Position numbers and translations under genes: made by a program | Assembly: GCA_021811605.1 (NCBI GenBank) | Contig: JAJZNR010000024.1 | Coordinates: 37,751-101,750, forward strand | From: Candidatus Micrarchaeota archaeon | GTDB taxonomy: Archaea > Micrarchaeota > Micrarchaeia > Micrarchaeales > Micrarchaeaceae | Direction: 5' to 3' | Length of the DNA stretch: 64,000 nt | The notes under the pieces: model-generated | What the model was told of the DNA's origin: nothing | Seen by the model: only the letters and a program-made list of their open reading frames with translations | Database searches by the model: none | Shown: positions 1 through 64,000 of the stretch, in pieces | Layout of the letters: the number at the start of each line of letters is the position of its first letter | How positions within the stretch are numbered: position 1 is the first letter of the stretch

Positions 1-302
1 CGCACGTTGTCCTTACGCACTACAACGGCAACATCGGGATAGTCACGCGCCTGAGCTTCAATCCGCTGAGCAAGGACAGCAACCGCGTGCTCAACAAGAG
101 AGTCGTCCAGTACGCCACTCCGTTGCCGGTCATAGATTACAATGCGCCACTCTCTAAGGCGATAGATAAAATGAGGTTCGAAGAGACCGGGATAATGGCC
201 GTATCCCGCGGCGGAAGGCTGGCCGGGGTGCTGGTCTCCCAGCACGTGGAATCTATAATAGCCCTGCACCTGCCCCGCACCATGAAAGGAAGCCGAAAGT
301 GA
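1..302 (+). CDS. CBS-domain protein, 5' partial (continues upstream of window)
   Basis: The frame is open from position 3 to the stop at 300-302. 'ETGIMAVSRGGRLAGVLVSQHV' fits the C-terminal half of a CBS motif. Confidence 0.55.
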   Translation, partial: HVVLTHYNGNIGIVTRLSFNPLSKDSNRVLNKRVVQYATPLPVIDYNAPLSKAIDKMRFEETGIMAVSRGGRLAGVLVSQHVESIIALHLPRTMKGSRK

Positions 303-306
303 TCAG

Positions 307-621
307 ATGAAAAGAGAGGTAGGGCTGAAGAACTATGACTTTCCCAAAATGCGGGGGATGAATGTGAAAAAGGCACGCCTGCTACAGGTGTTCAGGGTAA
401 AGAAAGGGGGTCTCTCGAAGGCGTTTGTGGAATATAACCACGCCTACTTCCTGAATGGGAAGAAACGATATTACAAGACCGCGAATGTAGCCATGCTCGT
501 CCTGCTGCTCCAGGACCTGAAGACAAAGCACGTTTTCACAACGGTCCGAAAGGACACCCCTGAAAATAGGGCGCGTTTCCTGAAGAACACGGGCAAAATC
601 TTCAGCATAATCAGAGACTAG
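307..621 (+). CDS. hypothetical small basic protein
   Basis: 104-aa ORF starting 5 nt after the CBS gene stop. It is Lys/Arg-rich and has no motif I recognise. It is convergent with the GNAT gene, overlapping it by 4 nt. Confidence 0.35.
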   Translation: MKREVGLKNYDFPKMRGMNVKKARLLQVFRVKKGGLSKAFVEYNHAYFLNGKKRYYKTANVAMLVLLLQDLKTKHVFTTVRKDTPENRARFLKNTGKIFSIIRD

Positions 622-1049
622 AGCTGCTTTTCCATTCGGAGCCTCTGCCTCCAAACGTTCTTTGTTTCGTGGAAGAACTGTGCAGTTACCTTGTATCCTC
701 GATCCAGGAAGAATTTAACCGACGGTTTCTGATCGATGTAAACATTCAAGTGGGAGAACGGCGTCACATCAGGATAAGCCGCCTTCGCGCGCTCCTCGAA
801 GGTCTGCAGGAGTAAGCTTCCCAATCCCGTGTCCCTGAACTCCGGTTTCACATAAAGCAAGCTGCATTTCGAATCTCCTTCTCCTGTGAACCTTCCGATG
901 AGCAGTCCCACTATCTCATCGTCGCCGAGCCTGACCAACCATATCGGTCTGTCATCAGTGCAGAACGCGTCCGCATTCCGATCAAACCACTTATCGAGCT
1001 GTGGATGGTCGTTCAAAAGCGGCTTGCACATCTCCCGGACTCTTGGCAT
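618..1049 (-). CDS. GNAT-family N-acetyltransferase
   Basis: 'LYVKPEFRDTGLGSLLLQTFEERA' matches the acetyl-CoA binding motif A (R/Q-x-x-G-x-G/A). I placed the start at Met29 of the 171-aa ORF (ATG 1047-1049); the longer start at 1133 is possible. Confidence 0.75.
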   Translation of the reverse strand: MPRVREMCKPLLNDHPQLDKWFDRNADAFCTDDRPIWLVRLGDDEIVGLLIGRFTGEGDSKCSLLYVKPEFRDTGLGSLLLQTFEERAKAAYPDVTPFSHLNVYIDQKPSVKFFLDRGYKVTAQFFHETKNVWRQRLRMEKQL

Positions 1050-1199
1050 ATCCTGCCTCCCGGCTTCGACTACCCTGAATTCCGGCCTGTGGCAGGAGCG
1101 CTGTTTGTCGGAGCCGCCTCTTTCTGCAAACATATTACCAGTAATCCTCTGTCCGTCCAGATATTTATTACCTACAGAGCCCTTACCGAGGGCAAAGCC

Positions 1200-1207
1200 T
1201 TATAAAA
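1200..1207 (+). promoter_or_regulatory. TATA-box-like element upstream of smc
   Basis: TTATAAAA lies 36 nt upstream of the smc ATG at 1243, a spacing compatible with an archaeal promoter and a short leader. Confidence 0.35.
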
Positions 1208-1242
1208 GGCGTTTTCCATACTTTTTTGCGACCGGTGTAGTA

Positions 1243-4200
1243 ATGCTCAGCCTCGACGAGCTAACCATACACAATTTCAAGTCTTTCAAGCACGCGACCA
1301 TAAAGTTCAACCAGGGCTTCAACTGCATAGTAGGGCCCAACGGTTCCGGCAAGTCTAACATCTGCGACTCGCTGCTCTTCGCGCTTGGCGAGACCTCACT
1401 GCGAAGGATGAGAGTGACCTCTGCCCTCAGCCTAATCAACAGCTACACCAAGGCGAACAAGGAGGACGGTCTCAAGAGGGCGTACGTGAAGGTGAAGTTC
1501 TCCGGGGACAAGGACGTGGAGATAATCCGCTCGCTCAAGTCCAACAAGAAGATAGGCTATAGGCTTGACGGCAAGAGAGTCACGCGCCAGCAGGTCCTCG
1601 ACGTGCTCAACGCCTATAGCGGCGGGATAAACGAGACCAACACCATGACCCAAGGGGAGATAACCTACCTCCTGAACCTAAACCCCAAGGAGCGTCGCGG
1701 CCTCATCGACACTGCAGCAGGAATCAGCGACTTCAACGACAAACGCGACGCCGCGATGAAGGAGCTCGAGAAGGTAGAGATGAAGATAAGCGAGGCGCGT
1801 ATCCTCCTCAACGAGCGGTCCGGCTTTCTCTCCGACCTGGAGAAGGAGAAGAGGGATGCGGAGCGCTATCAGGAGCTATCCACCAACATAAAGCGGTCAA
1901 AGTTCACGCTGCTGAAACTGAGGGAGAAGGACGTCGCGGGGAAGCTCGAGACCGTGCTCGCAGAATCCAAGGCAAAGACCATCAAACAGCAGGAGCTGGA
2001 GAAGCGCCTGGCCGAACTCGATGGCAGGATATCCTCGATTTCCTCCGAACGGGAGCGCCTGGCGAAGAGCATAAGCGCGCGCTCCCAGGAACTGGGCGCC
2101 ACGAACAAGATACTCGAGGAGGCGAACAAGAACATAGCTGTGGGCAACACGCAGATTGCGTCTATCGATGACTCGCTGAAATCAGCGACAGAACACCTGG
2201 ATTCCATAAACGGCGAGCTCAAGAAGCTGAAGTTAAAGGAGAAGGAGAACAGGGACAAGATAAAGAAAATGGAGTTCGAGCTGAACCTAAAGAGCCAAGA
2301 CATAAAGGAGGCGAAGGAATCCTCAGAAGGCGACGATACGCACGGCATGTCCGCGAAGTTCGAGGAGAACTACAAGAGGATAGAGAGCTACGAATCCGAG
2401 CTGATGACCCTCTCTTCAGACCTGTCCGCCATCTCCGCGGAGCAGGAGGGGCTGCGGCGGCAGGTCGCCGACGCCCACAGGCGCCTCACCGAGCTCGCCC
2501 AGAAGCGGACCGCGATGCTGGAGAAGGTGAAGTCAAACCAGGAAGCTCTCGCAACGCACCAACAGGCGGTGAAGGAGCTCACCGGCGAACTCGACAAGTG
2601 CGTGATCTCCATATCAGAATCGAAACAAAAACTTGACAGGATATTCGAGGATGAGATAAACCAGAAGGAGCTGCTCGCGCAGCTGGGAAGGGAGAGCGAT
2701 ACCGGGCTGGAAGCGGTAAAGAAGGCAGTGGAAGGCGTGCACGGAAGAGCGCACCAGCTCTGCACCTATGACGATAAATACGCGCTCGCGGTCCAGGCCG
2801 CCGCCGGGAGCAGGTTCAACTACATAGTCGCGGATTCCATCGACGCCGCGAACGAGGCGATAGGGCTTCTCAAGAAGAGGCAGCTCGGCCGTGCATCGTT
2901 CATCCCGCTCAAGCAGATAGCGGCGAAGCCCGATACCGAGGCGCCGAAGGGCGCTGAATCGGTCCTCGGTCTGGTAAAGTTCGACAAGAAGTTCAGGAAA
3001 GCGTTCGAATACATATTCTCGAATACGTACCTGGTGGGGAGCCTCAACGAGGCGCAGAAGCTCGGCATAGGCAGGCACCGGTACGTCACTCTCGAAGGGG
3101 AGATAGTCGAGCCCTCCGGCGTCGTGAGCGGCGGGAGCATGAAGCTCTCCGTCAGCGCCGTCGGTGTTGAGGCTAAGATAAAGAAGCTGGGTCAGGAGAA
3201 GAAGGAGATGCTCGAGAGGATAAAGGAGCTCGAATCCACATCGGAGACCCTGCGGAAGAGGCGCTTCAGCCACGAGACCGAGGCGACGAACCACGACATA
3301 GAAGTGAAGCACACCCTCAACGGGGAGGACGAGATAAACCGCGAGATGGAGTCGCTGGCAAAGGAGGTAAAGGCAAACGAATCCAAGCACGCAGACGCGC
3401 ACACCAAGATCGAGAAGCTCAAGGCCCAGAAGCTCGAGGCGGAGAAGGAGCTCGCCAAGATGAAGGAAGAGAACGTCAAGATACGCGAAAGGCTCGACAG
3501 GATTCTCGAGAACACGGCGAGAAGCCCGAAGAACAAGGAGGAGCAGGCCAAGCAGAGGGAGCTCCGCGCCGCGCTGGAACAGCTGCGGGTGGATATTGCA
3601 GCCATGAGCAGGGAGACGGAAATGGTTTCCGCACGGATCGACGAGCTGAACGCGGAACACAAGCGCGAAGCGGAAAATGTCGAGGCGCTCAGGGCGAAGA
3701 GGTCGCAGGTGGAGGCGGACATCGCGAAGCTTGCGGCGCAGAAGGAGGAGCTGCAGGAGACGCTGCAGAGTCACGACAAGAAGACCTCCGGAATAATCAA
3801 GGAGATGCAGGGCCTGGAGGAGCAGTCGTCGAAGTTCGCGTTCGAGAAAGGGCAGCTCGGCTCCGCGCGCGAGAAGCTGACCCGCGAGCTGATGGAGATG
3901 GAGAGCGGGAAGGGGCAGCTCCAGACGAGGCTCAACGACATAAAGGCGGAGCTGCAGTCCTACCAGAATGTGGAGCCCATAGACAACATAACGATAGAGA
4001 AACTCGACACCGCGCTGATAATCGCGACGAACGAGCTCGAGAAGCTCGGCGCCGTGAACCTGAAGGCTCCGGAGATGTACGAATCCAGGCGAAGGGACGT
4101 TGAGGAGGCGCAGCAGAAGGTGAACACGCTAGGAAGCGAGAAGGACTCGGTACTGGCCATGATACAGGAGATAGAGACGAAGAAGATGAACGTGTTCAAC

Positions 4201-4650
4201 GACACCCTCAACGCGGTGAACGAGAACTTCCAGAAGCTCTACGGATACATCTTTGATGGCCACGCATCCCTCTATCTGCAGAACCCGAAGGAGCCGTTCA
4301 CATCAGGCCTGCTCGTCGACGTGGAGTTCGGGAAGAAGAAGCACAACTCGGACCAGCTCTCCGGAGGGCAGAAGTCGCTGCTTATGCTGATGCTGATATT
4401 CGCAATCCAGATGAGAAAGCCGATGGCGTTCTACGTTTTCGACGAGATAGACATAGCCCTGGACAAGGAGAACTCGAAGAAGCTTTCGAAGCTCATCAAG
4501 GAGCTGAGCGCCCGCTCGCAGTTCATAGTGGTCAGCCACAACGATTCGCTGATTTCCGCTGCTGACACCGCGATAGGCGTGGTGAACAAACAGAACGAGT
4601 CGCAGGTGGTAGGGGTGCAGCTGGCGAGCAAGCAGGAAGCGTCAGCCTAG
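1243..4650 (+). CDS. smc: SMC chromosome segregation ATPase
   Basis: N-terminal 'FKSFKHATIKFNQGFNCIVGPNGSGKSN' (Walker A). Long coiled-coil arms and a hinge region ('GRAHQLCTYDDKYALAVQAAAGSRFNYIVADS'). C-terminal 'LSGGQKSL' signature and 'FYVFDEIDIALD' Walker B. The part of the listed ORF upstream of 1243 is antisense to the GNAT gene. Confidence 0.95.
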   Translation: MLSLDELTIHNFKSFKHATIKFNQGFNCIVGPNGSGKSNICDSLLFALGETSLRRMRVTSALSLINSYTKANKEDGLKRAYVKVKFSGDKDVEIIRSLKSNKKIGYRLDGKRVTRQQVLDVLNAYSGGINETNTMTQGEITYLLNLNPKERRGLIDTAAGISDFNDKRDAAMKELEKVEMKISEARILLNERSGFLSDLEKEKRDAERYQELSTNIKRSKFTLLKLREKDVAGKLETVLAESKAKTIKQQELEKRLAELDGRISSISSERERLAKSISARSQELGATNKILEEANKNIAVGNTQIASIDDSLKSATEHLDSINGELKKLKLKEKENRDKIKKMEFELNLKSQDIKEAKESSEGDDTHGMSAKFEENYKRIESYESELMTLSSDLSAISAEQEGLRRQVADAHRRLTELAQKRTAMLEKVKSNQEALATHQQAVKELTGELDKCVISISESKQKLDRIFEDEINQKELLAQLGRESDTGLEAVKKAVEGVHGRAHQLCTYDDKYALAVQAAAGSRFNYIVADSIDAANEAIGLLKKRQLGRASFIPLKQIAAKPDTEAPKGAESVLGLVKFDKKFRKAFEYIFSNTYLVGSLNEAQKLGIGRHRYVTLEGEIVEPSGVVSGGSMKLSVSAVGVEAKIKKLGQEKKEMLERIKELESTSETLRKRRFSHETEATNHDIEVKHTLNGEDEINREMESLAKEVKANESKHADAHTKIEKLKAQKLEAEKELAKMKEENVKIRERLDRILENTARSPKNKEEQAKQRELRAALEQLRVDIAAMSRETEMVSARIDELNAEHKREAENVEALRAKRSQVEADIAKLAAQKEELQETLQSHDKKTSGIIKEMQGLEEQSSKFAFEKGQLGSAREKLTRELMEMESGKGQLQTRLNDIKAELQSYQNVEPIDNITIEKLDTALIIATNELEKLGAVNLKAPEMYESRRRDVEEAQQKVNTLGSEKDSVLAMIQEIETKKMNVFNDTLNAVNENFQKLYGYIFDGHASLYLQNPKEPFTSGLLVDVEFGKKKHNSDQLSGGQKSLLMLMLIFAIQMRKPMAFYVFDEIDIALDKENSKKLSKLIKELSARSQFIVVSHNDSLISAADTAIGVVNKQNESQVVGVQLASKQEASA

Positions 4651-4705
4651 AGCCCGTGAGCGCAAGGAAGGAAACACATTTCTACTGACATGGTGAATAT
4701 ACTTT

Positions 4706-5740
4706 ATGCCGAAAGCCAGAGAACAGGCAACAGCCGCGCCGCCCGCAGGCGCCCACGGGAGCCGTGCAGGTAAGAAGCCGCCAGTGAACACGACGCCTAT
4801 CTACATTGTAGTGGTGCTCCTGTTTGTAGCTTATGTGGTCTTCCAGGGCAATGCCGTCCTCTCTGTGGTGCTGGGCGCCTCCATTTTCTTCATTATAATT
4901 ATACTCCTGGTACTGGAGTTCCTTGGCGGCGTAGGGGAAGGCGGCTTCAAGCGCAACCTTGCAGAGGCCGCCGCCGCAGTGATAATAGTGCTCGTAATCT
5001 GGTTCGGCCTGCAGTTCGCACTCGGTACGGGCACGCCCCTTGATGTGGTGCCTAGCTGCAGCATGCTGCCTGTCCTGCAGAGAGGTGACATGATACTACT
5101 TCAGGGAGCAAACCAGAACACGATAAAGGCGCCTGTTGCGGATGTCAACTCCAGTTTCTGGAACAGTTCCTTCGCCAACGGCGGAGAGGCCCTAGAATGC
5201 ATCGCATACCAGAACGAGGGGCAGGGCCGCACATACATATCGGAGTTCTACAAGCCAGGAGACAGCATCGGTCTCTATTCCGGTGGCAGCCAGGGGACGG
5301 TGCTGCCGAACAACTCTCAGGGAGACGCCGCGGTGCGTTACATATGCGGCGTGGCAAACCAGAGCTACTCGAACGGGACGACGCGCCAGATCGTAGTCAC
5401 GAAGGGCGTTGTAATCGGCAACACGACGATAATCGGAGACCGGAACAACAGCATTCTCGTATATCAGACGATACCGAGCGACCTCTTCTACAAGGAGGGC
5501 GACACCTACATAGTCCACAGGGCGTATGCACTCGTAAATGTGAGCGGGACCTGGTACGTGCTCACCAAGGGCGACAACAACCCGGGGCTTGACATCCAGT
5601 ACAGCAACTACCCGATATCCATGAACTACGTGAGCGGGAAGGTAGCGGCAAGCATTCCGTATCTTGGATACCTGAAGCTAATCCTGAGCAGCAACTTCGC
5701 CGAGCCTGCGGGGTGCAACTCCACGATCAGCCGGTCCTAA
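4706..5740 (+). CDS. archaeal-type signal peptidase I (S26B/Sec11-like) with extended N-terminal TM region and a large insertion
   Basis: Carries the catalytic Ser box 'VPSCSMLPVLQRGDMILL', the His box 'YIVHRAY' and the 'TKGDNNPGLD' box. Several N-terminal hydrophobic segments. About 130 aa lie between the Ser and His boxes. Confidence 0.75.
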   Translation: MPKAREQATAAPPAGAHGSRAGKKPPVNTTPIYIVVVLLFVAYVVFQGNAVLSVVLGASIFFIIIILLVLEFLGGVGEGGFKRNLAEAAAAVIIVLVIWFGLQFALGTGTPLDVVPSCSMLPVLQRGDMILLQGANQNTIKAPVADVNSSFWNSSFANGGEALECIAYQNEGQGRTYISEFYKPGDSIGLYSGGSQGTVLPNNSQGDAAVRYICGVANQSYSNGTTRQIVVTKGVVIGNTTIIGDRNNSILVYQTIPSDLFYKEGDTYIVHRAYALVNVSGTWYVLTKGDNNPGLDIQYSNYPISMNYVSGKVAASIPYLGYLKLILSSNFAEPAGCNSTISRS

Positions 5741-6378
5741 TAGAGTTTCCTTATCTCTTTTTTATACCTCTCTTTTAACCTCACGTACTCCTCCTTTGTG
5801 TCAGTAATGTAGTCCCACATCGTCTCAGCCTTGTCTATGTATTCGAGGACTCCCCCAAACCCCTTCCTCTTATCTATCTTGTACTCCTCCACGTATTTTT
5901 TAACTGTTCTGAGGTTAACCCTGCCGTAGAAAAGCAGGGTTACAACATCTATCACATCCTTTCGTTGCTTATCCCTCTCCTCTCTGAAATATCCGCCCAT
6001 CTTGAGCAATAGGAGAATGCTCTCATCTACGACCTTTATTCCCCTAATCACATTGGTGGTTGCGAGGATTTTCTTCACAGGTATGGTTATGTCCTCATCC
6101 GCGACTCCCTCTATGAAAAGGCCAACGTAGGTTCCATCGATCAGCGAATACTTTATTCCTATTTCACCATAGTCCTGTATTCCGTATTTTTTGAAGTACG
6201 GAAGCTGTTCGGTGTCAATGGCGATATCCACATCCTTGCTTTTCTGCATATTCACATAGAAGTTCACCGCCCATCCGCCTATAAGCACAAAATCCACTTT
6301 TTTAGCCAGGCCGTTCAGCACGTCCAGACTTTTTGATGTCTCATTGTCGTTGTAAAATTCTCTTGGCATTTCGTTCAC
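5737..6378 (-). CDS. nucleotidyltransferase-fold protein (AbiEii-like candidate toxin)
   Basis: 'FVLIGGWAVNFYVNMQKSKDVDIAID' fits the pol-beta/MNT signature G-G-x(n)-D-x-D. It overlaps the upstream wHTH gene by 38 nt. The DNA is low in GC. Confidence 0.5.
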   Translation of the reverse strand: MNEMPREFYNDNETSKSLDVLNGLAKKVDFVLIGGWAVNFYVNMQKSKDVDIAIDTEQLPYFKKYGIQDYGEIGIKYSLIDGTYVGLFIEGVADEDITIPVKKILATTNVIRGIKVVDESILLLLKMGGYFREERDKQRKDVIDVVTLLFYGRVNLRTVKKYVEEYKIDKRKGFGGVLEYIDKAETMWDYITDTKEEYVRLKERYKKEIRKLY

Positions 6379-7000
6379 CTTTTATGCGCGTTTCCAGCCT
6401 CTTCAGGAACTCCGCAGCATACCACTCCTTCAAGTTCCAGAGGTCCACGTAGATCTGTGTCGTTGGGACGGAAGACCTCTCAATCCCCTTTTCTATCATA
6501 TCGTAGAGTACCCTGTCCGGTTCGAGCACAATAAGATTTGCGTAGTTCGATCGCTCTGACAGTTTCTCCTTCGGAAATCTTTTCTTTATCTCATTCAATC
6601 CTATTTCTGTCGCATAAAGATACACCTCCGAATAATCTGAGGCGTCGTTCCCAAACCTCGCAACGTAAGCGGTATATGCGGTAAACGCAATTTCGCTCGG
6701 CATTGCCTTTTCTATGTCTTGCACGCTCTTTCTCACGTATGTAGAATACACGACATCCTTCTTCAGGTTTCTCACACTGGCCCAGTAATAGAGCGCCTTG
6801 TCGAAATTCACCAACTCTATATGGCGCTTGTAAACAGCCACTGCACCCATCTCTACGAGTTTTTTAAGAGAGTAGTTCACCGCGTTCGGTGAAATTCCAA
6901 GCGCTCTTGCTATTCCGTTTTCACTTAGCTCTTCGGGCTCCTTCTTCAGTGCATTCTCCAACGTATATCTGAACACCGCGCCATTGAGCTTCATAATCAT
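6341..7000 (-). CDS. wHTH transcriptional regulator (AbiEi-like candidate antitoxin)
   Basis: N-terminal winged-helix segment 'SENGIARALGISPNAVNYSLKKLVEMGAVAVYK'. A C-terminal domain of about 130 aa ends with 'VPTTQIYVDLWNLKEW', which resembles AbiEi C-terminal domains. It is operonic with the nucleotidyltransferase gene. Confidence 0.5.
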   Translation of the reverse strand: MIMKLNGAVFRYTLENALKKEPEELSENGIARALGISPNAVNYSLKKLVEMGAVAVYKRHIELVNFDKALYYWASVRNLKKDVVYSTYVRKSVQDIEKAMPSEIAFTAYTAYVARFGNDASDYSEVYLYATEIGLNEIKKRFPKEKLSERSNYANLIVLEPDRVLYDMIEKGIERSSVPTTQIYVDLWNLKEWYAAEFLKRLETRIKGERNAKRILQRQ

Positions 7001-7243
7001 CCTTTTTTATTATCCAATTACTTATATATCATTCATATTTATTGGTATGATATAAATATAAAAACTTCTGTTTTGGTATAATCTTTGTACGCATGCCATT
7101 CTCCACCCACTACAAAGGAAACGGATCCGGCAATGTGCTTTCACTACCGCAATTCCCCAACCTATTTAAACTTTGCTGATAGAAAGCTATTCGTAAATCT
7201 CTCGTTAAAGCTACGCTTTTTCTACGAGGCTTACAGCGATTTC

Positions 7244-7540
7244 ATGGCTGATTTATCAACCAGTATACGTCTAGCCGTAGACAGCGGCAAGGTAGTCATG
7301 GGAGTGAACGGCGTGGTCGATTCTATAAAGCGCAACCACGCCAAGCTCGTCATAGTCGCGCAGAAGAACAGGAAGGACATACTCGAGGACGTACAGCACA
7401 TGTGCAAGGTTGCGAACATCAAGGTCGTCGTGTACCAGGGAGACAGCATAAAGCTCGGCGCTGTCTGCGGAAAGCCGTTCTCGGTTTCCACCCTGTCCAT
7501 AATAGAGCAGGGGCATTCGAAGATTCTCGAAGAAAACTGA
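7244..7540 (+). CDS. rpl30e: 50S ribosomal protein L30e
   Basis: 'IRLAVDSGKVVMGVNGVVDSIKRNHAKLVIVAQ ... GKPFSVSTLSII' is the typical L30e/L7Ae-fold pattern. It sits at the head of the S12-S7-EF2 operon. I chose the ATG at 7244 within the longer listed ORF. Confidence 0.9.
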   Translation: MADLSTSIRLAVDSGKVVMGVNGVVDSIKRNHAKLVIVAQKNRKDILEDVQHMCKVANIKVVVYQGDSIKLGAVCGKPFSVSTLSIIEQGHSKILEEN

Positions 7541-7547
7541 TGATATC

Positions 7548-7976
7548 ATGGCAAATGGTGAATTCGCTGCAAGGAAACTGGTGCGCTCGAGAAGGCACCA
7601 GAGGATGCTCAAGAAATGGCTAAAGAGGAGGAAGCTGAAGAACAAGCAGAAGTACGACCCGATGGGAACCGTGCCGATGGCAAAAGGCATAGTCCTCCAG
7701 AAGTTCGCTGTCGAGCAGAAGCAGCCGCACTCCGGCCTGATAAAATGCGTACGCGTCCAGCTTATAAAGAACCACAAGGTGGTCGGCGCGTTCTCTCCTG
7801 GAGACGGTACCATAAACTTCATCGATGAACACGACGAGGTCACCATAGCGGGACTGGGCGGCTCACAGAGGGGTGCCATGGGATGCATTCCACAGATGAA
7901 GTACAAGGTCATCGCCGTCAACGGCACTGACATAGAGCAGATAAGGAGAGGCAAGAGGGAGAAGCCGAAGAGATGA
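7548..7976 (+). CDS. rps12: 30S ribosomal protein S12 (uS12)
   Basis: 'KQPHSGLIKCVRVQLIKNHKVVGAFSPGDG' and 'AGLGGSQRGAMGCIPQMKYKVIAVNG' are the conserved uS12 core. Gene order is conserved. Confidence 0.95.
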   Translation: MANGEFAARKLVRSRRHQRMLKKWLKRRKLKNKQKYDPMGTVPMAKGIVLQKFAVEQKQPHSGLIKCVRVQLIKNHKVVGAFSPGDGTINFIDEHDEVTIAGLGGSQRGAMGCIPQMKYKVIAVNGTDIEQIRRGKREKPKR

Positions 7977-8737
7977 TTATAATGGCGGATGAACAACAGG
8001 TGCAGGTCGAGAGCAAGGAAATAATGGGGGCAGCGCCGGACGCGCAGCCCTCCGAGAAGAAGTCTCCGCGGAAGAGAGCGCCCAGGAAGCAGCCTTCGGG
8101 AGAAGGGCCTGCCTCACCGTCCAGCGCCCCAAGCGGAAAGATACTACTTTTCGGTAAGTACAGCTATGATGTCGAAATACGCGATCCCAGCCTGAAGAAT
8201 TACGTTAACCTGAGACCCCTGGTCTACCCCAACACCTTCCGACACGGCAGCCAGAAGAAGTTCTCCAAGGCGGCAATCAACATCGTGGAGAGGCTAGCCA
8301 ACGACATGATGAGGGGAGGCACTGGAAGCAAGATAGGCGGCCATGTAATCCGGACCAAGGGGAGGCTGCAGGGCAAGAAGATAACAGTCATGAAGATAAT
8401 AGAGAACGCGTTCGACCGCGTCCATTCACAGACAAACCAGAACCCGCTACAGGTGCTGGTCTACGCCCTGGAGAACAGCGCCCCAATAGAGGACACCACC
8501 CGCGTAAGGTACGGGGGGATCATCTCTAACGTCCCTGTTGACATAAGCGCGAGCAGGCGGCTCGACATCGCGATAAGGAACCTTTCGATGGCGACCATAA
8601 CGGCGTCGTTCGGCGGAAAGAAGACCATGACAGACGCCCTGGTCGGAGAGCTCGTCCTTGCCGCAAGGAACGATGTCAACAGTTATGCGATAAAGCGAAA
8701 GAACGAAATCGAAAGGATGGCTAGGAGCGCCAAGTAA
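7973..8737 (+). CDS. rps7: 30S ribosomal protein S7 (uS7) with N-terminal low-complexity extension
   Basis: Core 'LLFGKYSYDVEIRDPSLKNYVNL ... NIVERLANDMM ... NAFDRV ... LENSAPIEDTTRVRYGGI ... RRLDIAIRNL ... KRKNEIERMARSA'. It overlaps S12 by 4 nt. The first 56 or so residues are Pro/Lys/Ser-rich. Confidence 0.9.
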   Translation: MIIMADEQQVQVESKEIMGAAPDAQPSEKKSPRKRAPRKQPSGEGPASPSSAPSGKILLFGKYSYDVEIRDPSLKNYVNLRPLVYPNTFRHGSQKKFSKAAINIVERLANDMMRGGTGSKIGGHVIRTKGRLQGKKITVMKIIENAFDRVHSQTNQNPLQVLVYALENSAPIEDTTRVRYGGIISNVPVDISASRRLDIAIRNLSMATITASFGGKKTMTDALVGELVLAARNDVNSYAIKRKNEIERMARSAK

Positions 8738-8765
8738 CCGGAAACAATCACGACAAGTGCTGAGC

Positions 8766-10961
8766 ATGGTAAGGAAAGAGACCGCAGTTGAAGAAATCAC
8801 GAAGATAATGGGAACCCTGGACCAGATAAGGAACGTCGCCATCATCGCGCACGTCCACCACGGCAAGACCACTCTCACCGACTCGCTTCTTGCCCGCGCC
8901 GGGCTCATATCGAAGCAGGTGGCTGGCGACGTGCTCTATACGAACTACGAGGCCATCGAAAAAGACAGGCGAATGACGATAAAGTCGGCAGCCATCTCTC
9001 TCGGATTCACATATCAAGGCAAGGACTACATAATCAACCTCATCGACACGCCCGGCCACGTCGACTTCGGAGGCCACGTGACCCGCTCCATGAGGGCGGT
9101 AGACGGCGTAATACTCGTTGTCGACCCGGTGGAGGGGATAATGCCGCAGACAGAGACGGTTCTCCGCCAGTCCATGAAGGAGAAGGCGAAGCCAATTCTG
9201 TTCATCAACAAGTCCGACAGGCTCCTTCTCGAGCTGAGGCTCACCCCGGAGCAGACGTTCGAGCGCCTGGCAAAGCTCATAGCCGACGTCAACAAGCTCA
9301 TAGAGCAGTATGCTCCCATAGAGTTCGCGCAGAAATGGAAGGTGAGCGTAGAGGCGAACAGCGTCGCAATCGGCAGCGCTGCGAAGAAGTGGGCGATATC
9401 CAAGAGGACGATGGAGACCCACAAGACCACGATGAAGGACATATTCGCGCTCACCGCGGTTGGCGACGAGAAGAAGCTTCAGGAAGTAGCTCCGATCGAC
9501 GAGACCGTGCTCAGCATGGTGGTCGAACACCTTCCGACACCGAAGGAGGCGCAGGTTTACAGGATACCGCACCTCTGGCATGGCGACCTGAACAGCACGG
9601 AGGGAAAGGCGATGACAAGCGTCGATGCAAAGGCACGGACGAACGGCGTAATATTTGGAATAACGTACGACCAGCACAGCGGCGAGGTCGCCATAGCGCG
9701 GATATTCTCCGGCCATGTTGAAAAGGGCAGCGAGGTATACGTCTCATCAAGGCCCGACAACGTCCAGCGCGTTCAGCAGGTAGGCGTGTTCATGGGTCCG
9801 GAAAGGGTGCTCGTGGACTCCATTCCTGCAGGAAACATCGCGGCGCTCATAGGGCTCAGGGACGCCAACGTAGGCGACACGATAAGCGAGGATAAGATAG
9901 AGCCATTCGAACAGATCACCCACTATTCAAAGCCGGTGGTCACCAAGGCCATAGAGGCGAAGGACACGAGAGACACAACGAAGCTCATCGAGGCGCTCAG
10001 AGAACTCTCGAAGGAAGACCCGACGATAGAGGTGCGGATAGACCAAGATACGGGGGAGCACCTGGTATCCGGAATGGGCGAGCTCCACCTGGAGATTATA
10101 GAGACGAAGCTCAAGGACGAGTTCAAGGTGCCTATAATATCGAGCGAACCGATCGTGGTCTACCAGGAAACGGTGCAGAAGAAGGTGGGCCCAATAGAAG
10201 GTAAGTCGCCCAACAAGCATAGCAAGTTCTACTGCATGATAGAGCCTCTTCCGGCGACCGTTGTCGAGGCGATAGACCAGGGCGTAATAAGAGAGGGCAA
10301 GCCAAAGGGGCAGCCTGCGATAGAGGCGATGATAAAGGCGGGGCTGGAAAGGCCGGTCGCAAAGGGCGTTGTCGATATCAGGAACAGGTGTATGCTCATA
10401 GACATGACAAAGGGGGTCCAGTACATGAACGAGGTCATGGAGCTGCTCATCGACGGGTTCGAAGAAGCGGTGAAGGACGGACCTCTTGCGCGCGAGAAGT
10501 GCAACGGTGTCATGATAAGCATAGTCGATGCTACGATACACGAAGACCCTGTGCACAGGGGACCCGCACAGATCATACCGGCGATGAGGAACGCGGTCTA
10601 CGCCGGAATGCTAACTGCAGGCGTGCTGCTCATGGAACCGAAACAGAACTTCACGGTAAACATACCACAGGACTACATGTCCGACATAATCACACTGCTC
10701 CAGGGAAAGAGGGGAGTAATCAACAACATAACGCAGGACAGGGAGCAGGTCTCGATAATAGCAAAGCTGCCCGTAGCCGAGGTGATAAAAGGATTCTCGA
10801 ACGACCTGAGAGGTGCCACACAGGGCAGGGCTATCTGGTACCAGGAGTTTGCTGGATACGAAAAACTCCCGACCGAACTGCAGAACAAGGTAGTCAGGGA
10901 GATAAGGAAGAGGAAAGGTCAGCCCGAGGAGCCTCCGAAGCCCGAACAGTTCATGGAGTGA
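8766..10961 (+). CDS. fusA: translation elongation factor aEF-2
   Basis: G1 motif 'AIIAHVHHGKTTL', 'DTPGHVDF', 'NKSDR'. The diphthamide region 'HEDPVHRGPAQ' is present. I chose the ATG at 8766; the listed ORF starts at GTG 8757. Confidence 0.95.
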   Translation: MVRKETAVEEITKIMGTLDQIRNVAIIAHVHHGKTTLTDSLLARAGLISKQVAGDVLYTNYEAIEKDRRMTIKSAAISLGFTYQGKDYIINLIDTPGHVDFGGHVTRSMRAVDGVILVVDPVEGIMPQTETVLRQSMKEKAKPILFINKSDRLLLELRLTPEQTFERLAKLIADVNKLIEQYAPIEFAQKWKVSVEANSVAIGSAAKKWAISKRTMETHKTTMKDIFALTAVGDEKKLQEVAPIDETVLSMVVEHLPTPKEAQVYRIPHLWHGDLNSTEGKAMTSVDAKARTNGVIFGITYDQHSGEVAIARIFSGHVEKGSEVYVSSRPDNVQRVQQVGVFMGPERVLVDSIPAGNIAALIGLRDANVGDTISEDKIEPFEQITHYSKPVVTKAIEAKDTRDTTKLIEALRELSKEDPTIEVRIDQDTGEHLVSGMGELHLEIIETKLKDEFKVPIISSEPIVVYQETVQKKVGPIEGKSPNKHSKFYCMIEPLPATVVEAIDQGVIREGKPKGQPAIEAMIKAGLERPVAKGVVDIRNRCMLIDMTKGVQYMNEVMELLIDGFEEAVKDGPLAREKCNGVMISIVDATIHEDPVHRGPAQIIPAMRNAVYAGMLTAGVLLMEPKQNFTVNIPQDYMSDIITLLQGKRGVINNITQDREQVSIIAKLPVAEVIKGFSNDLRGATQGRAIWYQEFAGYEKLPTELQNKVVREIRKRKGQPEEPPKPEQFME

Positions 10962-10972
10962 CGACCGCCTAT

Positions 10973-11002
10973 CCCAATCCCAATCTCAATCTCAATCTCA
11001 TT
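10973..11002 (+). repeat. imperfect hexanucleotide tandem repeat (CCCAAT x2, CTCAAT x2, CTCATT)
   Basis: Read directly from the sequence, beginning 12 nt after the EF-2 stop codon. A related CAATCA/CAACCG hexamer run lies at 11095-11124. Confidence 0.6.
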
Positions 11003-11055
11003 CCTCTACCTCTCTTCTACTATCATTAAATATCAGTCATGGCTGATAGTCCACT

Positions 11056-11496
11056 ATGTCAGGCCGTACAGCAGCAATGCCCAAACTCCAGGAGCAATCA
11101 CAATCACAACCGCAACCGAACCGGACAGAACACCTTCGGAGAAAAGAAAAGGTGTATCGCGGTCCCCGGAGAATAATGATGGGTTTCTGGGAGCTGCAGG
11201 ATTGGGTAATAAGGGAAGACAGGCGGGTTGTTGGTTACACCTATGCAAGATGGCACGAAAGCGAAAGAGTGCGTGAACTGGCAATAAGGTATCTCGTGGA
11301 AAAGAGGAAGATCGACCCGACCGGACTCACAAGGAAGATGCTAGAGGAGGCCGGGCTCATGCAGATGGTGAGAGCCTACTTCGACAACAGCGTTTACGTG
11401 GCTGTAGCCACAGCCTTTCACGGACGCGGAATCGCCCTGTCCGATATGTCCGATGCAGAAGACCGTGCGAGGCTAACAAATCAGAATAGCAAATAA
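11056..11496 (+). CDS. hypothetical protein
   Basis: 146-aa ORF whose start is uncertain. The N-terminus is encoded by a hexamer repeat (QSQSQPQP). No secure motif. Confidence 0.4.
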   Translation: MSGRTAAMPKLQEQSQSQPQPNRTEHLRRKEKVYRGPRRIMMGFWELQDWVIREDRRVVGYTYARWHESERVRELAIRYLVEKRKIDPTGLTRKMLEEAGLMQMVRAYFDNSVYVAVATAFHGRGIALSDMSDAEDRARLTNQNSK

Positions 11497-11618
11497 TTAT
11501 TGAGATTATTTTTATTTACGCGTCTTTTAAATATCAGAAGCGGCGCTGTCATATTGCCGCAGGGAACCGGACGAAGCATTTAAATAACCTGCCAACCACA
11601 ATAAAAAAGCGACCAGAC

Positions 11619-12467
11619 ATGATGCGACCAGAGACCGTATCACCACGAAGGGTAGATTCAAGAATACCTGCATCCAGTGCCCCAACACAGCGCCTGCGCG
11701 TTGTGGTCGGGAATCCAGCACCGGGTGTCATCGCCATTCCTCCAAGCTTTGAACTTGAACGCTTTGCTTCCTCGATAGTCATGGCGAACTCTGGCCTGTG
11801 CAACAGGAGCGATTCCCTGGTCGAAGCCTTCGTAGAGTCTACAGGGCAGATAACCACAAGCGCTTCCGGAGTAGCTGCCCTCACAGAGTTCCGGAACAGG
11901 GTTTTCTCAGAAGTAAACGGTTATCCCACCCCTGCAAATTTCCTGTCTTATGCTGACACGGTCCGTATGAATCTGAAGAAGGAACTCAACAACATAAGAA
12001 TAGCCAAGATACACAGGGACGAGTCCGACCTTGCCAGGAAAGACGACTCCCAAAAGAAGATACACGGGCAGAGGGCGCGCGATAAGGAGCGCATAGAGGT
12101 GCTCAATAACCTCCTTAGCATACTTAACACCGCAGAGAGGATAATGATATGGCAGAGGAACACGGCCGCGCTTGACGATTTCATTTCCAGACTCACTCTC
12201 AGGAGCGACAGGCATGAAGAGGAGGTGGTACGCCTTGGGGAATACGTTTTGGACAACAGGGCAGCCCAGGTGCCGACCCTGCGTTATATAATCAGTGAGG
12301 CGGAACGCGATCAGGTGCTGCTTGCGGCTGTGAAAGAGAAGTACCCCGATGCACAACTTACACCTGAATGGATTTCCCCAAACGCTAAACTCGCAATGAG
12401 TCCGGTCGATATAACGAACATGACGTTACTGGCTGAGCCGTTCACAGCCCACACCGATTTCGTATGA
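11619..12467 (+). CDS. hypothetical protein (start uncertain; Met55 at 11781 possible)
   Basis: 282-aa ORF. The C-terminal two thirds look helical and charged. The N-terminal 54 aa compete with antisense ORFs, so the true start is unclear. Confidence 0.4.
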   Translation: MMRPETVSPRRVDSRIPASSAPTQRLRVVVGNPAPGVIAIPPSFELERFASSIVMANSGLCNRSDSLVEAFVESTGQITTSASGVAALTEFRNRVFSEVNGYPTPANFLSYADTVRMNLKKELNNIRIAKIHRDESDLARKDDSQKKIHGQRARDKERIEVLNNLLSILNTAERIMIWQRNTAALDDFISRLTLRSDRHEEEVVRLGEYVLDNRAAQVPTLRYIISEAERDQVLLAAVKEKYPDAQLTPEWISPNAKLAMSPVDITNMTLLAEPFTAHTDFV

Positions 12468-12508
12468 AAGCGAATCAAAGTTCCGCTTTTCCATCCGTCG
12501 GAGCAAGC

Positions 12509-12516
12509 TTTAAAAA
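12509..12516 (+). promoter_or_regulatory. TATA-box-like element of the L7Ae operon
   Basis: TTTAAAAA lies about 82 nt upstream of the L7Ae ATG. This would place a transcription start near 12540, just 5' of the K-turn element. Confidence 0.4.
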
Positions 12517-12543
12517 GGCTTGCGGCTAAACATAATCTACCGA

Positions 12544-12582
12544 TTTCTTCTGATTGGGGTAACCCAAACCGGATGAAGGAAA
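12544..12582 (+). promoter_or_regulatory. K-turn (box C'/D'-like) RNA motif in the L7Ae 5' leader
   Basis: CUGA (12550-12553) is followed by the hairpin UUGGG-GUAA-CCCAA (12554-12567). Then come the bulge ACCG (12568-12571) and GAUGA (12572-12576). This allows tandem sheared pairs A53.G72 and G52.A73, then U51.U74, then C50-G75, U49-A76, U48-A77, C47-G78, U46.G79, U45-A80 and U44-A81. Confidence 0.6.
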
Positions 12583-12597
12583 CCGACGGTGTATAAC

Positions 12598-13077
12598 ATG
12601 GCAAAATCTTACGTCAACTTTCAGGTATCGCAGGAAGTGGTAGCGAAGACAATGGAGGCTTTGCAGCTCGCAAAGCAGAACGGCACAGTGAAGAAGGGTG
12701 CTAACGAAGTAACGAAGAGCGTCGAGAGGGGACTGGCAACGTTCGTGGTCATAGCCGAGGACGTTGAGCCCGAGGAAGTGGTAGTCCACATCCCGAAGCT
12801 CTGCGACCAGAAGAAGATAGCATATTCATATCTGCCCACAAAAGCGGACGTTGGCAAGGCAATAGGCATGAATGTGCCGTGCGCCGCAGTAGCTGTAGAG
12901 AATCAGGGCGGCGCTGCAAACGCGATAAAAGATGTTCTATCCAGGGTAACCGGCAAGAGCGCATCCTCGGAGAAGAAGGCAGAGGCGAAGCCGGCAGCAG
13001 CGCCTAAAGCGGAGAAGAAGGAGGCTCCAAAGAAGGCAGCCCCGGCGCCGAAGCCTGCGGAGGCTCCAAAGCAGTAA
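12598..13077 (+). CDS. rpl7ae: 50S ribosomal protein L7Ae (eL8) with Ala/Lys/Pro-rich C-terminal tail
   Basis: 'KKGANEVTKSVERGLATFVVIAEDVEPEEVVVHIPKLCDQKKIAYSYLPTKADVGKAIG' is the L7Ae core. A 39-aa tail follows ('SASSEKKAEAKPAAAPKAEKKEAPKKAAPAPKPAEAPKQ'). An ATG lies at 12598, with GGTG 6 nt upstream. Confidence 0.92.
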   Translation: MAKSYVNFQVSQEVVAKTMEALQLAKQNGTVKKGANEVTKSVERGLATFVVIAEDVEPEEVVVHIPKLCDQKKIAYSYLPTKADVGKAIGMNVPCAAVAVENQGGAANAIKDVLSRVTGKSASSEKKAEAKPAAAPKAEKKEAPKKAAPAPKPAEAPKQ

Positions 13078-13106
13078 TCGTAATATATTAGTGATGATTG
13101 ATTCCC

Positions 13107-13349
13107 ATGGCAGACGAGCAGAAAGCTGAAGCCCCGATGTTCGCGGGATTCCTCGCGGAGATAGTCGAGATAAAGGAAGGCATCAAGACAGGCATCTACG
13201 GAGAGATATACACGGTATCGTGCAGGATTCTCGAAGGCAAGGACAAAGGACGAATAATCAGGAGGAACATGCTCGGACCGGCGAAGACCGGAGACATAAT
13301 AAGGCTTCCGGACACAAGCCGTGAGGCAAGGGAGATAAAGGTAAAGTAA
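13107..13349 (+). CDS. rps28e: 30S ribosomal protein S28e
   Basis: 'AEIVEIKEGIKTGIYGEIYTVSCRILEGKDKGRIIRRNMLGPAKTGDIIRLPDTSREAREI' matches the S28e pattern. It is part of the conserved L7Ae-S28e-L24e cluster. Confidence 0.9.
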   Translation: MADEQKAEAPMFAGFLAEIVEIKEGIKTGIYGEIYTVSCRILEGKDKGRIIRRNMLGPAKTGDIIRLPDTSREAREIKVK

Positions 13350-13372
13350 GCAAGTAAGGAAAGGTGCTTTTA

Positions 13373-13582
13373 ATGAAGTGCACAAACTGCGCGCGTGAAA
13401 TCGAGAAAGGCACCGGTATCATGTACGTCTACAGGACCGGAGATATCTCGTATTACTGCTCGAACAAGTGCATGAACAACCAGCTCTTCCTGAAGAGGCG
13501 AACCAACAGGAAGCTCGTAGTACAACCTTCCAAGTCCACCAGGGAAAAGATAAAAACGGCAGCGACCGCCGTCAAGAAGTAA
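13373..13582 (+). CDS. rpl24e: 50S ribosomal protein L24e
   Basis: 'MKCTNCAREIEKGTGIMYVYRTGDISYYCSNKC' is the L24e zinc-ribbon pattern. The ATG is at 13373, with an AAGGAAAGGTG Shine-Dalgarno-like stretch upstream. Confidence 0.9.
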   Translation: MKCTNCAREIEKGTGIMYVYRTGDISYYCSNKCMNNQLFLKRRTNRKLVVQPSKSTREKIKTAATAVKK

Positions 13583-13630
13583 TCCCCCGATTTGGAGATA
13601 AGGAAACGTTAAACCTAGAATAGTGAGTCA

Positions 13631-14338
13631 ATGACAGCCAGACCAGTCAATGTTGGAAATACTGTATACAGGCCTGTTCCGTTTCCGCGGTCCGGGCAGG
13701 GCACGCAGAGGCCCATGCCATCTCCGGAGACGGTCCCCCAGAGAGATAGCCGAGCAATGGCGAGAATAGAAGCCAACACCCTTGCAGCCCCGCAGCCAAA
13801 ACCGCATGTATCGGTAACTTATGCGGATAGCGGGAATCCGAACCAGCAGAGGTTCGCGGCTTCCCTCATGCCGCTCGCCAGCATGTATCTCAACGACAAC
13901 GATGTGTATCACTCCGGCCGTCTGCAGCCTTATCAGCAGAACACGCTCGACACCGCAGTCCTCGCCGCGTTAAGGAGTTTTCCGTTTGACATACGCTGGA
14001 ATTCCGGCGCAAACATAGTCGACACGAACGACTCCCTCAGGGTGGATGTGGGCCTGAGGAAGGACGGCGAGCATTACACCGAATCCATATCGGCTCGCAT
14101 AGTTACGGGATGGGACGAGGCTAAGGGAAAGTACTTCCTGAATGTGAAGTTCCAGGACGGCATTGGGAAGCGGACCAAACCATCAAGATGGACCGGGGCT
14201 CTCGTAAACAACATAGAGTCGACAATCTATCTCACGGAAAAAGAATTGGTGTCGCTCCTTCCAGACCCAAGCCCAAAACCACAAAAGCTTGGCAGCGCCG
14301 TCGAAAGGATTTTGAGAGGATTCGGCTTCAAGGCATAA
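13631..14338 (+). CDS. hypothetical protein
   Basis: 235-aa ORF filling the gap between L24e and ftsZ. No motif recognised. The start could be a later Met. Confidence 0.45.
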   Translation: MTARPVNVGNTVYRPVPFPRSGQGTQRPMPSPETVPQRDSRAMARIEANTLAAPQPKPHVSVTYADSGNPNQQRFAASLMPLASMYLNDNDVYHSGRLQPYQQNTLDTAVLAALRSFPFDIRWNSGANIVDTNDSLRVDVGLRKDGEHYTESISARIVTGWDEAKGKYFLNVKFQDGIGKRTKPSRWTGALVNNIESTIYLTEKELVSLLPDPSPKPQKLGSAVERILRGFGFKA

Positions 14339-15436
14339 TCAGCGCTTCCTGGTGAGCTCTTCCTCGAACACTTCGTCGAGGTCGACCTCCTGCACCTGCT
14401 GTATCTTCTTGGCCAGGCCCCTATCCGTGTACTCGGGGAACTCAACGCCGCTTACGACCAGCATGACCCTCAGGGCATCCTTCTGCATGTCCGTGTCGAT
14501 TCGTGCGCCCCACTTCAGCAGCGCGTCGCCGCTTATGCGGCCTGCGACTTCCTGGAACACCGATTCCGCCTCGCGCAGGGTCAGGCTCTCTCCGCCTATT
14601 ATGTTGACAAGCGCCTTCTTCGCAGTGCCGAGATCCGCGTCGAGCATAGGGCTCTTCACCGCGTTCTCCAGCGCCACTACCGCGCGGCTTGTGCCGTTCG
14701 AAGTCGCCATCCCCTCGCCGGAGCCGATTACCGCGTATCCGGAGTCCTTCAACACGCTTCGCAGGTCTGCAAAGTCGATGTTAACCATGCCGGGTTTTGT
14801 AACCATCTCCACTATGCCTTTTGTTGCACCGGCAAGCACCTCGTCGCTTACACGGAACGCCATATTGAGCGGGAGATCCGGCGCAACGCTCAGTAGCTTA
14901 TCATTGTGGATTATTATCACGGTGTCGGTAACCTTCTTAAGCTTCGCAAGCCCCTCAAGGGCGTTCTTCATCCTGCTCTTTCCTTCGCTTGAGAACGGCA
15001 AGGTCACTATAGCAACGCACAGCGCGCCCGCATCCCTGGCTGACGCCGCGATTGTAGACACAGAACCAGTGCCAGTCCCTCCGCCGAGTCCGCACGTAAC
15101 GAATACAAGCTGGGCATCGCCAATCATGTGCTTTATCTCGTCCTTGCTTTCGATAGCTGCCTCTTCGCCGACCCTGATGTCGCTTCCAGCTCCCAGTCCC
15201 TTAGTGAGTTTCTTCCCGAGCAGAAGCTTCCTTTCGGACTTCGTCTTCACAAGATGGGGGGCATCGGTATTCATCGCGATGAGCGTAGCTCCCTGAACCC
15301 CTATGCTGGCAAGCCTCGTTATCGTGTTGCTTCCAGACCCTCCGGTGCCGACAACGTAAATCTTCGGCTTCGCGCTCTCTATAAAACGCAGTATCTCTTC
15401 GTCGTCTGGACTCAATCCAGCTACCGCCGCTGCCAT
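14339..15436 (-). CDS. ftsZ: cell division GTPase FtsZ (tubulin family)
   Basis: 'IYVVGTGGSGSNTITRL', 'MNTDAPHL', 'GLGAGSDIRVGEEAA' and the tubulin signature 'GLGGGTGTG'. Confidence 0.9.
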   Translation of the reverse strand: MAAAVAGLSPDDEEILRFIESAKPKIYVVGTGGSGSNTITRLASIGVQGATLIAMNTDAPHLVKTKSERKLLLGKKLTKGLGAGSDIRVGEEAAIESKDEIKHMIGDAQLVFVTCGLGGGTGTGSVSTIAASARDAGALCVAIVTLPFSSEGKSRMKNALEGLAKLKKVTDTVIIIHNDKLLSVAPDLPLNMAFRVSDEVLAGATKGIVEMVTKPGMVNIDFADLRSVLKDSGYAVIGSGEGMATSNGTSRAVVALENAVKSPMLDADLGTAKKALVNIIGGESLTLREAESVFQEVAGRISGDALLKWGARIDTDMQKDALRVMLVVSGVEFPEYTDRGLAKKIQQVQEVDLDEVFEEELTRKR

Positions 15437-15554
15437 GTAACTACCTGTGGTCGCACTCCATTATCGCAGCATAAAGATAAAAAGGGATATGCAGCTTCGG
15501 GGAAGCGTCTCTACCTCATTAATATATCTTTTGCACAAAGAATAATGCGATTGC

Positions 15555-16502
15555 ATGGCATCGAAGAAAGACATTATCGGCGAGAAGATCCGCGACGTCA
15601 AGCTCAAGAAGGGCATGAGGGTGAGCGAACTCTTCAAATCCATGGATAGGATAGGCGGCTTCTCAGCCCAGCACATGGTCGATGGCACAAGGATACTCGG
15701 AGACATGCTTTCTGACGACAAATCGTTCAACTTCCTGTCATTTCCTGCCGACATCGTTTCTACTGGTCTGCGCGGCGTCCTCGCAAGCGCGGTGAAGCAC
15801 TTCGACGCCATAATCACCACGTGCGGAACCTTCGATCATGACATAGCGAGGGCGGTGGGCGGTGTCTACAGCATGGGCACCTTCAACGTAGACGATCACA
15901 TGCTGCACAGGAAGGGCATATACCGGCTTGGCAACGTGTTCATAGAGCAGGACCAGTACGGCCTCACCGTGGAGAACGAGGTAACCAGGGTGCTCACAGA
16001 GATATACAATTCAAAGGAGTACAAGAAAGAGTACAGCGCAAGCGAATTGGCATGGGAGTTCGGCAAGCGGATCAAGGACGAAGGCTCGATTCTGAGGCAG
16101 GCATACCTGCACGATGTCCCCATCTATGCGCCAGGCATACTAGACGGCGCGTTCGGCACCCAGTTGGTCCTGTTCTCGCAGAATCACGACTTCAAGCTCA
16201 ACCTCATAAAGGACGAGCTCGCCCTGAGCAACATACCCTTCGACAACAAGGTGACCGGCGCGCTCATGATAGGTGGAGGAATCAGCAAGCACCACGTAAT
16301 CTGGTGGAACCAGTTCAAGGGCGGCCTGGACTACGCAGTCTACATAACGACTGCATCGCAGTACGACGGCAGCCTATCCGGGGCCAGGCTCACCGAAGCG
16401 GTGTCGTGGGGCAAGGTGAAGGAGAAGGCGAAGTACACCACGGTAGACGGCGACGCCACGATAATACTACCGTTCATGCTCTCCGCGCTTGATGTGGTCT
16501 GA
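15555..16502 (+). CDS. dys: deoxyhypusine synthase
   Basis: 'LSFPADIVSTGLRGVLASAVKHFDAIITTCGTFDHD', 'GGGISKHHVIWWNQF' and 'DGSLSGARLTEAVSWGK' are characteristic DHS motifs, including the catalytic Lys region. Confidence 0.92.
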   Translation: MASKKDIIGEKIRDVKLKKGMRVSELFKSMDRIGGFSAQHMVDGTRILGDMLSDDKSFNFLSFPADIVSTGLRGVLASAVKHFDAIITTCGTFDHDIARAVGGVYSMGTFNVDDHMLHRKGIYRLGNVFIEQDQYGLTVENEVTRVLTEIYNSKEYKKEYSASELAWEFGKRIKDEGSILRQAYLHDVPIYAPGILDGAFGTQLVLFSQNHDFKLNLIKDELALSNIPFDNKVTGALMIGGGISKHHVIWWNQFKGGLDYAVYITTASQYDGSLSGARLTEAVSWGKVKEKAKYTTVDGDATIILPFMLSALDVV

Positions 16503-17371
16503 TGGAAAACGATGAATCTGTGGAACTTTCCACGAGCATAGATATACCAGGCGAGGTACAGACCGGACTTGTCCTAGTGCAGAACAGGCTGCGTAAGCTT
16601 GCGGCTACAGAGTTCGTCACCGCAGAGCTTCATGAATCAGTAATGTACATACTCAAGAACCAGGGCAAGATGATACGGCCAGGCCTGATGTTCAGCGTAG
16701 CCAAGATGTTGGGACAGAACCCCGAGAAGTTCGTCGACCTTGCTTCTGCTATAGAGCTTCTCCACATCTCATCGCTTGTACATGACGACATACTGGACGG
16801 GGACGCGGTGCGCCGTGGGCAGGACGCGGTGCACGTGAAATATGGCCAAGACCGGGCGATCCTTGTGGGCGACGCCCTTATCGCAAAGGCGATAAAGATG
16901 GCGAGCCCGTATGGCGGAGATGTAGTCAGCAGGGCTTCGGACGCCGCGATGAACATGTGCGCCGGAGAGCTTCTGGACTACAACCATCAGATATCCGGCG
17001 CGTCTGTAGACCTCCATACCTATCTGAAGATCGCGGAGCTGAAGACCGCATCGCTCATAGCCACTTCCACGAGCATAGTCGCCGATTATCTCGGAGACGC
17101 ATCGACAGATACGCTCTACAAGGTGGGCACTAACATGGGGATGTCTTTCCAGATACGAGACGACATAATGAACCACATGGGCGATAAGACAGACGCGAAT
17201 AACTCGAGGCCGAACATAGTGAGCGTATTCGGGGGCCACGGAAAGCCGAACCCGATGAAGACTGCGGTAAAGCTCAACAATTTCTACATAGACAGTGCTG
17301 CTCTGCTTCTCGACCAGGTGAAGAATGCGGATGTGTTGGAGAATTATCTTCAGTTCCTGAAGATCGAGTAA
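16502..17371 (+). CDS. trans-polyprenyl diphosphate synthase (GGPP synthase family)
   Basis: The first Asp-rich motif 'LVHDDILD' is canonical. The second-motif region reads 'FQIRDDIMNHMGD', which is DDxxN rather than DDxxD. The start overlaps the dys stop. Confidence 0.85.
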   Translation: MENDESVELSTSIDIPGEVQTGLVLVQNRLRKLAATEFVTAELHESVMYILKNQGKMIRPGLMFSVAKMLGQNPEKFVDLASAIELLHISSLVHDDILDGDAVRRGQDAVHVKYGQDRAILVGDALIAKAIKMASPYGGDVVSRASDAAMNMCAGELLDYNHQISGASVDLHTYLKIAELKTASLIATSTSIVADYLGDASTDTLYKVGTNMGMSFQIRDDIMNHMGDKTDANNSRPNIVSVFGGHGKPNPMKTAVKLNNFYIDSAALLLDQVKNADVLENYLQFLKIE

Positions 17372-18256
17372 TCACGGCGGTGTGTATCCGCTCTCCCACG
17401 AGCTGCTGAACTGGACACCGTTGTATGTGTCCTGCCCATTGTAACCATTGCCGCTGTAATCATTAAGATTGCCATTCAGCGGCCACCATGCAACAAGATT
17501 CTGCGGGCGGATCGGCGCGCCGCCGATCCCTTCAAGATACAGCGACTGTATTTCGCTAGCCGAAAGGGAGGTATTGTACACCTGCACATTCGAGAGTTCG
17601 CCCTGGAAGTTGTACGTTCCACACTCGCCCGCGCCGACCCAATTCAAGTTATAGTTCACTATAGAACCTGTCATCGGAGCGATTGCGCCGCCAGAATCTG
17701 GCACACCATTAATCCATGTAGACACGTCAGTTCCGTTGTACCTACCTGTTACGAACGCCCACGTTCCGAGTGCAGGGTTGCTCGGCGAGAATGAACAAAG
17801 GGTGCTGGAGATGGTGTTAGAGGCGCAGAAATCCGGTCCTGTAGTGCCACGCATCGAAATGCTGAACGGGAGGCACTGCCCGGTGGAGGAATCGTAACCA
17901 CCTATAACCCCATAGTAACCGTCTGCCGGAGGTGTGCTGAGGAAAGACTGCGGAAAATAAACCCACATCGTCGTGGTTACCTGTGGGTACGACCAGTCGA
18001 GTCCCGTAAGCGTCATGAATCCCTGGCCGTTGAAATTTGCTACGAACTCCGGCAGCAGCCCGTTGCACTGCCCTTCCAAAGACACTCCCGCAACAGTCCT
18101 CGATACCTGGCACGCGCCTGCCTGCGCATGGGGCTGGAAGTTCCCCGAAGAGAATACGCCAAGCTGAAAGAGCACAGAGAGGACGACGGCAATGATGAGT
18201 ATCGCCCACCCGTATGTCATCAGGTATTCCATCGCGCTCTGCGACTTCAGCTCCAT
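17372..18256 (-). CDS. type IV pilin-like (class III signal peptide) protein with LamG/concanavalin-like domain
   Basis: N-terminus 'MELKS|QSAMEYLMTYGWAILIIAVVLSVLF' has a short basic leader, Glu at +5 and a hydrophobic helix. LamG-type motifs are 'TTTMWVYF', 'GTWAFVTGRYNG' and 'GELSNVQVYNTSLSASEIQSLY'. The C-terminus is 'LVAWWPLNGNLNDYSGNGYNG'. Confidence 0.7.
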   Translation of the reverse strand: MELKSQSAMEYLMTYGWAILIIAVVLSVLFQLGVFSSGNFQPHAQAGACQVSRTVAGVSLEGQCNGLLPEFVANFNGQGFMTLTGLDWSYPQVTTTMWVYFPQSFLSTPPADGYYGVIGGYDSSTGQCLPFSISMRGTTGPDFCASNTISSTLCSFSPSNPALGTWAFVTGRYNGTDVSTWINGVPDSGGAIAPMTGSIVNYNLNWVGAGECGTYNFQGELSNVQVYNTSLSASEIQSLYLEGIGGAPIRPQNLVAWWPLNGNLNDYSGNGYNGQDTYNGVQFSSSWESGYTPP

Positions 18257-18288
18257 GGTGGTCTATGGGAACAAGATATAAAAAGTCT

Positions 18289-19545
18289 TTATTCTGCGAG
18301 CTTAATCGTGTCCCCGACCTTCGGCGCGTACGCCTTTACTCCGTTCCCGTTGAGTATTTCAGCCAAACCGCTCGTCCCAGCCTCATCGCCGTGCACGCAC
18401 ACCACCACCTGCGCACCGCTTTTATCCACATACTCCATCAGGTCCGACATCCCCGCGTGGGCAGAGAAATCATGGAAGGTGTGCGGTGCATCAATGTGCT
18501 TCTTCATCCCCTCGTGCATTATGCAGCCGGTTTCCATGAGCATGCGTCCGTTCGTCCCCTCCTGCTGGAATCCGGTGAGGAAGATGTGCGACCTTCTACT
18601 GAGCTTTGTCACATAACTCAACACTGGTCCCCCGTTAAGCATCCCGGAAGTGGTCAGTATTATTGATGGCTGGTTCAGTGCCTCCTTCCTCATCTCCATG
18701 CCATCTACCCAGTTAACTTCCCTCACTGCCTTCTGCAGAGAGTCGGCGTGCTGTATGTAGCGCGGGTTGTTGAGCACTATCTGGGTAGCGTCCTTCGCCA
18801 TTCCATCTATGTAGGTCTGCGAGGCAAGGCCGTGCTTGTAGAGGAGCGCAAGTATCTCCTGGCTCCTTCCCACCGCAAACGCCGGGATCAGCGCAGTACC
18901 GCCGTTGTCCAGCGTCTCCTTTATCAGATCTATGAATTCTATCACTGTCTTGTCGCGGTCCGCATGTTCCCTGTTTGCATACGTGCTTTCCATGATGAGC
19001 ACGTCGCACTTCACTATCTCTGCGCCCTTGTGGAGGAACTGCTCCTCAAGCTTGAAGTCGCCCGTATATACTATGCGCCGATAATCCTTGGCCTGTGTCC
19101 TCTCCACCAGAGTTATCGAACTGCCGGCTATGTGCCCGGCATCGTACAGTTCGAAATCGAAGTTGCCGAAGTGGTTTGTATGATGGTAATCGGTAGCTAT
19201 GTACCTGTTCATCAGCTCCTTGACTTGATTCCTGCTGAAACCGGCTTTCTGGTGCTGCTTCTTCGCTATGCTCAGCGAGTCATCGAGCAGAAGGTTCGAG
19301 AGCCGCATGGTCGGAGGGGTGCCGAACGTAGGTATGAAGAGCTCCGAGTAAAGAGCCGGAGTAAACCCGCTGTGGTCCAAATGCGCATGGCTCAGTATCA
19401 GGGCATCGGCTCTCGGTATCGACGTGGGGTACTCTGTTTTATGGTCGATTTTCACCCCGTAATCGAACAGCAGGCTCCGGTCATCCTTTAGGAGAATCGC
19501 GGAGCGGCCGACTTCCTGCGCTCCGCCGTAGAACTTCAGTTGCAT
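18289..19545 (-). CDS. beta-CASP metallo-beta-lactamase ribonuclease (aCPSF2 / RNase J-like, no KH domains)
   Basis: 'FYGGAQEVGRSAILL' and the MBL motif 'LSHAHLDHSG'. The beta-CASP region includes 'ESTYANRE'. The C-terminal 'HGD' motif is present. I chose the start at Met9 (ATG 19543-19545). Confidence 0.85.
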   Translation of the reverse strand: MQLKFYGGAQEVGRSAILLKDDRSLLFDYGVKIDHKTEYPTSIPRADALILSHAHLDHSGFTPALYSELFIPTFGTPPTMRLSNLLLDDSLSIAKKQHQKAGFSRNQVKELMNRYIATDYHHTNHFGNFDFELYDAGHIAGSSITLVERTQAKDYRRIVYTGDFKLEEQFLHKGAEIVKCDVLIMESTYANREHADRDKTVIEFIDLIKETLDNGGTALIPAFAVGRSQEILALLYKHGLASQTYIDGMAKDATQIVLNNPRYIQHADSLQKAVREVNWVDGMEMRKEALNQPSIILTTSGMLNGGPVLSYVTKLSRRSHIFLTGFQQEGTNGRMLMETGCIMHEGMKKHIDAPHTFHDFSAHAGMSDLMEYVDKSGAQVVVCVHGDEAGTSGLAEILNGNGVKAYAPKVGDTIKLAE

Positions 19546-19612
19546 CAAAACACGACAGCTTAACTTCATCGAGAATGTATATAAAGATTAGGTTTCATGT
19601 ATAAGCGATTCT

Positions 19613-20419
19613 ATGTCTGACGATATCACGTTTACAGACCTAGCCGCGATTATCAAGATCAAGCCGGACACTACTGTGGAGAAGTACGGGGGTCTTATAA
19701 ATTCGTCGCTGTTCGACGCAGCGAATGTGCTCGGCACACTCAGCCAGAAGAAACTCATCAGTTTCACCACTGCAATGCCGGGTCAGAACCCCATCGTGCT
19801 CACAGAGGCGGGCAAGAACCTGATGGCAGAGGCTGACAGCCGCGCAGCCGGCGAGTTCGACCATCTTGACCTGACTATACTACAGCAGATGCAGAAGGGC
19901 ATGAACGCCCCTGCGGATATCGCGAAGGCGATAAACATAAGCCCTCGCGATCTTGCAATGCATCTGTACAAGATGATGAAACAGGGCTATTCGGCTTACG
20001 AGTTCAGGAGCGGCATAGTTACCGTAATGCTCACAGAGAAAGGATTCTCCCAGGCGAAGGCAGGTATGCCTCAGCCTTCGCAGCAGGGCGTGCCCGTTTC
20101 AGGACAGGCTACGCAAGCCACACAGCAGCAAACAGCTGCACCCACACAGGCAAACCCACAAACCATGGCATTCAAGCCCGCTCCGCAGCCGCAGGCCCAG
20201 TCGGCACCCAGTGTGCCTCCTCAAGTTCCTGCAACGGGACCAGGGGCAAGCCCGGCGCCGCCAGCCCCGGCCGCCGAACCTCCAAAGGAGATGACGCCTG
20301 AGCAGGTGGAGGGCATGATAAAAGAAAAGGCAAAGAAGACCCTGATGCTACGCATCGCTGTTCTCGCTGTGATAATAATCATAGGCGTAGTGATCCTGTA
20401 CCTGGAGGGGAAGCTCTAG
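19613..20419 (+). CDS. membrane-anchored protein with two putative winged-helix modules and a Gln/Pro-rich linker
   Basis: wHTH-like segment 'LTILQQMQKGMNAPADIAKAINISPRDLAMHLYKMMKQGYSAYE'. A low-complexity linker of about 70 aa follows. The single C-terminal TM is 'LMLRIAVLAVIIIIGVVILYL'. Confidence 0.55.
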   Translation: MSDDITFTDLAAIIKIKPDTTVEKYGGLINSSLFDAANVLGTLSQKKLISFTTAMPGQNPIVLTEAGKNLMAEADSRAAGEFDHLDLTILQQMQKGMNAPADIAKAINISPRDLAMHLYKMMKQGYSAYEFRSGIVTVMLTEKGFSQAKAGMPQPSQQGVPVSGQATQATQQQTAAPTQANPQTMAFKPAPQPQAQSAPSVPPQVPATGPGASPAPPAPAAEPPKEMTPEQVEGMIKEKAKKTLMLRIAVLAVIIIIGVVILYLEGKL

Positions 20420-20434
20420 GGGAAGCTCTGAATC

Positions 20435-21349
20435 TCACGGCACCGTATACCCGCCCTTCCACGCCGAGGTAAACAGCATATTCGAAGCAGCAGCTGTACC
20501 GTTCCATCCCTGGCCGCTGTAGTCGTTCGCGTTGCCGTTGAGCGGCCACCAGCCGACAAGATTATTGAGATTTATAGGCGCACCGCCTACACCCCTCAAG
20601 TAAAGCGAATTCATACCGTTCATCGACATAGTGGCATTGTAGATCTGCAGGTTGGCCAGATACCCGTTTATAAAGTTGCCATTTCCGTCAGAACCAAGGA
20701 TCATGTTCCCGGTTCCGCTTCCAAGCACCAGCGCAGATGTCCCAACACGACTGTAAGTTATGGAATTGCAGACCTGCGTAGACGCTCCTGTATAAACACA
20801 ACCCTCAGCGGAGGGTCCAATTCCAGGGAGGGGCGCCGTGTACGCTATAAAATACCACGTTCCAGTTACCACGTTCGCCGGAATTACCAGCGTACCGACG
20901 CTCGGAGGGCAGAGACACTGCGGAATTGTCTTATATGAAACCTGCACAGCGCCCAAACTTGTGATCGTTATATTGCCACAAGTTCCATATGGCACGTCTG
21001 TCCCGAGCAGCGGCGTAGTGGACTGCGGCAACGCGTTAAGCTTAAACCACATAGCCACAAAACCTCCAGAGTTGCGCTCGCCACAAGACTGGTAGATTTT
21101 GGCAGGGCCTGCTGTGCTTACCGAAGAGACGTATTGCGGCGGGAGCCCGCTGCATGTCCCTGCCAGCGATATGCCTGTCACTGTTCCGGGGCCCAAAGGA
21201 CGCACCACAGAGCAGCTTCCCGGCGCTGCTGAAGGCGGACCGATGTTGAACACCCCGAGCTCGGCCAGCACCGCCGCTGCGATGCCTATCAGCAGTATAG
21301 CCCATCCGTATGTAGTAAGATATTCTATAGCGCTCTGTGACTTTGGCAT
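20435..21349 (-). CDS. type IV pilin-like (class III signal peptide) protein with LamG-like domain, paralog of 17372-18256
   Basis: 'MPKS|QSAIEYLTTYGWAILLIGIAAAVLA'. 'GYLANLQIYNATMSMNGMNSLY' is followed by 'LVGWWPLNGNANDYSGQGWNG'. The architecture matches the other copy. I chose the start at Met7 (ATG 21347-21349). Confidence 0.7.
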   Translation of the reverse strand: MPKSQSAIEYLTTYGWAILLIGIAAAVLAELGVFNIGPPSAAPGSCSVVRPLGPGTVTGISLAGTCSGLPPQYVSSVSTAGPAKIYQSCGERNSGGFVAMWFKLNALPQSTTPLLGTDVPYGTCGNITITSLGAVQVSYKTIPQCLCPPSVGTLVIPANVVTGTWYFIAYTAPLPGIGPSAEGCVYTGASTQVCNSITYSRVGTSALVLGSGTGNMILGSDGNGNFINGYLANLQIYNATMSMNGMNSLYLRGVGGAPINLNNLVGWWPLNGNANDYSGQGWNGTAAASNMLFTSAWKGGYTVP

Positions 21350-21397
21350 GATAGAGTATAGCACCAAGGGATTAAAACCTATGCTGCCATTAGCTCT

Positions 21398-22024
21398 ATG
21401 ATAACAATGGCAGGGCTCATCGAGTACGAGAAGGCACAGGCCATGCTAGCCAGGGCAGGCATAAAGACCGTCGAGAGCTCCTATGTCAGCAGCGCGGAAG
21501 CCTCTATAAAGTTCGCAGGAGGCGGACCCATAGTCCTGAAGGCGATATCCCAGAAGGCGCTTCACAAATCGCACTCCGGTCTTGTAAGGTTAAACCTCTG
21601 GACACCAGAACAGGTCAGGTCGGCTTACGCCGACCTCGCAAAAACCGCCGAGAAGTTCAAGCCATACAGGATACTGGCGCAGAAGATGATACACGGGAGC
21701 GTAGAGGTGATCATAGGAGGGAAAACCGACGCGCAGTTCGGGAAGATGCTGCTTCTGGGTCTCGGAGGAGTGTACGTGGAGACGTTCAAGGACGTAGCGC
21801 TGCGTGCGTGCCCGATTCAGAAGTACGACGCACAGTCGATGCTGAGCCAGCTGAAATCCAAGCCGATAATAGCTCCTGACAAAGCGTCCGAGGAGCTGAT
21901 CGTCTCGCTGCTCCTCAAGGTATCAAAGATGTTCGAATCCAGTAAAGCCACGGAGCTCGACCTTAATCCGATAATACTTCACGATGGGACCTACCACGCG
22001 GTGGATCTGCGCATAATAGAGTGA
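21398..22024 (+). CDS. acdB: ADP-forming acetyl-CoA synthetase, beta subunit (ATP-grasp)
   Basis: 'GGPIVLKAISQKALHKSHSGLVRLNL', 'EVIIGGKTDAQFGKMLLLGLGGVYVETFKDVALRACP' and 'ELDLNPI' fit the ATP-grasp_5 pattern. It lies immediately upstream of the alpha subunit. Confidence 0.8.
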   Translation: MITMAGLIEYEKAQAMLARAGIKTVESSYVSSAEASIKFAGGGPIVLKAISQKALHKSHSGLVRLNLWTPEQVRSAYADLAKTAEKFKPYRILAQKMIHGSVEVIIGGKTDAQFGKMLLLGLGGVYVETFKDVALRACPIQKYDAQSMLSQLKSKPIIAPDKASEELIVSLLLKVSKMFESSKATELDLNPIILHDGTYHAVDLRIIE

Positions 22025-22028
22025 TATA

Positions 22029-23441
22029 ATGAAGCCGCAACACCAATACCGATACCAGGACATCAATCCGATAATTAATCCGAAAAGTGTGGCGATAATA
22101 GGGGCTTCTGACAAGCCCGAGAAGGTAGGCCACGTAATACTGAAGAACTACGTCGACGTAGGATTTCAGGGGCAGTTATACCCTGTCAACATCAATACAG
22201 AACCTAATGGAAAGATAATGGGGCATACGGCATACAGGAGCATACTCGACATAAAGAAGCCGATAGACCTGGCCGTCATTGCGATTCCGGCTGAGCTGGT
22301 CCCGAAAGCGCTCGAGGAGTGCGGGAAGGCGAAGGTCTCCGGTGTCGTGATAGTCAGCGGTGGATTCGCGGAGGTCGGCAACCAGAAGCTGGAGGACAGG
22401 ATAGCCGAGATATCGAGGAAGTACAGGATGCCGTTCATAGGACCGAACTGCCTCGGGGTAATGGACCCGAGATCCAGGAACGACACTCTCTTCCTTCCCA
22501 CATCCAAGATAGACCGCCCGAAAATAGGCGGAGTGAGCTTTGTGTCGCAGAGCGGCTCTGTCGGCAGCTCCACCCTTGATCTCATCAGCGGCGAGGGATT
22601 TGGGCTCGCCCATTTCATATCTTACGGAAACGCCACAGTAGTGGACGAGGTGGACATACTCAACTACCTCGCCGATGACCCCGAAACAAAAGTGATAGTC
22701 TACTACCTCGAGGGGGTAAAGCGCGGCAAGGAATTCATGGAAGTGGCGAAGAGAACCGGAAATAAGAAGCCGGTCGTGATAATAAAAGGGGGGAGGAGTC
22801 CCGCAGGTGTCAGCGCTGCACACTCACACACCGCATCGCTCGCGGGAAGCGCGGAGGCGTACGAAGCGGTGTTCCGTCAGAGCGGATTCATAGTTGCGGA
22901 AGAGCTCGACGACCTTCTATACTTCGCAAAGATCTTCGAGACGCAGCCGCTCACGACAGGCAACCACATAGCGGTGATGACTAACGGAGGGGGGCACGGC
23001 GTGCTTGCCACCGACGCCCTATACCTTACAGGCCTGCAGTTCCCCAAACTGGAACCTTCGACGGAAAAGGCGCTGAGAAAGGCCATGCCGCCCATAGTGA
23101 ATATTGCCATGCCTCTGGACATAGGTGGAGAGGCTGACGCCCAGAGATACATAAATGCTCTCGAGATACTTGCGAAGGATCCGAACGTAGACGCATTCCT
23201 GATAATAGCACTGTTCCAGACACCTGGCGCAGACGAAAAGCTGGCAAACACGATAGCGCAGTTCGCTTCTAACAGCAAGAAGCCGGTAGTGGTGGTGAGC
23301 ACAGGCAGCACATACACGCGCTCGCACACCGCCTTGATGGAGGCGGCCGGGGTTCCTGTCTACGACGACCCGGTTGCAGCCGCAAGGTCGCTGGCTGCTC
23401 TTATAAAGTACTCCAAGTTCAGGAACAAGATGATTGTATGA
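22029..23441 (+). CDS. acdA: ADP-forming acetyl-CoA synthetase, alpha subunit (CoA-binding / succinyl-CoA synthetase-like)
   Basis: 'PKSVAIIGASDKPEKVGHVILKN', 'VSQSGSVGSS' and the phosphohistidine loop 'AAHSHTASLAGS'. Confidence 0.85.
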   Translation: MKPQHQYRYQDINPIINPKSVAIIGASDKPEKVGHVILKNYVDVGFQGQLYPVNINTEPNGKIMGHTAYRSILDIKKPIDLAVIAIPAELVPKALEECGKAKVSGVVIVSGGFAEVGNQKLEDRIAEISRKYRMPFIGPNCLGVMDPRSRNDTLFLPTSKIDRPKIGGVSFVSQSGSVGSSTLDLISGEGFGLAHFISYGNATVVDEVDILNYLADDPETKVIVYYLEGVKRGKEFMEVAKRTGNKKPVVIIKGGRSPAGVSAAHSHTASLAGSAEAYEAVFRQSGFIVAEELDDLLYFAKIFETQPLTTGNHIAVMTNGGGHGVLATDALYLTGLQFPKLEPSTEKALRKAMPPIVNIAMPLDIGGEADAQRYINALEILAKDPNVDAFLIIALFQTPGADEKLANTIAQFASNSKKPVVVVSTGSTYTRSHTALMEAAGVPVYDDPVAAARSLAALIKYSKFRNKMIV

Positions 23442-24757
23442 TAAAGGTTTCGAAGAGGATTAACGATATAATAAAGAGGGACAGGAGGGTAATGTTCACC
23501 ACGACAAGGGAGCACTATCCGTTCGTAGCGGACCACGCTAACGGGGACTTCGCGTACGACATAGACGGCAACAGGTTCATCGACTTCTCCGCTTTCATAA
23601 GCGTCTATAACATCGGTGGCAACGCCAACGCCGCTGTGAGGAATGCAGTAAAGGAACAGGCGGACAAGCTGATGCATGCGGCATTCCTCGACTTCTACTC
23701 AGAGCTGCCGGTAAGGCTCGCGGAGAACCTGCTCACCATGATGCCTAGTGGGTTCGGCAGGGTGTTCTTCTCCAACTCGGGAACGGAGGCAAACGAGGAC
23801 GCGATAAAGCTTGCGAGGATTTTCACCAAGAAGAGCTACATCATAGGTTTCTACGGGGCATTCCACGGACGCACCCTCGGATCGCTCGGCATAACCGCGG
23901 CAAAGACCGCGCAGAGGGAGAGGTTTGGGCCATTCCCCAATGTGGTGCACTCTATATTTCCGAACCCGTACAGGCCGCAGTTCGAGAGCGAGACTCCTGA
24001 CGAGCTCGCAATGGCATGCATAGACCATCTGGAGAATAACATACTGAAGAAGGAGGTCTCTCCAAAAGAGGCGGCGGCGATATTCGTCGAGCCGGTGCAG
24101 GGGGAGGGCGGCTACATAGTCCCGCCAAAGCTGTTCATGAAGGAACTGAGGAGGGTCGCTGACGATAACGGCATATTGCTGGTGTCTGACGAGGTGCAGG
24201 CAGGCTACTTCAGGACCGGTAAGTTCCTTGCGATGGAGAACTTCAACGTGACTGCAGACATATACACGATGGCAAAGGCGCTTGGGGGCGGCGTCCCGAT
24301 AGGCGCCACAATCGCGAAGAAGGAGTTTGGAGACACGCCACAGGGCTCTCATGCCGGAACGTTCGGCGGCAACCTGCTAGCGATGGCGGCAGCCAACGCG
24401 TCGCTCAACTATGTGAAAAGGAACAGGAGGAGGCTAGAGGCAGGAGTAAGGCAGAGGGGCAAGTATATAATGAAGAGGCTCAACGAGATGAAGGAAGATT
24501 ATGAGATACTCGGAGACGTGAGAGGGCTGGGGCTGATGATAGGCGCAGAGTTCGTAAAGACGAAGAAGTCGAAGACGCCTGCGGCGAAGGAGAGGGACAG
24601 GATAGCTGAGGAATGCTTCTACAACGGACTCCTCACTCTGCCTGCCGGGGAGTCCGCCATAAGGATAATTCCGCCTATAACTATGTCTATGCACAACATA
24701 GAGAGAGGAATGGATATATTCGAGAACGCTGTGAAGAAGGTAGATGGAGGAAGGTAA
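23438..24757 (+). CDS. class III pyridoxal-phosphate aminotransferase (GABA/ornithine/acetylornithine-AT family)
   Basis: 'FSNSGTEANEDAIKLAR', 'GAFHGRTLGSL', 'LVSDEVQAGYFRTGK' and the PLP-Lys region 'YTMAKALGGG'. Confidence 0.85.
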   Translation: MIKVSKRINDIIKRDRRVMFTTTREHYPFVADHANGDFAYDIDGNRFIDFSAFISVYNIGGNANAAVRNAVKEQADKLMHAAFLDFYSELPVRLAENLLTMMPSGFGRVFFSNSGTEANEDAIKLARIFTKKSYIIGFYGAFHGRTLGSLGITAAKTAQRERFGPFPNVVHSIFPNPYRPQFESETPDELAMACIDHLENNILKKEVSPKEAAAIFVEPVQGEGGYIVPPKLFMKELRRVADDNGILLVSDEVQAGYFRTGKFLAMENFNVTADIYTMAKALGGGVPIGATIAKKEFGDTPQGSHAGTFGGNLLAMAAANASLNYVKRNRRRLEAGVRQRGKYIMKRLNEMKEDYEILGDVRGLGLMIGAEFVKTKKSKTPAAKERDRIAEECFYNGLLTLPAGESAIRIIPPITMSMHNIERGMDIFENAVKKVDGGR

Positions 24758-24761
24758 TACG

Positions 24762-25483
24762 ATGGCCGATAAAGTTGCATTAGTAACGGGCGGAAGCAGA
24801 GGCATAGGCAGGGCGATAGCAGAGGAGTTGTTAGACATGGATTACTCTGTGGTAATCACGGCAAAGGACGAGACGCGTTTGAAGAGAGCAGCTGCAGAGA
24901 TGTCCAAGAAAGGAAAGGTGGAGTACTTTGCATGTGATCTGTCTAGCACCAAAGAAATTGACGAGCTATACAGTTTCATTTCAGACAAGAAACTCTCCCG
25001 AAGGTGCTTGTCAACAACGCGGGGATGTGGGCTGAGGGCGATACAAGCACAGCAAAGATGGAGATGTACGACAGGATGATGAACACCAACACGCGAGGCG
25101 CATTCTACCTCACGCAGAAGCTGCTTCCGATGCTGAAGAAGGCGAAGAACGCCCGTATAATAATAACATCTTCAACACACGGGCTCGACGCGTCGAGCGC
25201 GGACGGAAGGGCAGACGCCACTCTCTACGCAATGTCAAAATGGAGCCTCAGGAGCTGGGCGAAATTCCTGCGTGAGGAAGTAAGGCCGTTCGGGATAGGC
25301 GTGACTGTAATGTACCCAGGACCGGTGCTTACCGATGAATGGGAAGGGCACACGTACAAGGAAGAAAGATTCGTGCGGCCTTCCGACATAGGAAAAGCGG
25401 TACGGTTGATGCTGTCACTGTCCGGCAATGCGGTAGTTGACGAGATAACGATAAATACGGTCAGGAAGATTGACGACAAGTAG
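24762..25483 (+). pseudogene. short-chain dehydrogenase/reductase interrupted by a -1 frame change near 24996-25000
   Basis: The N-terminal part 'KVALVTGGSRGIGRAIA' is in frame 0 and ends at 25079. The continuation '(P)KVLVNNAGMW ... ITSSTHG ... YAMSKWSL ... PGPV' is in frame 2 from about 24998. The two halves join as ..FISDKKLS/PKVLVNNAG.. across the run CTCCCG. Confidence 0.8.
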
Positions 25484-26134
25484 CTATTTCACAAGGGAGT
25501 CGACCCACCTGACCACCTTAGTTATGTTGTCAATCGACTTCTGGGTGTCCTTCTCTTCCATAGAGTGGTCTGCTCCATCCATGACAAGCGCTATTCCACC
25601 GAGCTTCTTTATCTCTTCAACGCGCTCCCTGTTATAGTATGGGTCGGCAGTGCCAACGGCATACAGGCTTTTATTCCAGAACTTCCGCATAGACGGGTAC
25701 ACGAAATCGGAACCCCACAGCGGAGTCATCCAGATGTTCTGTTTTATGTTGGGATATAGGCCGTTGAGTGCAGCGAGGTGGAAGCACCCGAGCGACTTCC
25801 CTATAAGCACTATGTTCTTGTAGGCGCCCTGCCTGAGCACAGCAGAGTAAACCGCAGCGGCATCGAAGTTCATCCAGGCAACCTGCTGGTCGTCCGTAAG
25901 GCTGTCCCACCGCTTCTTGCCTCTGTAATCATACTCGACCCAGAGTAGGTCGTAGCCCTTCTCGAAGAGCAGCTTTGACGGATAGTAGAGGAGCGGCATG
26001 CCGCACTTGTAGCCGATGCCGGGGAACACTATAACCACCTTGTCTGTGGTTCTTCCCTCCGCTATGGTGAAAGTGTTGTTTATCCTTTCCCCGTCGTGTC
26101 CAGCGATGTCTATAGAGGCGTACTTCTCCGTCAT
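25484..26134 (-). CDS. alpha/beta-fold hydrolase
   Basis: The nucleophile elbow is 'LIGKSLGC' (G-x-S-x-G) and the C-terminal 'GADHSM' is a His candidate. Size and pattern fit a small dienelactone-hydrolase/esterase-like fold. Confidence 0.65.
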   Translation of the reverse strand: MTEKYASIDIAGHDGERINNTFTIAEGRTTDKVVIVFPGIGYKCGMPLLYYPSKLLFEKGYDLLWVEYDYRGKKRWDSLTDDQQVAWMNFDAAAVYSAVLRQGAYKNIVLIGKSLGCFHLAALNGLYPNIKQNIWMTPLWGSDFVYPSMRKFWNKSLYAVGTADPYYNRERVEEIKKLGGIALVMDGADHSMEEKDTQKSIDNITKVVRWVDSLVK

Positions 26135-26138
26135 CGGA

Positions 26139-26966
26139 TCATCTGTACTTTACGCTCTTCCCCTTCCAGATATCCGGGTCTCCCCACAGCTTCAGCCTCC
26201 ACGCGTTGAACTCGGTTATCTGTGTGTGGTCTATGAAGAGGTTCACTTTTGGTCCGAAGTTCTTTAGGTACCACTTGAACACCTCCGGGTCGGAAGCCTC
26301 GAACATCCACTTTTCATATCCGAAATGGTCCACCACCTTCTTTATCACGTCCTTTTTCCACTGCTCCGGAGGGAGGTCCTCGGTAAGCCCCTCCGACTCA
26401 AGCATCATCGTGCTCTTACCCGCGTCCCAGCACGCCTTCGCCTCCTCCATGAATTCCCCGATCGGGCGAAGTTCCCTCTTGTACCCGACAATGTGCGTGC
26501 CAGCGCCAGCTCCGTACATCATCGTTATCTCGGGCTTCGGCGTGAGCCCTATCTCCTTTACTCTCTTTATCATCGCCACCTTGTCCTCCAGGGTCATGCG
26601 GGCGAAGCCGCTGGATATCTCGATTACGTCGAATCCCACCTCCTTGCACTCATCGAAGTACCTATCTACCGCCTTCTTTCCGTCAACAAGCACACGCTCC
26701 ACCCATCCGCCAGTTGACACGTATACGTCGTGGTCGTGGCAGAGCCCGATTATCTTCTTCACCATGCTCTTGTCGAGCAGACGGAACGTACCGCATGCGA
26801 ACTTGAACCCGTCAAAGTACTCGCTCCATGCCTCAAGGACGTCCTTGATGTACGTTACAGTAGCTACGGATGCGTAGTAGGGCACCCGCACCTCTATCTT
26901 CCCGCTCTTTCTCGGTTTCTCGGGTAGCTCCGGGAGCTTCACCCATTCTGCCATTTTCTTTCCCAT
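26139..26966 (-). CDS. phosphosulfolactate synthase (ComA) family protein
   Basis: These blocks are collinear with my recollection of ComA-family sequences: 'YFDGFKFACGTFRLLDKSMVKKII', 'YVSTGGWVE', 'YFDECKEVGFDVIEISSGFARMTLEDKVAMIKRVKEIG', 'WMFEASDPEVFKWYLKNFGPKVNLF'. Confidence 0.7.
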   Translation of the reverse strand: MGKKMAEWVKLPELPEKPRKSGKIEVRVPYYASVATVTYIKDVLEAWSEYFDGFKFACGTFRLLDKSMVKKIIGLCHDHDVYVSTGGWVERVLVDGKKAVDRYFDECKEVGFDVIEISSGFARMTLEDKVAMIKRVKEIGLTPKPEITMMYGAGAGTHIVGYKRELRPIGEFMEEAKACWDAGKSTMMLESEGLTEDLPPEQWKKDVIKKVVDHFGYEKWMFEASDPEVFKWYLKNFGPKVNLFIDHTQITEFNAWRLKLWGDPDIWKGKSVKYR

Positions 26967-26970
26967 AAAC

Positions 26971-28338
26971 TCATCTTGTTATCTGGAACAGCCGGCTTAA
27001 GTCCGCAAGCCTCTCAACGTTCCATATATTGTGCATAAGCAGCTCTATCTTGTCCCTGTTGATGTGGCTGGAAGTGAGTTTCATGAATTTCTCCTCCAGC
27101 TCCTGATCCGTCATCTTGTTTTTCGGATGACCCCTTGAATATATCACCTTCTTCCTTACGGCCTTCCCATTCTTCAGCTTCACTATCAGGTCAGCCGCAT
27201 TCACTGTACCGCCTCTGTTGAAGAGGTCTGTGAATTCCTTCTTCTCCACAACCGTTATCCTCTTCATAAGCTCGAGTGTCTTTCTGTCCCTGAACCTCTT
27301 CTCCGAGAACGTTCCTATCTCGATGTCTCCGTCGATAAGCGCAGCCGCCACGATGTATGGGAGGCTGTGGTCTGCTGTCTCCTTCGTCTGCGGATCCCAC
27401 TTCTCTTTCCCGCTCCCTATTATCCTGAGGCCGCCTTCATTGGTGCCGATCTCCACGCTCTTTATCTCGTCTGTGCCGTTGAACATCCTCTTTGCTTCGA
27501 TGGCGCACCATATCGCGCTCTGCGCACGCGTCTCCGCAGGGAAGTACTTTATCAACGTGTCGTTAATCTTGAAGCGGTTCTTCCTGTTCCCGAACTTCAC
27601 GGTGTCGAGCTGGAATTTTCCCGATACCTCGTTCCAGAATCCCATTTCTCCCTCGAAAATCGGCGCCGGTCCTGTCATCCCATTCTTCGCCAGCACAGCT
27701 GAGAATATCGCGTTGCGAGCGGAGTTCGCGAAAGCGGGAGCTTTCCACATGGAAAGCTCACCGGAACGCAGCTGCCTCATCGTCATGTGGGAACTGAGGG
27801 CGATGTTTATCGCATGTGCCGTCTGTTTCTCGTTCAACCGCATCAGCATGCTTGACACTGCGGCTACCGATACCAACCCGTATATCACGTGATCCCAACC
27901 CCTCTTCCAGAGGCAAGCCGCGTCGGCAAGCCTGCACTGGATCTCGTATGCGAGAACCGTTCCGAGTACCACATCCTTCCCGCTCTTCCCTTCTGCCTCC
28001 GCCACTGCAACTATGGGGAATATGTTGTCGCTCGGGTGGGCGAATTCCTTTCCATCGTAGGTGTCATTGTAGTCGAAATACCTCGCCATGGTGCCATTTG
28101 CGAACGCCGCGAACTGCGGTATCGACTTCCTCTGCGTTCCGATAACAGATGCGGTTTTGTCCTGCTTGCTGTACTCTATACTTTTCTTGACTATCTCTGC
28201 AGGTTCGGAGCGTGACGCTCCGATCGCGCATCCGAAGGTATCAAGAATCACGCGCTTTGCCGAATGTATCGTCTCCCTGGAAAGGTCGTTGTATCCAACC
28301 GAATGGACGTATTTCGCGAGGTCGTCTGCCAGCGCCAT
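26971..28338 (-). CDS. MmgE/PrpD family protein (2-methylcitrate dehydratase-like)
   Basis: N-terminus 'LAKYVHSVGYNDLSRETIHSAKRVILDTFGCAIGA'. The length (455 aa) and the internal 'HPSDNIFP' and 'GWDH' blocks are typical of PrpD. Confidence 0.85.
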   Translation of the reverse strand: MALADDLAKYVHSVGYNDLSRETIHSAKRVILDTFGCAIGASRSEPAEIVKKSIEYSKQDKTASVIGTQRKSIPQFAAFANGTMARYFDYNDTYDGKEFAHPSDNIFPIVAVAEAEGKSGKDVVLGTVLAYEIQCRLADAACLWKRGWDHVIYGLVSVAAVSSMLMRLNEKQTAHAINIALSSHMTMRQLRSGELSMWKAPAFANSARNAIFSAVLAKNGMTGPAPIFEGEMGFWNEVSGKFQLDTVKFGNRKNRFKINDTLIKYFPAETRAQSAIWCAIEAKRMFNGTDEIKSVEIGTNEGGLRIIGSGKEKWDPQTKETADHSLPYIVAAALIDGDIEIGTFSEKRFRDRKTLELMKRITVVEKKEFTDLFNRGGTVNAADLIVKLKNGKAVRKKVIYSRGHPKNKMTDQELEEKFMKLTSSHINRDKIELLMHNIWNVERLADLSRLFQITR

Positions 28339-28341
28339 GCC

Positions 28342-29427
28342 CTATCCCCTAATCTTCTCTATAATCGCCTTTGTCATCTGCTTCGTGCCCACCGGATTCC
28401 TGTCCTTGAGGTCATAGGTAAGGTTCTTCCCTTCCTTTATCACAGCCGCCACCGCCTTCCTGATGTCGTGAGCGGCGGCCTGCTCACCTATATGATCGAG
28501 CATCATCGCAGCGCTAAGTATGCATGCACTCGGGTTCACCTTGTTTTTTCCCTTGTACTTAGGCGCGCTTCCGTGGACGGGCTCGAACACCGCATAGTGC
28601 AAACCGATGTTGGCGCTGGGCGCCATGCCGCTTCCACCCACCAGTCCGGAAGTGAGATCGGATATTATGTCTCCGTAGAGGTTCGGGCACACCAACACGT
28701 CGTAAAGCTCAGGCTTTGTTACGAGCTGCATGCATATGTTGTCTACAATCTTGTCCTCGTACTCCACCCTCCTTTTGTAATCCATCGCTACGCTCTGCGC
28801 CTCCCTCATGAACAGTCCATCCGTGAACTTCAATATGTTCGCCTTGTGCACCGCGGTTATCTTCTTCCTCTCGTTGGCTAGCGCGTAATCAAAAGCGAAC
28901 TTCACTATGCGCCTGCTTCCCGAAACCGATATTGTCTTAAAGCTGATGGCGCTGTCCTCCTTTATCCTCTTGCCAGTGAATGTAAGCGCGAACTCTATCA
29001 GCTCCTTTGTCTCGTCCTTTCCCTTGTCGAACTCTATGCCTGTGTAAAGGTCCTCGGTGTTCTCCCTTATCACAACAAGGTCGACGTTCTTATAGCGGGA
29101 TTTCACTCCCGGGATGGTTTTGGCAGGTCTCACGTTGGCAAAGAGGTCCAGACCCATTCTCAGCTCGACATTGACGCTGCGGAACCCTACGCCGATAGGC
29201 GTAGCGATAGGCCCCTTCAGCGCAACCTTGTTCTTCCTTATCGATGAAAAGGTAGCTCCCGGAAGTATGCTGCCCTCCCTCTCCCGTGCGGTCTCCCCTG
29301 CCGTGCGCTCCTCCCACTCTATGGAAAAGTTATGCCTGTCACCTACTGACTCGACGCACTGCCGTGCCGCATCGGTAACCTCGGGTCCTATCCCGTCGCC
29401 TGGTATCAGGGTTATTCGGTATTTCAT
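28342..29427 (-). CDS. isocitrate/homoisocitrate/isopropylmalate dehydrogenase family enzyme (NAD-IDH-like)
   Basis: 'ITLIPGDGIGPEV', 'SVNVELRMGLDLFANVRPAK', 'VVIRENTEDLYTGIE', 'NLYGDIISDL' and 'HGSAPKYKGKNKVNP'. Confidence 0.85.
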   Translation of the reverse strand: MKYRITLIPGDGIGPEVTDAARQCVESVGDRHNFSIEWEERTAGETAREREGSILPGATFSSIRKNKVALKGPIATPIGVGFRSVNVELRMGLDLFANVRPAKTIPGVKSRYKNVDLVVIRENTEDLYTGIEFDKGKDETKELIEFALTFTGKRIKEDSAISFKTISVSGSRRIVKFAFDYALANERKKITAVHKANILKFTDGLFMREAQSVAMDYKRRVEYEDKIVDNICMQLVTKPELYDVLVCPNLYGDIISDLTSGLVGGSGMAPSANIGLHYAVFEPVHGSAPKYKGKNKVNPSACILSAAMMLDHIGEQAAAHDIRKAVAAVIKEGKNLTYDLKDRNPVGTKQMTKAIIEKIRG

Positions 29428-29428
29428 G

Positions 29429-30568
29429 CTACTTCCTCTTGTCGATAGGTATAAACTTCAGGTCTAGCGGACCTGTGTAAAGGTCAAGCGGGCGTATCAG
29501 CCTGTTGTCGGAGTATTGCTCCAGCGCATGGGCGACCCATCCGGAAGACCTCGCTATCGCGAACACCGGGGATGTCAACTCGATGTCGAGGCCCATCGTA
29601 TGATAGATAATCGCAGAGAAGAAGTCGACGTTGGGGTATAGCTTCTTCTCGCGCGCCATCACCCGCTCTATTATCTCGGCCATCTCGAACCACTTCATAT
29701 CTCCGGTTCTCTTGCTGAAGCTCCTAGCCTCCGGTTTCATTATCCGCGCGCGAGGGTCGTACACCTTGTAAACTCGGTGGCCGATTCCCATCAGCTTCTG
29801 GTGGTTGGCGAGCGCCTTCATCACGAACGGCTCCGTGTTCTCGACGGTGCCGATCTGCTCGAACTGCTCCGTTATCGCCTGCGCCGCCCCTCCGTGAAGC
29901 GGCCCTTTCAGCACCCCTATTCCGGTGGTGAGAGCTGAGTACATGTCGCTCAGAGTCGATACTGTTGTCCTTACCGCGAAAGTAGAGGCGTTGAAGCTGT
30001 GTTCAGTATGCAGTACGAAGTCCATGTCTATGGCACGGGCCTCCTCGGCCGTTGGTCTCTTCCCCTTCACAGTATAGAGGAAGTTTGCAGCGTAGCCGAG
30101 CTTCGGGTCGGGTTTCACTATAGGCAGCCCTTTGCTCATCCTGTAATATGTTGTGACTATCGTCGGAAACTTTGCTATTAGCGACTTCCCTATCGCCAGG
30201 TTCCTGTCTCCTCTGGCGTTTTTGACATCAGGATCCGCGCCAGCGAGCGCGCTCACAGCGGTTCGAAGCGCGTCCATAGGGGTGGCCTTGCCAGCTATGT
30301 CCTTCAGCACCTTCATTATTGCTGGCGGAAGCTTGCCCATCCTCGCCAGCTCCTTTGTGAAAGCGGTGAGCTCCTTCCTCGTGGGGAGCTTCAAGTACAG
30401 GAGGAGGAAAGTCACCTCCTCGAACGTGCAGTTCTTCGCCAGATCCTCTATCCTGTATCCTCTGTAGTACAGTTTCCCCTCTGCTCCGTTGACCTTGCAT
30501 ATCTTCGACTCCCCGGCTATGATTCCCTCAAGCCCTCTCTTGAAATTCTCCTGTAATTCTTCTGCCAT
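29429..30568 (-). CDS. gltA: citrate synthase (or 2-methylcitrate synthase)
   Basis: 'LYYRGYRIEDL', 'GPLHGGAAQ', 'GIGHRVYKVYDPRA' and 'VDFFSAIIY' are citrate synthase signatures. Confidence 0.9.
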   Translation of the reverse strand: MAEELQENFKRGLEGIIAGESKICKVNGAEGKLYYRGYRIEDLAKNCTFEEVTFLLLYLKLPTRKELTAFTKELARMGKLPPAIMKVLKDIAGKATPMDALRTAVSALAGADPDVKNARGDRNLAIGKSLIAKFPTIVTTYYRMSKGLPIVKPDPKLGYAANFLYTVKGKRPTAEEARAIDMDFVLHTEHSFNASTFAVRTTVSTLSDMYSALTTGIGVLKGPLHGGAAQAITEQFEQIGTVENTEPFVMKALANHQKLMGIGHRVYKVYDPRARIMKPEARSFSKRTGDMKWFEMAEIIERVMAREKKLYPNVDFFSAIIYHTMGLDIELTSPVFAIARSSGWVAHALEQYSDNRLIRPLDLYTGPLDLKFIPIDKRK

Positions 30569-30575
30569 GTTATCA

Positions 30576-31505
30576 CTACTCTTTCAAATGCGAAACCAGC
30601 TCCTTTATCTTGGAAGCCGCCACCGCCAACTCCGACATCTCCTTCTTGTTGAGCTTAAGCTGTATTATCTTCTCTATTCCATCCGCGCCGAGGACGACGG
30701 GCACCCCCAGGAACACGCCATTTATCCTATACTCCCCGTTCAGGTAGACAGAGCACGGTAGTACGGTCTTCTTGTCAAGCAGTATAGACTCTATCATGAG
30801 GACCAGTGAGGAAGCGGGAGCGTAGAACGCGCTGCTGTCCTTCTCAAGCTTTATTATCTCCGCACCGGCGTTGCGTGTCCTCTCTACGAGCCTCTCTATT
30901 TTTGCCATGGGCAGCCGCTCTGCGAGCGGCATACCGTCTACACTGGTGTACCTCGGCAGCGGCACCATGAAGTCGCCATGGCTGCCCATCACCATCGTAT
31001 TGACGGCGTTGACGCTGACCTTCAGTTCGCTGGCTATGAAGTAGGCGAATCTCGACGAGTCCAGCACTCCAGCCATCCCCATCACCCGCTCGCGCGGGAA
31101 GCCCGTGACCTTCTTCGCCAGATAGACCATCGCATCAAGCGGGTTCGTAAGCACGATGAGCTTCGCCTCCGGCGCGTACCTCTTTATCTTCTCGCATGCT
31201 GCCCTCACCACCTTTGCATTGACGTCAAGAAGCTCGTCCCTGGACATTCCCTCCTTTCTCGGCACCCCTGCGGTGAGCACCACTATGTCACTGCCCTTTA
31301 TATCCTTCCAGTCTCCGGTTCCCCTAACGTTTACGTCGAATCCCTCTATAGGCGCCCCTTCCATCATGTCCAGCGCCACTCCCTTCGCTGTTCCTTCGGT
31401 GCGGTTCCACAGGATCACGTCGCAGATGCCCCTGTAAGCAAGAATCTGCGCAGTAGTGGAGCCCACGCGTCCTGCCCCTATTATAGATACCTTAGCACGC
31501 CCCAT
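30576..31505 (-). CDS. mdh: malate dehydrogenase (LDH-like family)
   Basis: 'KVSIIGAGRVGST', 'TAGVPRKEGMSRDELL' (Arg at the substrate-specificity position), 'VLTNPLD' and 'VMGSHGD'. I chose the start at Met4. Confidence 0.9.
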   Translation of the reverse strand: MGRAKVSIIGAGRVGSTTAQILAYRGICDVILWNRTEGTAKGVALDMMEGAPIEGFDVNVRGTGDWKDIKGSDIVVLTAGVPRKEGMSRDELLDVNAKVVRAACEKIKRYAPEAKLIVLTNPLDAMVYLAKKVTGFPRERVMGMAGVLDSSRFAYFIASELKVSVNAVNTMVMGSHGDFMVPLPRYTSVDGMPLAERLPMAKIERLVERTRNAGAEIIKLEKDSSAFYAPASSLVLMIESILLDKKTVLPCSVYLNGEYRINGVFLGVPVVLGADGIEKIIQLKLNKKEMSELAVAASKIKELVSHLKE

Positions 31506-31600
31506 GATTAGCACACAGAACTAAACTATAAAAGGCTTTAGAAAAGCCACGGCGAATGCTTTATATATCATAACAAAGTGAGGGTTTCGCTAGTGGTATC

Positions 31601-33115
31601 ATGAACACAGAAATGACCGCTCCGAAGAAAGCGATCCAGATAGCAGTGAATGCAACTCCGGATATAACAAGACGGCTTTACGACAGGCTCAAGGAAAGGT
31701 TATCAAAGCAAAACAGGTTCGGAATCGAGGAATTGAAAAGGGAGAACACCGACATTTTCGTATACGGCAGAATGCCTATCGAGGAGGTCGAGCGACTTGT
31801 CCAGGAGGAGTGTTCGTATATGGCGCAGAAGAGCAGGACCGGCAGGTTCACATGCACGATAAGCGAGTTAGAGCTGCCCACTGTGGAGAGGACTGATGCA
31901 GGTCCCGATTCAACAGCTTTGGAAAAGAAGGTCGCAGAACTTGAAAACCAGCTGCGCATAGCGCAGAAGGACCTCGGAGCTCGGCGCCAAGGCTACGAAA
32001 ACGAGCTGAATAGGATTGACCGTGAGCTGCAGACCCAGAAGAGCGAATCCGAAAGATGGCAGAGAGGCAACACCGCGCTTGTCGAGAGGGTAAAGGAGGA
32101 AGGCAGGAAGGTTTTGGCGCTGTCCGAAAAGATAAAATCCCTGGAAGTCGAGTTGGAGAAGACGAGAGCCGAAGCTACGGGAAAGGAGAGCGACATGCTT
32201 CCGTCGCTGTCAAAGTGGTCTAAATCGATAACAAGGATAAATGGCCAGCTCTCAGCCGTTCTCGGATCGAACCCCATATCCGATGGATACCTGCTTAGTC
32301 TGGCAGGTATGGCGCAGATGAGCGAAACCGAATATATAACGCATAAGCTCAAGGAAAAGATACCGGAAATCAACGACGATACCATGGCAGATCTGCTCAA
32401 CATGGTGCCGTGGGAGAAGAGTGAAGTATACCAGAAGCTTGCTCCTGCTCTGAAAGAAGCGCAGGAAAAGATTGACTTCCTCAAACAGATGCGCGCCATC
32501 GGAACACAAGTTCCGGAAAGCGTAGTTTCCGCTTTGAACATCGAAGAGGCGGAAAAGACAGTTGAGGCGTTCACAAATGAGAAGACGCGTTACGAGAAGA
32601 AGAGCGAATCGGCAGCTTTGGTCGCTGACCTGAAGAAGGAGCACAAGATGGCGTTGCAGTTGCGCCAGGTCACTGCCCCATGGTGCGATGAGCGACCTAT
32701 ACCGATACTCATAATGACAGACGACCGCGAGAACTACAGGCTCAGCTTCCCCGTGTCGGAAAACACGGAGCATACGTTCGAAAAGATACTGTCTGGCTTG
32801 ATAGTGGAGTTCTCACATGGTGAGGGATTCCTCGCGGCTGCGGATGAAGCTACACCGGGTATGATAACGATAAGCGAGACTTCGACAGAGCGCCTGATAT
32901 ACAGGCACTTCACAACCGGCCTGGCTGAGAAGCTCTCCGCAACGGGTCTGTCTGAGTTCGGCCTGGCTTTCGAGATTTACGCTCTCACAAAAGCGAGGTC
33001 GCAGGTCCGTTCCGCCGCACGGCAGGCTGCGCCTCCGGCGCTCCGAGGAGAGTCACCTCAAGGGGCTTCCGAGGACCGTTTGGAGCATTCGGACGTGTCC
33101 GTGAAGAAACCGTAG
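31601..33115 (+). CDS. hypothetical coiled-coil protein
   Basis: 504-aa ORF. Residues 105-200 or so are heptad-like and charged ('LEKKVAELENQLRIAQKDL ... KIKSLEVELEKTRAEA'). No enzymatic motif seen. Confidence 0.5.
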   Translation: MNTEMTAPKKAIQIAVNATPDITRRLYDRLKERLSKQNRFGIEELKRENTDIFVYGRMPIEEVERLVQEECSYMAQKSRTGRFTCTISELELPTVERTDAGPDSTALEKKVAELENQLRIAQKDLGARRQGYENELNRIDRELQTQKSESERWQRGNTALVERVKEEGRKVLALSEKIKSLEVELEKTRAEATGKESDMLPSLSKWSKSITRINGQLSAVLGSNPISDGYLLSLAGMAQMSETEYITHKLKEKIPEINDDTMADLLNMVPWEKSEVYQKLAPALKEAQEKIDFLKQMRAIGTQVPESVVSALNIEEAEKTVEAFTNEKTRYEKKSESAALVADLKKEHKMALQLRQVTAPWCDERPIPILIMTDDRENYRLSFPVSENTEHTFEKILSGLIVEFSHGEGFLAAADEATPGMITISETSTERLIYRHFTTGLAEKLSATGLSEFGLAFEIYALTKARSQVRSAARQAAPPALRGESPQGASEDRLEHSDVSVKKP

Positions 33116-33248
33116 TCGCGAGCCGCATGACTCCGCTTCCATAAAATCCAAAGCTATTAATACCTTTTCGCAAGAGTAATTAGTGCCTTTTGGGCTCTTT
33201 TGCTGACAGGAAAGAAAGCAAACACAGTATTCTCAAGCGATTGATCGA

Positions 33249-33671
33249 ATGGCAAACATATACGACGTAAAGGGCTCCGAACTCGTGAAGGTAGCTGCGC
33301 AACGTCTCAAGGAGAAGATGAAGAAGCCGGAGTATATAATATACGCGAAGAGCGGCGCGCACAGGGAGCGCCCTCCTCAAGACCCGGACTTCTACTTCGT
33401 AAGAAGCGCTTCGATACTCAGGCAGATTTACGTCAACGGGCCGGTAGGCACCGAGCGTCTCAGGACAAGATACGGGACGAGGCTGGAGCACAATGGCACT
33501 CACAGGCACCACCACCAGAAAGCCGGCGGGAGCCTGATACGGGAGTCGATGCAGGCGCTCGAAGCCCTGAACTTCATAAAGAAGACCAAGAAGGGCCGCA
33601 TAATAGCGCCGGCCGGCAAGGCATTCCTCGACAGAGTAAGCAAGGAGATAGCCGGGGACGTGAAGAGTTAA
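33249..33671 (+). CDS. rps19e: 30S ribosomal protein S19e
   Basis: 'YDVKGSELVKVAAQRLKE ... PEYIIYAKSGAHRERPPQDPDFYFVRSASILRQIY ... GSLIRESMQALEAL' is the S19e pattern. Confidence 0.92.
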   Translation: MANIYDVKGSELVKVAAQRLKEKMKKPEYIIYAKSGAHRERPPQDPDFYFVRSASILRQIYVNGPVGTERLRTRYGTRLEHNGTHRHHHQKAGGSLIRESMQALEALNFIKKTKKGRIIAPAGKAFLDRVSKEIAGDVKS

Positions 33672-33681
33672 TTAGATTTAC

Positions 33682-33996
33682 ATGGCAAGTGAAGAGGAAG
33701 ACGAGCAGCGTTCCCAGAAACGCGCGCAAAAAGCGATGATGGAACGGTACAGGATGCTCCAGATAGAGCAGCAGAAGAAGGAACTCCTCAGGAAGTTGAT
33801 GGAGCCCGCTGCATACGAGCGGCTGATGAACATCCGGATATCGAATCCGGAGCTGTATCAGCAGCTTGTCGACCTCATAATCTCGCTGGCGCAGTCCCAG
33901 CGGCTGTCGGGAAAGCTGACCGAAACGCAGCTCCTCTCGATACTGCAGAAGGTGACTGCCAGGCCGGAAACAAAGATTGAGTTCAAGCACAAGTGA
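33682..33996 (+). CDS. PDCD5/TFAR19-like DNA-binding protein
   Basis: 'LLRKLMEPAAYERLMNIRISNPELYQQLVDLIISLAQSQRLSGKLTETQLLSILQKV'. Its position between S19e and L39e is conserved in archaea. Confidence 0.85.
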   Translation: MASEEEDEQRSQKRAQKAMMERYRMLQIEQQKKELLRKLMEPAAYERLMNIRISNPELYQQLVDLIISLAQSQRLSGKLTETQLLSILQKVTARPETKIEFKHK

Positions 33997-34000
33997 AAAC

Positions 34001-34168
34001 ATGACAAGAAAGACGCGAAAGCTGAAGCTAAGGCTTGGCAGGAAGCTAAAGCAGTCGAGACGCATTCCGCTGGTAGCCAGGCTCAGGACACACAGGAGGC
34101 TGCAGCAGAACCGCTACGCGAGGAACTGGCGCCAGAGAAAGATGCGCCTGAAGGTGGACGAGGAGTAA
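34001..34168 (+). CDS. rpl39e: 50S ribosomal protein L39e
   Basis: 'KTRKLKLRLGRKLKQSRRIPLVARLRTHRRLQQNRYARNWRQRKMRLK'. I chose the ATG at 34001 inside the listed ORF. Confidence 0.85.
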   Translation: MTRKTRKLKLRLGRKLKQSRRIPLVARLRTHRRLQQNRYARNWRQRKMRLKVDEE

Positions 34169-34174
34169 AAGTAA

Positions 34175-34654
34175 ATGGTGGCAATCATGGCAGAGCGACT
34201 TATAACGATAAACATCCGGAAATACCTGTCGACGCAGCCGCGCACGAAGAGGCCCAGAAAGGCGGCAAGATACATCCGCGAACGGGTGGCGCATTACACG
34301 AAGCTTAAGGAGGAGAACGTAAAGCTCAGCTACAAGCTCAACGAACTGATTTTCAAGAAGTATGCGAAGAGCATGGTTCCTGTGAAGCTCAGGGTGAAGA
34401 TCGGGACCGACACCGCAGACGTGCTTCCGGCCGAGATGCCTACCGACGCGCAGAAGGCAGAGACGCCAACCTCGCAGCAGAAGAAGTCTTTCTTCTCCAT
34501 AAATAAGAAGGAGAGCAAGCCTGCCGCTGCGGCTGAGGCGACCGGCGCATCCACACCTTCGCATACGAATACGAAGGCGCAGCCGCCGACTCAGACGCCG
34601 ACGCCTGCCAACCCCGCTCCTGCAGCCAGGAAACCGGAGCAGAAGAAGGCATGA
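34175..34654 (+). CDS. rpl31e: 50S ribosomal protein L31e with long low-complexity C-terminal extension
   Basis: The core is 'ERLITINIRKYLSTQPRTKRPRKAARYIRERVAHYTK ... VKLSYKLNELIFKK ... PVKLRVKI'. About 70 extra Thr/Pro/Ala/Gln/Lys-rich residues follow. Confidence 0.85.
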   Translation: MVAIMAERLITINIRKYLSTQPRTKRPRKAARYIRERVAHYTKLKEENVKLSYKLNELIFKKYAKSMVPVKLRVKIGTDTADVLPAEMPTDAQKAETPTSQQKKSFFSINKKESKPAAAAEATGASTPSHTNTKAQPPTQTPTPANPAPAARKPEQKKA

Positions 34655-34720
34655 CGTCAGTAGCCAGTCTCTTGATAACGTATAAATATTATGTCCGACA
34701 CAGTGGAACTGCGGATTTTC

Positions 34721-36010
34721 ATGTTGAAGGATGTACTGGTTGTGGGAGGGAGGGCAAGGGAGCACGCCCTCCAATGGAAGCTCTCCGGGGACACCGAGGT
34801 CGGGAGAGTGTACTGCGCTCCAGGGAATGGTGGCACGCAGCATAACGTACCGATAAGCGAAACTGACATCGAAGGGCTGGCGAGGTTCGCAAAGGAAAAC
34901 AATCTGTTCACCGTGGTTGGTCCAGAGCTCCCAATTGCTATGGGAATAGCAAACCACTTCTGGGCGGAAGGTCTCGGCATCTGCGCTCCGACAAGAGAGG
35001 CCGCCCGTTTGGAGACGAGCAAGGCGTGGTGCAAGGAGTTTCTTGCAGGAAGAGGTATACCTACCCCTCAGTTCAAGGTTTTCGACGACCCGGAAATGGC
35101 AAAGGAGCATGTGCGTTCTGTAGATTACAAAGTGGTCGTCAAGGCGGACGGCTTATGCGAGGGCAAAGGCGTAATCGTGTGCGACAGCGCGGCCGAAGCC
35201 GAGGAAGCCATAGAGCGGCTTATGGTCAGGAGGGAGTTCGGCGATGCGGGGGCGAAAGTGGTGATCGAGAAGCGGCTTTACGGGGAAGAGAGGTCGTTCA
35301 TGGCAATCTCTGACGGTACTCGTATAGAGGCGTTCGCGTCCAGCCGCGACTACAAGAAGCTGCAGGACAACGACGAGGGACCGAACACAGGAGGAATGGG
35401 CGCGTATTCACCGGCTCCCGCAGGTCCGGAGACCGAGAGGCAGATGTACGATATAGCCTGGAAGATAGTCACGGGAATGAGGGACGAGGGCTTCCCGTTC
35501 GTCGGCTTCATCTATGTAGGCTTCATGATTGTAGGCGGCAAGCCGCAGGTCCTGGAGATAAATTCAAGGCTTGGGGACCCGGAAACCGAAACGCTTGTCA
35601 GGAGAATGGATTCCCCTCTGTTCCCATACATAGAGGCGGCGGCACACTCAAGCCTGGATGAGACAGTAAGGCGCAGGGGTGCGATAAGATGGAAGAACTG
35701 GTCTGCCGTCACTGTCGTGCTGGCATCGAAGGGATACCCAGACAGGGATTACGCCAGGGGCGAGGCTGTGACGTTCAGGCCGATGGATGGGATGGCATAC
35801 ATCTTCCACGCTGGGACAAAAAAGGTAGGCGGCGGTATAGTCACCGACGGCGGGAGGAACTTCGCCGTCACGGCGCTAGGCAGGGACCTGGAGTACGCTG
35901 CGTATAACGCATACGAGGCCGTGGAATCGATAAGATATCCAAGCAAAATCCTGAGGAGGGATATCGCAAGGAACGTGACTCCTGCCGAAGCCCTGCAGAG
36001 CAAAGCTTAA
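34721..36010 (+). CDS. purD: phosphoribosylamine-glycine ligase
   Basis: 'VLVVGGRAREHALQWKL', 'YCAPGNGGT', the ATP-grasp block 'VVVKADGLCEGKGVIV', 'NTGGMGAYSP' and 'LEINSRLGDPE'. I chose the start at Met11. Confidence 0.92.
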   Translation: MLKDVLVVGGRAREHALQWKLSGDTEVGRVYCAPGNGGTQHNVPISETDIEGLARFAKENNLFTVVGPELPIAMGIANHFWAEGLGICAPTREAARLETSKAWCKEFLAGRGIPTPQFKVFDDPEMAKEHVRSVDYKVVVKADGLCEGKGVIVCDSAAEAEEAIERLMVRREFGDAGAKVVIEKRLYGEERSFMAISDGTRIEAFASSRDYKKLQDNDEGPNTGGMGAYSPAPAGPETERQMYDIAWKIVTGMRDEGFPFVGFIYVGFMIVGGKPQVLEINSRLGDPETETLVRRMDSPLFPYIEAAAHSSLDETVRRRGAIRWKNWSAVTVVLASKGYPDRDYARGEAVTFRPMDGMAYIFHAGTKKVGGGIVTDGGRNFAVTALGRDLEYAAYNAYEAVESIRYPSKILRRDIARNVTPAEALQSKA

Positions 36011-36037
36011 TTAACTTCCTTGAACTGATGGTGTGAT

Positions 36038-36715
36038 ATGATGGGCGTAGCGAAGTACATGATAAGGGGCAGTGACTACGTGGGCGTCTACGCCACCGCC
36101 ACTGACGAATACGTTTTCCTGGGCTCTACACTGAAGGAGAACACGAAACAGCTGTTCGCTGAGAACCTCGGCGCGAAGCCTGTAGAGCTTACGGTGTTCG
36201 GCACAGAGCTGGTTGGATTGTTTTCGAGGGCAAACAGCAACGGGATGATACTATCGAACATGGTGGAGGAGCATGAACTTGAGCACCTGAGGCGGCAGAA
36301 GCTTGGCATCAACATAGATACGATAAGCTCTGGTCTCAACGCCATAGGCAACAACATCCTGGTAAACGACAAGGTGGCGATAATCAACAAGGATTACGTC
36401 CCTGAGGATGCAAAGCGGATAGCGGATACCTTCGGCGTAGAGGTGGTGAAAGCCGAGATAGGAGGGTTTAAAACCACAGGCGCCACTAATATACTGACGA
36501 ACAAGGGCTTCGTAATCAACAACCGCGCATCCGATGAGGAGAAGGAGAGGTTCGACAGCCTCACCAAGTTCGATTCGATAAGGACCACAGCCAACACCGG
36601 CTCGCTGAGTATCGGCTTGTCAGTTGTGGCAAACTCGAAAGGAGCGGTGATGGGGGACAGCACATCCGGGTACGAGATGGCGAGGATCATGGAGGCGCTC
36701 GGGCTTAATGACTAA
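36038..36715 (+). CDS. eif6: translation initiation factor 6 (aIF6)
   Basis: A pentein-repeat pattern with 'VGVYATATDEYVFLGS', 'ELVGLFSRANSNGMIL', 'NAIGNNILVNDKVAII', 'TTGATNILTNKGFVIN' and 'SIGLSVVANSKGAVMG'. Confidence 0.92.
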   Translation: MMGVAKYMIRGSDYVGVYATATDEYVFLGSTLKENTKQLFAENLGAKPVELTVFGTELVGLFSRANSNGMILSNMVEEHELEHLRRQKLGINIDTISSGLNAIGNNILVNDKVAIINKDYVPEDAKRIADTFGVEVVKAEIGGFKTTGATNILTNKGFVINNRASDEEKERFDSLTKFDSIRTTANTGSLSIGLSVVANSKGAVMGDSTSGYEMARIMEALGLND

Positions 36716-36749
36716 TGAATAACTATCGATCAACACAGAAGGTAATCGC

Positions 36750-36929
36750 ATGGCAAAGTACATAGTGGAAGGGATAACGAGGCGCGGAGGAGAGAGGAAG
36801 TTTCACATAGAGGTCGAGGCGAACAGCGACAAGCACGCCAGGGAGATGGCCGTGGTGCAGCTCGGGGCCAAGACTGCAGCCAGGAAGGGCGAGATAAGCA
36901 TAACCGCAGTCAAGCAGCAAGGCAAGTGA
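36750..36929 (+). CDS. rplX: 50S ribosomal protein LX (L18Ae/eL20 family), 59 aa, absent from the supplied ORF track
   Basis: My own translation is MAKYIVEGITRRGGERKFHIEVEANSDKHAREMAVVQLGAKTAARKGEISITAVKQQGK. The size, the basic/beta pattern and the position between aIF6 and prefoldin alpha match the conserved archaeal aIF6-LX-PfdA-FtsY order. Confidence 0.7.
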   Translation: MAKYIVEGITRRGGERKFHIEVEANSDKHAREMAVVQLGAKTAARKGEISITAVKQQGK

Positions 36930-36933
36930 TAGA

Positions 36934-37392
36934 ATGGCTAGCCCAAACCCTACAAGACCGCCTTCTTCGCAGCCGCCGAAGCAGCCGTCGGCGCAGCAGC
37001 CGACTCTGCAGGAGCTCCAGTACGTACACCAGCTCTACCAGAGCCAGTACCAGCTCCTCAACCAGGAGATGAACAACAAACTGGAGGGCCTGCGCCAGAT
37101 AGCCGAGGCGCAGAAGGCGCTCGAAAACGCCAACGAATTCAAGGACAAGAACACCCTGATACACGTAGGCGCTGCAGTATACATGCACGGCAAGCTGGAG
37201 AATCTAGAAAAGATACTGGTCGCGGTCGGCTCCGGTTACCTGATAGAGAAGGACATAGATGCAGCAAAGCTGCACATCTCGAAGCTGCTCGACAAGGAGA
37301 GCAAAGCGCTCGACAAGATGGCGAAGAGCAAGAGGGAACTCGAGTCCGCGATGATAGAGATATCGTACAGGATTGAGGAGCTGTCACGTTGA
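36934..37392 (+). CDS. pfdA: prefoldin alpha subunit
   Basis: Two coiled-coil arms flank the beta-hairpin block 'NTLIHVGAAVYMHGKLENLEKILVAVGSGYLIEKDIDAA'. Synteny is conserved. Confidence 0.85.
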   Translation: MASPNPTRPPSSQPPKQPSAQQPTLQELQYVHQLYQSQYQLLNQEMNNKLEGLRQIAEAQKALENANEFKDKNTLIHVGAAVYMHGKLENLEKILVAVGSGYLIEKDIDAAKLHISKLLDKESKALDKMAKSKRELESAMIEISYRIEELSR

Positions 37393-37402
37393 TGGTAATA
37401 CA

Positions 37403-37933
37403 ATGGCGACACCGCAGGAGAGGAGAAGGCCGGCATGGCAATCTACAAGAGTCGTCGTAGATGTAGAGCCTAATATCAGGGCAGCCGAAGTGTCCGGCTT
37501 CATATGCAAAAGAGGATTCTCTGCAGGCAACGATAAGAGTATCATAGCCGGGACAGCCGATTTCCCAAGTTCTTATCCACCTAGCATGCACAGTTACATT
37601 GGAATATACGATCCATCGGAAATGCTCGAATTCCGAATAGGTTTGCTCAGGAGAGAGACAGTGAGGCACCCAAGGCAGATTGCAGGCCTGTACTTTGGCG
37701 GAGAGGGTAGAAATGAGGAGTGGACACTCCATGTATTCGCTTCGGAAAAATTTGATGCAATGAGGAGTTTAGCCGCACAAATGACCGGGGCGTTTGGAAT
37801 TACAATAAAATTACGATACAGCCCTATAAGGAAATCGGTCAGGTACGCATTCCCCTTCGTAATACCAGAGGCTGACGATCCACATGCTTCAGCCATGATA
37901 AGCCGCCACGGGGGCAACGTCATCGGCGATTGA
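37403..37933 (+). CDS. hypothetical protein
   Basis: 176-aa ORF (I chose ATG 37403) lying between pfdA and a Nudix gene. No motif recognised. Confidence 0.4.
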   Translation: MATPQERRRPAWQSTRVVVDVEPNIRAAEVSGFICKRGFSAGNDKSIIAGTADFPSSYPPSMHSYIGIYDPSEMLEFRIGLLRRETVRHPRQIAGLYFGGEGRNEEWTLHVFASEKFDAMRSLAAQMTGAFGITIKLRYSPIRKSVRYAFPFVIPEADDPHASAMISRHGGNVIGD

Positions 37934-38413
37934 ATGCCTGCTCGTCAAGAAAAATCGGCAGCACATCCTGGACCATTCCGTCCTTATTCCGCCACATACC
38001 TGATCCTCATTAAGAACCGCAGGGTATTGCTTCTCAGGCGGGCTAACACGGGTTGGAGAGACGGATCGTACAGCCTGGTTGCCGGACATATCGACGAGAA
38101 CGAGACAGCGAGGCAGGCGATGGTGCGGGAAGCACAGGAGGAGGTGGGGATAACCATCAAGGAGGAAGACCTGAGGTTTGCGCACCTGATGCACAGAGGA
38201 CCTGGCAAGGACGGAAAAGGGAGAACATATTACGACATATACTTCACAACTGAAAAGTGGAAGGGCGAGCCAAAAAATCTTGAACCTGGTTACTGCGATG
38301 ACCTGAATTGGGCTGACGTGGACAGGCTTCCGAAGAACACAGTATCGAACGTGATAATGGCACTCGGTCTTGTGAAGAAAGGATTATACTACAGCGAATC
38401 GGAATGGGCGTGA
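37934..38413 (+). CDS. Nudix hydrolase
   Basis: Canonical Nudix box 'GHIDENETARQAMVREAQEEVGI'. Confidence 0.8.
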   Translation: MPARQEKSAAHPGPFRPYSATYLILIKNRRVLLLRRANTGWRDGSYSLVAGHIDENETARQAMVREAQEEVGITIKEEDLRFAHLMHRGPGKDGKGRTYYDIYFTTEKWKGEPKNLEPGYCDDLNWADVDRLPKNTVSNVIMALGLVKKGLYYSESEWA

Positions 38414-38416
38414 AGC

Positions 38417-39622
38417 ATGTTCGAAGGACTTAGAAAGAAGCTTTCTGAAGCGGTAAAGGGATTCGTAAAGAAGGAAGAGAAGGAGATTGAGGAGCGTGCG
38501 GTGGAAGAGCCTGCGGCTGCGATACCTGCTCAGGAACCTCCAAAACCACAGCCTGCTCCGGCTGTCGCACCGATCCCTGAAGAAATCCCTCAAGATATGC
38601 AGCACAAGGAGGCGCAGGAAGAGGTTTCCAAGCCGGCGATGGTGGAAAAACCACCCGAGAAGAGGAGGATTATTGCTCCCAAACCCGCAGAGAAGCCAAA
38701 AGAGGAGAAACCGATCAAGCTTTCGCTTACTACAAAACTCAAGAGCGTGTTCGTCAGCACCGTAACGCTCAACAGCAACGAGATAGAAGACTTCCTTGAG
38801 GGCATCAACGTATCCATGCTGGAATCAGACGTATCCTATGAAACCGCAGACGCTTTCATCACCGATTTGAGGGAGAAGCTGCAGACCACGAAGATGGACG
38901 CGAAGAACATCCAGAGTGCGCTCGTCCAGCAGGTGCGGGCATCGATGTTCGACATCCTTGCAAAGAGCGGCAGCGGAGTCGACATCTACAAGTATATCAA
39001 CGAAAGGAAGGCGGCGCAGAACCTTCCTGTAAAGATACTTTTCCTTGGACCTAACGGAACAGGCAAGACTACAACGATGGCGAAGATCGCCCACCACCTT
39101 AAGAAGAACGGGATAAGCAGCGTCCTTTCGGCGAGCGACACCTTCCGCGCTGCTGCGATAGAGCAGACAGAACACCACGCCAACAAGGTGGGCGTGCCTG
39201 TAATAAAGAGCGGGTATGGCGCAGACCCTGCGAGCATAGCCTTCGACGCGATAGCATATGCGAAGGCGCACCAGATTGCGGCGGTGCTCATCGACACCGC
39301 GGGAAGGCAGGAGACCAACAAGAACCTCATAGCCGAGATGCAGAAGATGGTGCGGGTCGCACAGCCAGACATAACCGTGTTTGTCGGAGAGAGCACGGCA
39401 GGAAACCAGCTGTCAGAGCAGATAAAGGAGTTCGCCAAGTTCATGAAGATTGACGGCATAGTGCTCACGAAACTGGACTGCGACGCAAAGGGCGGCAATG
39501 CGATATCGATAGCATACAGCACAGGCATCCCCATTCTTTTCATAGGCACCGGAGAGTCCTACGACGCGCTGATGCAGTACACTCCCGAGTTCATCGTGAA
39601 CTCTATACTGCCGAATAGCTAA
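38417..39622 (+). CDS. ftsY: signal recognition particle receptor FtsY
   Basis: An acidic/Pro-rich N-terminal domain is followed by the NG domain with 'ILFLGPNGTGKTTTMAKIA', 'DTAGRQ', 'TKLDCDAKGG' and 'FIGTGE'. Confidence 0.93.
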   Translation: MFEGLRKKLSEAVKGFVKKEEKEIEERAVEEPAAAIPAQEPPKPQPAPAVAPIPEEIPQDMQHKEAQEEVSKPAMVEKPPEKRRIIAPKPAEKPKEEKPIKLSLTTKLKSVFVSTVTLNSNEIEDFLEGINVSMLESDVSYETADAFITDLREKLQTTKMDAKNIQSALVQQVRASMFDILAKSGSGVDIYKYINERKAAQNLPVKILFLGPNGTGKTTTMAKIAHHLKKNGISSVLSASDTFRAAAIEQTEHHANKVGVPVIKSGYGADPASIAFDAIAYAKAHQIAAVLIDTAGRQETNKNLIAEMQKMVRVAQPDITVFVGESTAGNQLSEQIKEFAKFMKIDGIVLTKLDCDAKGGNAISIAYSTGIPILFIGTGESYDALMQYTPEFIVNSILPNS

Positions 39623-39676
39623 CTAGCGTGCTATTCTCATTTCCATAGAACAAAGTCTTATGAGCTACGCTAACAA

Positions 39677-40718
39677 GTATCTTAGGCCGTTGAATTTTAT
39701 ATCAGTATCGTCTAATCACTTTTTTCTAATTTCTGATGCATCACTCCCACAATACCAATTCACGAGTATTTTATCACATACGCCAACAGACAGGCGTAGA
39801 TGTGGGCCACTACTTTTTCTATCCAACATATCTGTTCTTCGTAAATCCGAATACCTATTTTAGTCTAGAGACGATTCTTTCTATCGCCCATCTCTTCCCA
39901 TATCCCAGATCTTTTGGTATTTTTGATTTATAGTGCCCCTTCCATTTACTGCAATCACTGGTTTTACGTTGTCATGATAAGTTCCTGGTATATGTCTATT
40001 GAATCATATGCCGCATCTGCGAGAAATTTTGCTGTGTAATTTATAGTGAATCTTCTTTTCACAGCGTCATATAATTCATGGAAGAACTTCTTGTCGTTTC
40101 TGTTTTCAGGTGCGATTGAAAAGTACAATGGAAGTTATGTTTCTGCATCCGCGATCAATGTATTTTGTACCCTAATACGAACTCCTTCACAGCGCTTTTC
40201 TTCGTAAATTGTTCTTTTTTCGACCATGTTCTGTGCCCGAACCGCGCATCCGTATCCTTTTGCGAATGTGCTGATACATCACTGCTGTCCTGCGCCATCA
40301 ATCTGACTTGTTTTCATTTCATAGTCTGATCAATAACAAATTCATAAGTCTCCGGCATGATTTCATTCACATCTTTCCGCACCTTTAAAAAGATTGTGAA
40401 GTTGAAGCCCTTTCTATATCCCAAAATCTTTCCTATCGCATCATCTGAAAGAAATTCTGCAAGTTCTCTATCTGGTATCCCATTCTTGATCTGTTTACGA
40501 TTAATGCAACAATGTATTTGGCATATTTCCTCGTATGCCCATGTCCCTGTACCACAATTCTGGCGGCAGCCGGAACCACATGTATTTTATATTTTAGGTC
40601 GTTTATACCCATAAAAGTCTACTTGGACGCAGGGGATTTACGTCGAAGAGAAAAGAGAACCTGCGTTCTAGGTCTTACAGGAACGAAAGTATTTTAAGAA
40701 GCCAACAGCCTAAGTATC
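39677..40718 (-). mobile_element. degenerate IS element (IS4/IS5-type DDE transposase relic); boundaries tentative
   Basis: This AT-rich 1.1-kb stretch has no long ORF. A candidate imperfect terminal inverted repeat pairs GTATCTTAGGCCGTTGAATTT (39677-39697) with the reverse complement of 40698-40718, GATACTTAGGCTGTTGGCTTC. That is 15/21 matches with the core CTTAGGC(C/T)GTTG. No target-site duplication is evident. Confidence 0.45.
39712..40612 (-). pseudogene. DDE transposase pseudogene (multiple in-frame stops and at least one frameshift)
   Basis: My minus-strand translation gives '..GIPDRELAEFLSDDAIGKILGYRKGFNFTIFLKVRKDVNEIMPETYEFVIDQ..'. A second segment reads '..TFAKGYGCAVRAQNMVEKRT..VQNTLIADAET*LPLYFSIAPENRNDKKFFHELYDAVKRRFTINYTAKFLADAAYDSIDITRNLS*QRKTSDCSKWKGHYKSKIPKDLGYGKRWAIERIVSRLK*VFGFTKNRYVG*KKVVAHIYACLLAYVIKY'. 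The ADAAYDS and RWAIER blocks are typical DDE_Tnp_1 motifs. Confidence 0.7.
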
Positions 40719-40722
40719 CCGT

Positions 40723-41496
40723 ATGGCGCGTTCTGACGAAATAAGTGCAAGAAGGACTTACGACAAAATAGCGGAGCGTTATCACAACGCAAGAGCGAAT
40801 AAAGTACTGTTTTTCAACGAATTCCTCGAAATGCCGGCTACTTTATCGTTGCTTCCAAAATTAAAAGGCAAGAAAGTATTAGACATTGGATGCGGCTCTG
40901 GCATTTATGCCACAAAACTAAAACAAAAGGGGGCACGCGTGTGCGGTGTAGACATATCTCCCAGGATGATTTCAATCGCAAAACAGGAAGTTAGTGGTGT
41001 GGATTTCAAGGTCGGGAGCGTATACAAATTGCCCTATCTTAACAAGAGCTTTGATATTGCAGTTGCGCCTCTCGTAATCGATTACGTTACCGATATAGAC
41101 AGAGCACTGTACGAAGTGAACCGTGTTCTGCGTGACAATGGGTCACTCATCTTCTCGCTGCCGAATCCGGTAACACAATCCACAGAACGGCTGCACAAGG
41201 GCAGGGTGGCTGAAACTTCAAGGGTATTCCACGACTATTTCAAGGAAGGAATGAGGAAGCAGTTATGGAATTATGATAGAAAATCACTTGGGCGAAAACG
41301 TGTATCCGTTTCAACGATGCATATTACTTACCAGACCCTGATACAATCTATCTTAAGAAACGGATTTGTAATCGAGGACTATATCGACGTTTACCCTATT
41401 TCAGCAGGGAAGAAGTCGGATCCAAAGGCCTATGCGCTTACATCAAAGGTTCCGTGGTTTTGTGCATTCAGGGTTAGGAAGACAAACGACCGTTAA
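40723..41496 (+). CDS. class I SAM-dependent methyltransferase
   Basis: SAM-binding motif I is 'KVLDIGCGSGIYATKL', the post-I acidic residue is in 'VCGVDISPRM', and motif II/III is 'FDIAVAPLVIDYV'. The DNA is low in GC (23/60 G+C at 40861-40920). Confidence 0.8.
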   Translation: MARSDEISARRTYDKIAERYHNARANKVLFFNEFLEMPATLSLLPKLKGKKVLDIGCGSGIYATKLKQKGARVCGVDISPRMISIAKQEVSGVDFKVGSVYKLPYLNKSFDIAVAPLVIDYVTDIDRALYEVNRVLRDNGSLIFSLPNPVTQSTERLHKGRVAETSRVFHDYFKEGMRKQLWNYDRKSLGRKRVSVSTMHITYQTLIQSILRNGFVIEDYIDVYPISAGKKSDPKAYALTSKVPWFCAFRVRKTNDR

Positions 41497-42042
41497 CTAG
41501 GGCACTTGCACCCGAACTGTGATACCGTTGGAAAATACAAAACACTCTCCATCGTGCTCCACTATGCCTATTGCGATTACCCCGCGCAACAAAGATCCAT
41601 ACTGCGCCGCTCTAAACCGCCCCCCAAAGTTCTCATTTATGGCAAGGTTTTTCACTATCTGTGGCGAAAAGTACTGTGAAACATGCGTCATCCTTCCTGT
41701 GTCATCGAAGAATATGAAGCCATCATGAAGTTTGTTATCCGAGCCACTTATACGAAGGAGCTCCTCAATGCACCCTTTAGTACCAAGCGATATGTCTTCT
41801 GGACAGGATGCCGAAGGTCTTAAATCTGAATGGTTTTCGTCAGAAAGCGAGCCACGCCTATATACGAGTATTCCAATTCCACTGAATCTCGAGTCCCGCA
41901 TTGTAGCTATCCCTTTCAGCGTGTGTTCGAGCTGCTCTACCAGTTGACCATCTGATTTTGGTGAAATGGGAGCCGTAGCTGCAATCCCAATAGCAGCGAT
42001 TGCGGGTGTTGTCCTTACATTATGCATAGCGCTAACCATCAA
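41497..42042 (-). CDS. DAC (DisA_N / diadenylate cyclase)-like domain protein with substituted catalytic motifs
   Basis: Four blocks are collinear with the DisA_N pattern. 'SGIGILVYRR' corresponds to GALIVIER. 'ELLRISGSDNKLHDGFIFF' corresponds to ..PLHDGAVII. 'FGGRFRAAQYGS' corresponds to LGTRHRAALGLS. 'AIGIVEHDGECFVFSNG' corresponds to VIVVSEETGxISLAxxG. HDG-to-RxR spacing is about 35 aa. DGA is replaced by DGF and RHR by RFR. Confidence 0.45.
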   Translation of the reverse strand: MMVSAMHNVRTTPAIAAIGIAATAPISPKSDGQLVEQLEHTLKGIATMRDSRFSGIGILVYRRGSLSDENHSDLRPSASCPEDISLGTKGCIEELLRISGSDNKLHDGFIFFDDTGRMTHVSQYFSPQIVKNLAINENFGGRFRAAQYGSLLRGVIAIGIVEHDGECFVFSNGITVRVQVP

Positions 42043-42046
42043 ACCA

Positions 42047-43306
42047 TCATATTCTCTGCTCGTTCAGCTCCTTTCCGTCGTACGTGAAATACCACAGCGA
42101 TCTGTAGTTCTGCCAGGTTTCTGGTCTTAATCCCGTGCCCCTGAATGCGTCCTCAACTATCTTCCTTGCGTCTAAGTAGTACTTCAAGTTTACAGCTTCC
42201 GGAGTCCTGATGCCCTTCTGCTCCTCCCAGTGCGGCTGGAATATCTGTATCATCGGGAACCTTGTGACCTCGCCTGCAAACCTCTCCATGCCTTCAGCGA
42301 TGTCCTTGAGCGGATCAAGACCGACTATGTATGTGAAGCCTCCCTCGATGCCCATGTCCTTTGTCTTTCTTAGCAAATCCACCGCACCATCTAACGTCAG
42401 AGCAGCCTTCTCCGGCCTCATTATCTTGTTTCTCCTCGTAAATGCCTCCAATGTCAAGGCGAAATATGGCCTGTCAACCTCTTCTCGGACTTTCTTCAAT
42501 GCGGCTTCGGAGCGTATCTCTCCGCCTATATACAGCAGTGTGCCCTTGAATCCATGCGCCTTGAAGTACCTATTCACCATTAGGAGGTCTGCGAGTGCGG
42601 CCTCCTCGCTGCCAAAACAACCGGTTACCAGAGTCAACTGGTGCAGGTTCGAAAAGCTATTTGCACTAGGTGTCATGGTCGGCCTATGGAAGTGCGGCCT
42701 CACTGCGGCTAGCTCCTCAGATGTCCCAAATAGCCTACTCACATAAGCCTCAAGCTGTTCGGGAGTTTTTATCTGATCCTGGTCCGTGGCTACCTGTCTA
42801 AGTGTTGCACAGAATGCACATCCGGAGCAGGTGCTTCTAGAATTAGTGTTAAGTACAAGGACAGTGTCGTTCCTTCTGAAGTATGAAGTGTCGCAAGTAT
42901 CGTTTTCAAAGTCTATAACAGCAGCAAACTCCTTACCGTTAAAGTAGAGCTTTTTCTCCGTACTTGAACCGTGAAATGGGGTGTTCGTCTTGAGGACTGG
43001 TATGCCTAAGTAGAATATATCATCAGGTCGGCTCGACAGTGCTATTTTGAACCGGACTCTCCTCAACGGAAGGTCGGTCGTCATGGCGCTTGCATTAAGT
43101 GCAATAAGCTCCACATCTTCGCGCATAATCCCATATTCTTTTGACAGCGCTTCAATGTTGTCAATCTCTCGTAGAACTGGCAGCTTTGTACCAACCTGTG
43201 CAGAATCTGCTGGCACCTCTCTTGCTTGTGATACGGGTTGCTTTTCTCCTCTTCGGACGGAAGTCACACTTGTCGTAACTCCACTACGTTCCCTCCCTAC
43301 GGGCAT
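42047..43306 (-). CDS. radical-SAM-like TIM-barrel enzyme (BioB/ThiH/CofH-like pattern) with non-canonical CX2CX2C triad and a 130-aa N-terminal extension
   Basis: 'VLVLNTNSRSTCSGCAFCAT' has Cys160/163/166, encoded at 42809-42829. Later blocks 'LTLVTGCFG', 'LLYIGGE', 'LTLEAFTRRNKIMRPEKA' and 'GIEGGFTYIVGLDP' resemble the radical-SAM core order. Only 4 nt separate it from the downstream DAC-like gene. Confidence 0.55.
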   Translation of the reverse strand: MPVGRERSGVTTSVTSVRRGEKQPVSQAREVPADSAQVGTKLPVLREIDNIEALSKEYGIMREDVELIALNASAMTTDLPLRRVRFKIALSSRPDDIFYLGIPVLKTNTPFHGSSTEKKLYFNGKEFAAVIDFENDTCDTSYFRRNDTVLVLNTNSRSTCSGCAFCATLRQVATDQDQIKTPEQLEAYVSRLFGTSEELAAVRPHFHRPTMTPSANSFSNLHQLTLVTGCFGSEEAALADLLMVNRYFKAHGFKGTLLYIGGEIRSEAALKKVREEVDRPYFALTLEAFTRRNKIMRPEKAALTLDGAVDLLRKTKDMGIEGGFTYIVGLDPLKDIAEGMERFAGEVTRFPMIQIFQPHWEEQKGIRTPEAVNLKYYLDARKIVEDAFRGTGLRPETWQNYRSLWYFTYDGKELNEQRI

Positions 43307-43421
43307 AAAATCTCCACGATAGGTTCCTATTCGTTATATTATTTAAACTTTACTTCACCTACGTTCAATGTACTTTTTGATTTCAACCATGCAAAATCCC
43401 TATCAGAAACGGTCGATTTTC

Positions 43422-43586
43422 ATGAAGAGGCTATTACTTACTTCTACCGGGTTCAATAATCCCAACATTGAGGAGAAATGCACCGAGATACTTAGAGGAG
43501 TCAAATCAAACTCACAGAGCACGATAATTACTGTTGGATTCCTGAAAAGAACCTGTTGGACTATAGCATGGCGCACGAAATGCTAA
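43422..43586 (+). pseudogene. possible truncated remnant of a peptidase S51 (dipeptidase E)-like gene
   Basis: 'MKRLLLTSTGFNNPNIEEK' resembles S51 N-termini, but the ORF ends after about 55 aa in AT-rich DNA. This is weak evidence. Confidence 0.2.
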
Positions 43587-43673
43587 GCCAGCTCAAGAAC
43601 ACGTTCAAGTTGCTCTCCTAGCATCCTCACTAATTTTATATCTTGCCATCCATCTCTCACAGAACGTGAGCGC

Positions 43674-44996
43674 ATGCCGATGGATAACAAGCTCTTTGGA
43701 ATAGAGGACATAGTGCTGAAGCAGCTGGTGGGCAAGTTTGTTTCTGTAACTGACGACAACAAGAGACGCGAGATGATATTCAGCGCAGCCAGGGCTGCAA
43801 ACAAGGACCTCAAAACAGAGGAAGTCGAATCGATAATCCAGGACGTCAACGATATCGGCCCGATAGCCCCGTTCATAGAAAGCGAGGATACGGAGGACAT
43901 AATGGTAAACAACACCGGCAATATATTCGTATTCGACACCAAGCTCGGGAACAAGAAGCTCGATGCGCGGTACGATACCTTGGAGAAGCTGCAGAGACTG
44001 GTGGCAAAGCTGAAGCTGTTCGCGACTAACCAGGCTGCGACAGGCAACATAATGGACGTCCACCTCCCGAACGGAAGCAGGTGCAACATAGTTTACAGCC
44101 CTCTCGGAAGCGACATCACGATAAGGAATTTCAAGAAACGGCCTATGAGCGTCATAGACCTGATAAACAATAGGACGATGGACTACAAGATAGCAGCCAG
44201 GCTGTGGCTCTATACCGACGGCTTCAAGATCCGCCCGGCGAACATCATAATAGGAGGCGTGCCAGCTGCGGGAAAGACTACACTGCTCAACGCGATGTTC
44301 TCTTTCTTCCGGCCGGAACAGAGGATAGTGACTATAGAAGAGACCTACGAGCTCGATACCGGCACCCAGGAGAACACGGCAAGGCTGGAGACCAGCACCG
44401 ACCTTACCATGCTCGATTTGGTGAAGAACGCGCTGAGGATGAGACCAGACCTCCTTGTAATCGGGGAGGTGCGCGGATCGGAGGCTAACGACATGATAAG
44501 CGCCATGAACATAGGTAAGATAGGGATGACAACTATACACGGAAGCACCACAAGGGAGATTGTCACGAGGCTGGAGCACTCCCCTATGAATGTGCCGCGT
44601 GATCTGATTCCGGCAATAGATGCGTTGATGATAGTCACGCCAGTGAGGGAGCCGGACGGAATGCACAGGAGGATAACCCAGATTTCCGAGATATCAGGGA
44701 TAGAGACGCAGATTCTCCTTTCGGACATCTACAAATACGATTACAGGACGCACCAGTCCGCGCCAATCATGCCGAGCGTTACTTACAGGGACATACTCTC
44801 AAAGCTGCTAGGGCTTGCACCTACCGACATACTCGCTGAGGAGGTAGTGAGGGCGAGGATATTGGAGCAGCTTAACAAGCTCGGCCTGAGGGATATGAAG
44901 TCGGTAAGCCAGGCAGTAAAGGAGTACTACGATAACCCGGAGCAGCTGCTCAAGAAGATAGGGCTGCAGCAGCTCGCGCCTGCGATTAAGGTCTAG
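43674..44996 (+). CDS. type II/IV secretion-family ATPase (archaeal pilus/archaellum assembly ATPase, PilB/FlaI/TadA-like)
   Basis: Walker A is 'IIGGVPAAGKTTLLNAM', the Asp box 'IVTIEETYEL', Walker B 'RPDLLVIGEVRG' and the His box 'GMTTIHGS'. Confidence 0.88.
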   Translation: MPMDNKLFGIEDIVLKQLVGKFVSVTDDNKRREMIFSAARAANKDLKTEEVESIIQDVNDIGPIAPFIESEDTEDIMVNNTGNIFVFDTKLGNKKLDARYDTLEKLQRLVAKLKLFATNQAATGNIMDVHLPNGSRCNIVYSPLGSDITIRNFKKRPMSVIDLINNRTMDYKIAARLWLYTDGFKIRPANIIIGGVPAAGKTTLLNAMFSFFRPEQRIVTIEETYELDTGTQENTARLETSTDLTMLDLVKNALRMRPDLLVIGEVRGSEANDMISAMNIGKIGMTTIHGSTTREIVTRLEHSPMNVPRDLIPAIDALMIVTPVREPDGMHRRITQISEISGIETQILLSDIYKYDYRTHQSAPIMPSVTYRDILSKLLGLAPTDILAEEVVRARILEQLNKLGLRDMKSVSQAVKEYYDNPEQLLKKIGLQQLAPAIKV

Positions 44997-45247
44997 GCGC
45001 GGATCCTGCGTGTCCATTAACGTTTCCTTCTTGGTGGGTGCAATGGGCCTTAGAAAATGTTTTGTATTTTTAATCATAATCAGTTTTGCGAGTTTATGAA
45101 AAAGTTTATGCCTTATTTGTTCTTGAATGGAGACATGATGTTCAAAGGCGCGTCAGCAGGTATAACTTTGCATGCAGTATAAACGCAACGTAGATATTGT
45201 ATGTAAAATAAAACGAACGGGACCGCAAAAGCCGCAGGGACTCCTCG

Positions 45248-45715
45248 TCAGAAGGTCTTCAATTCAAAACCAGTGAGCGCCTGATTTCCATCAAATCTGA
45301 ACGTACCTTCAACCCTCTTACCGTCCAGCACCTTCGGCAGCCAGTGCACATCATCAGACCACATCTTGTCGAACGGTATCTCGTTGACCTTGAACCACCT
45401 TGGCGCCATCTCCTCGGTTTCTACAGGTTCCCCCTCCCATTTATCAACCAAATAGACGGTTACTTCCTGATCCCAATCCGGCTTGCCTGCGAAGAGGAAA
45501 GTTAGTGTTGCGGCATGCCGCATAGACACCGGAGTTACCCCGATCTCCTCCTCTGTCTCCCTTACCGCTGTCTGCTCTATGTCCTCTCCAGGCTCCGGCT
45601 TCCCTCCGCAGCCGTTCCATCTTCCGGCTCCGAAGCCGCGCTTCTTCATCGCTAGGAGTATTTTTCCTGGTTTTATCAGTATGCAAAGTGTGGCCTTTCT
45701 CAAGTCAGTCGTCAT
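45248..45715 (-). CDS. MTH1/NUDT1-like Nudix hydrolase (oxidised purine nucleoside triphosphatase)
   Basis: '[40 protein letters not shown]' and '[43 protein letters not shown]'. From my recollection, these are closely collinear with human NUDT1 '[20 protein letters not shown]..' and '..[43 protein letters not shown]'. Confidence 0.85.
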   Translation of the reverse strand: [155 protein letters not shown]

Positions 45716-46833
45716 GGAAGCCAGTCCTTGTTCTTTATCTTCTCCCTTATGTAGTCCCCCACGAAGGTCAGCCTAGGTCCCTGCAGCGTGTCCTGCTCCA
45801 GCTTCACCTTCAGTTTCAGCACCTTCTTCAGCTCCTCCACCCATTCTCCGTGCTGGTTTATCCACTCGTATCCCAGCATCTCCTGCGCCCTCTTAAGGTC
45901 AACTTCCGTCGCCTTGAGCGTCATCTTCTTCAAGAACTGGTACTTCTCCAGATCCGATAGCGTCACACCAAGGAACTTCGCCTCTGGCGTAGCTATGTCC
46001 GCTCCCACGTACGCCAGGTTCATGCTGCCTGTCTTTATAGTCCAGTATATGTACCATCCCCATACGTCCGCATCGTTGAAGACGTAAACCGGTAGTCCCT
46101 TGTCCGCGAGCTTCCTGATTATCCGCCTCACGCCCCTAGCAGCCTGCCCCTGCGGCGAGATAAGTATGCAATTCTCCTTTTTCCAGAACCCATCTTCGTT
46201 GAGCCTCTGCCAGACAGCATCCTTCTCCACTACGAGGACGTACTTTGCCTTTACATCCACGAACTCTATGTCGTTGTCCACGTCGCTCGGCACAGCCCAT
46301 CCACTCCTTCCTGTCTTGCTCAGGTCGGTCTCTGTCCTCTCTCCGCCATAATCGTCAATCACTTTCATGTTGCCTACCAGCACCCCTCTCCTGTTGGCGT
46401 TGAGGTTTAGGTCCTCCCTCTTCACACCGAGAGACGCCTCAAGGTCCTCTATCAGCGGGTTTGATTCGCTCTGCTCAGAGAATATGTTCTCGTCTACATC
46501 CTCCCCCAGCGAAAACTTCAGCTGGTAGAACAATCCCCTTATCGAAGTGTGCAGGTTCTCTGCCAGGAACTTGTGGCACTTCGTGGCTATCGCCACTGTC
46601 TGCATGAACCGCTTCGTCTGCCCTATATTCATGAAGTTGCGCTCCTCAGTCGCCCTACCGAGCGTTAGGTAGCCCAGTTTCTTCTCGTAGACTATGTTGG
46701 ACTTTGTCCTCGATAACGTCTTGAACGTCGGCGCCTTCTGCCTGTGCACCTCCTGTGCCAGATTCTCCCCGAAATCCTCGAGCATCTTCTTTACGTCCTT
46801 CCCATCGCTGTTCTTCTTCCCGTCCTTCGCCAT
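45712..46833 (-). CDS. top6A: DNA topoisomerase VI subunit A (Spo11 family)
   Basis: The catalytic Tyr region is 'SIRGLFYQLK'. Toprim blocks are 'YVLVVEKDAVW', 'ILISPQGQAARGVRR' and 'VYVFNDADVWGWYIY'. I chose ATG 46831-46833 because a TATA-like box lies inside the longer ORF. Confidence 0.9.
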   Translation of the reverse strand: MAKDGKKNSDGKDVKKMLEDFGENLAQEVHRQKAPTFKTLSRTKSNIVYEKKLGYLTLGRATEERNFMNIGQTKRFMQTVAIATKCHKFLAENLHTSIRGLFYQLKFSLGEDVDENIFSEQSESNPLIEDLEASLGVKREDLNLNANRRGVLVGNMKVIDDYGGERTETDLSKTGRSGWAVPSDVDNDIEFVDVKAKYVLVVEKDAVWQRLNEDGFWKKENCILISPQGQAARGVRRIIRKLADKGLPVYVFNDADVWGWYIYWTIKTGSMNLAYVGADIATPEAKFLGVTLSDLEKYQFLKKMTLKATEVDLKRAQEMLGYEWINQHGEWVEELKKVLKLKVKLEQDTLQGPRLTFVGDYIREKIKNKDWLP

Positions 46834-46870
46834 GATTATCTCCGGTCGCTGTATTGATACTGCTATGATG

Positions 46871-46878
46871 TTTTTAAG
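46871..46878 (-). promoter_or_regulatory. TATA-box-like element upstream of top6A
   Basis: The minus strand reads CCTTAAAAAC, about 38 nt upstream of the ATG at 46833. Confidence 0.35.
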
Positions 46879-46935
46879 GTTTGTGTGGTTTTGAGGGTAG
46901 GAAACCATTTATACCCTCAACGCGCTTGTTGAAAC

Positions 46936-47786
46936 ATGAATGAGCTACTGGGCTTTCTTTTCGGCATCGTTTCCATGCTGGGCTTCGGCATACAGGACGC
47001 GTTCATGATAAAGGCAGCCCGCACATTCGGCGGTTTTCGGACCTCATTCTATATCATACTGGTCGTGACGCTTATCATGGTACCTCTCGGCTTCTTCCTG
47101 TTCAGCTTCTCTGGCATCACCCTGGCCATATTGCTGGGCCTCCTTGCCGTCGCCGTCCTGAGCGCTACCGCCCTCTTCGCTTTCAATAAAGGCTTCCACG
47201 TGGGAAATCCCTCGATAGTTGCCACAGTCGCGTCAGCGTCCGGGGCAGTTACTGCCATCCTTAGCTTAATCTTCTTCAATCAGCAGCTTACCGCCATTCA
47301 GATAACCGCCGTGGCGCTGATAGTGCTTGGCACGATACTGGTATCATTCAAATCCGGAAAGCTTCATCTTGCCAAAGGCCACCTGGGCGTAGGTTATGCG
47401 ATAATAGCGATGGTCGGCTGGGGCGGTTTCTTCTTCATAATCTCATGGGCGGTGCAAAGCGTGGGATGGTTCACCGCCGGATTGTTGGTAGAGGCTATGA
47501 CTGTAGTGGTGTATCTGATATACAGCACCGTGACCAAGACGCAGGTCTTCATCGAATCCAAGCACTACCCTTATCTTGTTATGCTGGGTGTGCTCAACAT
47601 GATTGCGTTCCTGAGCTACAATCTTGGCGTCACTTATGGTTACACATTTGTAGTGGCTCCGGTAAGCGCCGCCGCCCCGGTAATAGTGATACTCTTCTCG
47701 CTTCTGGTACTGAAGGAAGGCTTTCCGGCAACCAGAAGCTTGGCGTGCTGCTCGCGCTGGTCGGTTTGATAGTCATCGCGCTTTAG
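46936..47786 (+). pseudogene. EamA/DMT-family transporter with an apparent 1-nt deletion near the 3' end (47716-47721)
   Basis: About ten hydrophobic segments. Frame 1 ends '..LLVLKEGFPATRSLACCSRWSV*' at 47769. Frame 3 continues with the typical EamA ending '(R)LSGNQKLGVLLALVGLIVIAL*' to 47786. Confidence 0.75.
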
Positions 47787-47792
47787 AACCTG

Positions 47793-49907
47793 TCACTTAT
47801 GCTCATACTTCTTCAGCTCCCTTATTATCTGATCCCTTCTCGCGGACGGTTTAATCGCCACCTTTATCACGTCAGCAAGGGTCTTGACCGGCACTATCTT
47901 CACCTTCTTCATCAGGTTCTTGCTTATCGAGATATCTTCGGCGTTCCTGGAGGGTATGATTATCGTTTTTATTCCCGTTTCTATGGCAGCCTCCACCTTG
48001 CTCGTCACCCCGCCCACTGGGAGTACTTCTCCCCTTACGGAGAGCGATCCTGTCATGGCTATGCTCTGGTCTACTGGCAGGCTTTCCATTGCCGAGATGA
48101 TGCTTATCGCTACCGATATCGATGCGCTGTCTCCCTCAACGCCCTCGTACGACTGCAGGAACTGGACGTGCATGTCGAAGTTCGCCACATCCTTGCCCAT
48201 GTGCTTCTTTATTATCGCGCTGACGTTCTTTACCGCCTCGGTTGCAATCTTTCCGAGCTTTCCAGTAGGGATGAACTTTCCTTCCGCACGCGACGACGCT
48301 GGCGTCACCTCCGCCACAATCGGCATCACTATCCCTGGGGACACCGAGGTGCCTCCTACCACCGCCAGGCCGTTCACCTTTCCGACAGCGAAGCCGTGCG
48401 TTGTGAACACCCTGTAATCCTTCCTGTACTCGACCGCTTGCGAGACCGCCTGCGTCTCTATGGAGCTTGCCAAGTCCCGAGCCGCTATCACATCGCCTAC
48501 TGTTACCAGGTGGTGCCCCTTGTCAACCGCTATGTCTCCAGCTGCGCGGACCAGTCCGCCCAGATCCCTCAAAATAAGCGTAAGCCTTCCCTTCCTTCCA
48601 GCCCTCCTTCGCGCCTCCTCTACTATCTCTTCGACCGCCGCCCTATCGAAGTGCGGTATCTTCCCGTCCTTCTTCACTTCCTGCGCCACGAACTGCACTA
48701 TCTTGTCCCTGTTCGCCTGGTTGTCCGTTATCGTGTCGTCCATGTAGACTTCGTAGCCGTAACCCCTGATTCTCGACCTCAGCGCTGGGTGCATATTCTG
48801 GAGGTCCTGGAAATTTCCAGCTGCTGCAAGGATGAAGTCGCACGGCACCGGCTCGGTCTTAACGAGAGCGCCGGAACTCATCTCGCTTTGCCCTGTGATT
48901 GGGAACTTCTTCTCCTGCATCGCAGTGAGAAGGTCTTGCTGTGCGCGCGGCTCCAGCCTAGACACCTCGTCTACGAACAACACCCCCTTGTTCGCCTTCT
49001 GCACCGCCCCGCTCTCTACACGGAGGTGCGCAGGAGTGCCGAGCCCGCCACTCTGCAAGGGGTCGTGCCTCACATCACCGAAAAGTGCGCCAGCCCTCGA
49101 ACCAGTACCGTCAACGAACGGCGCATGCGTCATTCCGGTGTTGTCCACTATCAGCTTCGGCTCATTGAAATCACCCATTCCCGGAAGCACGCCGACGCGC
49201 CGCGTCAGTCCTGTAGTGAACAGCGCGACGCTGCCGAATACCATTATTCCGAGCATCAGAGCGGCGAGGAATATTATGTTGTATCCTGTTATGTAGCCGC
49301 TGAACGCAAGCCCTATGAGTATTATCGTAATAAGGACGATTATCGGAGTTATCATTGACCCGCCCCTGTTGAGCGTCATCCTGTTCTTCATCCTCTCCTT
49401 CTGGAGAATCAGCCTCCCCTGCCCGTCCCCTAGCTTTTCACCTGGAGCCGGCGCGTGCGGATACGTCTTCACAGACTTTACGAGCGGCATATTTTCGTCG
49501 TTCATGTTCTTGTACACGAGAACGTCTTCCAGGTCGGTAACAGGGAGCATCTCCGCCATGGCCTGTGCGAGCATGGTCTTTCCAGTACCCGGGGTGCCTA
49601 TAAGCAGAATATGGCGGTGCTGCTTCGCTGCCTTTCTTATTATCGCCACCGCTTTCTCCTGCCCCACCACCTGGTCTATGAGCCTGTCAGGAATCTGCAC
49701 CTCCGAGGTGCTCCTCCAGTTCCTTGGAACCTTCGCATGCTTCACCCCGGAATAGTGCTCCACCTTCTCTTCAGCCAGCTCCGAGACTATGTTCTCGTCC
49801 GGCAGGTCTTTTCCGTCCTTCAGCGACTCCTCTATCTCCTGCGCTATCCGGTCCTTCTTCTTGGTCGGTTTGCCTTCCTTTACCTTTTTCTTACTGGCTT
49901 TTGCCAT
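47793..49907 (-). CDS. lonB: archaeal membrane-bound Lon protease (LonB)
   Basis: AAA+ Walker A is '[18 protein letters not shown]'. Two TM helices are inserted in the ATPase domain ('[40 protein letters not shown]'). Walker B is 'VLFVDEV'. The protease Ser is in '[16 protein letters not shown]' and the Lys in '[10 protein letters not shown]'. Confidence 0.93.
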
Positions 49908-50041
49908 CGATTACCACGTCTACCTCTACTGCAGATAAGGATGTGCTGCCAGTATTTAAAAGGTTATTGTGGCTTCTGTTAGGCGTTACGCCTCCTCAAA
50001 TGCAATGCCATCCGTCTTGCCTGAAGATTCTTGTTCTATCT

Positions 50042-50704
50042 TCATTCCACATGTGCGCCTCCATACCGGTTCCACAGCGCTGCGTAATCATCTACAGAGT
50101 AATGGCCCAATAGCTGCTTCCCGCTGCCGCTGTCAGGCACGTCTATTCCGAGCAGTTCTGCCGCCAGTTTCACGGCAGAAACCGCTCTCCTTTCCGACAT
50201 CTCTATGTAATCGCGGTATGTTGTAAATGTAGAGATCTGGAGCAGCACTCCTGTGCCCTGTGCATCTCTAAGCAGCTCCACCGCTTTGTCCGCTATCATT
50301 TTGTCCCGTGAATGGTCTCCTTCATGCATATATGCTCTTGTAATCTGCGGTACAAAATATTCCGAAATCCCTATAGCTTCCGCAATCTCTATGCATTTTT
50401 GGTCAAGAGCGATTTGCCTCACTTTGAATTCCTTGTGCGTCTGGAATACGCTGAAGGCGTGTTCAGCATATCTCGCGAGCCTGAACACCGCAGCCGCAGT
50501 GAGCATCGTGTTCCCTCCCTCGTGACTTCTGCTCTCCAGAGCGGCATATATCTTGTTTGCTGTCGCCATGACCCTGTCCACATCCCATTTAGCTATCATC
50601 ACCTGCGCTCTCTCTTTCACGAGATCCATTACGTGCTCCCCGTATTGAATCTTCGGCGTCTCATGCTTTCCTTTTCCATCCTTGGTGTTGACACTTGCCA
50701 TCAT
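50042..50704 (-). CDS. hypothetical helical protein, tandem paralog B (possible cyclin/TFIIB-core-like repeats, no zinc ribbon)
   Basis: Shares these blocks with the upstream gene: 'AAAVFRLARYAE', 'KCIEIAEA', 'YFVPQITR', 'KAVELL', 'AVKLAAELLG'. The pattern is loosely reminiscent of the two cyclin folds of TFB. Confidence 0.5.
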   Translation of the reverse strand: MMASVNTKDGKGKHETPKIQYGEHVMDLVKERAQVMIAKWDVDRVMATANKIYAALESRSHEGGNTMLTAAAVFRLARYAEHAFSVFQTHKEFKVRQIALDQKCIEIAEAIGISEYFVPQITRAYMHEGDHSRDKMIADKAVELLRDAQGTGVLLQISTFTTYRDYIEMSERRAVSAVKLAAELLGIDVPDSGSGKQLLGHYSVDDYAALWNRYGGAHVE

Positions 50705-50708
50705 CTAA

Positions 50709-51410
50709 TCACCTAACGGTAACAGCATCATGTCCCCTTTCAGGGGTTTCATCGCCTGCTCCTTTTTCCGGAATGCTGGCAGTGTTCTTCATGGCGATGT
50801 AGTCATCCTCGGAATAGTATATCACAGTCGCCTTCCCCTCCGCGCCAAGTATCTCCGCCGCCAGTTTCACGGCTGCAGCTGCCCTGAAGTTCAGGTTCTT
50901 CGAGTAATCCTCGAAAAGGCACTGTCTGTTCAGTCTCTTGAGAAGTGCGTAGCGCTGCGCCAGCAGCTCCACCGCCTTTCTAGCCACAGTTTCATCGAAC
51001 CCGTGCGTGCGCGCCACGCGCGGCACGAAGTATTGCGCCGCTTCCGCCACCACGGCTATCCTAATGCATTCGTGATCGAGCTCGCCAGGCTCGGGCCCGG
51101 GTTTCACAACGAACGCCTTGTGGGTCTCGGCTGCCTCCGATGCGCCTTCCGCATATCTCGCGAGCCTTAACACCGCAGCCGCGGCAAGGCTAAAATCTGC
51201 CGGAATGTATCCGTTATCTACTGCGCCGCCGTATACCTTCCAGGCTGTGTCCATAAGCCTGCTGAAATCCTTCCCCATTACAGTGTCCCTCGCCCTGTCG
51301 CGCACCGTGTTGATAACACCGTCATTGCGGCGCATCTCCGAAAGTGTCGGCGTGCTTCCGCCAACCCTCTCCCAACTACTGTGCACGCTCTCTTTAGGCA
51401 CGCTCACCAT
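50709..51410 (-). CDS. hypothetical helical protein, tandem paralog A (possible cyclin/TFIIB-core-like repeats, no zinc ribbon)
   Basis: Carries 'AAAVLRLARYAE', 'ECIRIAVVAEAAQYFVPRVAR', 'KAVELLAQ' and 'AAAAVKLAAEILG'. A 4-nt gap separates it from paralog B on the same strand. Confidence 0.5.
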   Translation of the reverse strand: MVSVPKESVHSSWERVGGSTPTLSEMRRNDGVINTVRDRARDTVMGKDFSRLMDTAWKVYGGAVDNGYIPADFSLAAAAVLRLARYAEGASEAAETHKAFVVKPGPEPGELDHECIRIAVVAEAAQYFVPRVARTHGFDETVARKAVELLAQRYALLKRLNRQCLFEDYSKNLNFRAAAAVKLAAEILGAEGKATVIYYSEDDYIAMKNTASIPEKGAGDETPERGHDAVTVR

Positions 51411-51517
51411 GTTTCCACCACTTCCCGACGTCCGCCATAACCTCTCTTATCAAATATATATTCGTTTCCGCTTACCCTGCGGTGCGGGGAAGCAGGGAAA
51501 GGTTTTAATATTATCAA

Positions 51518-51751
51518 GTGCGTATTATTATCACTATTCATTCAGGTGTCAGCATAAAGGTCAGAGACATACGCGCACTTCCGGACAATGCACTGCACGG
51601 CAAGCTCCAGGAACTCAACCTTGAGTTGGGGATAGAGAGGAGAAAGATAGCCTCTACTGGAGTGGCGAGCAAGGTAGTGAAAACCCGCGAGATAAAGCGC
51701 ACGATTGCCAGGATCAAGACGATTCTCAAGGAGAGAGGTGCGAAGAAGTAA
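51518..51751 (+). CDS. rpl29: 50S ribosomal protein L29 (uL29); start codon uncertain
   Basis: 'IRALPDNALHGKLQELNLELGIERRKIASTGVASKVVKTREIKRTIARIKTILKE' matches the uL29 helix-turn-helix pattern. The only in-frame start upstream is GTG 51518. Confidence 0.8.
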   Translation: MRIIITIHSGVSIKVRDIRALPDNALHGKLQELNLELGIERRKIASTGVASKVVKTREIKRTIARIKTILKERGAKK

Positions 51752-52059
51752 TGGCTGATATGTGCCCCAAGTGCGGACTGCCTCTTGAACTTTGCGTATG
51801 CAAGGTGCTAGACCGCGAGACCGAGACAAAGATAAAAGTCTTCGCCAAGAAGGCAAAGTTCGACAAGATCGTCACGGTTGTAGAGGGCATAGGCCCCGAC
51901 GAGATTGCGCGCACCACAAAGGAACTGAAGCAGGCGCTAGCCTGCGGCGGAACCGAGCGGGACGGCATCATAGAGCTGCAGGGCGCGCACAAACAGGCGG
52001 TGAAGAAGGTCCTGGCGAGGCTCGGCTACAAGGAGAGCAACATCGACGTCGCCCTCTGA
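51751..52059 (+). CDS. translation initiation factor aIF1 / SUI1
   Basis: Zinc knuckle 'CPKCGLPLELCVC' followed by 'KIKVFAKKAKFDKIVTVVEGI ... LKQALACGGT ... IELQGAHKQAVKKVLARLGY'. It overlaps the L29 stop by 1 nt. Confidence 0.9.
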   Translation: MADMCPKCGLPLELCVCKVLDRETETKIKVFAKKAKFDKIVTVVEGIGPDEIARTTKELKQALACGGTERDGIIELQGAHKQAVKKVLARLGYKESNIDVAL

Positions 52060-52066
52060 CTAATTT

Positions 52067-53359
52067 TCACAGCGCGCGAAGCGCGTCTATTGGCTCGAGC
52101 CTGGACGCCCTCCACGCCGGATATACTCCCGCAAGTATGCTCACCACCACAGCCACAAGCATTGCCTCGACTATCGTCAACCCGCTCACCACGGGGGTGT
52201 AGCTTATCGATGAGCTGCTCGGGCTTCCCGACGAGCCGCCGAAGGTAGTCGCCCTGCCGCCGCCGAAGCGTGCGCCCCCTCCTGAACCTCCCGACCCCGC
52301 TGTCCCATTCGATGCTGCCGGACCGGATCCTGCGGCAGAAAGAACCGCGCTAAGCCCGTACGAGCCTCCGATGCCGAACACAACGCCTATCACTCCACCC
52401 AAGAAGCCGATTATTATAGCCTGCATCAGGAAGAGCGTGAGCACGTCCCTGTTCCTGAATCCCAGAGACTTGAAAATCCCTATCTCGTGCGTCCGCTCAT
52501 ACACTGAAATCAGCATTATGTTCATTATCCCTATCGCGGCGACCACCAGCGAGATTCCGGCGATAACGCCAAGCAGCAGTCCTATAGACCCTATCACCTG
52601 CTCAACCTCCTGGGTGAGCTGCTGCGTGCTGATAACGCGCGCATTGTTTCCATAGATGTCGCCTATCTGGGTGGCCAGCGCTCCAGTCGCCGCGGTGCTG
52701 TTCGCTTTGACTATTATCTCGGTAAAAGACTGTCTCTGCAATATGGACTCCGCGGCCTGCAGCGGCATGAATACGGAAGTGTCCGGCGACACCAGGAACG
52801 AGGTTCCGTACTTCTTCAGCATCCCGACCACCGGCACCGTGTACGTGCCTCCCTTCTCTGTCTTGATCGTTATCGGCTGCCCTACAAACGCATACTGCGT
52901 TCCGGAAGTGCCGGGGTATGCCACGCTGTACCCTATCACGGTCTCTGGGTTCACCCCGTTCGTGTAGAGCTGCCCCTGTATAAAGGTAAGGTTGCCTATC
53001 AGCTGGTCTGCGTTCTCCGCTGCAACACCTATCAGGTCAGCGCTGACATTCTGCCCGTCCGTATAGATGTTGACGCTCCCGGTGACAAGCGGTATGACCG
53101 CGCTGGTGTTAGGCAGCGATCCGAGCAGGGAGGTGTCCGCGTAGGTGAACACCGTTCCGGGCGCAGGCGTAATTATTATCGATGTGGGGCCAAGCGAGCT
53201 CAATGCCGAAGAGACGCTTGCGCTTATCCCTGCGGTCTGCGATATGAGCGCGATTATCGATGCGACCCCTATGACGACCATGATTACGGTCAGCGCTGTC
53301 CTTATCCTCTTCTCCCCCAAGTCCGTAAAGGCGAGCCAGAAGACATCTTTGTAGTTCAT
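52067..53359 (-). CDS. ABC transporter permease, MacB/FtsX family
   Basis: N-terminal TM 'RTALTVIMVVIGVASIIALI', then a large extracytoplasmic domain. The C-terminal FtsX domain includes 'ERTHEIGIFKSLGFRNRDVLTLFLMQAIIIG' and 'AGVYPAWRASRLEPIDALR'. Confidence 0.85.
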   Translation of the reverse strand: MNYKDVFWLAFTDLGEKRIRTALTVIMVVIGVASIIALISQTAGISASVSSALSSLGPTSIIITPAPGTVFTYADTSLLGSLPNTSAVIPLVTGSVNIYTDGQNVSADLIGVAAENADQLIGNLTFIQGQLYTNGVNPETVIGYSVAYPGTSGTQYAFVGQPITIKTEKGGTYTVPVVGMLKKYGTSFLVSPDTSVFMPLQAAESILQRQSFTEIIVKANSTAATGALATQIGDIYGNNARVISTQQLTQEVEQVIGSIGLLLGVIAGISLVVAAIGIMNIMLISVYERTHEIGIFKSLGFRNRDVLTLFLMQAIIIGFLGGVIGVVFGIGGSYGLSAVLSAAGSGPAASNGTAGSGGSGGGARFGGGRATTFGGSSGSPSSSSISYTPVVSGLTIVEAMLVAVVVSILAGVYPAWRASRLEPIDALRAL

Positions 53360-54651
53360 TTGCCGTGCCCCTTCTTTCTTTCCCTGTAATACATGTAGCC
53401 GAGCACCACTACAACGATGACCAGCACCAGGTCCACCACTGCTCCGCCTCCACCTCCGGTGTGCACCACAGCGCCGCTTCCCGGCTGCGACCCTGATAGC
53501 GCGGATGCCGCTGCCACTACGGTCACCGGTACCATCATAGTCGAGCTTTCGTTGTTCCTGAAGTTGTCAAGGTAGCTCACCCTGACCGGTATCTGGTACG
53601 TCCCCGGCTTCGTGAGGTTGTCAGTCTGGAACGTCAGCGTGACCGGCGCCTGCGCCTCCGCCGCTATGCTGCCCACGAACTCCGAGCCCGAGCCGTAGGG
53701 CCTGAAGCCGTTGGACCCCTGCGAAGACACGGTTACCGTGGACGCGCCGCTTGTCCCGGTGTCGGTAAGTACGAACGATATCGAGAATATCTCCCCCGGA
53801 GTCACCGGAGACGGCGACACCGTGACAGAGGAATCCGACAGGTTTATCAGCCCCTGCGAGAGCGTCTGCTTGTAGGATGCGGCCTGCATGAACTGTCCGC
53901 TGCCGTTGTAGAAGTCTGCAGTCACGTTGAGCGGGAACGAAAGCGATGCGTTCTTGCCAACGAATACCGTGTCGTTGAGCGTTGCACTGGCTCCCGGAGC
54001 CAGCTCCCCGAGGTCAAGCGGTATCTGCGTAAGTTGCGATAAATCCGATGACGGGGCATATACGCTCACCGATATGTCCCTCAGCGCAGTCTGCCCGGAA
54101 TTGTGCAGCCCGATACCGATGGTCTGTACCTCTCCCGATGTCAGTATGGCCGGAGATACGTTGAGCGTGAGCGGAAGCTTGCACTGCACAGCGCTGAACG
54201 ACAGGTTTCTCTCCTCCTGGTCCTCCGCATAAGTGTAGTAGAAGTAGTTAATGCCTATGCCGAGAGTGTCCGTCGCAGACGCGTTCTGCGGCACGAACCA
54301 CGCCAGGTAGGCCGTGTTGCTGCTCAGCGGGTTGACCGTGCCCATCACCGCCGTGCTGTTCCATGCAAAGTAGGTGTTTTTCGTGTTTTGCACGGTGAGC
54401 TCTACATTAATCATCGCCGGTCCGTATGAATTGAGCTCGCTGGGATTTATGGTGCCCGGCTCTCCATTGTTCCACACCGTTATGGGCACGTAGTTTACCT
54501 GCCCCCTGCACACGGTGGTGGCGTTGGAGCTCACCGCGAAGTTCGGCGGCGGAGGGTAGTTGGTGTTCGCGGACGTCCCTGCGAACGTCATTGCCGGCGC
54601 CGCTAGCGACAGCAGCAGCGCCAGCATCAAGATCTCCACAACAGTTTTCAT
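53356..54651 (-). CDS. secreted, C-terminally membrane-anchored protein with CARDB-like Ig-fold repeats (COG1361-like)
   Basis: Signal peptide 'MKTVVEILMLALLLSLAAPAMTFA'. Repeated beta-rich modules, for example 'SPAILTSGEVQTIGIGLHNSGQTALRDISVSV..LGELAPGASATL'. Many N-x-S/T sites. The C-terminal TM plus basic tail is 'VVDLVLVIVVVVLGYMYYRERKKGHGK'. It overlaps both ABC genes by 4 nt. Confidence 0.6.
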   Translation of the reverse strand: MKTVVEILMLALLLSLAAPAMTFAGTSANTNYPPPPNFAVSSNATTVCRGQVNYVPITVWNNGEPGTINPSELNSYGPAMINVELTVQNTKNTYFAWNSTAVMGTVNPLSSNTAYLAWFVPQNASATDTLGIGINYFYYTYAEDQEERNLSFSAVQCKLPLTLNVSPAILTSGEVQTIGIGLHNSGQTALRDISVSVYAPSSDLSQLTQIPLDLGELAPGASATLNDTVFVGKNASLSFPLNVTADFYNGSGQFMQAASYKQTLSQGLINLSDSSVTVSPSPVTPGEIFSISFVLTDTGTSGASTVTVSSQGSNGFRPYGSGSEFVGSIAAEAQAPVTLTFQTDNLTKPGTYQIPVRVSYLDNFRNNESSTMMVPVTVVAAASALSGSQPGSGAVVHTGGGGGAVVDLVLVIVVVVLGYMYYRERKKGHGK

Positions 54652-55352
54652 TTGGCTTTTCGTTTCAACACCTCTTTCTCTATTCTTCCATCCTTAATAT
54701 GAATCACGCGGTCGCACTCCACGGTTATGTCGGGGTTGTGCGTCACCATCACCACCGTTACGTTCTTCTCGCTGCATACCCTCTTAAGCAGCTGCACCAC
54801 CTTCTCGCCGGATTTGGTGTCCAGGTTGCCCGTGGGTTCGTCTGCAAGCACGAGAGTAGGGTTGTTTATCAGGGCTCTCGCAATAGCGACCCTCTGCTGC
54901 TCCCCTCCGCTCAGTTGCGTGGGTTTCATCTTCAGCCTCTCCCCAAGGCCGAGGCTGGCAAGCAGGTCATCCGCTTTCTTCCTCCTATCGCCCCCCTGGG
55001 CGACCATGAGCGGAAGCTCGACGTTTTCCTCCGCAGTCAAACCGTTGACCAGGTTGAACGCCTGGAACACGAAGCCGAGCTTGCGGTTCCTGAACTCGGC
55101 GAGCTCGTTGCCGCTCATCCTGTCCACCGCCGCGCCATCTATGTAAATCTGGCCGGATGTCGGTTTGTCTATAGTGCCGAGCAGATTCATCAGCGTGGAC
55201 TTTCCGCTGCCGGAAGGGCCGACTATCGCCACGAACTCCCCGCGCATCAGCTTGAAAGAGACCCCATCGAGCGCCCTTACCGTTATCTCCGAGCCCGACC
55301 TGTAGGTCTTAGAAGCGTTCTTCACCTCTACAGCGATGCTGCTCTCCTTCAT
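54648..55352 (-). CDS. ABC transporter ATP-binding protein (MacB/LolD-type)
   Basis: Walker A 'GPSGSGKST', Q-loop, signature 'LSGGQQQRVAIARAL' and Walker B 'LVLADEPTGNLD'. Confidence 0.92.
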   Translation of the reverse strand: MKESSIAVEVKNASKTYRSGSEITVRALDGVSFKLMRGEFVAIVGPSGSGKSTLMNLLGTIDKPTSGQIYIDGAAVDRMSGNELAEFRNRKLGFVFQAFNLVNGLTAEENVELPLMVAQGGDRRKKADDLLASLGLGERLKMKPTQLSGGEQQRVAIARALINNPTLVLADEPTGNLDTKSGEKVVQLLKRVCSEKNVTVVMVTHNPDITVECDRVIHIKDGRIEKEVLKRKAK

Positions 55353-55359
55353 CCAATCA

Positions 55360-55797
55360 CTACCTCAATACCGACAGCCTCTCAACGAGCGATTTTATCC
55401 TCTTCCTGTACTTGGCGAGCTCGCTTCTTTTGCTGCTCTTAGAGAGCTCTTCGAGATAAGAAACGTTCCCCTCCATGTTGGTGAATATATCCTCCGTTTC
55501 ATCTTCAGGAGCAACCTCGTCCCTGTACCTCGCGGAGAGCTCGTACTTCCCGTCCCTTCGCTTCTTTATCACGCCCTCCCGCGCGAGCAGGTCGAACAGC
55601 GGGTAGATTGATCCGGGAGAAGGCCGCCACCAACCGTGGCTTACCTCCTGTATGCGGTCCATCATCTGCATCCCGTTCATCGGCCCATTCTCCAGCATCT
55701 TTATCACGACAGGGCGAAGCCAGCCCCTCCTGCCTAGCCGCATCCTCCATGAGAAGTCGCCGAAGCCCCTCCTGCCGAGCAAATCTTCGTCAGCCAT
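55360..55797 (-). CDS. PadR-family transcriptional regulator
   Basis: 'LRPVVIKMLENGPMNGMQMMDRIQEVSHGWWRPSPGSIYPLFDLLAREGVIKK' is the PadR winged-helix pattern. Confidence 0.8.
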   Translation of the reverse strand: MADEDLLGRRGFGDFSWRMRLGRRGWLRPVVIKMLENGPMNGMQMMDRIQEVSHGWWRPSPGSIYPLFDLLAREGVIKKRRDGKYELSARYRDEVAPEDETEDIFTNMEGNVSYLEELSKSSKRSELAKYRKRIKSLVERLSVLR

Positions 55798-55805
55798 GCA
55801 AACAC

Positions 55806-55821
55806 TATCGGATATCCAATA
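55806..55821. promoter_or_regulatory. imperfect 16-bp palindrome (candidate PadR operator)
   Basis: TATCGGATATCCAATA shows 14/16 dyad symmetry with the core GGATATCC at 55810-55817. It lies 9-24 nt upstream of the padR ATG and downstream of a minus-strand TTTTTATAT element at about 55839-55847. Confidence 0.3.
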
Positions 55822-55919
55822 TCAGATAAGCGATACTAATATAAAAAGGCACCTCTCCCGTCTCAACCTGAGAAGGGAAGCGATTTAAAAGAAGCCGTCA
55901 GAGCGATATCGGTGGAATC

Positions 55920-56333
55920 TTGGAGAGGAAGCTCCCGAAGGTAGGCGTCGCCGCTATAATAATAAGGGACGGCAAGGTGCTAGTGGGTAGGAGGGTAGGC
56001 GCCCACGGCCATGGCACATGGAGCTTCCCCGGCGGCCATCTCGAGTTCGGGGAGGAGGCAGAGCAAGGAATAGCGCGCGAGGTAAAAGAGGGGACCGGCA
56101 TGGATGTAGTAGGCGCACCGGAGTGGCGCGCCTACACCAACGACATATTCAGGGAGGAGGGCAAACATTACGTAACTCTTTATTTCGCCTGCGACGTGGT
56201 CGGGGAGCCAAAGATCATGGAACCGGACTGCACCGACGAGTGGCGGTGGTCTGATTGGAACAGCCTTCCGCAACCGCTTTTCCTCCCGCTCAGGAACCTT
56301 ATTCAGCAAGGCTTTAATCCCTTCGAGGAGTAA
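55920..56333 (+). CDS. Nudix hydrolase (TTG start)
   Basis: The Nudix box is 'GGHLEFGEEAEQGIAREVKEGTGM', with the usual REx2EE reading REVKEG. The TTG at 55920 is preceded by GGTGG 5 nt upstream. Confidence 0.75.
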   Translation: MERKLPKVGVAAIIIRDGKVLVGRRVGAHGHGTWSFPGGHLEFGEEAEQGIAREVKEGTGMDVVGAPEWRAYTNDIFREEGKHYVTLYFACDVVGEPKIMEPDCTDEWRWSDWNSLPQPLFLPLRNLIQQGFNPFEE

Positions 56334-56343
56334 CGTAGATGCA

Positions 56344-57324
56344 ATGCGCGTACTCGGAATAGAAAGCAGTGCCCACACTCTCGGGATTGGGATAGTGGAG
56401 AATGGGAGAGTCCTCTCCAACGAGAAGATGATGTACCAGATAGGCACAGCAGGGCTGATACCGGCGAAGGCCGCAGACCTCCATGCCGAGAATGTCCATG
56501 CGGTATTACGCGAGGCGCTGTCGAAGGCCGGGCTCACGCTCGGCGAAATCGAGGGCATCGGCTATACGATGGGACCTGGCATCGGCCCGTGCCTGCGGGT
56601 GGGGGAGCTCGCCGCAAAGACGCTGGCGGAGCGTTACGGACTGCCTATGGCTCCTGTCAACCACGCGCTGGGCCATATAGAAGTGGCGCGCTTCGCGGCA
56701 GGTTTCAGGGATCCGCTCGTCCTCTACGTGAGCGGCGGGAACTCGCAGATACTTGCAATCGAAGGAAAGCCGTTCAGGCATTACCGCGTCCTCGGGGAGA
56801 CCTTCGACATCGGAATCGGCAACATGCTCGACAGCTTTGCCCGCGAGGCGAAGCTCAATCCCGCATGGGGCTCTAGCGTCGCGAAGCTTGCGGAAGGCGG
56901 GAGTTACATAGAGCTCCCTTATACGGTAAAGGGGATGGACTTCACTTTCACCGGGCTGCTGACAGCGGCAGGCGACAAGCTCGCGGTGCACAGGCACAAG
57001 GACGTCGCGTTCTCGTTGCAGGAAACGTCGTTCGCGATGCTCTGCGAAGCGACGGAGCGTGCCCTGCTGCTCACAAGGAAGAAAGAGCTTCTTCTTTCTG
57101 GAGGGGTGGCACAGAGCAAAAGGCTCAACGAGATGTTGAGGCTCATGGCCGCGCAGCACAGAACAAGGGTGTACACTGCGGAAAACCAGTACAACGCAGA
57201 CAACGGAGCGATGATTGCCCTTGTCGCCGAGAAGATGCTGGAGAACGGGATGGATGCGCGCCCGGAAAAGTGCACGACAAACCAGAAATACAGGATAGAT
57301 TCGGTGAGAATAGGATGGCGTTGA
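56344..57324 (+). CDS. kae1: tRNA N6-adenosine threonylcarbamoyltransferase Kae1
   Basis: 'VLGIESSAHTLGIGIV', the metal-binding 'VNHALGHIE', 'YVSGGNSQIL' and 'LSGGVAQSKRL'. Confidence 0.93.
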   Translation: MRVLGIESSAHTLGIGIVENGRVLSNEKMMYQIGTAGLIPAKAADLHAENVHAVLREALSKAGLTLGEIEGIGYTMGPGIGPCLRVGELAAKTLAERYGLPMAPVNHALGHIEVARFAAGFRDPLVLYVSGGNSQILAIEGKPFRHYRVLGETFDIGIGNMLDSFAREAKLNPAWGSSVAKLAEGGSYIELPYTVKGMDFTFTGLLTAAGDKLAVHRHKDVAFSLQETSFAMLCEATERALLLTRKKELLLSGGVAQSKRLNEMLRLMAAQHRTRVYTAENQYNADNGAMIALVAEKMLENGMDARPEKCTTNQKYRIDSVRIGWR

Positions 57325-57923
57325 AAAAAATAGCGGAAGGCGCCGAGGCGATAATCTACGCTACCGATGTTCTAGGCATCCCCGCAGTCGTAAAGGAGAG
57401 GATGAGCAAGAGCTACAGGCAGCAGACCCTTGACGAGAAGATACGCTCGGAGCGGACCAGGAGCGAGGCGCGCATACTCTCACGCGCATCGAATTCCGGT
57501 GCGGCAGTGCCGCGCGTTCTTATGGTGTCAAAGTACGCGATATACACGGAGCGCTTACCTGGCGATACGCTGAACAGGAAGAGACTTTCAGAAAGCGAAC
57601 GTATGCGCGCCCTGAAACGCGCCGGTTCACAACTTGCACTGATCCACAACGCAGGGATAACACACGGGGATTACACGACCGCGAACATACTCGTCGGCGA
57701 TTCGAAGGTGTGGGTTATCGACTTCGGCCTAGGGGAGATGACAAGCTCTGTGGAGAGCAGGGCTCTCGACGTCCTGCTCATGAAACGCTCGATAAGCAAG
57801 GAAGAATACAAAGTATTCGAAGAGGCGTACTCTGCGGGTGTGGCAGGCAGAGAGGCACTGAAACGCGTAGCGGAAATAGAGAAAAGGGGAAGGTACCAGG
57901 CAAGAACGCTCCTCACCGCCTAG
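57315..57923 (+). CDS. bud32: Bud32/PRPK-type kinase (KEOPS subunit)
   Basis: 'IAEGAEAIIY ... VVKERMSKSYR', catalytic loop 'ITHGDYTTANILV' and 'VIDFGLG'. It overlaps the kae1 stop by 10 nt, so it is a separate gene rather than a fusion. Confidence 0.85.
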   Translation: MALKKIAEGAEAIIYATDVLGIPAVVKERMSKSYRQQTLDEKIRSERTRSEARILSRASNSGAAVPRVLMVSKYAIYTERLPGDTLNRKRLSESERMRALKRAGSQLALIHNAGITHGDYTTANILVGDSKVWVIDFGLGEMTSSVESRALDVLLMKRSISKEEYKVFEEAYSAGVAGREALKRVAEIEKRGRYQARTLLTA

Positions 57924-58642
57924 CAGAACGCGACGATGACTCTCTTGTTCCTCTTTCCGTTGTTCTTGAAATCCGTGAGCTGCAGCCTTCCAATCTCCTT
58001 CGTGTTCTTCACGTGCGTTCCTCCGTCCGCCTGCATGTCCACTCCAGCTATGTCGACCACTCTCACCGTCTTGAGCCTGCTTATAAGCTCCCTTCCTGGC
58101 TCCGTCCTCACGAGTTCCGGATTTTCAAGCGCCTCCGCCTGCGGAATGTATTTTATCAGTATCTCGTGGCCCTCACTCGCCACCTCGTTAGCCTTCTCTA
58201 TTATCTCCAGCGCCTTCTCCCTGTTCATCCCCTCGAAGTCGAAATCGATTCTCGCATGATCCGTGTATATCTGCCCTCCGGTGCACATCCCTGACGAGTG
58301 GAAGTGAGCCCTTATCACTCCGTCTATCAGGTGCATCGCGCTGTGGAACCTCATCGCCGAGTACCTCCTCTCCCAGTCTATGGTCCCGTGCACTTCCGTA
58401 CCCCTTTGCTCCTCGAAATCCCTGTCCAGAACGTGGACAACATCGTCTCCAGACCTCTTCACATCCACTACCGTGTACTGCCTGCCTCCCACGGCGACGT
58501 TTCCGGTATCGCTCGGCTGACCTCCCCCGGCAGGGTAGAAAGCGGTCCTGTCCAGAACCAGCTCTGGCCCTTCCGCAGAAACCACGTGCGCATCAAACTC
58601 GCGGAGTTCCATCCTATCCAGATAGAGCTTCTCTGTCATCAA
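57920..58642 (-). CDS. alaX: alanyl-tRNA editing protein AlaX (AlaX-M type)
   Basis: 'DRTAFYPAGGGQPSDTG', the zinc motif 'HSAMHLI' (HxxxH), and a second motif reading 'ADGGTHVKNTKEIG' where CxxxH is usual. Confidence 0.85.
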   Translation of the reverse strand: MMTEKLYLDRMELREFDAHVVSAEGPELVLDRTAFYPAGGGQPSDTGNVAVGGRQYTVVDVKRSGDDVVHVLDRDFEEQRGTEVHGTIDWERRYSAMRFHSAMHLIDGVIRAHFHSSGMCTGGQIYTDHARIDFDFEGMNREKALEIIEKANEVASEGHEILIKYIPQAEALENPELVRTEPGRELISRLKTVRVVDIAGVDMQADGGTHVKNTKEIGRLQLTDFKNNGKRNKRVIVAFC

Positions 58643-58666
58643 ACCACAAACACTGACTCTCGCGGC

Positions 58667-59752
58667 TCAGTAGCTGCTCTTCGAGACTCCCATAGCCCCT
58701 CCGGCGCTGACCTTCTCAACCGTCGCTTCGGGCAACGACTCGTATGCGACTCTCGAGTTCCCCAAAGTGAGCACCGCCACTACGGCCACAGCGGCGATAG
58801 CTACCGAGAAGATGTCATGCACGGCCAGGTACCGGTACGCGAACACGCCTGCGGTAAGCACCCCTATCACAGCCCCGAGGGGGAAGCTGCCCTTCGCCTG
58901 GACTATCACGAGCACTCCGGATATCAGCGACAGCGCAGCCAGGGCGGTGCCCATCAGAAGTATAACCGTGGGGTTGGCAATCGACATCGCAGTAGCAAGC
59001 GCCGGCAACTCCCCGGGCAGCCCCGTAAGGCTCTGGTACGAAGAGATTACGAATATCAGGAAAACAAGCATGAACAGACCAGAGGCGACGAACCCGAGAG
59101 CGCCATACTTCGTGACCTCCTCTGTCCTCACCTCCGCCGATACCTTGTCTATGTCGTCAAGGCAGTAGTAGGCGTTGCCGTGCTCTACTATGTCCTCGTA
59201 GCAGAACGCCCTCTTGCAGTAGTCGCATATCGCGTAAGCCTTCCTCCAAGGGTGCAGCTCGCACGACAGGTGCGATGCAATGTTCTTCATCTCTTTCACG
59301 CTGACCCTGCGCTCCGGAACGCCCGTGCTCCCCATGCCAGGGATCTGCGGAGGCGCTTCCTCGTATCCGAGTTTCTGCTCCAGCTCCGTATTCAGCAACA
59401 CTTCCGCATTCTGCGCAGACGGCATCTGGGCCTGAGGCTGCGGAGCCTGCACCGGAGCAGTGACCTGCTCGACAGCCCTGGCCGTTTCCTTCTGCACGGT
59501 CTCCCGCTGCGCTATCTTCTGGTCGAGTGTCATCCCGTCTTCGGGTCTCGGCGCCGGTTTGGGCTTTGGCTTCAGCCATTGCGCCAGCGGAGTCTCGAGC
59601 TGTGGCGGAGGCTGCTCCGCTGCCCCTTTCTGCTTTTTCTCAGGAACAGGCTTCTCCTTCCTCTTTTTCTCGGTTTTCTTCGCTTCCTCTGCTTCCTGCC
59701 CCTCTCCCTCTCTGGCCTTGAATATCAGGAGGTCGTCGGGGTTCACCGCCAT
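58667..59752 (-). CDS. membrane protein with cytoplasmic Cys/His zinc-finger (B-box-like) and low-complexity N-terminus
   Basis: The Cys/His module is 'CELHPWRKAYAICDYCKRAFCYEDIVEHGNAYYCLDDI'. About four TM segments follow. The N-terminal 130 aa are Lys/Pro/Gln/Glu-rich. It lies 4 nt downstream of eS26. Confidence 0.55.
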   Translation of the reverse strand: MAVNPDDLLIFKAREGEGQEAEEAKKTEKKRKEKPVPEKKQKGAAEQPPPQLETPLAQWLKPKPKPAPRPEDGMTLDQKIAQRETVQKETARAVEQVTAPVQAPQPQAQMPSAQNAEVLLNTELEQKLGYEEAPPQIPGMGSTGVPERRVSVKEMKNIASHLSCELHPWRKAYAICDYCKRAFCYEDIVEHGNAYYCLDDIDKVSAEVRTEEVTKYGALGFVASGLFMLVFLIFVISSYQSLTGLPGELPALATAMSIANPTVILLMGTALAALSLISGVLVIVQAKGSFPLGAVIGVLTAGVFAYRYLAVHDIFSVAIAAVAVVAVLTLGNSRVAYESLPEATVEKVSAGGAMGVSKSSY

Positions 59753-59756
59753 GCGC

Positions 59757-60026
59757 TCACAGCATTTTCTTTGCCCTGTCTATCGCAAGCCTCTTCTTCT
59801 TCTCGAAAATTCCGCGATGCTTGGCGCAGCTTATGCAGTACCATACCTTCCTTCTCTCGAAGAACCGGACGTCGTTGGTGTTCTGCATGCCAGTGTTGAA
59901 GCTGACAGGCTTGTCGAACATGACCCCTTTGTTGCGTGGCACCGCGCGGCCGCACTGGTCGCAGTGTACTGTAGTTTCTTTGCCTCTGCTCACGTTTACA
60001 CCTTGTTGGTATCGATTACTATACAT
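59757..60026 (-). CDS. rps26e: 30S ribosomal protein S26e (eS26)
   Basis: 'VHCDQCGRAVPRNKGV' and 'YCISCAKHRGIFEKK' match the two Cys pairs and spacing of eS26 (C-x2-C..PKDKA ... YC-x-SC-x-H). Confidence 0.75.
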   Translation of the reverse strand: MYSNRYQQGVNVSRGKETTVHCDQCGRAVPRNKGVMFDKPVSFNTGMQNTNDVRFFERRKVWYCISCAKHRGIFEKKKRLAIDRAKKML

Positions 60027-60110
60027 ACAACAAGATTATTAATGGTTGTCAGGTGGAATATTAATGTGTTTAGGCGCCAGGGCGCCCCAAAACGGCCCAC
60101 GGGTAAAAAC

Positions 60111-60785
60111 ATGAAGATTTACATAATAAGCGACGATTTCAAGAACAGCATAAGCGCCTCCAACATCATAGGCTCTACTGGCAACGGGAGCGTGATAAGC
60201 GAAACGAAGAGCGAGGACGTGAGGGAGCTGCTCGGTGACCTGAAGGCGAACATAGATTCCGGATTCGACCTAATGCTTCTAATGTGCCACGGCGCTAAGG
60301 ACGTGGCGATATCCGCCAACAAGCTTGCCGGCGTGCGCGCCGTTGTCTGCAAGGACCAGGAAGACGCGATAGAGGCGGTGGGTTACACGCGCGCAAATGT
60401 GATACTCATCGATACGGGGCGGGTGCCGAGGAATGGTCTCGAATCCATTATAGAAGGGCTGCTCACACAACAGGAGGAGCCTGCGCCTGCTTCGGCTCCG
60501 TCGCCCGTTCCTTCAAGGCGGCGCCAGGCAGAAGAAGCTCCAGTCCACGAAGCGCACCCGCAGCCAGTCTACGAGCCTAAGGGACCGGGCATGTTCTCCA
60601 CCCTGAAGGACAAACTGGGCTCTGTCACGCAGCGCAATCAGCAGCAGAAGCCGATACAGCAGTCAAAAGCCAAACCCGCAGCAGCAAAAGGCTCTGTGAA
60701 GGACGATGCCAGGGATTTCGTCAAGTCGACGAAACAGAAGGGTCTGGTTAAGACGCTGAAGGAGACATTCGGGGTCGAAGATTAG
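60111..60785 (+). CDS. RpiB/LacA-fold-like protein with degenerate active-site loop and disordered C-terminal tail
   Basis: 'DLMLLMCHGAKDVAISANKLAGVRAVVCKDQEDAIEAVGYTRANVILI' is collinear with my recollection of RpiB '..[45 protein letters not shown]'. GTGxG is replaced by HGAKD. A Pro/Gln/Lys-rich tail of about 100 aa follows. I chose the ATG at 60111 inside a longer spurious ORF. Confidence 0.55.
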   Translation: MKIYIISDDFKNSISASNIIGSTGNGSVISETKSEDVRELLGDLKANIDSGFDLMLLMCHGAKDVAISANKLAGVRAVVCKDQEDAIEAVGYTRANVILIDTGRVPRNGLESIIEGLLTQQEEPAPASAPSPVPSRRRQAEEAPVHEAHPQPVYEPKGPGMFSTLKDKLGSVTQRNQQQKPIQQSKAKPAAAKGSVKDDARDFVKSTKQKGLVKTLKETFGVED

Positions 60786-60799
60786 GCGCGGGTCAGGGA

Positions 60800-61141
60800 A
60801 TGAGCTCAGATATATACGGGTGTGACGAAGCCTTCAGACTGACGATTCCAGCTATACGGATAGCCATCGCTAAAGCAATGGCGGCGCAGAAGATAAGCCA
60901 GGCGGAGATTGCGAAGAGGCTGGGGGTGGCGCAGCCGGCTGTTAGCAAGTACCTCTCCGGGAAGTATTCGGCCGATGTCCGTGCTGTCGAGAATTCGATA
61001 GGAAAGAGCCAGCTGGAAGATCTCATGAAGGTTGCATTAGCCGGCGACAGGACGCAAATATCAAGAAAGATAGACCAGTTGGCTGCCAGTAAGCGCCTCG
61101 TTGAGGAGGCGCTCGCGCTGATTTCTCCGGAAAAGAACTAA
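60800..61141 (+). CDS. XRE-like HTH transcriptional regulator
   Basis: 'KISQAEIAKRLGVAQPAVSKYLSGK' is the HTH_3-type motif. Confidence 0.65.
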   Translation: MSSDIYGCDEAFRLTIPAIRIAIAKAMAAQKISQAEIAKRLGVAQPAVSKYLSGKYSADVRAVENSIGKSQLEDLMKVALAGDRTQISRKIDQLAASKRLVEEALALISPEKN

Positions 61142-61223
61142 CGATTGCACGATGCCGTAGACGCTGGTGCTGCATTATCGAGCAAGCTATAAATAATGTT
61201 CATGCGATTGTCTTCTTGGTGCC

Positions 61224-61586
61224 ATGGCTGCCAGACGGACCATGGAAGTGACGGAGCACGGGAGAACAGTACAGGTAGTACTCCCTGCCGCCATGCCGAT
61301 TCCTTCATTATTGAGGCGCGAGCTGGAGGGCTCAGTCAGGAAGTTCATGAGGCAGGAGCGCAAGCATGGAATCGGCAGGGTGAACGGCGGAAAGACTATG
61401 GTGAAGAGCCTGCAGCCTTACGAGATATCCCATTTCAAAAAAGGTCCGTATTTCCCTGCTACAACCACCTATGGGATGCTCCGCGAAGAGCATCTTGTAA
61501 AAGGGAGGAAAGAGAAGAAGATACTGCGGAGAGTGGAAGCGGAACTAGACTTCGGAGCGCTAGTTTTCAAGTTCATCTACGATTGA
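61224..61586 (+). CDS. hypothetical basic protein
   Basis: 120-aa ORF with a competing overlapping frame at 61196-61606. No motif recognised. Confidence 0.35.
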   Translation: MAARRTMEVTEHGRTVQVVLPAAMPIPSLLRRELEGSVRKFMRQERKHGIGRVNGGKTMVKSLQPYEISHFKKGPYFPATTTYGMLREEHLVKGRKEKKILRRVEAELDFGALVFKFIYD

Positions 61587-62159
61587 TTATTTCCTGCGCC
61601 CCTTGAACATCAGTATCTCGCTGCCTGCATTCTCTATCTGTATTCTGGCTACGTCCTGCTTCTTCCTGAAACCGGAAAGCACGGCTTCCGCGAACCTCAG
61701 CCTGCGCGTGGTGTCGTAGATGTTCTCCATCATCTCGAAGTACTGCTCTGCGCTCTTCACATCGTTTTTCCGGAGCGCCTCCAGCACCTCCCTCTTCAAC
61801 TCGCCGACAACGTCCATGAGGCCAAGAAGATAGGATTCCGGGACGACCCCAGCCTGCTCCACAGAAGGCAGGCGCTTCCCGGTCTTTATCTGGTAGAATG
61901 CCAGCGCCTCTACGTATTCCTGGTACGCCTGCTGTGTATGGTACTTGAAATCGGAGTCTGTTTTCATGAGTTCGTTGGCCCTTCTTGTCATCTCGGAAAG
62001 GCGCTTCTGCGCCGCAGCCCTGTCGTTGTTGTGGAGGAAAGTTATCGTCTGTCCCGCATCCCTTATTATATCACGCGAAAGCTCCATAACCTTGTCGAAA
62101 TCTTTCTGCTTCCTGGAAAGATGCAGTGAAATGTTTTCTATGTCGTCCTCAAGCGTCAT
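61587..62159 (-). CDS. translin-family protein
   Basis: 'AYQEYVEALAFY', 'SYLLGLMDVVGELKREVLEALR' and 'GFRKKQDVARIQIENAGSEI' fit the translin pattern (GL.D..GEL.R ... LRKK.D). Confidence 0.75.
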   Translation of the reverse strand: MTLEDDIENISLHLSRKQKDFDKVMELSRDIIRDAGQTITFLHNNDRAAAQKRLSEMTRRANELMKTDSDFKYHTQQAYQEYVEALAFYQIKTGKRLPSVEQAGVVPESYLLGLMDVVGELKREVLEALRKNDVKSAEQYFEMMENIYDTTRRLRFAEAVLSGFRKKQDVARIQIENAGSEILMFKGRRK

Positions 62160-63054
62160 TCAAATCTCCGGCTCTGGAATTGTGGAACAGGTACTGCTGC
62201 GCGTATCCTTTGTACGATCCCCACATCCGGTCAGCTATCTCGTTAATGTCTTTTAACCTTTTCTTTTTCCCTTCAAAGTATAGCTTCTCCATCGCGCGCT
62301 TTATGTGGACGTCGATCGGGAACGCATTCAGGTTGCCGTAGCCCATCAGTATTATGCAGTCAGCGACCTTCTCTCCAACCCCGTCTATCTCCATCAGCGT
62401 TTCCTTCAGCCCGTAATAGTCGTGCGGGTTCAGCTTGTCAAGACTGATATTGTTCGTGCAGTAATCTGCAGCGTGCATAATGTACTTCGCGCGGAAGCCG
62501 GTGCCGCATTCCATCAGTTCTTTCTTTGTGGCGCCAATCAGGTCTGTGCTCTTCGGAAAGGATTTTCCCACAGTGTTGCCGTTCTCGTCCACGATGTCGG
62601 AGCCGTATCTGTTCATCAGGTCCTTCACGATCGACCTGATGCGCTTAACGTTGTTGAACTGCGATATTATGAAACAAACCGTTGTCTCCCACGGTTCGTT
62701 GAGGGTAAGTCTCATCCCCATGTAGCGTTTTATAGACGCATCAAGGTGCCTATCGGTGTTTATCTTCTTGTAGATGTATTGCATGTTGTCATCGAGCCTG
62801 AACCTCCTCCGCAGCTCTCTCTTCGCCAGGTCCCTATCAAAGCAGCTCGCCGAAAGTTCTCCATGCTCTACAGTGCCCGTGTGCCTTACCTTTATGTAAT
62901 CCATCCCTGCAGGATACCTCACAGTATCGTTCGTATAATCTCCGATGAAAGTGAGGGGCTGGGCGCTCTCCACAGTGTGCGCGAGATTGAAGGTGTCGAC
63001 CTCCATTCTAACGGCGTTAAGCTCCTCGCGCTTGACCAAATAATAACTAGACAT
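62149..63054 (-). CDS. ogg: 8-oxoguanine DNA glycosylase/AP lyase (OGG family, HhH-GPD)
   Basis: 'EPWETTVCFIISQFNNVKRI' and the HhH-GPD region 'LMEIDGVGEKVADCIILMGYGNLNAFPIDVHIKR' (Lys and Asp catalytic positions). An N-terminal OGG_N-like domain is present. Confidence 0.85.
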   Translation of the reverse strand: MSSYYLVKREELNAVRMEVDTFNLAHTVESAQPLTFIGDYTNDTVRYPAGMDYIKVRHTGTVEHGELSASCFDRDLAKRELRRRFRLDDNMQYIYKKINTDRHLDASIKRYMGMRLTLNEPWETTVCFIISQFNNVKRIRSIVKDLMNRYGSDIVDENGNTVGKSFPKSTDLIGATKKELMECGTGFRAKYIMHAADYCTNNISLDKLNPHDYYGLKETLMEIDGVGEKVADCIILMGYGNLNAFPIDVHIKRAMEKLYFEGKKKRLKDINEIADRMWGSYKGYAQQYLFHNSRAGDLNDA

Positions 63055-64000
63055 AAGCCTTCTTCAGGAATTCAACAAGTTCTTTTATCGGCACGCGGAC
63101 CTGCTTCTTGTCATCGCGATACCTCACTGTCACGGTGTCGGCGTCCTTTCCCTTCTCCACAGTCTGGTAATCCACGGTAATGCAGAACGGAGTCCCTATG
63201 TCGTCCATCCTCGCGTACCTCCTCCCTATCGAGCCCGACACGTCGGTGTCTGTCTTGAAGTGCGAGTTGAGCATTCTGTAAAGTTCCGCCGCCTTCTTCT
63301 CTATCCTCTCGTCCTTCTGCAGCGGAAACACAGAGACGTAGTAAGGAGCGAGCGCATACGGCAGCTGCAGGACGGAGCGCTCCGCATCCTTCTTGTAGAA
63401 CACGTCTATGAGCATCCAGACGTTCCTGTCCACGCCGAAGCTCAGCTCGAGGACGTGCGGGAGAACCTTTTTGCCGTTGATGTTGACAGAAAGGTCCTGG
63501 TTGGAGCCCTTGCTGTGCGACATCAGGTCGTAATCGCCTCTATAGTGGAGCCCGCCGACCTCCTTGAATCCGCCCCAGCTCTCAACGTTAACCTCTATGT
63601 CCATGTGGATTTTGTTGTAGAACGCCTTTTCGTCTCCACCTTTCTCGAGGAACCTGAACTTCTCCGCAGGCACGTGAAGAACCTCTGTGTAGAACCTGTG
63701 GATAAGCGCCATGCGGTATGCATAGAACTCCGGCACGCCCTGCTTCACCAGCTCTCTTACCGTCACCTCCTCGTTCTTCTTGGTCTTGTAAGGCACCACA
63801 TTCATTTTGCGCTTCTCCATCTCTTTTATCTGTGACTTCCACAGCTCTGCGTTGTTCCACTCGTCAGGGTCGAAGAACATCTGCAGCTCCGCCTGGATCA
63901 GCTCCCTCATCCTGTAAAGGCCCTGCCGGGGCGATATCTCATTCCTGTAAGCCCTTCCGATTACGGCAAGGCCGAGCGGTAGCGTCTTCCTCAGGACGTT
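63047..64000 (-). CDS. glyS: glycyl-tRNA synthetase (archaeal/eukaryotic type), N-terminus beyond window end
   Basis: The frame is open to position 64000 ('..LPLGLAVIGRAYRNEISPRQGLYRMRELIQAELQMFFDP..'). Class II motif 3 is 'LELSFGVDR'. The anticodon-binding domain has 'VSVFPL' and 'GSIGRRYARMDDIGTPFCITVD'. Confidence 0.93.
   Translation of the reverse strand, partial: NVLRKTLPLGLAVIGRAYRNEISPRQGLYRMRELIQAELQMFFDPDEWNNAELWKSQIKEMEKRKMNVVPYKTKKNEEVTVRELVKQGVPEFYAYRMALIHRFYTEVLHVPAEKFRFLEKGGDEKAFYNKIHMDIEVNVESWGGFKEVGGLHYRGDYDLMSHSKGSNQDLSVNINGKKVLPHVLELSFGVDRNVWMLIDVFYKKDAERSVLQLPYALAPYYVSVFPLQKDERIEKKAAELYRMLNSHFKTDTDVSGSIGRRYARMDDIGTPFCITVDYQTVEKGKDADTVTVRYRDDKKQVRVPIKELVEFLKKAYV

Follow-up and report, generated by a model that had tools for sequence, protein, structure and literature searches.

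The leader of the L7Ae gene in a genome of Candidatus Micrarchaeota probably carries an autoregulatory kink-turn, as judged from its sequence and from the leaders of related genomes. The element lies at positions 12568-12590 of the window, i.e. of the whole 64,000-nucleotide stretch of DNA analyzed here, which belongs to an assembly of 0.70 Mb that is 63% complete. A sequence-only reading of the window had already proposed a K-turn in the l7ae leader for autoregulation by L7Ae, drawn as a fold at 12544-12581 (register A). By comparison of leaders this interpretation is right in kind, with a conserved kink-turn signature just before the start codon, but wrong in register: the fold as drawn occurs in one genome only, has a 4-nt bulge and leaves the Shine-Dalgarno sequence outside, and the element that appears to be under selection is 12568-12590 (register B).

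Register B uses the same GAUGA as register A with the register shifted by 3 nt, so that GAU forms the bulge and the second GA provides G1b and A2b, and it has the opposite polarity. It is located 24 bases downstream of register A, which it overlaps, and ends 7 nt before the ATG of L7Ae; its C-helix 3' strand begins 11 nt before the ATG and includes the GGU (12588-12590) of the Shine-Dalgarno GGUG. The features of the leader and of the genes that follow are collected in Table 1.

Table 1. Features of the l7ae leader and the genes downstream of it, in window coordinates.
Feature	Position	Strand	Basis or remark
TATA box TTTAAAAA	12509..12516	+	sequence; AAGC directly before the box
U-rich strand UUUCUUC + UGA (5' strand of register A: NC strand, U12551, G12552, A12553)	12544..12553	+	sequence
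Upstream hairpin UUGGG-GUAA-CCCAA	12554..12567	+	-6.8 kcal/mol; C stem in register A; adjoins the C-helix 5' strand of register B
Register B: C helix, bulged-strand half ACCG	12568..12571	+	pairs with CGGU 12587-12590
Register B: 3-nt bulge GAU (L1-L3)	12572..12574	+	U at L3 in 43/43 distinct leaders, A at L2 in 42, G at L1 in 29 and A in 14
Register B: G1b A2b	12575..12576	+	invariant in 43/43 distinct leaders; G12575.A12586, A12576.G12585
Register B: NC side (3b.3n A12577.C12584, pair G12578-C12583, GAAA cap 12579-12582)	12577..12584	+	sequence
Register B: G2n A1n	12585..12586	+	invariant in 43/43 distinct leaders
Register B: C helix, non-bulged half CGGU 12587-12590, overlapping Shine-Dalgarno GGUG 12588-12591	12587..12591	+	sequence
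L7Ae gene, 159 aa (core of ~120 aa + Ala/Lys/Pro-rich tail)	12598..13077	+	Pfam PF01248, E 6.8e-24
S28e gene	13098-13349	+	Pfam PF01200; gap of 20 nt after L7Ae
L24e gene	13364-13582	+	Pfam PF01246; gap of 14 nt after S28e

The l7ae locus and conservation of register B

Sequence comparison identifies the product of 12598-13077 as a bona fide L7Ae: it matches L7Ae chains in the PDB with E-values up to 1.5e-34, its KGANEVTKSVERG aligns with the RNA-binding KGTNETTKAVERG of the solved L7Ae chains with the NExxK stretch kept, and it is also related to Snu13 (E about 1e-19 in the PDB chain comparison). The alignment to solved structures covers a fold of ~120 aa, and after it the protein has a C-terminal tail of ~40 aa (12958-13077) rich in Ala, Lys and Pro (SSEKKAEAKPAAAPKAEKKEAPKKAAPAPKPAEAPKQ); the L7Ae products of relatives in the family are of comparable length, about 140-160 aa. 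The intergenic gaps to S28e and L24e are short and the three genes are probably co-transcribed. The ORFs that flank this ribosomal-protein cluster, at 11619-12467 (+, 282 aa) and 13631-14338 (+, 235 aa), gave no Pfam match at E <= 0.001.

A TATA-type box, (A/G)(G/C)NTTTAAATA, occurs in the L7Ae leaders of relatives 75-100 nt 5' of the ATG. From the usual archaeal spacing between TATA box and start, the L7Ae transcript of the window is predicted to begin at ~12539 +/- 3. At the predicted transcript start of relatives (~65 nt before the ATG) the sequence UACAGUC is conserved, with UACCGAU at 12538-12544 as its equivalent in the window; UACAGUC is complementary to GACGGUG (the non-bulged strand plus the Shine-Dalgarno), and may serve as an initiator element or as a closing helix at the 5' end.

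We gathered L7Ae loci from 40 related genomes and read their leaders. The closest relatives by L7Ae protein identity reach 80-84%, and the leader of the one at 84% is of the common type; a metagenome search with the L7Ae protein found no close relatives, with best identities of 51% or less. The 3' part of the leaders in relatives is highly conserved; it takes the form ACYG-RAU-GA-N-(short hairpin)-N-GA-CGGUG and stops some 7 nt short of the ATG, and in 27 automatically parsed leaders (family f1 and sister family f3) the distance from the first base of the C-helix 3' strand to the ATG is 9-11 nt.

The positions that define a kink-turn are those that change least. In 43 distinct L7Ae leaders from 12 genera there is no variation at G1b, A2b, G2n, A1n or the U of L3, and the -1b:-1n pair is G:C in 41 and G:U in the remaining 2. 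The 3b.3n pair is A.C in 24 of the 43 and A.U in 6, with other combinations in the remaining leaders. The segment between 3b and 3n is occupied by 24 different hairpins of 6-12 nt, with a closing pair that is G-C in 42 leaders and U-A in 1. A bulge between the C and NC helices is present in register B, and a simple rule finds it to be 3 nt long in 43 of 44 L7Ae leaders; at the sequence level the tandem G.A and A.G pairs lie 3' of this bulge, and the C helix is a Watson-Crick helix with covariation. The sequence rule for register B is common by itself, with 983 matches in the window (C helix of at least 4 bp, NC helix of at least 1), and therefore the case rests on conservation and not on the pattern.

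The inner four pairs of the C helix are standard in all rows of both alignments, i.e. a MAFFT alignment of 19 leaders and alignment A2 with 44 distinct rows. Two-sided compensation changes ACUG/CGGU into CACG/CGUG in two leaders (L004 and L006), and elsewhere U.G is replaced by C-G or U-A and G-C by G.U. In the 19-leader alignment 79.5% of cells are paired, compared to 28-48% when the partner strand is slid. The corresponding figure for A2, which was fitted to the covariance model and so favors the structure, is 84.3%, compared to 80.3 +/- 0.9 in shuffled alignments (0 of 500 reach the observed value) and 31-57% with the partner slid; two-sided changes are seen at seven pairs of A2. Most of the covariation amounts to few independent events among related genomes.

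The region lies less than 30 nt from the start codon and much of it is invariant, and as invariance is silent on pairing, the conservation could in principle reflect a constraint on the DNA or on translation initiation, such as a promoter-proximal element or an extended ribosome-binding site, with no RNA structure involved. The two-sided compensatory changes, seen both in the C helix and in the closing pair of the NC side, the cap that varies in length between fixed ends, and the restriction of the Shine-Dalgarno match to GGUG all argue against this explanation, which we regard as extremely improbable.

We built a covariance model (R1) from the 19-leader alignment and searched it against 151 genomes of the order. 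Exactly one strong match per genome was obtained in 40 of the 75 genomes of the family, the genome of the window included, and all 45 strong matches run up to the ATG of an L7Ae orthologue; the sister family gave no strong match in this search. The lone extra match is weak (28.5 bits, E 1.7e-4) and is located before an aIF1A-like gene (MRRGGKPHDNRRGAV...) at L115 (G053:C5:12689-12730, minus strand); its ribosome-binding region is probably similar by chance. For the genus a loose search by DNA pattern was dropped, as its matches were no more frequent than those of a reversed control, and the covariance model was used instead. RNAalifold, applied without bias to 14 whole leaders of the genus, predicts the C helix of register B and nothing else.

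The C helix with the Shine-Dalgarno is the best-supported helix of the leader, as would also be expected of a stem-loop that sequesters the Shine-Dalgarno independently of protein, or of a site for another factor, for instance S28e or L24e of the same operon, with the likeness to a kink-turn being incidental. We hold these explanations to be very unlikely. A plain hairpin does not account for two invariant GAs and a U at L3 placed at exact kink-turn spacing around a freely varying cap. The element occurs solely before the gene of a kink-turn-binding protein, and the same arrangement has been tied to L7Ae by experiment in other archaea.

Register A and the competing folds of the window leader

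All elements that the sequence-only reading had listed for its fold are found at the coordinates given, the TTTAAAAA box included. The NC stem has 7 bp with one G.U (UUUCUUC 12544-12550 and GAAGGAA 12575-12581), CUGA (12550-12553) and GAUGA (12572-12576) are available for the tandem G.A and A.G pairs, U12551 faces U12574, the GNRA-capped hairpin is in place, and GGUG follows 6 nt past the stem, ahead of the ATG at 12598. The bulge had been given as 3-4 nt (ACCG, 12568-12571): 4 nt gives the 5-bp C stem, whereas the standard 3 nt leaves a C stem of 2 bp. A motif search had been called for: an Rfam covariance search of 11500-14000 with E up to 10 gave no match, and a rule-based scan recovers register A (4-nt bulge, C stem of 5 bp, NC stem of 7 bp) and register B as well.

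With these stems no pattern of its class in the window matches better than register A. The generic pattern with C and NC stems of at least 5 bp each occurs 6 times on both strands of the window, compared to 3-11 times in block shuffles, which corresponds to one match in some 20 kb, or to ~0.3% for a given leader of 60 nt. Its presence in the leader is therefore unlikely as pure chance; it is rare per site, yet as a class it is nothing special.

Conservation or covariation of the stems in relatives, which had been proposed as a check, does not bear register A out. The kink-turn of register A is absent from the other L7Ae leaders of the family, 44 in number, those of the closest relatives and of the one with the 84% identical protein included. 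Among the leaders nearest in architecture, L004 and L006 (CUCAUU/AAUGAG) have ordinary Watson-Crick A-U, A-U and U-A pairs at the positions of its G.A, A.G and U.U pairs, and L011 has UG there. A U-rich tract is present in most leaders of the genus, and the GA at 12552-12553 is unique to the genome of the window. Most leaders of the genus have a UU/UGAAU internal loop beside a GUAU/AUAC helix, and in some (L008, L029) the inner hairpin is absent. The 3' half of register A (GAUGA, GAAGGAA) is conserved because it is part of register B, and its pairing with the U-rich strand does not rise above composition-preserving shuffles (-6.5 kcal/mol in the window compared to -5.9, p 0.36). The whole-leader MAFFT alignment leaves upstream hairpins and U tracts out of structural register.

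We calculated fold energies by the nearest-neighbor method, in which G.A pairs were given no credit. Register A, as hairpin plus U-rich stem, comes to -10.9 kcal/mol, or to -13.6 kcal/mol when a closing helix between ACCG 12539-12542 and CGGU 12587-12590 is added, and is thereby slightly favored over register B with the upstream hairpin, at -9.0 to -10.9 kcal/mol; the minimum free energy of the leader is -16.1 kcal/mol. The C helix and NC pair of register B contribute -2.2 kcal/mol alone and -9.0 kcal/mol together with the upstream hairpin. The fold of register B is therefore weak by nearest-neighbor energy, the competing fold of the 5' half is equally or more stable, and the two registers are near in energy. 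Folding of the single sequence is uninformative, with z = -0.60 against shuffles and a folding model that kink-turns lie outside of.

It is unlikely that register A is the functional L7Ae site in the genome of the window, whether alone or as a conformer that excludes register B. Under that explanation L7Ae would lock the long 5' hairpin, and the ribosome would be hindered sterically, because the Shine-Dalgarno is located 6 nt downstream of the hairpin, or would be blocked via the closing helix just described, which hinges on the predicted transcript start. The completeness of its elements and its energy are in keeping with such a role, as is the occurrence of the same topology in three leaders of the genus (see below) and the fact that published leaders show either polarity. 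What weighs against it, beyond the absence from the 44 other leaders, the replacement of its non-canonical pairs and a stem pairing no better than in shuffles, is that it requires a 4-nt bulge and does not account for the GA at 12585-12586, which never varies, or for C12587 next to it.

The two registers are mutually exclusive, because 12572-12581 is common to both. One might picture a bistable leader, in which two L7Ae-binding kink-turns share one GAUGA, the first (A) leaving the Shine-Dalgarno out and the second (B) taking it in. We consider such a switch unlikely. If the leader were bistable, L7Ae would select between conformers and not simply fold an unstructured RNA, and the genome of the window could stand midway in evolution between the two architectures of the genus, where most leaders have register B and three have a kink-loop of type A.

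We considered whether the U-rich strand upstream forms a conserved helix with the GA/NC core throughout the family, which would act as an 'anti-kink-turn', and obtained no support for it: relative to 200 shuffles the duplex energies have a mean z of -0.43, p <= 0.05 is reached by 7% of the sequences, and in a swap test the strands paired with their own partner at -0.45 and with another at -0.41 kcal/mol per nt. Pairing between the upstream strand and the kink-turn core is good in some genera (L018, L019, L103). As for the upstream hairpin, close relatives have hairpins of differing sequence in the same place (UUGG/CCAA, GUCCG/CGGAC, GGC/GCC, CGG/CCG), and it may stack on the C helix of register B.

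There is also a likeness to box C/D RNAs, in that GAUGA is similar to the box C core (RUGAUGA) and CUGA at 12550-12553 equals box D, with register A having the order D' then C'. We rejected the box C/D sRNA reading, as guide regions and a second pair of boxes are absent, Rfam gives no such match, the one box-like pair is reversed inside an mRNA leader, and the CUGA is not conserved.

Other leader architectures in the family and beyond

The R1 model gave no match in 35 of the 75 genomes of the family, and their L7Ae leaders include several variants. In seven leaders from genera g9, g22, g25, g27 and g34 (L118, L119, L121, L127, L131, L137 and L036) the layout is the same, with AA-GGUG replacing GA-CGGUG on the non-bulged strand, which at sequence level implies an A.A pair at 2b.2n. 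Such a pair at this position is known in a rare natural kink-turn, Kt-23 of Thelohania. The leader of genus g29 has helices of entirely different sequence and reads UAUCUA-AAU-GA-C-CAAAAG-U-GA-UAGGUG, with two-sided changes at the -1 pair as well as at the closing pair of the NC side. Genera g26 and g57 have short L7Ae leaders in which the kink-turn is absent.

Within the genus of the window, L016, L017 and L022 lack register B and have instead a kink-loop of type A with the opposite polarity, consisting of CAGC-U-GA, a loop of 17-19 nt and (GU-)GA-(G/U)-GCUG, at 45-10 nt before the L7Ae ATG and ending 5 nt before the Shine-Dalgarno (GGUGAU). The kink-turn architecture seems, from these sequences, to have been swapped within one genus. 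The topology drawn by the sequence-only reading does therefore occur in the genus, which leaves register A with a minor share of the probability.

In the sister family f3 (L021, L024-L027, L030-L034, L037, L038 and L040) a conserved GCACC-AAU-GA-NNN-GA-GGUGU is found 30-9 nt before the ATG. This motif has the C helix, the bulge and the two GAs of register B, yet just 3 nt between the GAs, and in several genomes it is preceded by a covarying hairpin (GCAAC/GUUGC, GCAUC/GAUGC, GGUGC/GCACC); if it is a kink-turn, a triloop would replace the NC helix. Further away, the L7Ae leader on three Woesearchaeota contigs (L151, L152 and L046) contains AUGAUGA ... UCCC-UUCG-GGGA-UGAGUGAGG, i.e. repeats similar to box C on both sides of a UUCG hairpin, and has the look of a further kink-turn arrangement of a different kind.

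Proposed feedback and comparison with known systems

According to the model that we favor, excess L7Ae would bind and stabilize register B, a stem-loop that is otherwise weak. As 12588-12590 belong to the C helix, these Shine-Dalgarno bases (GGU) would then be double-stranded and covered by protein, and initiation on the L7Ae (-S28e-L24e) message would drop, resulting in negative feedback of the kind demonstrated in Sulfolobus and Archaeoglobus. We infer the binding of L7Ae, the effect on translation, the transcript start and with it the inclusion of the leader, and any role of the upstream hairpin; the position and form of register B, its conservation, covariation and specificity of one per genome, the unbiased fold, the match to published leaders and the identity of the protein as a bona fide L7Ae all speak for autoregulation through it. 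Against it speak the NC side, which is minimal in the genome of the window, with one Watson-Crick pair and a tetraloop, the weak fold beside a competing fold of the 5' half, the few independent events behind most of the covariation, the commonness of the bare sequence rule, and the 35 family genomes in which R1 has no match.

On the evidence of sequence, register B in Micrarchaeota is a new, well-conserved example of the known class of l7ae self-regulation, with a second, lineage-specific register being possible in the leader of the window. It would extend the L7Ae feedback switch to Micrarchaeota, which are small-genome DPANN archaea, and it provides a family consensus in which the GA/GA/U core does not vary, the cap does, and the C helix contains the Shine-Dalgarno; since Rfam has no match for the leader, this consensus could seed a new family. 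A caution for the reading of motifs follows as well, in that one GAUGA fits two kink-turn registers and comparative data alone show which of them is selected. For biology at large this is housekeeping control of an expected kind, by a mechanism that is not new.

In S. acidocaldarius the 5' UTR of the l7ae message contains a kink-turn to which L7Ae itself binds, and mutations of the G.A pairs abolish the binding (Daume et al. 2017, PMC5539422); a mutated kink-turn leads to higher reporter expression, and the leaders of several other archaea respond to L7Ae (PMC5539422). In each of six l7ae leader kink-turns that have been published, the bulge is GAU, with G:A and A:G after it; their terminal loop is on either helix, and the kink-turn includes or adjoins the Shine-Dalgarno (Huang, Ashraf and Lilley 2019, PMC6298567). 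In the absence of C at 3b, of G at 3n and of C:G at -1b:-1n no folding is expected without protein, and in A. fulgidus the binding of L7Ae folds the stem-loop and occludes the ribosome-binding site (PMC6298567).

Register B agrees with the published l7ae leaders in every sequence-level criterion (PMC6298567). It is situated in the l7ae 5' UTR, with its place within the transcript deduced from the TATA box at 12509, it holds the GGU of the Shine-Dalgarno in its C helix, and it falls under the rule for no folding without protein (3b.3n A.C, -1b:-1n G:C). Register A shares with these leaders the G.A criterion alone; its bulge is not of 3 nt, and neither its G.A core nor its stems are conserved in relatives.

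As in the leaders of Sulfolobus and Archaeoglobus, register B is located between a TATA box and the l7ae start, it takes the Shine-Dalgarno into its C helix, and its stems are short and weak. It differs from the published leaders in its lineage, Micrarchaeota (DPANN), and in being known from sequence; a literature search found no paper on an l7ae leader element in DPANN or Micrarchaeota. Unlike the published leaders, that of the window has an NC helix with a single Watson-Crick pair, capped by a GNRA tetraloop, a C helix that adjoins a stable hairpin, and a second, overlapping kink-turn register. A very short NC stem with a small loop is also found in the kink-turn of the U4 snRNA 5' stem-loop, which is bound by 15.5K/Snu13 of the L7Ae family. 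The U4 kink-turn is similar to register B in its short, capped NC side, and it differs in being part of a spliceosomal RNA and not of a regulatory switch.

Follow-up and report, generated by a model that had tools for sequence, protein, structure and literature searches.

In bacteria, modular type IV pilins are represented by PilC of Streptococcus sanguinis, with its ConA-like lectin module, and by the pilin-PF13385 architecture; the concanavalin/LamG module of these pilins is thought or has been shown to bind glycans, and constitutes an adhesive graft on a filament subunit (Raynaud et al. 2021, PMC8179133; PMC9934059). In haloarchaea, TafC is the tip subunit of the Tat-fimbriae, and its laminin-G-like domain has been proposed as the adhesin (PMC11821415). 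The micrarchaeon Mia14 shows a LamG expansion that is partly tied to type IV pili loci, together with one FlaK-like prepilin peptidase; the LamG-like jelly-roll proteins of Mia14 and other DPANN archaea were proposed to mediate host contact, and pili-like connections between ARMAN cells and their hosts have been reported (Golyshina et al. 2017, PMC5498576). Here we describe two genes, P1 and P2, from a 64,000-nucleotide stretch of Micrarchaeota DNA (hereafter the window), for which the evidence supports a pilin-type N-terminus fused straight onto a LamG jelly roll.

Two Paralogous Genes with Pilin-Type N-Termini

As the preliminary description had reported, P1 (17372..18256, minus strand; 294 aa) and P2 (20435..21349, minus strand; 304 aa from the ATG at 21349, with an in-frame TTG at 21367 as an alternative start upstream) were both present in the ORF list and proved to be paralogs, with 36% identity (BLASTP, E=3e-47). 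Both share a layout of class-III-type leader, hydrophobic helix, Laminin_G_3 body, and conserved C-terminal tail. The P1 protein opens with the leader MELKS (18242..18256, minus strand), followed by QSAMEYLMTYGWAILIIAVVL, and P2 opens with MPKS, followed by QSAIEYLTTYGWAILLIGIAA; the junction in both conforms to [KR]-[SA]/Q-S-A-x-E-Y, where the slash marks the putative prepilin-peptidase site (K-S/Q in P1). Family conservation begins at these −2/−1 positions: [KR][SA] precedes Q+1 in approximately 180 of 207 homologs, with E+5 and a roughly 25-residue helix downstream, and the leader itself is unconserved and varies from 3 to 63 aa. Helix alpha1 of P1, with Q+1 and E+5, covers residues 6-31 (18164..18241, minus strand) and was modelled as helical at residues 8-31; the predicted mature N-terminus and alpha1 of P2 (QSAIEYLTTYGWAILLIGIAAAVL...) lie at 21260..21337 (minus strand), with the hydrophobic segment at residues 10-30. 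Each protein contained a single hydrophobic segment, located at the N-terminus. The putative class III signal peptide with Glu at +5 and the hydrophobic helix, as originally noted for both proteins, were supported by the homologs. No match to the N-terminus as a pilin was obtained from Pfam, the NCBIfam curated models, or PDB sequences; its conservation is extreme, with a mean majority-residue frequency of 0.94 in alpha1 across the family.

The AlphaFold model of P1 (pLDDT 86, pTM 0.83) and the alignment defined a beta-hairpin behind the helix (residues 46-65; 18062..18121, minus strand), with modelled strands at 49-54 and 57-62. Its cysteines, Cys49 and Cys64, were invariant in 99 sequences, and its pLDDT fell from 86-94 to 50-54 in a model from which alpha1 and the tail had been deleted together.

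LamG Body and Conserved C-Terminal Tail

The concanavalin/LamG-like body of P1 (residues 82-237; 17546..18013, minus strand), which is hypervariable in the family, aligned with positions 8-151 of the 151 in Laminin_G_3 (PF13385; E=1e-12, 49 bits, cutoff 27.6), and residues 98-242 of P2 aligned with the same profile below the cutoff (E=9e-4, 19.9 bits); the profile contains no W-strand, so its envelope says nothing on strand order. The P1 body also matched PDB profiles of LamG, pentraxin, and toxin Hc-N domains, and Foldseek assigned P1 a probability of 1.0 to pentraxin, PAPP-A LamG, and toxin Hc-N domains. Since no conserved ligand-binding residues were found in the body, lectin activity of the P1 and P2 heads is a guess from the fold.

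The conserved tail of P1 (residues 243-294; 17375..17530, minus strand), delimited by the model, a tail HMM, and a Foldseek deletion comparison, consists of a linker, the W-strand, a DYSGNGxNG loop, and a terminal hairpin that ends in ...GYTPP-stop. The W-strand, LVAWWPLN (residues 253-260; 17477..17500, minus strand), lies 12 aa past the last helix and is homologous to the W-strand found ahead of canonical LamG bodies. In P2, HMMs for the pilinN-body-tail architecture placed the tail at 20438..20593 (minus strand), with the W-strand LVGWWPLN at 20537-20560. The claim that the last-strand motif precedes the first-strand motif, with the protein ending about 20 aa later, was confirmed in both copies: in P1, the last strand and helix 'NVQVYNTSLSASEIQSLY' are followed 12 residues later by 'LVAWWPLNGNLNDYSGNGYNG' and, after 20 more residues, by the stop, and P2 is alike.

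This tail, with the consensus 'LVxWWPLNGNxNDYSGxG', showed a mean majority-residue frequency of 0.90 (residues 243-274), compared with 0.27 in the body (residues 78-215). It was found in all 233 database homologs, 231 of which had exactly one, with P0095 carrying an internal partial duplication. Between the end of the tail HMM match and the C-terminus, 0-3 aa remained in 135 of 136 locus copies and 232 of 233 database homologs, in total 367 of the 369 family members scanned; none of the bodies was preceded by a W-strand. Chance is ruled out as the explanation of this tail, which ranks with the best-conserved parts of the family and is present in all 233 homologs and in 136 full-length copies from 76 genomic loci.

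Structure prediction did not render the C-terminal segment disordered, since the strands at residues 254-258, 274-277, and 281-284 were modelled at pLDDT 83-95 (AlphaFold, DSSP). With the tail deleted (in a model that also lacked alpha1), comparisons with pentraxin structures lost 45-55 aligned columns and 0.07 to 0.21 in TM-score, and the pentraxin superposition shrank by about 25-28 residues on tail removal; TMt decreased from 0.74 to 0.60 for 8pvq, from 0.70 to 0.57 for 3flp_A, from 0.68 to 0.56 for 9k6n_B, and from 0.69 to 0.58 for 7zl1_A, and was nearly flat on toxin targets (0.31 to 0.29). These models support the view that the tail is an ordered part of the fold rather than a stub that is disordered or in decay. 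Together, the confidence values and TM-score differences suggest that the tail contacts the body, and it may fill precisely the position that the N-terminal strand has in canonical domains.

Strand Order in LamG Domains and Pentraxins

The premise that the W-strand comes first in canonical LamG domains was upheld in two long multidomain proteins outside the family (P0250 and P0348), in which a W-strand about 40 aa ahead of the first body opens every LamG run and the last body of each run has no W-strand behind it. Since the homologous strand stands ahead of the body in canonical domains, the P1/P2 unit is circularly permuted relative to bacterial LamG_3. However, this order is not unprecedented: the collinear alignment with the Pfam Pentaxin profile passed through the W-strand and reached profile position 188 of 194, with P0017, P0040, and P0070 exceeding its curated cutoff and 36 of 99 members matching it at E<=0.1. 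The permutation originally proposed therefore stands as a shift from canonical LamG_3, yet the domain is collinear with pentraxins.

The unit of body then W-strand also occurs as an internal and a terminal domain in Micrarchaeota proteins of 620-1340 aa. The W-strand follows the body at +12 aa in the pilins, in P0253, where two units surround a spacer domain, and in L002 (16132-18384). Proteins of about 1100 aa with four LamG domains end in the same manner, with a body and then a W-strand 'PLSWLP'-stop at the C-terminus, +12 after the last body; they contain four bodies and five W-strands, so W-strands and bodies do not pair strictly one to one. The presence of the body-plus-tail unit inside larger Micrarchaeota proteins argues against the shift of the W-strand as an adaptation to the pilin helix, and the earlier idea that the first strand was moved to free the N-terminus for this helix is not supported.

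Alternatively, the C-terminal 50 residues might be a vestige, or stub, of a second LamG domain that was lost, linker-like and lying outside the first sandwich. Such an origin would fit the full-length homology of the tail to the segment that separates the domains in tandem LamG proteins of the same phylum, the end of the pilin-LamG chain at the point where another body would start, and the loop and hairpin beyond the W-strand, which are N-terminal to the following body in canonical domains. However, we rate this as highly improbable, given that no part of the protein is better conserved than the tail, which is found with a fixed end across thousands of copies, that the family body lacks its own W-strand, that AlphaFold confidence in the tail is high, that the superposition on pentraxins needs it, and that the proteins with four LamG domains retain a minimal W-strand at +12. 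A homolog with a full second LamG domain was encountered once, in P0253, where it is a whole body-plus-tail unit behind an unrelated spacer and not a stub. Since this second copy is complete in body and tail, an autonomous permuted unit is favoured over a stub.

Family Size and Distribution

The search with P1 returned 3394 homologs (clusters at 90% identity) from Micrarchaeota, annotated just as 'LamG domain-containing protein' and 265-326 aa long among the 120 matches listed; P2 retrieved 723 homologs of the same family, the best non-self match having 44% identity. At least 556 copies were present in GTDB species genomes, with up to 8 per 20 kb and many paralogs with hypervariable bodies per genome, and the 80 copies kept came from Micrarchaeota-type MAGs, save two loci of one MAG labelled Marsarchaeota. 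The pilinN-body-tail architecture was observed in 136 of 158 ORFs with any HMM match (76 loci and the window) and in 231 of 233 database proteins. The pilin-LamG family of Micrarchaeota is very large and unstudied; no expression, proteomic, or microscopy data on it were found in the literature. The LamG-like expansion of Mia14 probably represents the same gene family.

Gene Neighborhood and Proposed Mechanism

The two pilin genes flank a beta-CASP RNase and a membrane-tethered HTH protein, as first described, although the HTH matches are weak. The former, which shares its strand with P1 and lies 32 bp upstream of it, is a metallo-beta-lactamase nuclease (18289..19569, minus strand; Pfam Beta-Casp, RMMBL, and Lactamase_B) with an NCBIfam aCPSF1-like match of 275 bits, below cutoff; the latter (19613..20419, plus strand) combines weak winged-HTH matches (E ~0.01), a linker rich in Pro, Gln, and Ala, and a single membrane helix at the C-terminal end (239-268). 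The order of beta-CASP then pilin recurs in L018, and both L004 and L018 show the HTH gene in synteny with those for beta-CASP and acetyl-CoA synthetase (ADP-forming)-like proteins. A FlaI/PilB-like type IV filament ATPase (43674..44996, plus strand; Pfam T2SSE, E=1e-29), 22 kb away, is the candidate assembly motor; its top NCBIfam match was FlaI (222 bits, below cutoff), and it also matched the model of the bindosome ATPase BasE (E=1e-30) and TadA. Orthologs of this ATPase (E=1e-157 to 1e-194) adjoin LamG-pilin genes in three other genomes (L004, L014, and L043). Small pilin-like ORFs with the same N-terminus lie beside the ATPase and LamG-pilin genes, and a related motif, QIALEY..., opens other surface proteins at family loci. 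The family genes are spread among housekeeping genes, not in pilus operons, and the window ORFs that were scanned included neither a prepilin peptidase nor a platform protein.

The absence of a pilin HMM match and of a peptidase among these ORFs, together with the single N-terminal membrane helix, would also suit an uncleaved signal anchor, which would make P1 and P2 LamG lectins tethered to the membrane in type II orientation, with no relation to type IV filaments. We consider this highly improbable, because a plain anchor would not need an invariant Q-S-A-M-E-Y...G-W right after [KR][SA] behind unconserved leaders of 3-63 aa, because the QIALEY...-type motif heads other surface proteins at the same loci, and because the ATPase adjoins LamG-pilin genes in other genomes. 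The sugar-binding proteins of Sulfolobus have the same kind of signal peptide and use the BasE ATPase; on this model, P1 and P2 could carry the class III signal peptide and be displayed at the cell surface in short pseudopilus- or 'bindosome'-like assemblies, with no long pili. The match of the window ATPase to BasE besides FlaI and TadA, the large size of P1 and P2 for pilins, their ligand-binding fold, and the location of the genes outside pilus operons point in this direction. We nonetheless regard such assemblies as unlikely, since alpha1 and the hairpin/tail face are conserved to an extreme degree, as for packing in a common polymer, since small pilin-like ORFs and pilin-like proteins of about 1100 aa, with related N-termini, co-occur like major and minor pilins, and since pili-like ARMAN-host connections have been reported (PMC5498576).

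We favour, as reasonably likely, the proposal that P1 and P2 are secreted archaeal subunits of the type IV pilin kind with a pentraxin-order LamG head, which would be assembled into pili. Points against it are the missing pilin match of the N-terminus, the lack of a prepilin peptidase or platform protein among the scanned window ORFs, and the 22 kb that separate the ATPase from the pilin genes. A prepilin peptidase would cut off the short leader after [KR]-[SA], leaving a mature start with Q+1...E+5 and a hydrophobic helix of about 25 residues that would anchor the subunit in the membrane and then pack in the filament core, with the FlaI/PilB-like ATPase as the presumed builder. There would be no separate pilin head; about 15 residues past the helix, a disulfide-closed hairpin would run into the concanavalin/LamG jelly roll, and after the last core strand and helix, the chain would come back as the 'LVxWWPL' strand, loop, and small hairpin, which would complete the sandwich beside the N-terminal hairpin. 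The simplest route to the permutation would be the duplication and truncation of a tandem array. Helix, hairpin, and tail may make up a conserved surface close to the axis of the filament, with the hypervariable middle 140 residues directed outward. With many paralogs per genome, Micrarchaeota could hold a repertoire of displayed, probably glycan-binding heads directed toward host cells, and the pilin-LamG family may aid the host attachment of these tiny symbiotic archaea.

Comparison with Known Systems

Pentraxin domains (PF00354; CRP, SAP, and PTX3) are the best structural matches of P1 (TMt 0.68-0.74) and share its strand order, including the strands past the single helix. However, P1 reached only 15.2 bits on Pfam Pentaxin (cutoff 25), the pentraxin signature H-x-C-x-[ST]-W-x-[ST] is absent from the P1 and P2 sequences, and these proteins add the DYSGNGxNG loop, a terminal hairpin, and an N-terminal pilin helix, with no sign of cyclic oligomers or calcium sites. 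Canonical Laminin_G_3 domains (PF13385; PDB 4qvs and the P0250 and P0348 arrays) share with P1 the homologous body (E=1e-12), the W-strand, and the DxSGNGxxG loop, but place strand and loop about 40 aa before the body, and their last body ends past the helix, whereas in P1 and P2 the strand comes 12 aa after it. TafC is likewise an archaeal filament subunit with a laminin-G-like domain, the filament role of P1 and P2 being the presumed one, and its NCBIfam model NF052521 matched P1 weakly (E=0.007; P0234, E=6e-21); unlike P1 and P2, TafC is a single tip protein that uses the Tat pathway and donor-strand exchange, and its profile stops right past the helix, with no tail. Bacterial modular pilins resemble P1 and P2 in joining a class III signal peptide and alpha1 to a concanavalin/LamG-type module. 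The archaeal proteins differ from them in a Q+1 N-terminus that is missed by the bacterial IPR012902-type motif, Pfam, and NCBIfam, in the lack of a globular pilin module, with LamG starting from about 15 residues past the helix, and in the W-strand at the LamG C-terminus. Moreover, whereas PilC is a single low-abundance tip pilin, the P1/P2 family is represented in a genome by many paralogs, whose body is hypervariable.

Two Paralogous Pilin-LamG Genes and Their Neighborhood

Both pilin-LamG genes of the window lie on the minus strand: P1 (17372-18256) encodes 294 aa, and its paralog P2 (20435-21349) encodes 304 aa from an ATG, with an in-frame TTG 18 nt upstream. The two proteins share 36% identity (E=3e-47). 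P1 begins with MELKS|QSAMEYLMTYGWAILIIAVVLSVLF and P2 with MPKS|QSAIEYL..., and after this short leader both continue with Q-S-A-[MI]-E-Y-L-x-T-Y-G-W-A-I-L; each protein has a single hydrophobic segment, which is N-terminal. Toward the other end of P1, the last core strand and helix ('NVQVYNTSLSASEIQSLY') are followed by a 12-residue linker, by 'LVAWWPLNGNLNDYSGNGYNG', and by 20 further residues before the stop, and P2 has the same layout. Thus, the translations and the comparison of P1 with P2 showed that the motif order given in the preliminary description was accurate. Gene conversion between the two genes was considered and rejected, as their DNA alignment contained no long identical tracts and synonymous differences ran throughout the conserved ends, which indicated that conservation acts at the protein level. 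At P1 residues 226-232 (window region 17546-17600), the canonical LamG_3 motif 'Y-N-R-A-L-S' is replaced by 'Y-N-T-S-L-S', which is also the family consensus; the last core strand thereby acquires an N-x-S/T sequon that is nearly invariant, with Y227 and N228 invariant, and is a possible N-glycosylation site.

As had been described, a beta-CASP nuclease gene (18289-19569, minus strand) and an HTH-membrane-protein gene (19613-20419, plus strand) lie between P1 and P2; the HTH matches were weak, and the protein has a C-terminal membrane helix. The beta-CASP stop and the P1 start are separated by 32 bp (18257-18288), with P1 downstream on the same strand, and in one other Micrarchaeota locus (L018) a beta-CASP gene is again followed by LamG-pilin genes on the same strand; thus, co-transcription of the beta-CASP gene and P1 is possible. 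Synteny with the loci L004 and L018 extends over the beta-CASP, HTH-membrane-protein, and acetyl-CoA synthetase (ADP-forming)-like genes. Pilin copies sit at differing places around this block, and P2 occupies a position seen only in the window. A functional link of the pilins with the beta-CASP and HTH proteins was therefore rejected, since a conserved block with pilins at varying places represents a neighborhood rather than a system.

Archaeal housekeeping genes in the window include SMC, Topo VI A, LonB, and an SRP receptor, and genes whose translations read as FtsZ-like, deoxyhypusine synthase-like, and polyprenyl synthase-like proteins. A three-gene set on the minus strand (52067-55352) comprises, in this gene order, an ORF that looks like an ABC ATPase (54648-55352), a secreted CARDB/NPCBM_assoc protein, and a MacB/FtsX-type permease.

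A Large Micrarchaeota Family with a Fixed Architecture

Homologs of P1 formed 3394 clusters at 90% identity (E<=1e-3), and a search with P2 returned the same family. Among the 120 matches listed, lengths ranged from 265 to 326 aa, and the few named proteins were called 'LamG domain-containing protein' of Candidatus Micrarchaeota. P1 gave 702 matches at E<=1e-30 in a set of 1.84 billion representatives clustered at 50% identity, and the GTDB species genomes contained at least 556 copies. The 80 GTDB copies kept were all in Micrarchaeota MAGs, except for two loci in one MAG labeled Marsarchaeota. Family members in MAGs labeled Candidatus Marsarchaeota were L011 and L043 (JAMCYP01 contigs) and the database homologs P0132, P0162, P0165, and P0213, which may reflect a wrong taxonomic label, faulty binning, or transfer. 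In the GTDB loci, the genes occur as single copies among housekeeping genes or as tandem arrays of up to 8 in 20 kb; the setting of the paralog P0064, which adjoins pheT and a radical SAM gene, was uninformative.

We built HMMs for the N-terminus (P1 residues 4-45), the LamG-like body (46-242), and the C-terminal tail (243-294), and searched them against all ORFs of 76 GTDB loci and the window. The N-terminus-body-tail architecture was found in 136 ORFs, in 135 of which the tail match ended 0-3 residues from the C-terminus; among 233 database proteins, 231 had this architecture and 232 ended within one residue of the end of the tail. Conservation differed markedly along the protein: the frequency of the majority residue was high in the N-terminal helix (0.94) and in residues 243-274 (0.90), intermediate in residues 46-77 (0.74) and in the last core strand and helix (0.71), and low in residues 78-215 (0.27). 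The cysteines C49 and C64, which close the N-terminal hairpin (residues 46-65), are invariant in 99 sequences. In one homolog (P0095, 321 aa), the segment from helix to W-strand is duplicated internally in tandem ('...LVGWWPLNGNAN-EIQTLYQEGIGGVPIDLQHLVGWWPLNGNANDYSG...'). We conclude that these archaeal pilin-type proteins, whose LamG head has the pentraxin order (see below), are a genuine family of very large size and with almost no annotation, and that the family is among the largest paralog expansions of the small DPANN/Micrarchaeota genomes.

The N-Terminus and the Putative Filament Machinery

P1 and P2 both carry the hallmark of a class III signal, namely a short charged leader, K/R and a small residue at -1, and then about 20 hydrophobic residues. 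In about 180 of 207 homologs, [KR][SA] precedes the Q; the leaders upstream are unconserved and range from 3 to 63 aa, and conservation begins exactly at -2/-1 and continues with the invariant Q+1...E+5. The AlphaFold model of P1 has residues 8-31 as one helix (alpha1). Thus, the proposed pilin-LamG fusion was upheld by the leader [KR][SA]|Q, the single N-terminal helix, and the LamG body. Curated Pfam and NCBIfam models of pilins and class III signals gave no match, either with whole P1 and P2 or, at E up to 10, with their first 44-47 residues, and PDB pilin sequences gave no meaningful match to the N-terminal 47 aa. Related N-termini (QIALEYMIVFSF...) are present on large surface proteins of the same genomes, and small ORFs of 160-250 aa with the same N-terminus occur near LamG-pilin genes. 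In total, 11 ORFs with lengths of 95-349 aa (163-254 aa in eight cases) had the pilin N-terminus and no LamG body, for example L014:17277-17822, L043:4572-5063, and L067:10910-11464; these body-less proteins are candidates for the conventional pilins of the same system.

A FlaI/PilB-like ATPase is encoded at 43674-44996 on the plus strand, 22 kb from the pilin-LamG genes; it matched Pfam T2SSE, and its best NCBIfam match was FlaI, below the cutoff. The ATPase is conserved across Micrarchaeota MAGs, and in three of the 76 loci its orthologs (L004:10859-12175, L014:14450-15775, and L043:5143-6459) directly abut LamG-pilin genes. A platform protein gene was found neither beside the ATPase in the window, L004, L014, and L043 nor among the window ORFs scanned, which likewise contained no prepilin peptidase (PibD/FlaK/EppA). 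Weighing both sides, we infer that P1 and P2 are probably cleaved and assembled into a filament. In the locus L002 (10001-20852), a small LamG-pilin gene is followed by genes for three large proteins (903, 750, and >826 aa), each with a pilin-like N-terminus and LamG bodies; the four resemble a combination of major and minor subunits. A segment of low G+C (40001-44000; 0.44-0.48 vs about 0.53-0.58 elsewhere in the window) encodes a methyltransferase, a DAC-domain protein, and an uncharacterized 419-aa ORF and takes in the beginning of the ATPase gene; compared with L004, it is an insertion that separates FtsY from the ATPase.

A Shifted Strand Order Relative to LamG_3

P1 residues 82-237 matched the Laminin_G_3 profile (PF13385; gathering cutoff 27.6 bits) from position 8 to 151 of 151 with 49 bits; P2, homologous to P1 at E=3e-47, scored 19.9 bits, below the cutoff, and 98 of 99 family members matched at E<=0.1. 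The preliminary description had proposed that the LamG domain is circularly permuted and that the order of the PF13385 envelopes would bear on this. The single collinear match was uninformative in this respect, because the profile lacks the 'LVxWWPL' strand (the W-strand, P1 residues 253-260); the Pfam LamG_3 model thus hides the register difference by omitting the mobile strand. Two long homologs outside the family, P0250 (3157 aa) and P0348 (2976 aa), show the canonical register: every run of LamG bodies in them opens with 'L-V-x-Y-[YW]-P-[LF]-N', placed about 40 residues ahead of its first body, and closes with a body that no such strand follows; in a solved LamG_3 structure (4qvs_A, 227 aa), the body aligned at chain residues 53-219, with a weak D-Y-x-G-N match before it at 22-35. 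In the pilin family, the sole W-strand lies 12 residues after the helix. The tail HMM found no W-strand with DxSGNGxxG loop N-terminal to the body, that is, in the canonical register, in the 136 ORFs and 231 database proteins, and its sole match was C-terminal. These results indicated that the shifted order stands relative to ordinary LamG_3, with the W-strand first in P0250 and P0348 and last in the pilin family. The homologs retrieved include canonical, permuted, and tandem forms, and the family provides a clean natural example of a register change in jelly-roll strands.

The C-Terminal Tail as a Probable Part of the Fold

A tail in this position might instead be disordered, or the stub of a lost second domain. 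The AlphaFold model of P1 had a mean pLDDT of 86 and a pTM of 0.83, and residues 240-294 reached pLDDT 83-95, with tail strands at 254-258, 274-277, and 281-284, all after the helix at 233-242. When residues 46-245 were modeled alone, the core remained confident and the pLDDT of the hairpin fell from 86-94 to 50-54; this suggests that in the predicted structure the hairpin packs against the removed part, which consisted of alpha1 and the tail together, and the effect is not assignable to the tail alone. In Foldseek comparisons with pentraxin domains, the full P1 model aligned over 233-245 columns with target-normalized TM of 0.61-0.74, and the truncated model over 178-196 columns with TM of 0.51-0.60; for individual structures, TM decreased from 0.74 to 0.60 (8pvq), from 0.70 to 0.57 (3flp_A), and from 0.68 to 0.56 (9k6n_B). 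The loss corresponds to about 25-28 residue-equivalents, and the stretch beyond the helix in pentraxins is about 28-30 residues long. For clostridial toxin Hc domains, whose chain exits the jelly roll beyond the helix, TM was only 0.31 with the full model and 0.29 with the truncated one. The strands that follow the helix in pentraxins are part of the sandwich, as in the structures of SAP and CRP.

The Pfam Pentaxin profile (Pentraxin, PF00354; gathering cutoff 25 bits) aligned collinearly from the body through the W-strand, to position 187-188 of 194. Three homologs passed the cutoff (P0017, 29.6; P0040, 26.6; P0070, 26.5 bits), and 36 of 99 members matched at E<=0.1; the match of P1 was weak (15.2 bits, below the cutoff; residues 214-266 to profile 141-188), and P2 had none. 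In a search of PDB sequences with a tail-only profile, CRP was matched by the last strand and helix only, and the W-strand had no match. Thus, five lines favored a tail that is part of the fold: its conservation and fixed end, the AlphaFold model, the deletion with Foldseek, the Pentaxin profile, and the reuse of the module in larger proteins. Disorder and a dead stub were accordingly set aside, given the conserved sequence, the fixed end, the confidently modeled strands, and a pentraxin superposition that depends on the tail. The models indirectly point to two strands after the single helix that would complete the sandwich of P1 in pentraxin order. The tail W-strand may occupy the slot of the canonical first strand, as judged from strand homology (including a tail HMM match of E=6e-7 on the W-strand preceding the terminal body in L002 12765-15476), from the ratio of about one strand per body, and from the pentraxin superposition.

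Body-Plus-Tail Modules in Larger Proteins

P0253 (623 aa) consists of the pilin N-terminus, a body, a tail, an unrelated spacer domain, and a second hairpin-body-tail that ends the protein, and L002 16132-18384 encodes one body and tail after about 500 residues of non-LamG sequence. In many pilin-like proteins of about 1100 aa with four LamG bodies, each body is followed at a distance of 12 residues by a W-strand, one of them reduced to a minimal 'P-L-S-W-L-P' directly before the stop. These proteins represent a second family, with the N-terminus QIALEYMIVFSF (P0234, P0236, P0240, P0252, P0278, and others, and L002:12765-15476), in which a domain of about 130 aa precedes the series BODY1, W, a spacer of about 100 aa, W, BODY2, W, BODY3, W, BODY4; many members then end in 'PLSWLP'-stop. 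The four bodies are accompanied by five W-strands, and the surplus strand after the spacer fits no simple rule.

In these sequences, body-plus-tail behaves as one module, and the shifted register is general to a Micrarchaeota LamG clade and not tied to the pilin fusion. The idea that the strand had moved to free the N-terminus for the pilin helix was therefore not supported. Circular permutation appears to hold relative to LamG_3; it is specific neither to the fusion nor, since the register is the pentraxin order, new to the superfamily. Because homology between the tail and the segment that separates bodies covers the entire tail, and the protein ends at the point where another body would follow, it is plausible that the family arose from tandem LamG arrays by duplication and then truncation.

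Function and Comparison with Known Systems

DPANN archaea, Micrarchaeota among them, live in attachment to host cells, and few of their host-recognition molecules are known. The predicted fold is shared with lectins and other ligand-binding domains, and the pilin-LamG heads may bind glycans; no ligand site was conserved in the family, and our literature search found no expression or imaging data for it. The conserved helix, hairpin, and tail would be proximal to the filament, and the hypervariable core would form the exposed surface. If members are pilus subunits with variable lectin-like heads, the family would be a concrete candidate for host recognition that lends itself to testing.

In bacteria, grafting of ConA-like or PF13385 modules onto pilins is known, and the S. 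sanguinis pilin PilC is a glycan binder (PMC8179133, PMC9934059). In archaea, TafC, the tip protein of a Tat fimbria, bears a laminin-G-like domain (PMC11821415). [quoted passage not shown] Two papers on Ca. Micrarchaeum harzensis mention neither pilins nor LamG, and one of them, a co-culture study, does not mention pili at all (PMC8975820); Makarova et al. 2016 (PMC4858521) mention neither LamG, DPANN, nor ARMAN.

The pentraxin signature H-x-C-x-[ST]-W-x-[ST] is absent from the P1 and P2 translations. A modular type IV pilin has a complete pilin module and an extra module (Raynaud et al. 2021), whereas P1 has only alpha1, a linker, and the hairpin before the body, with no separate globular pilin head in the AlphaFold model. 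We propose that the family is a new variant of the modular type IV pilins. A further reading, which we consider improbable, is that LamG-pilins are the major repeating subunits of pili whose surface is coated with lectin-like heads, and that the paralogs (up to 8 in tandem, with an invariant helix and hairpin-tail face and 140 exposed residues that differ almost completely) form an interchangeable repertoire that sets or switches the host glycans bound. If this were true, pilin variation systems would have an archaeal counterpart in this family, with a pentraxin-order LamG fold as its basis.
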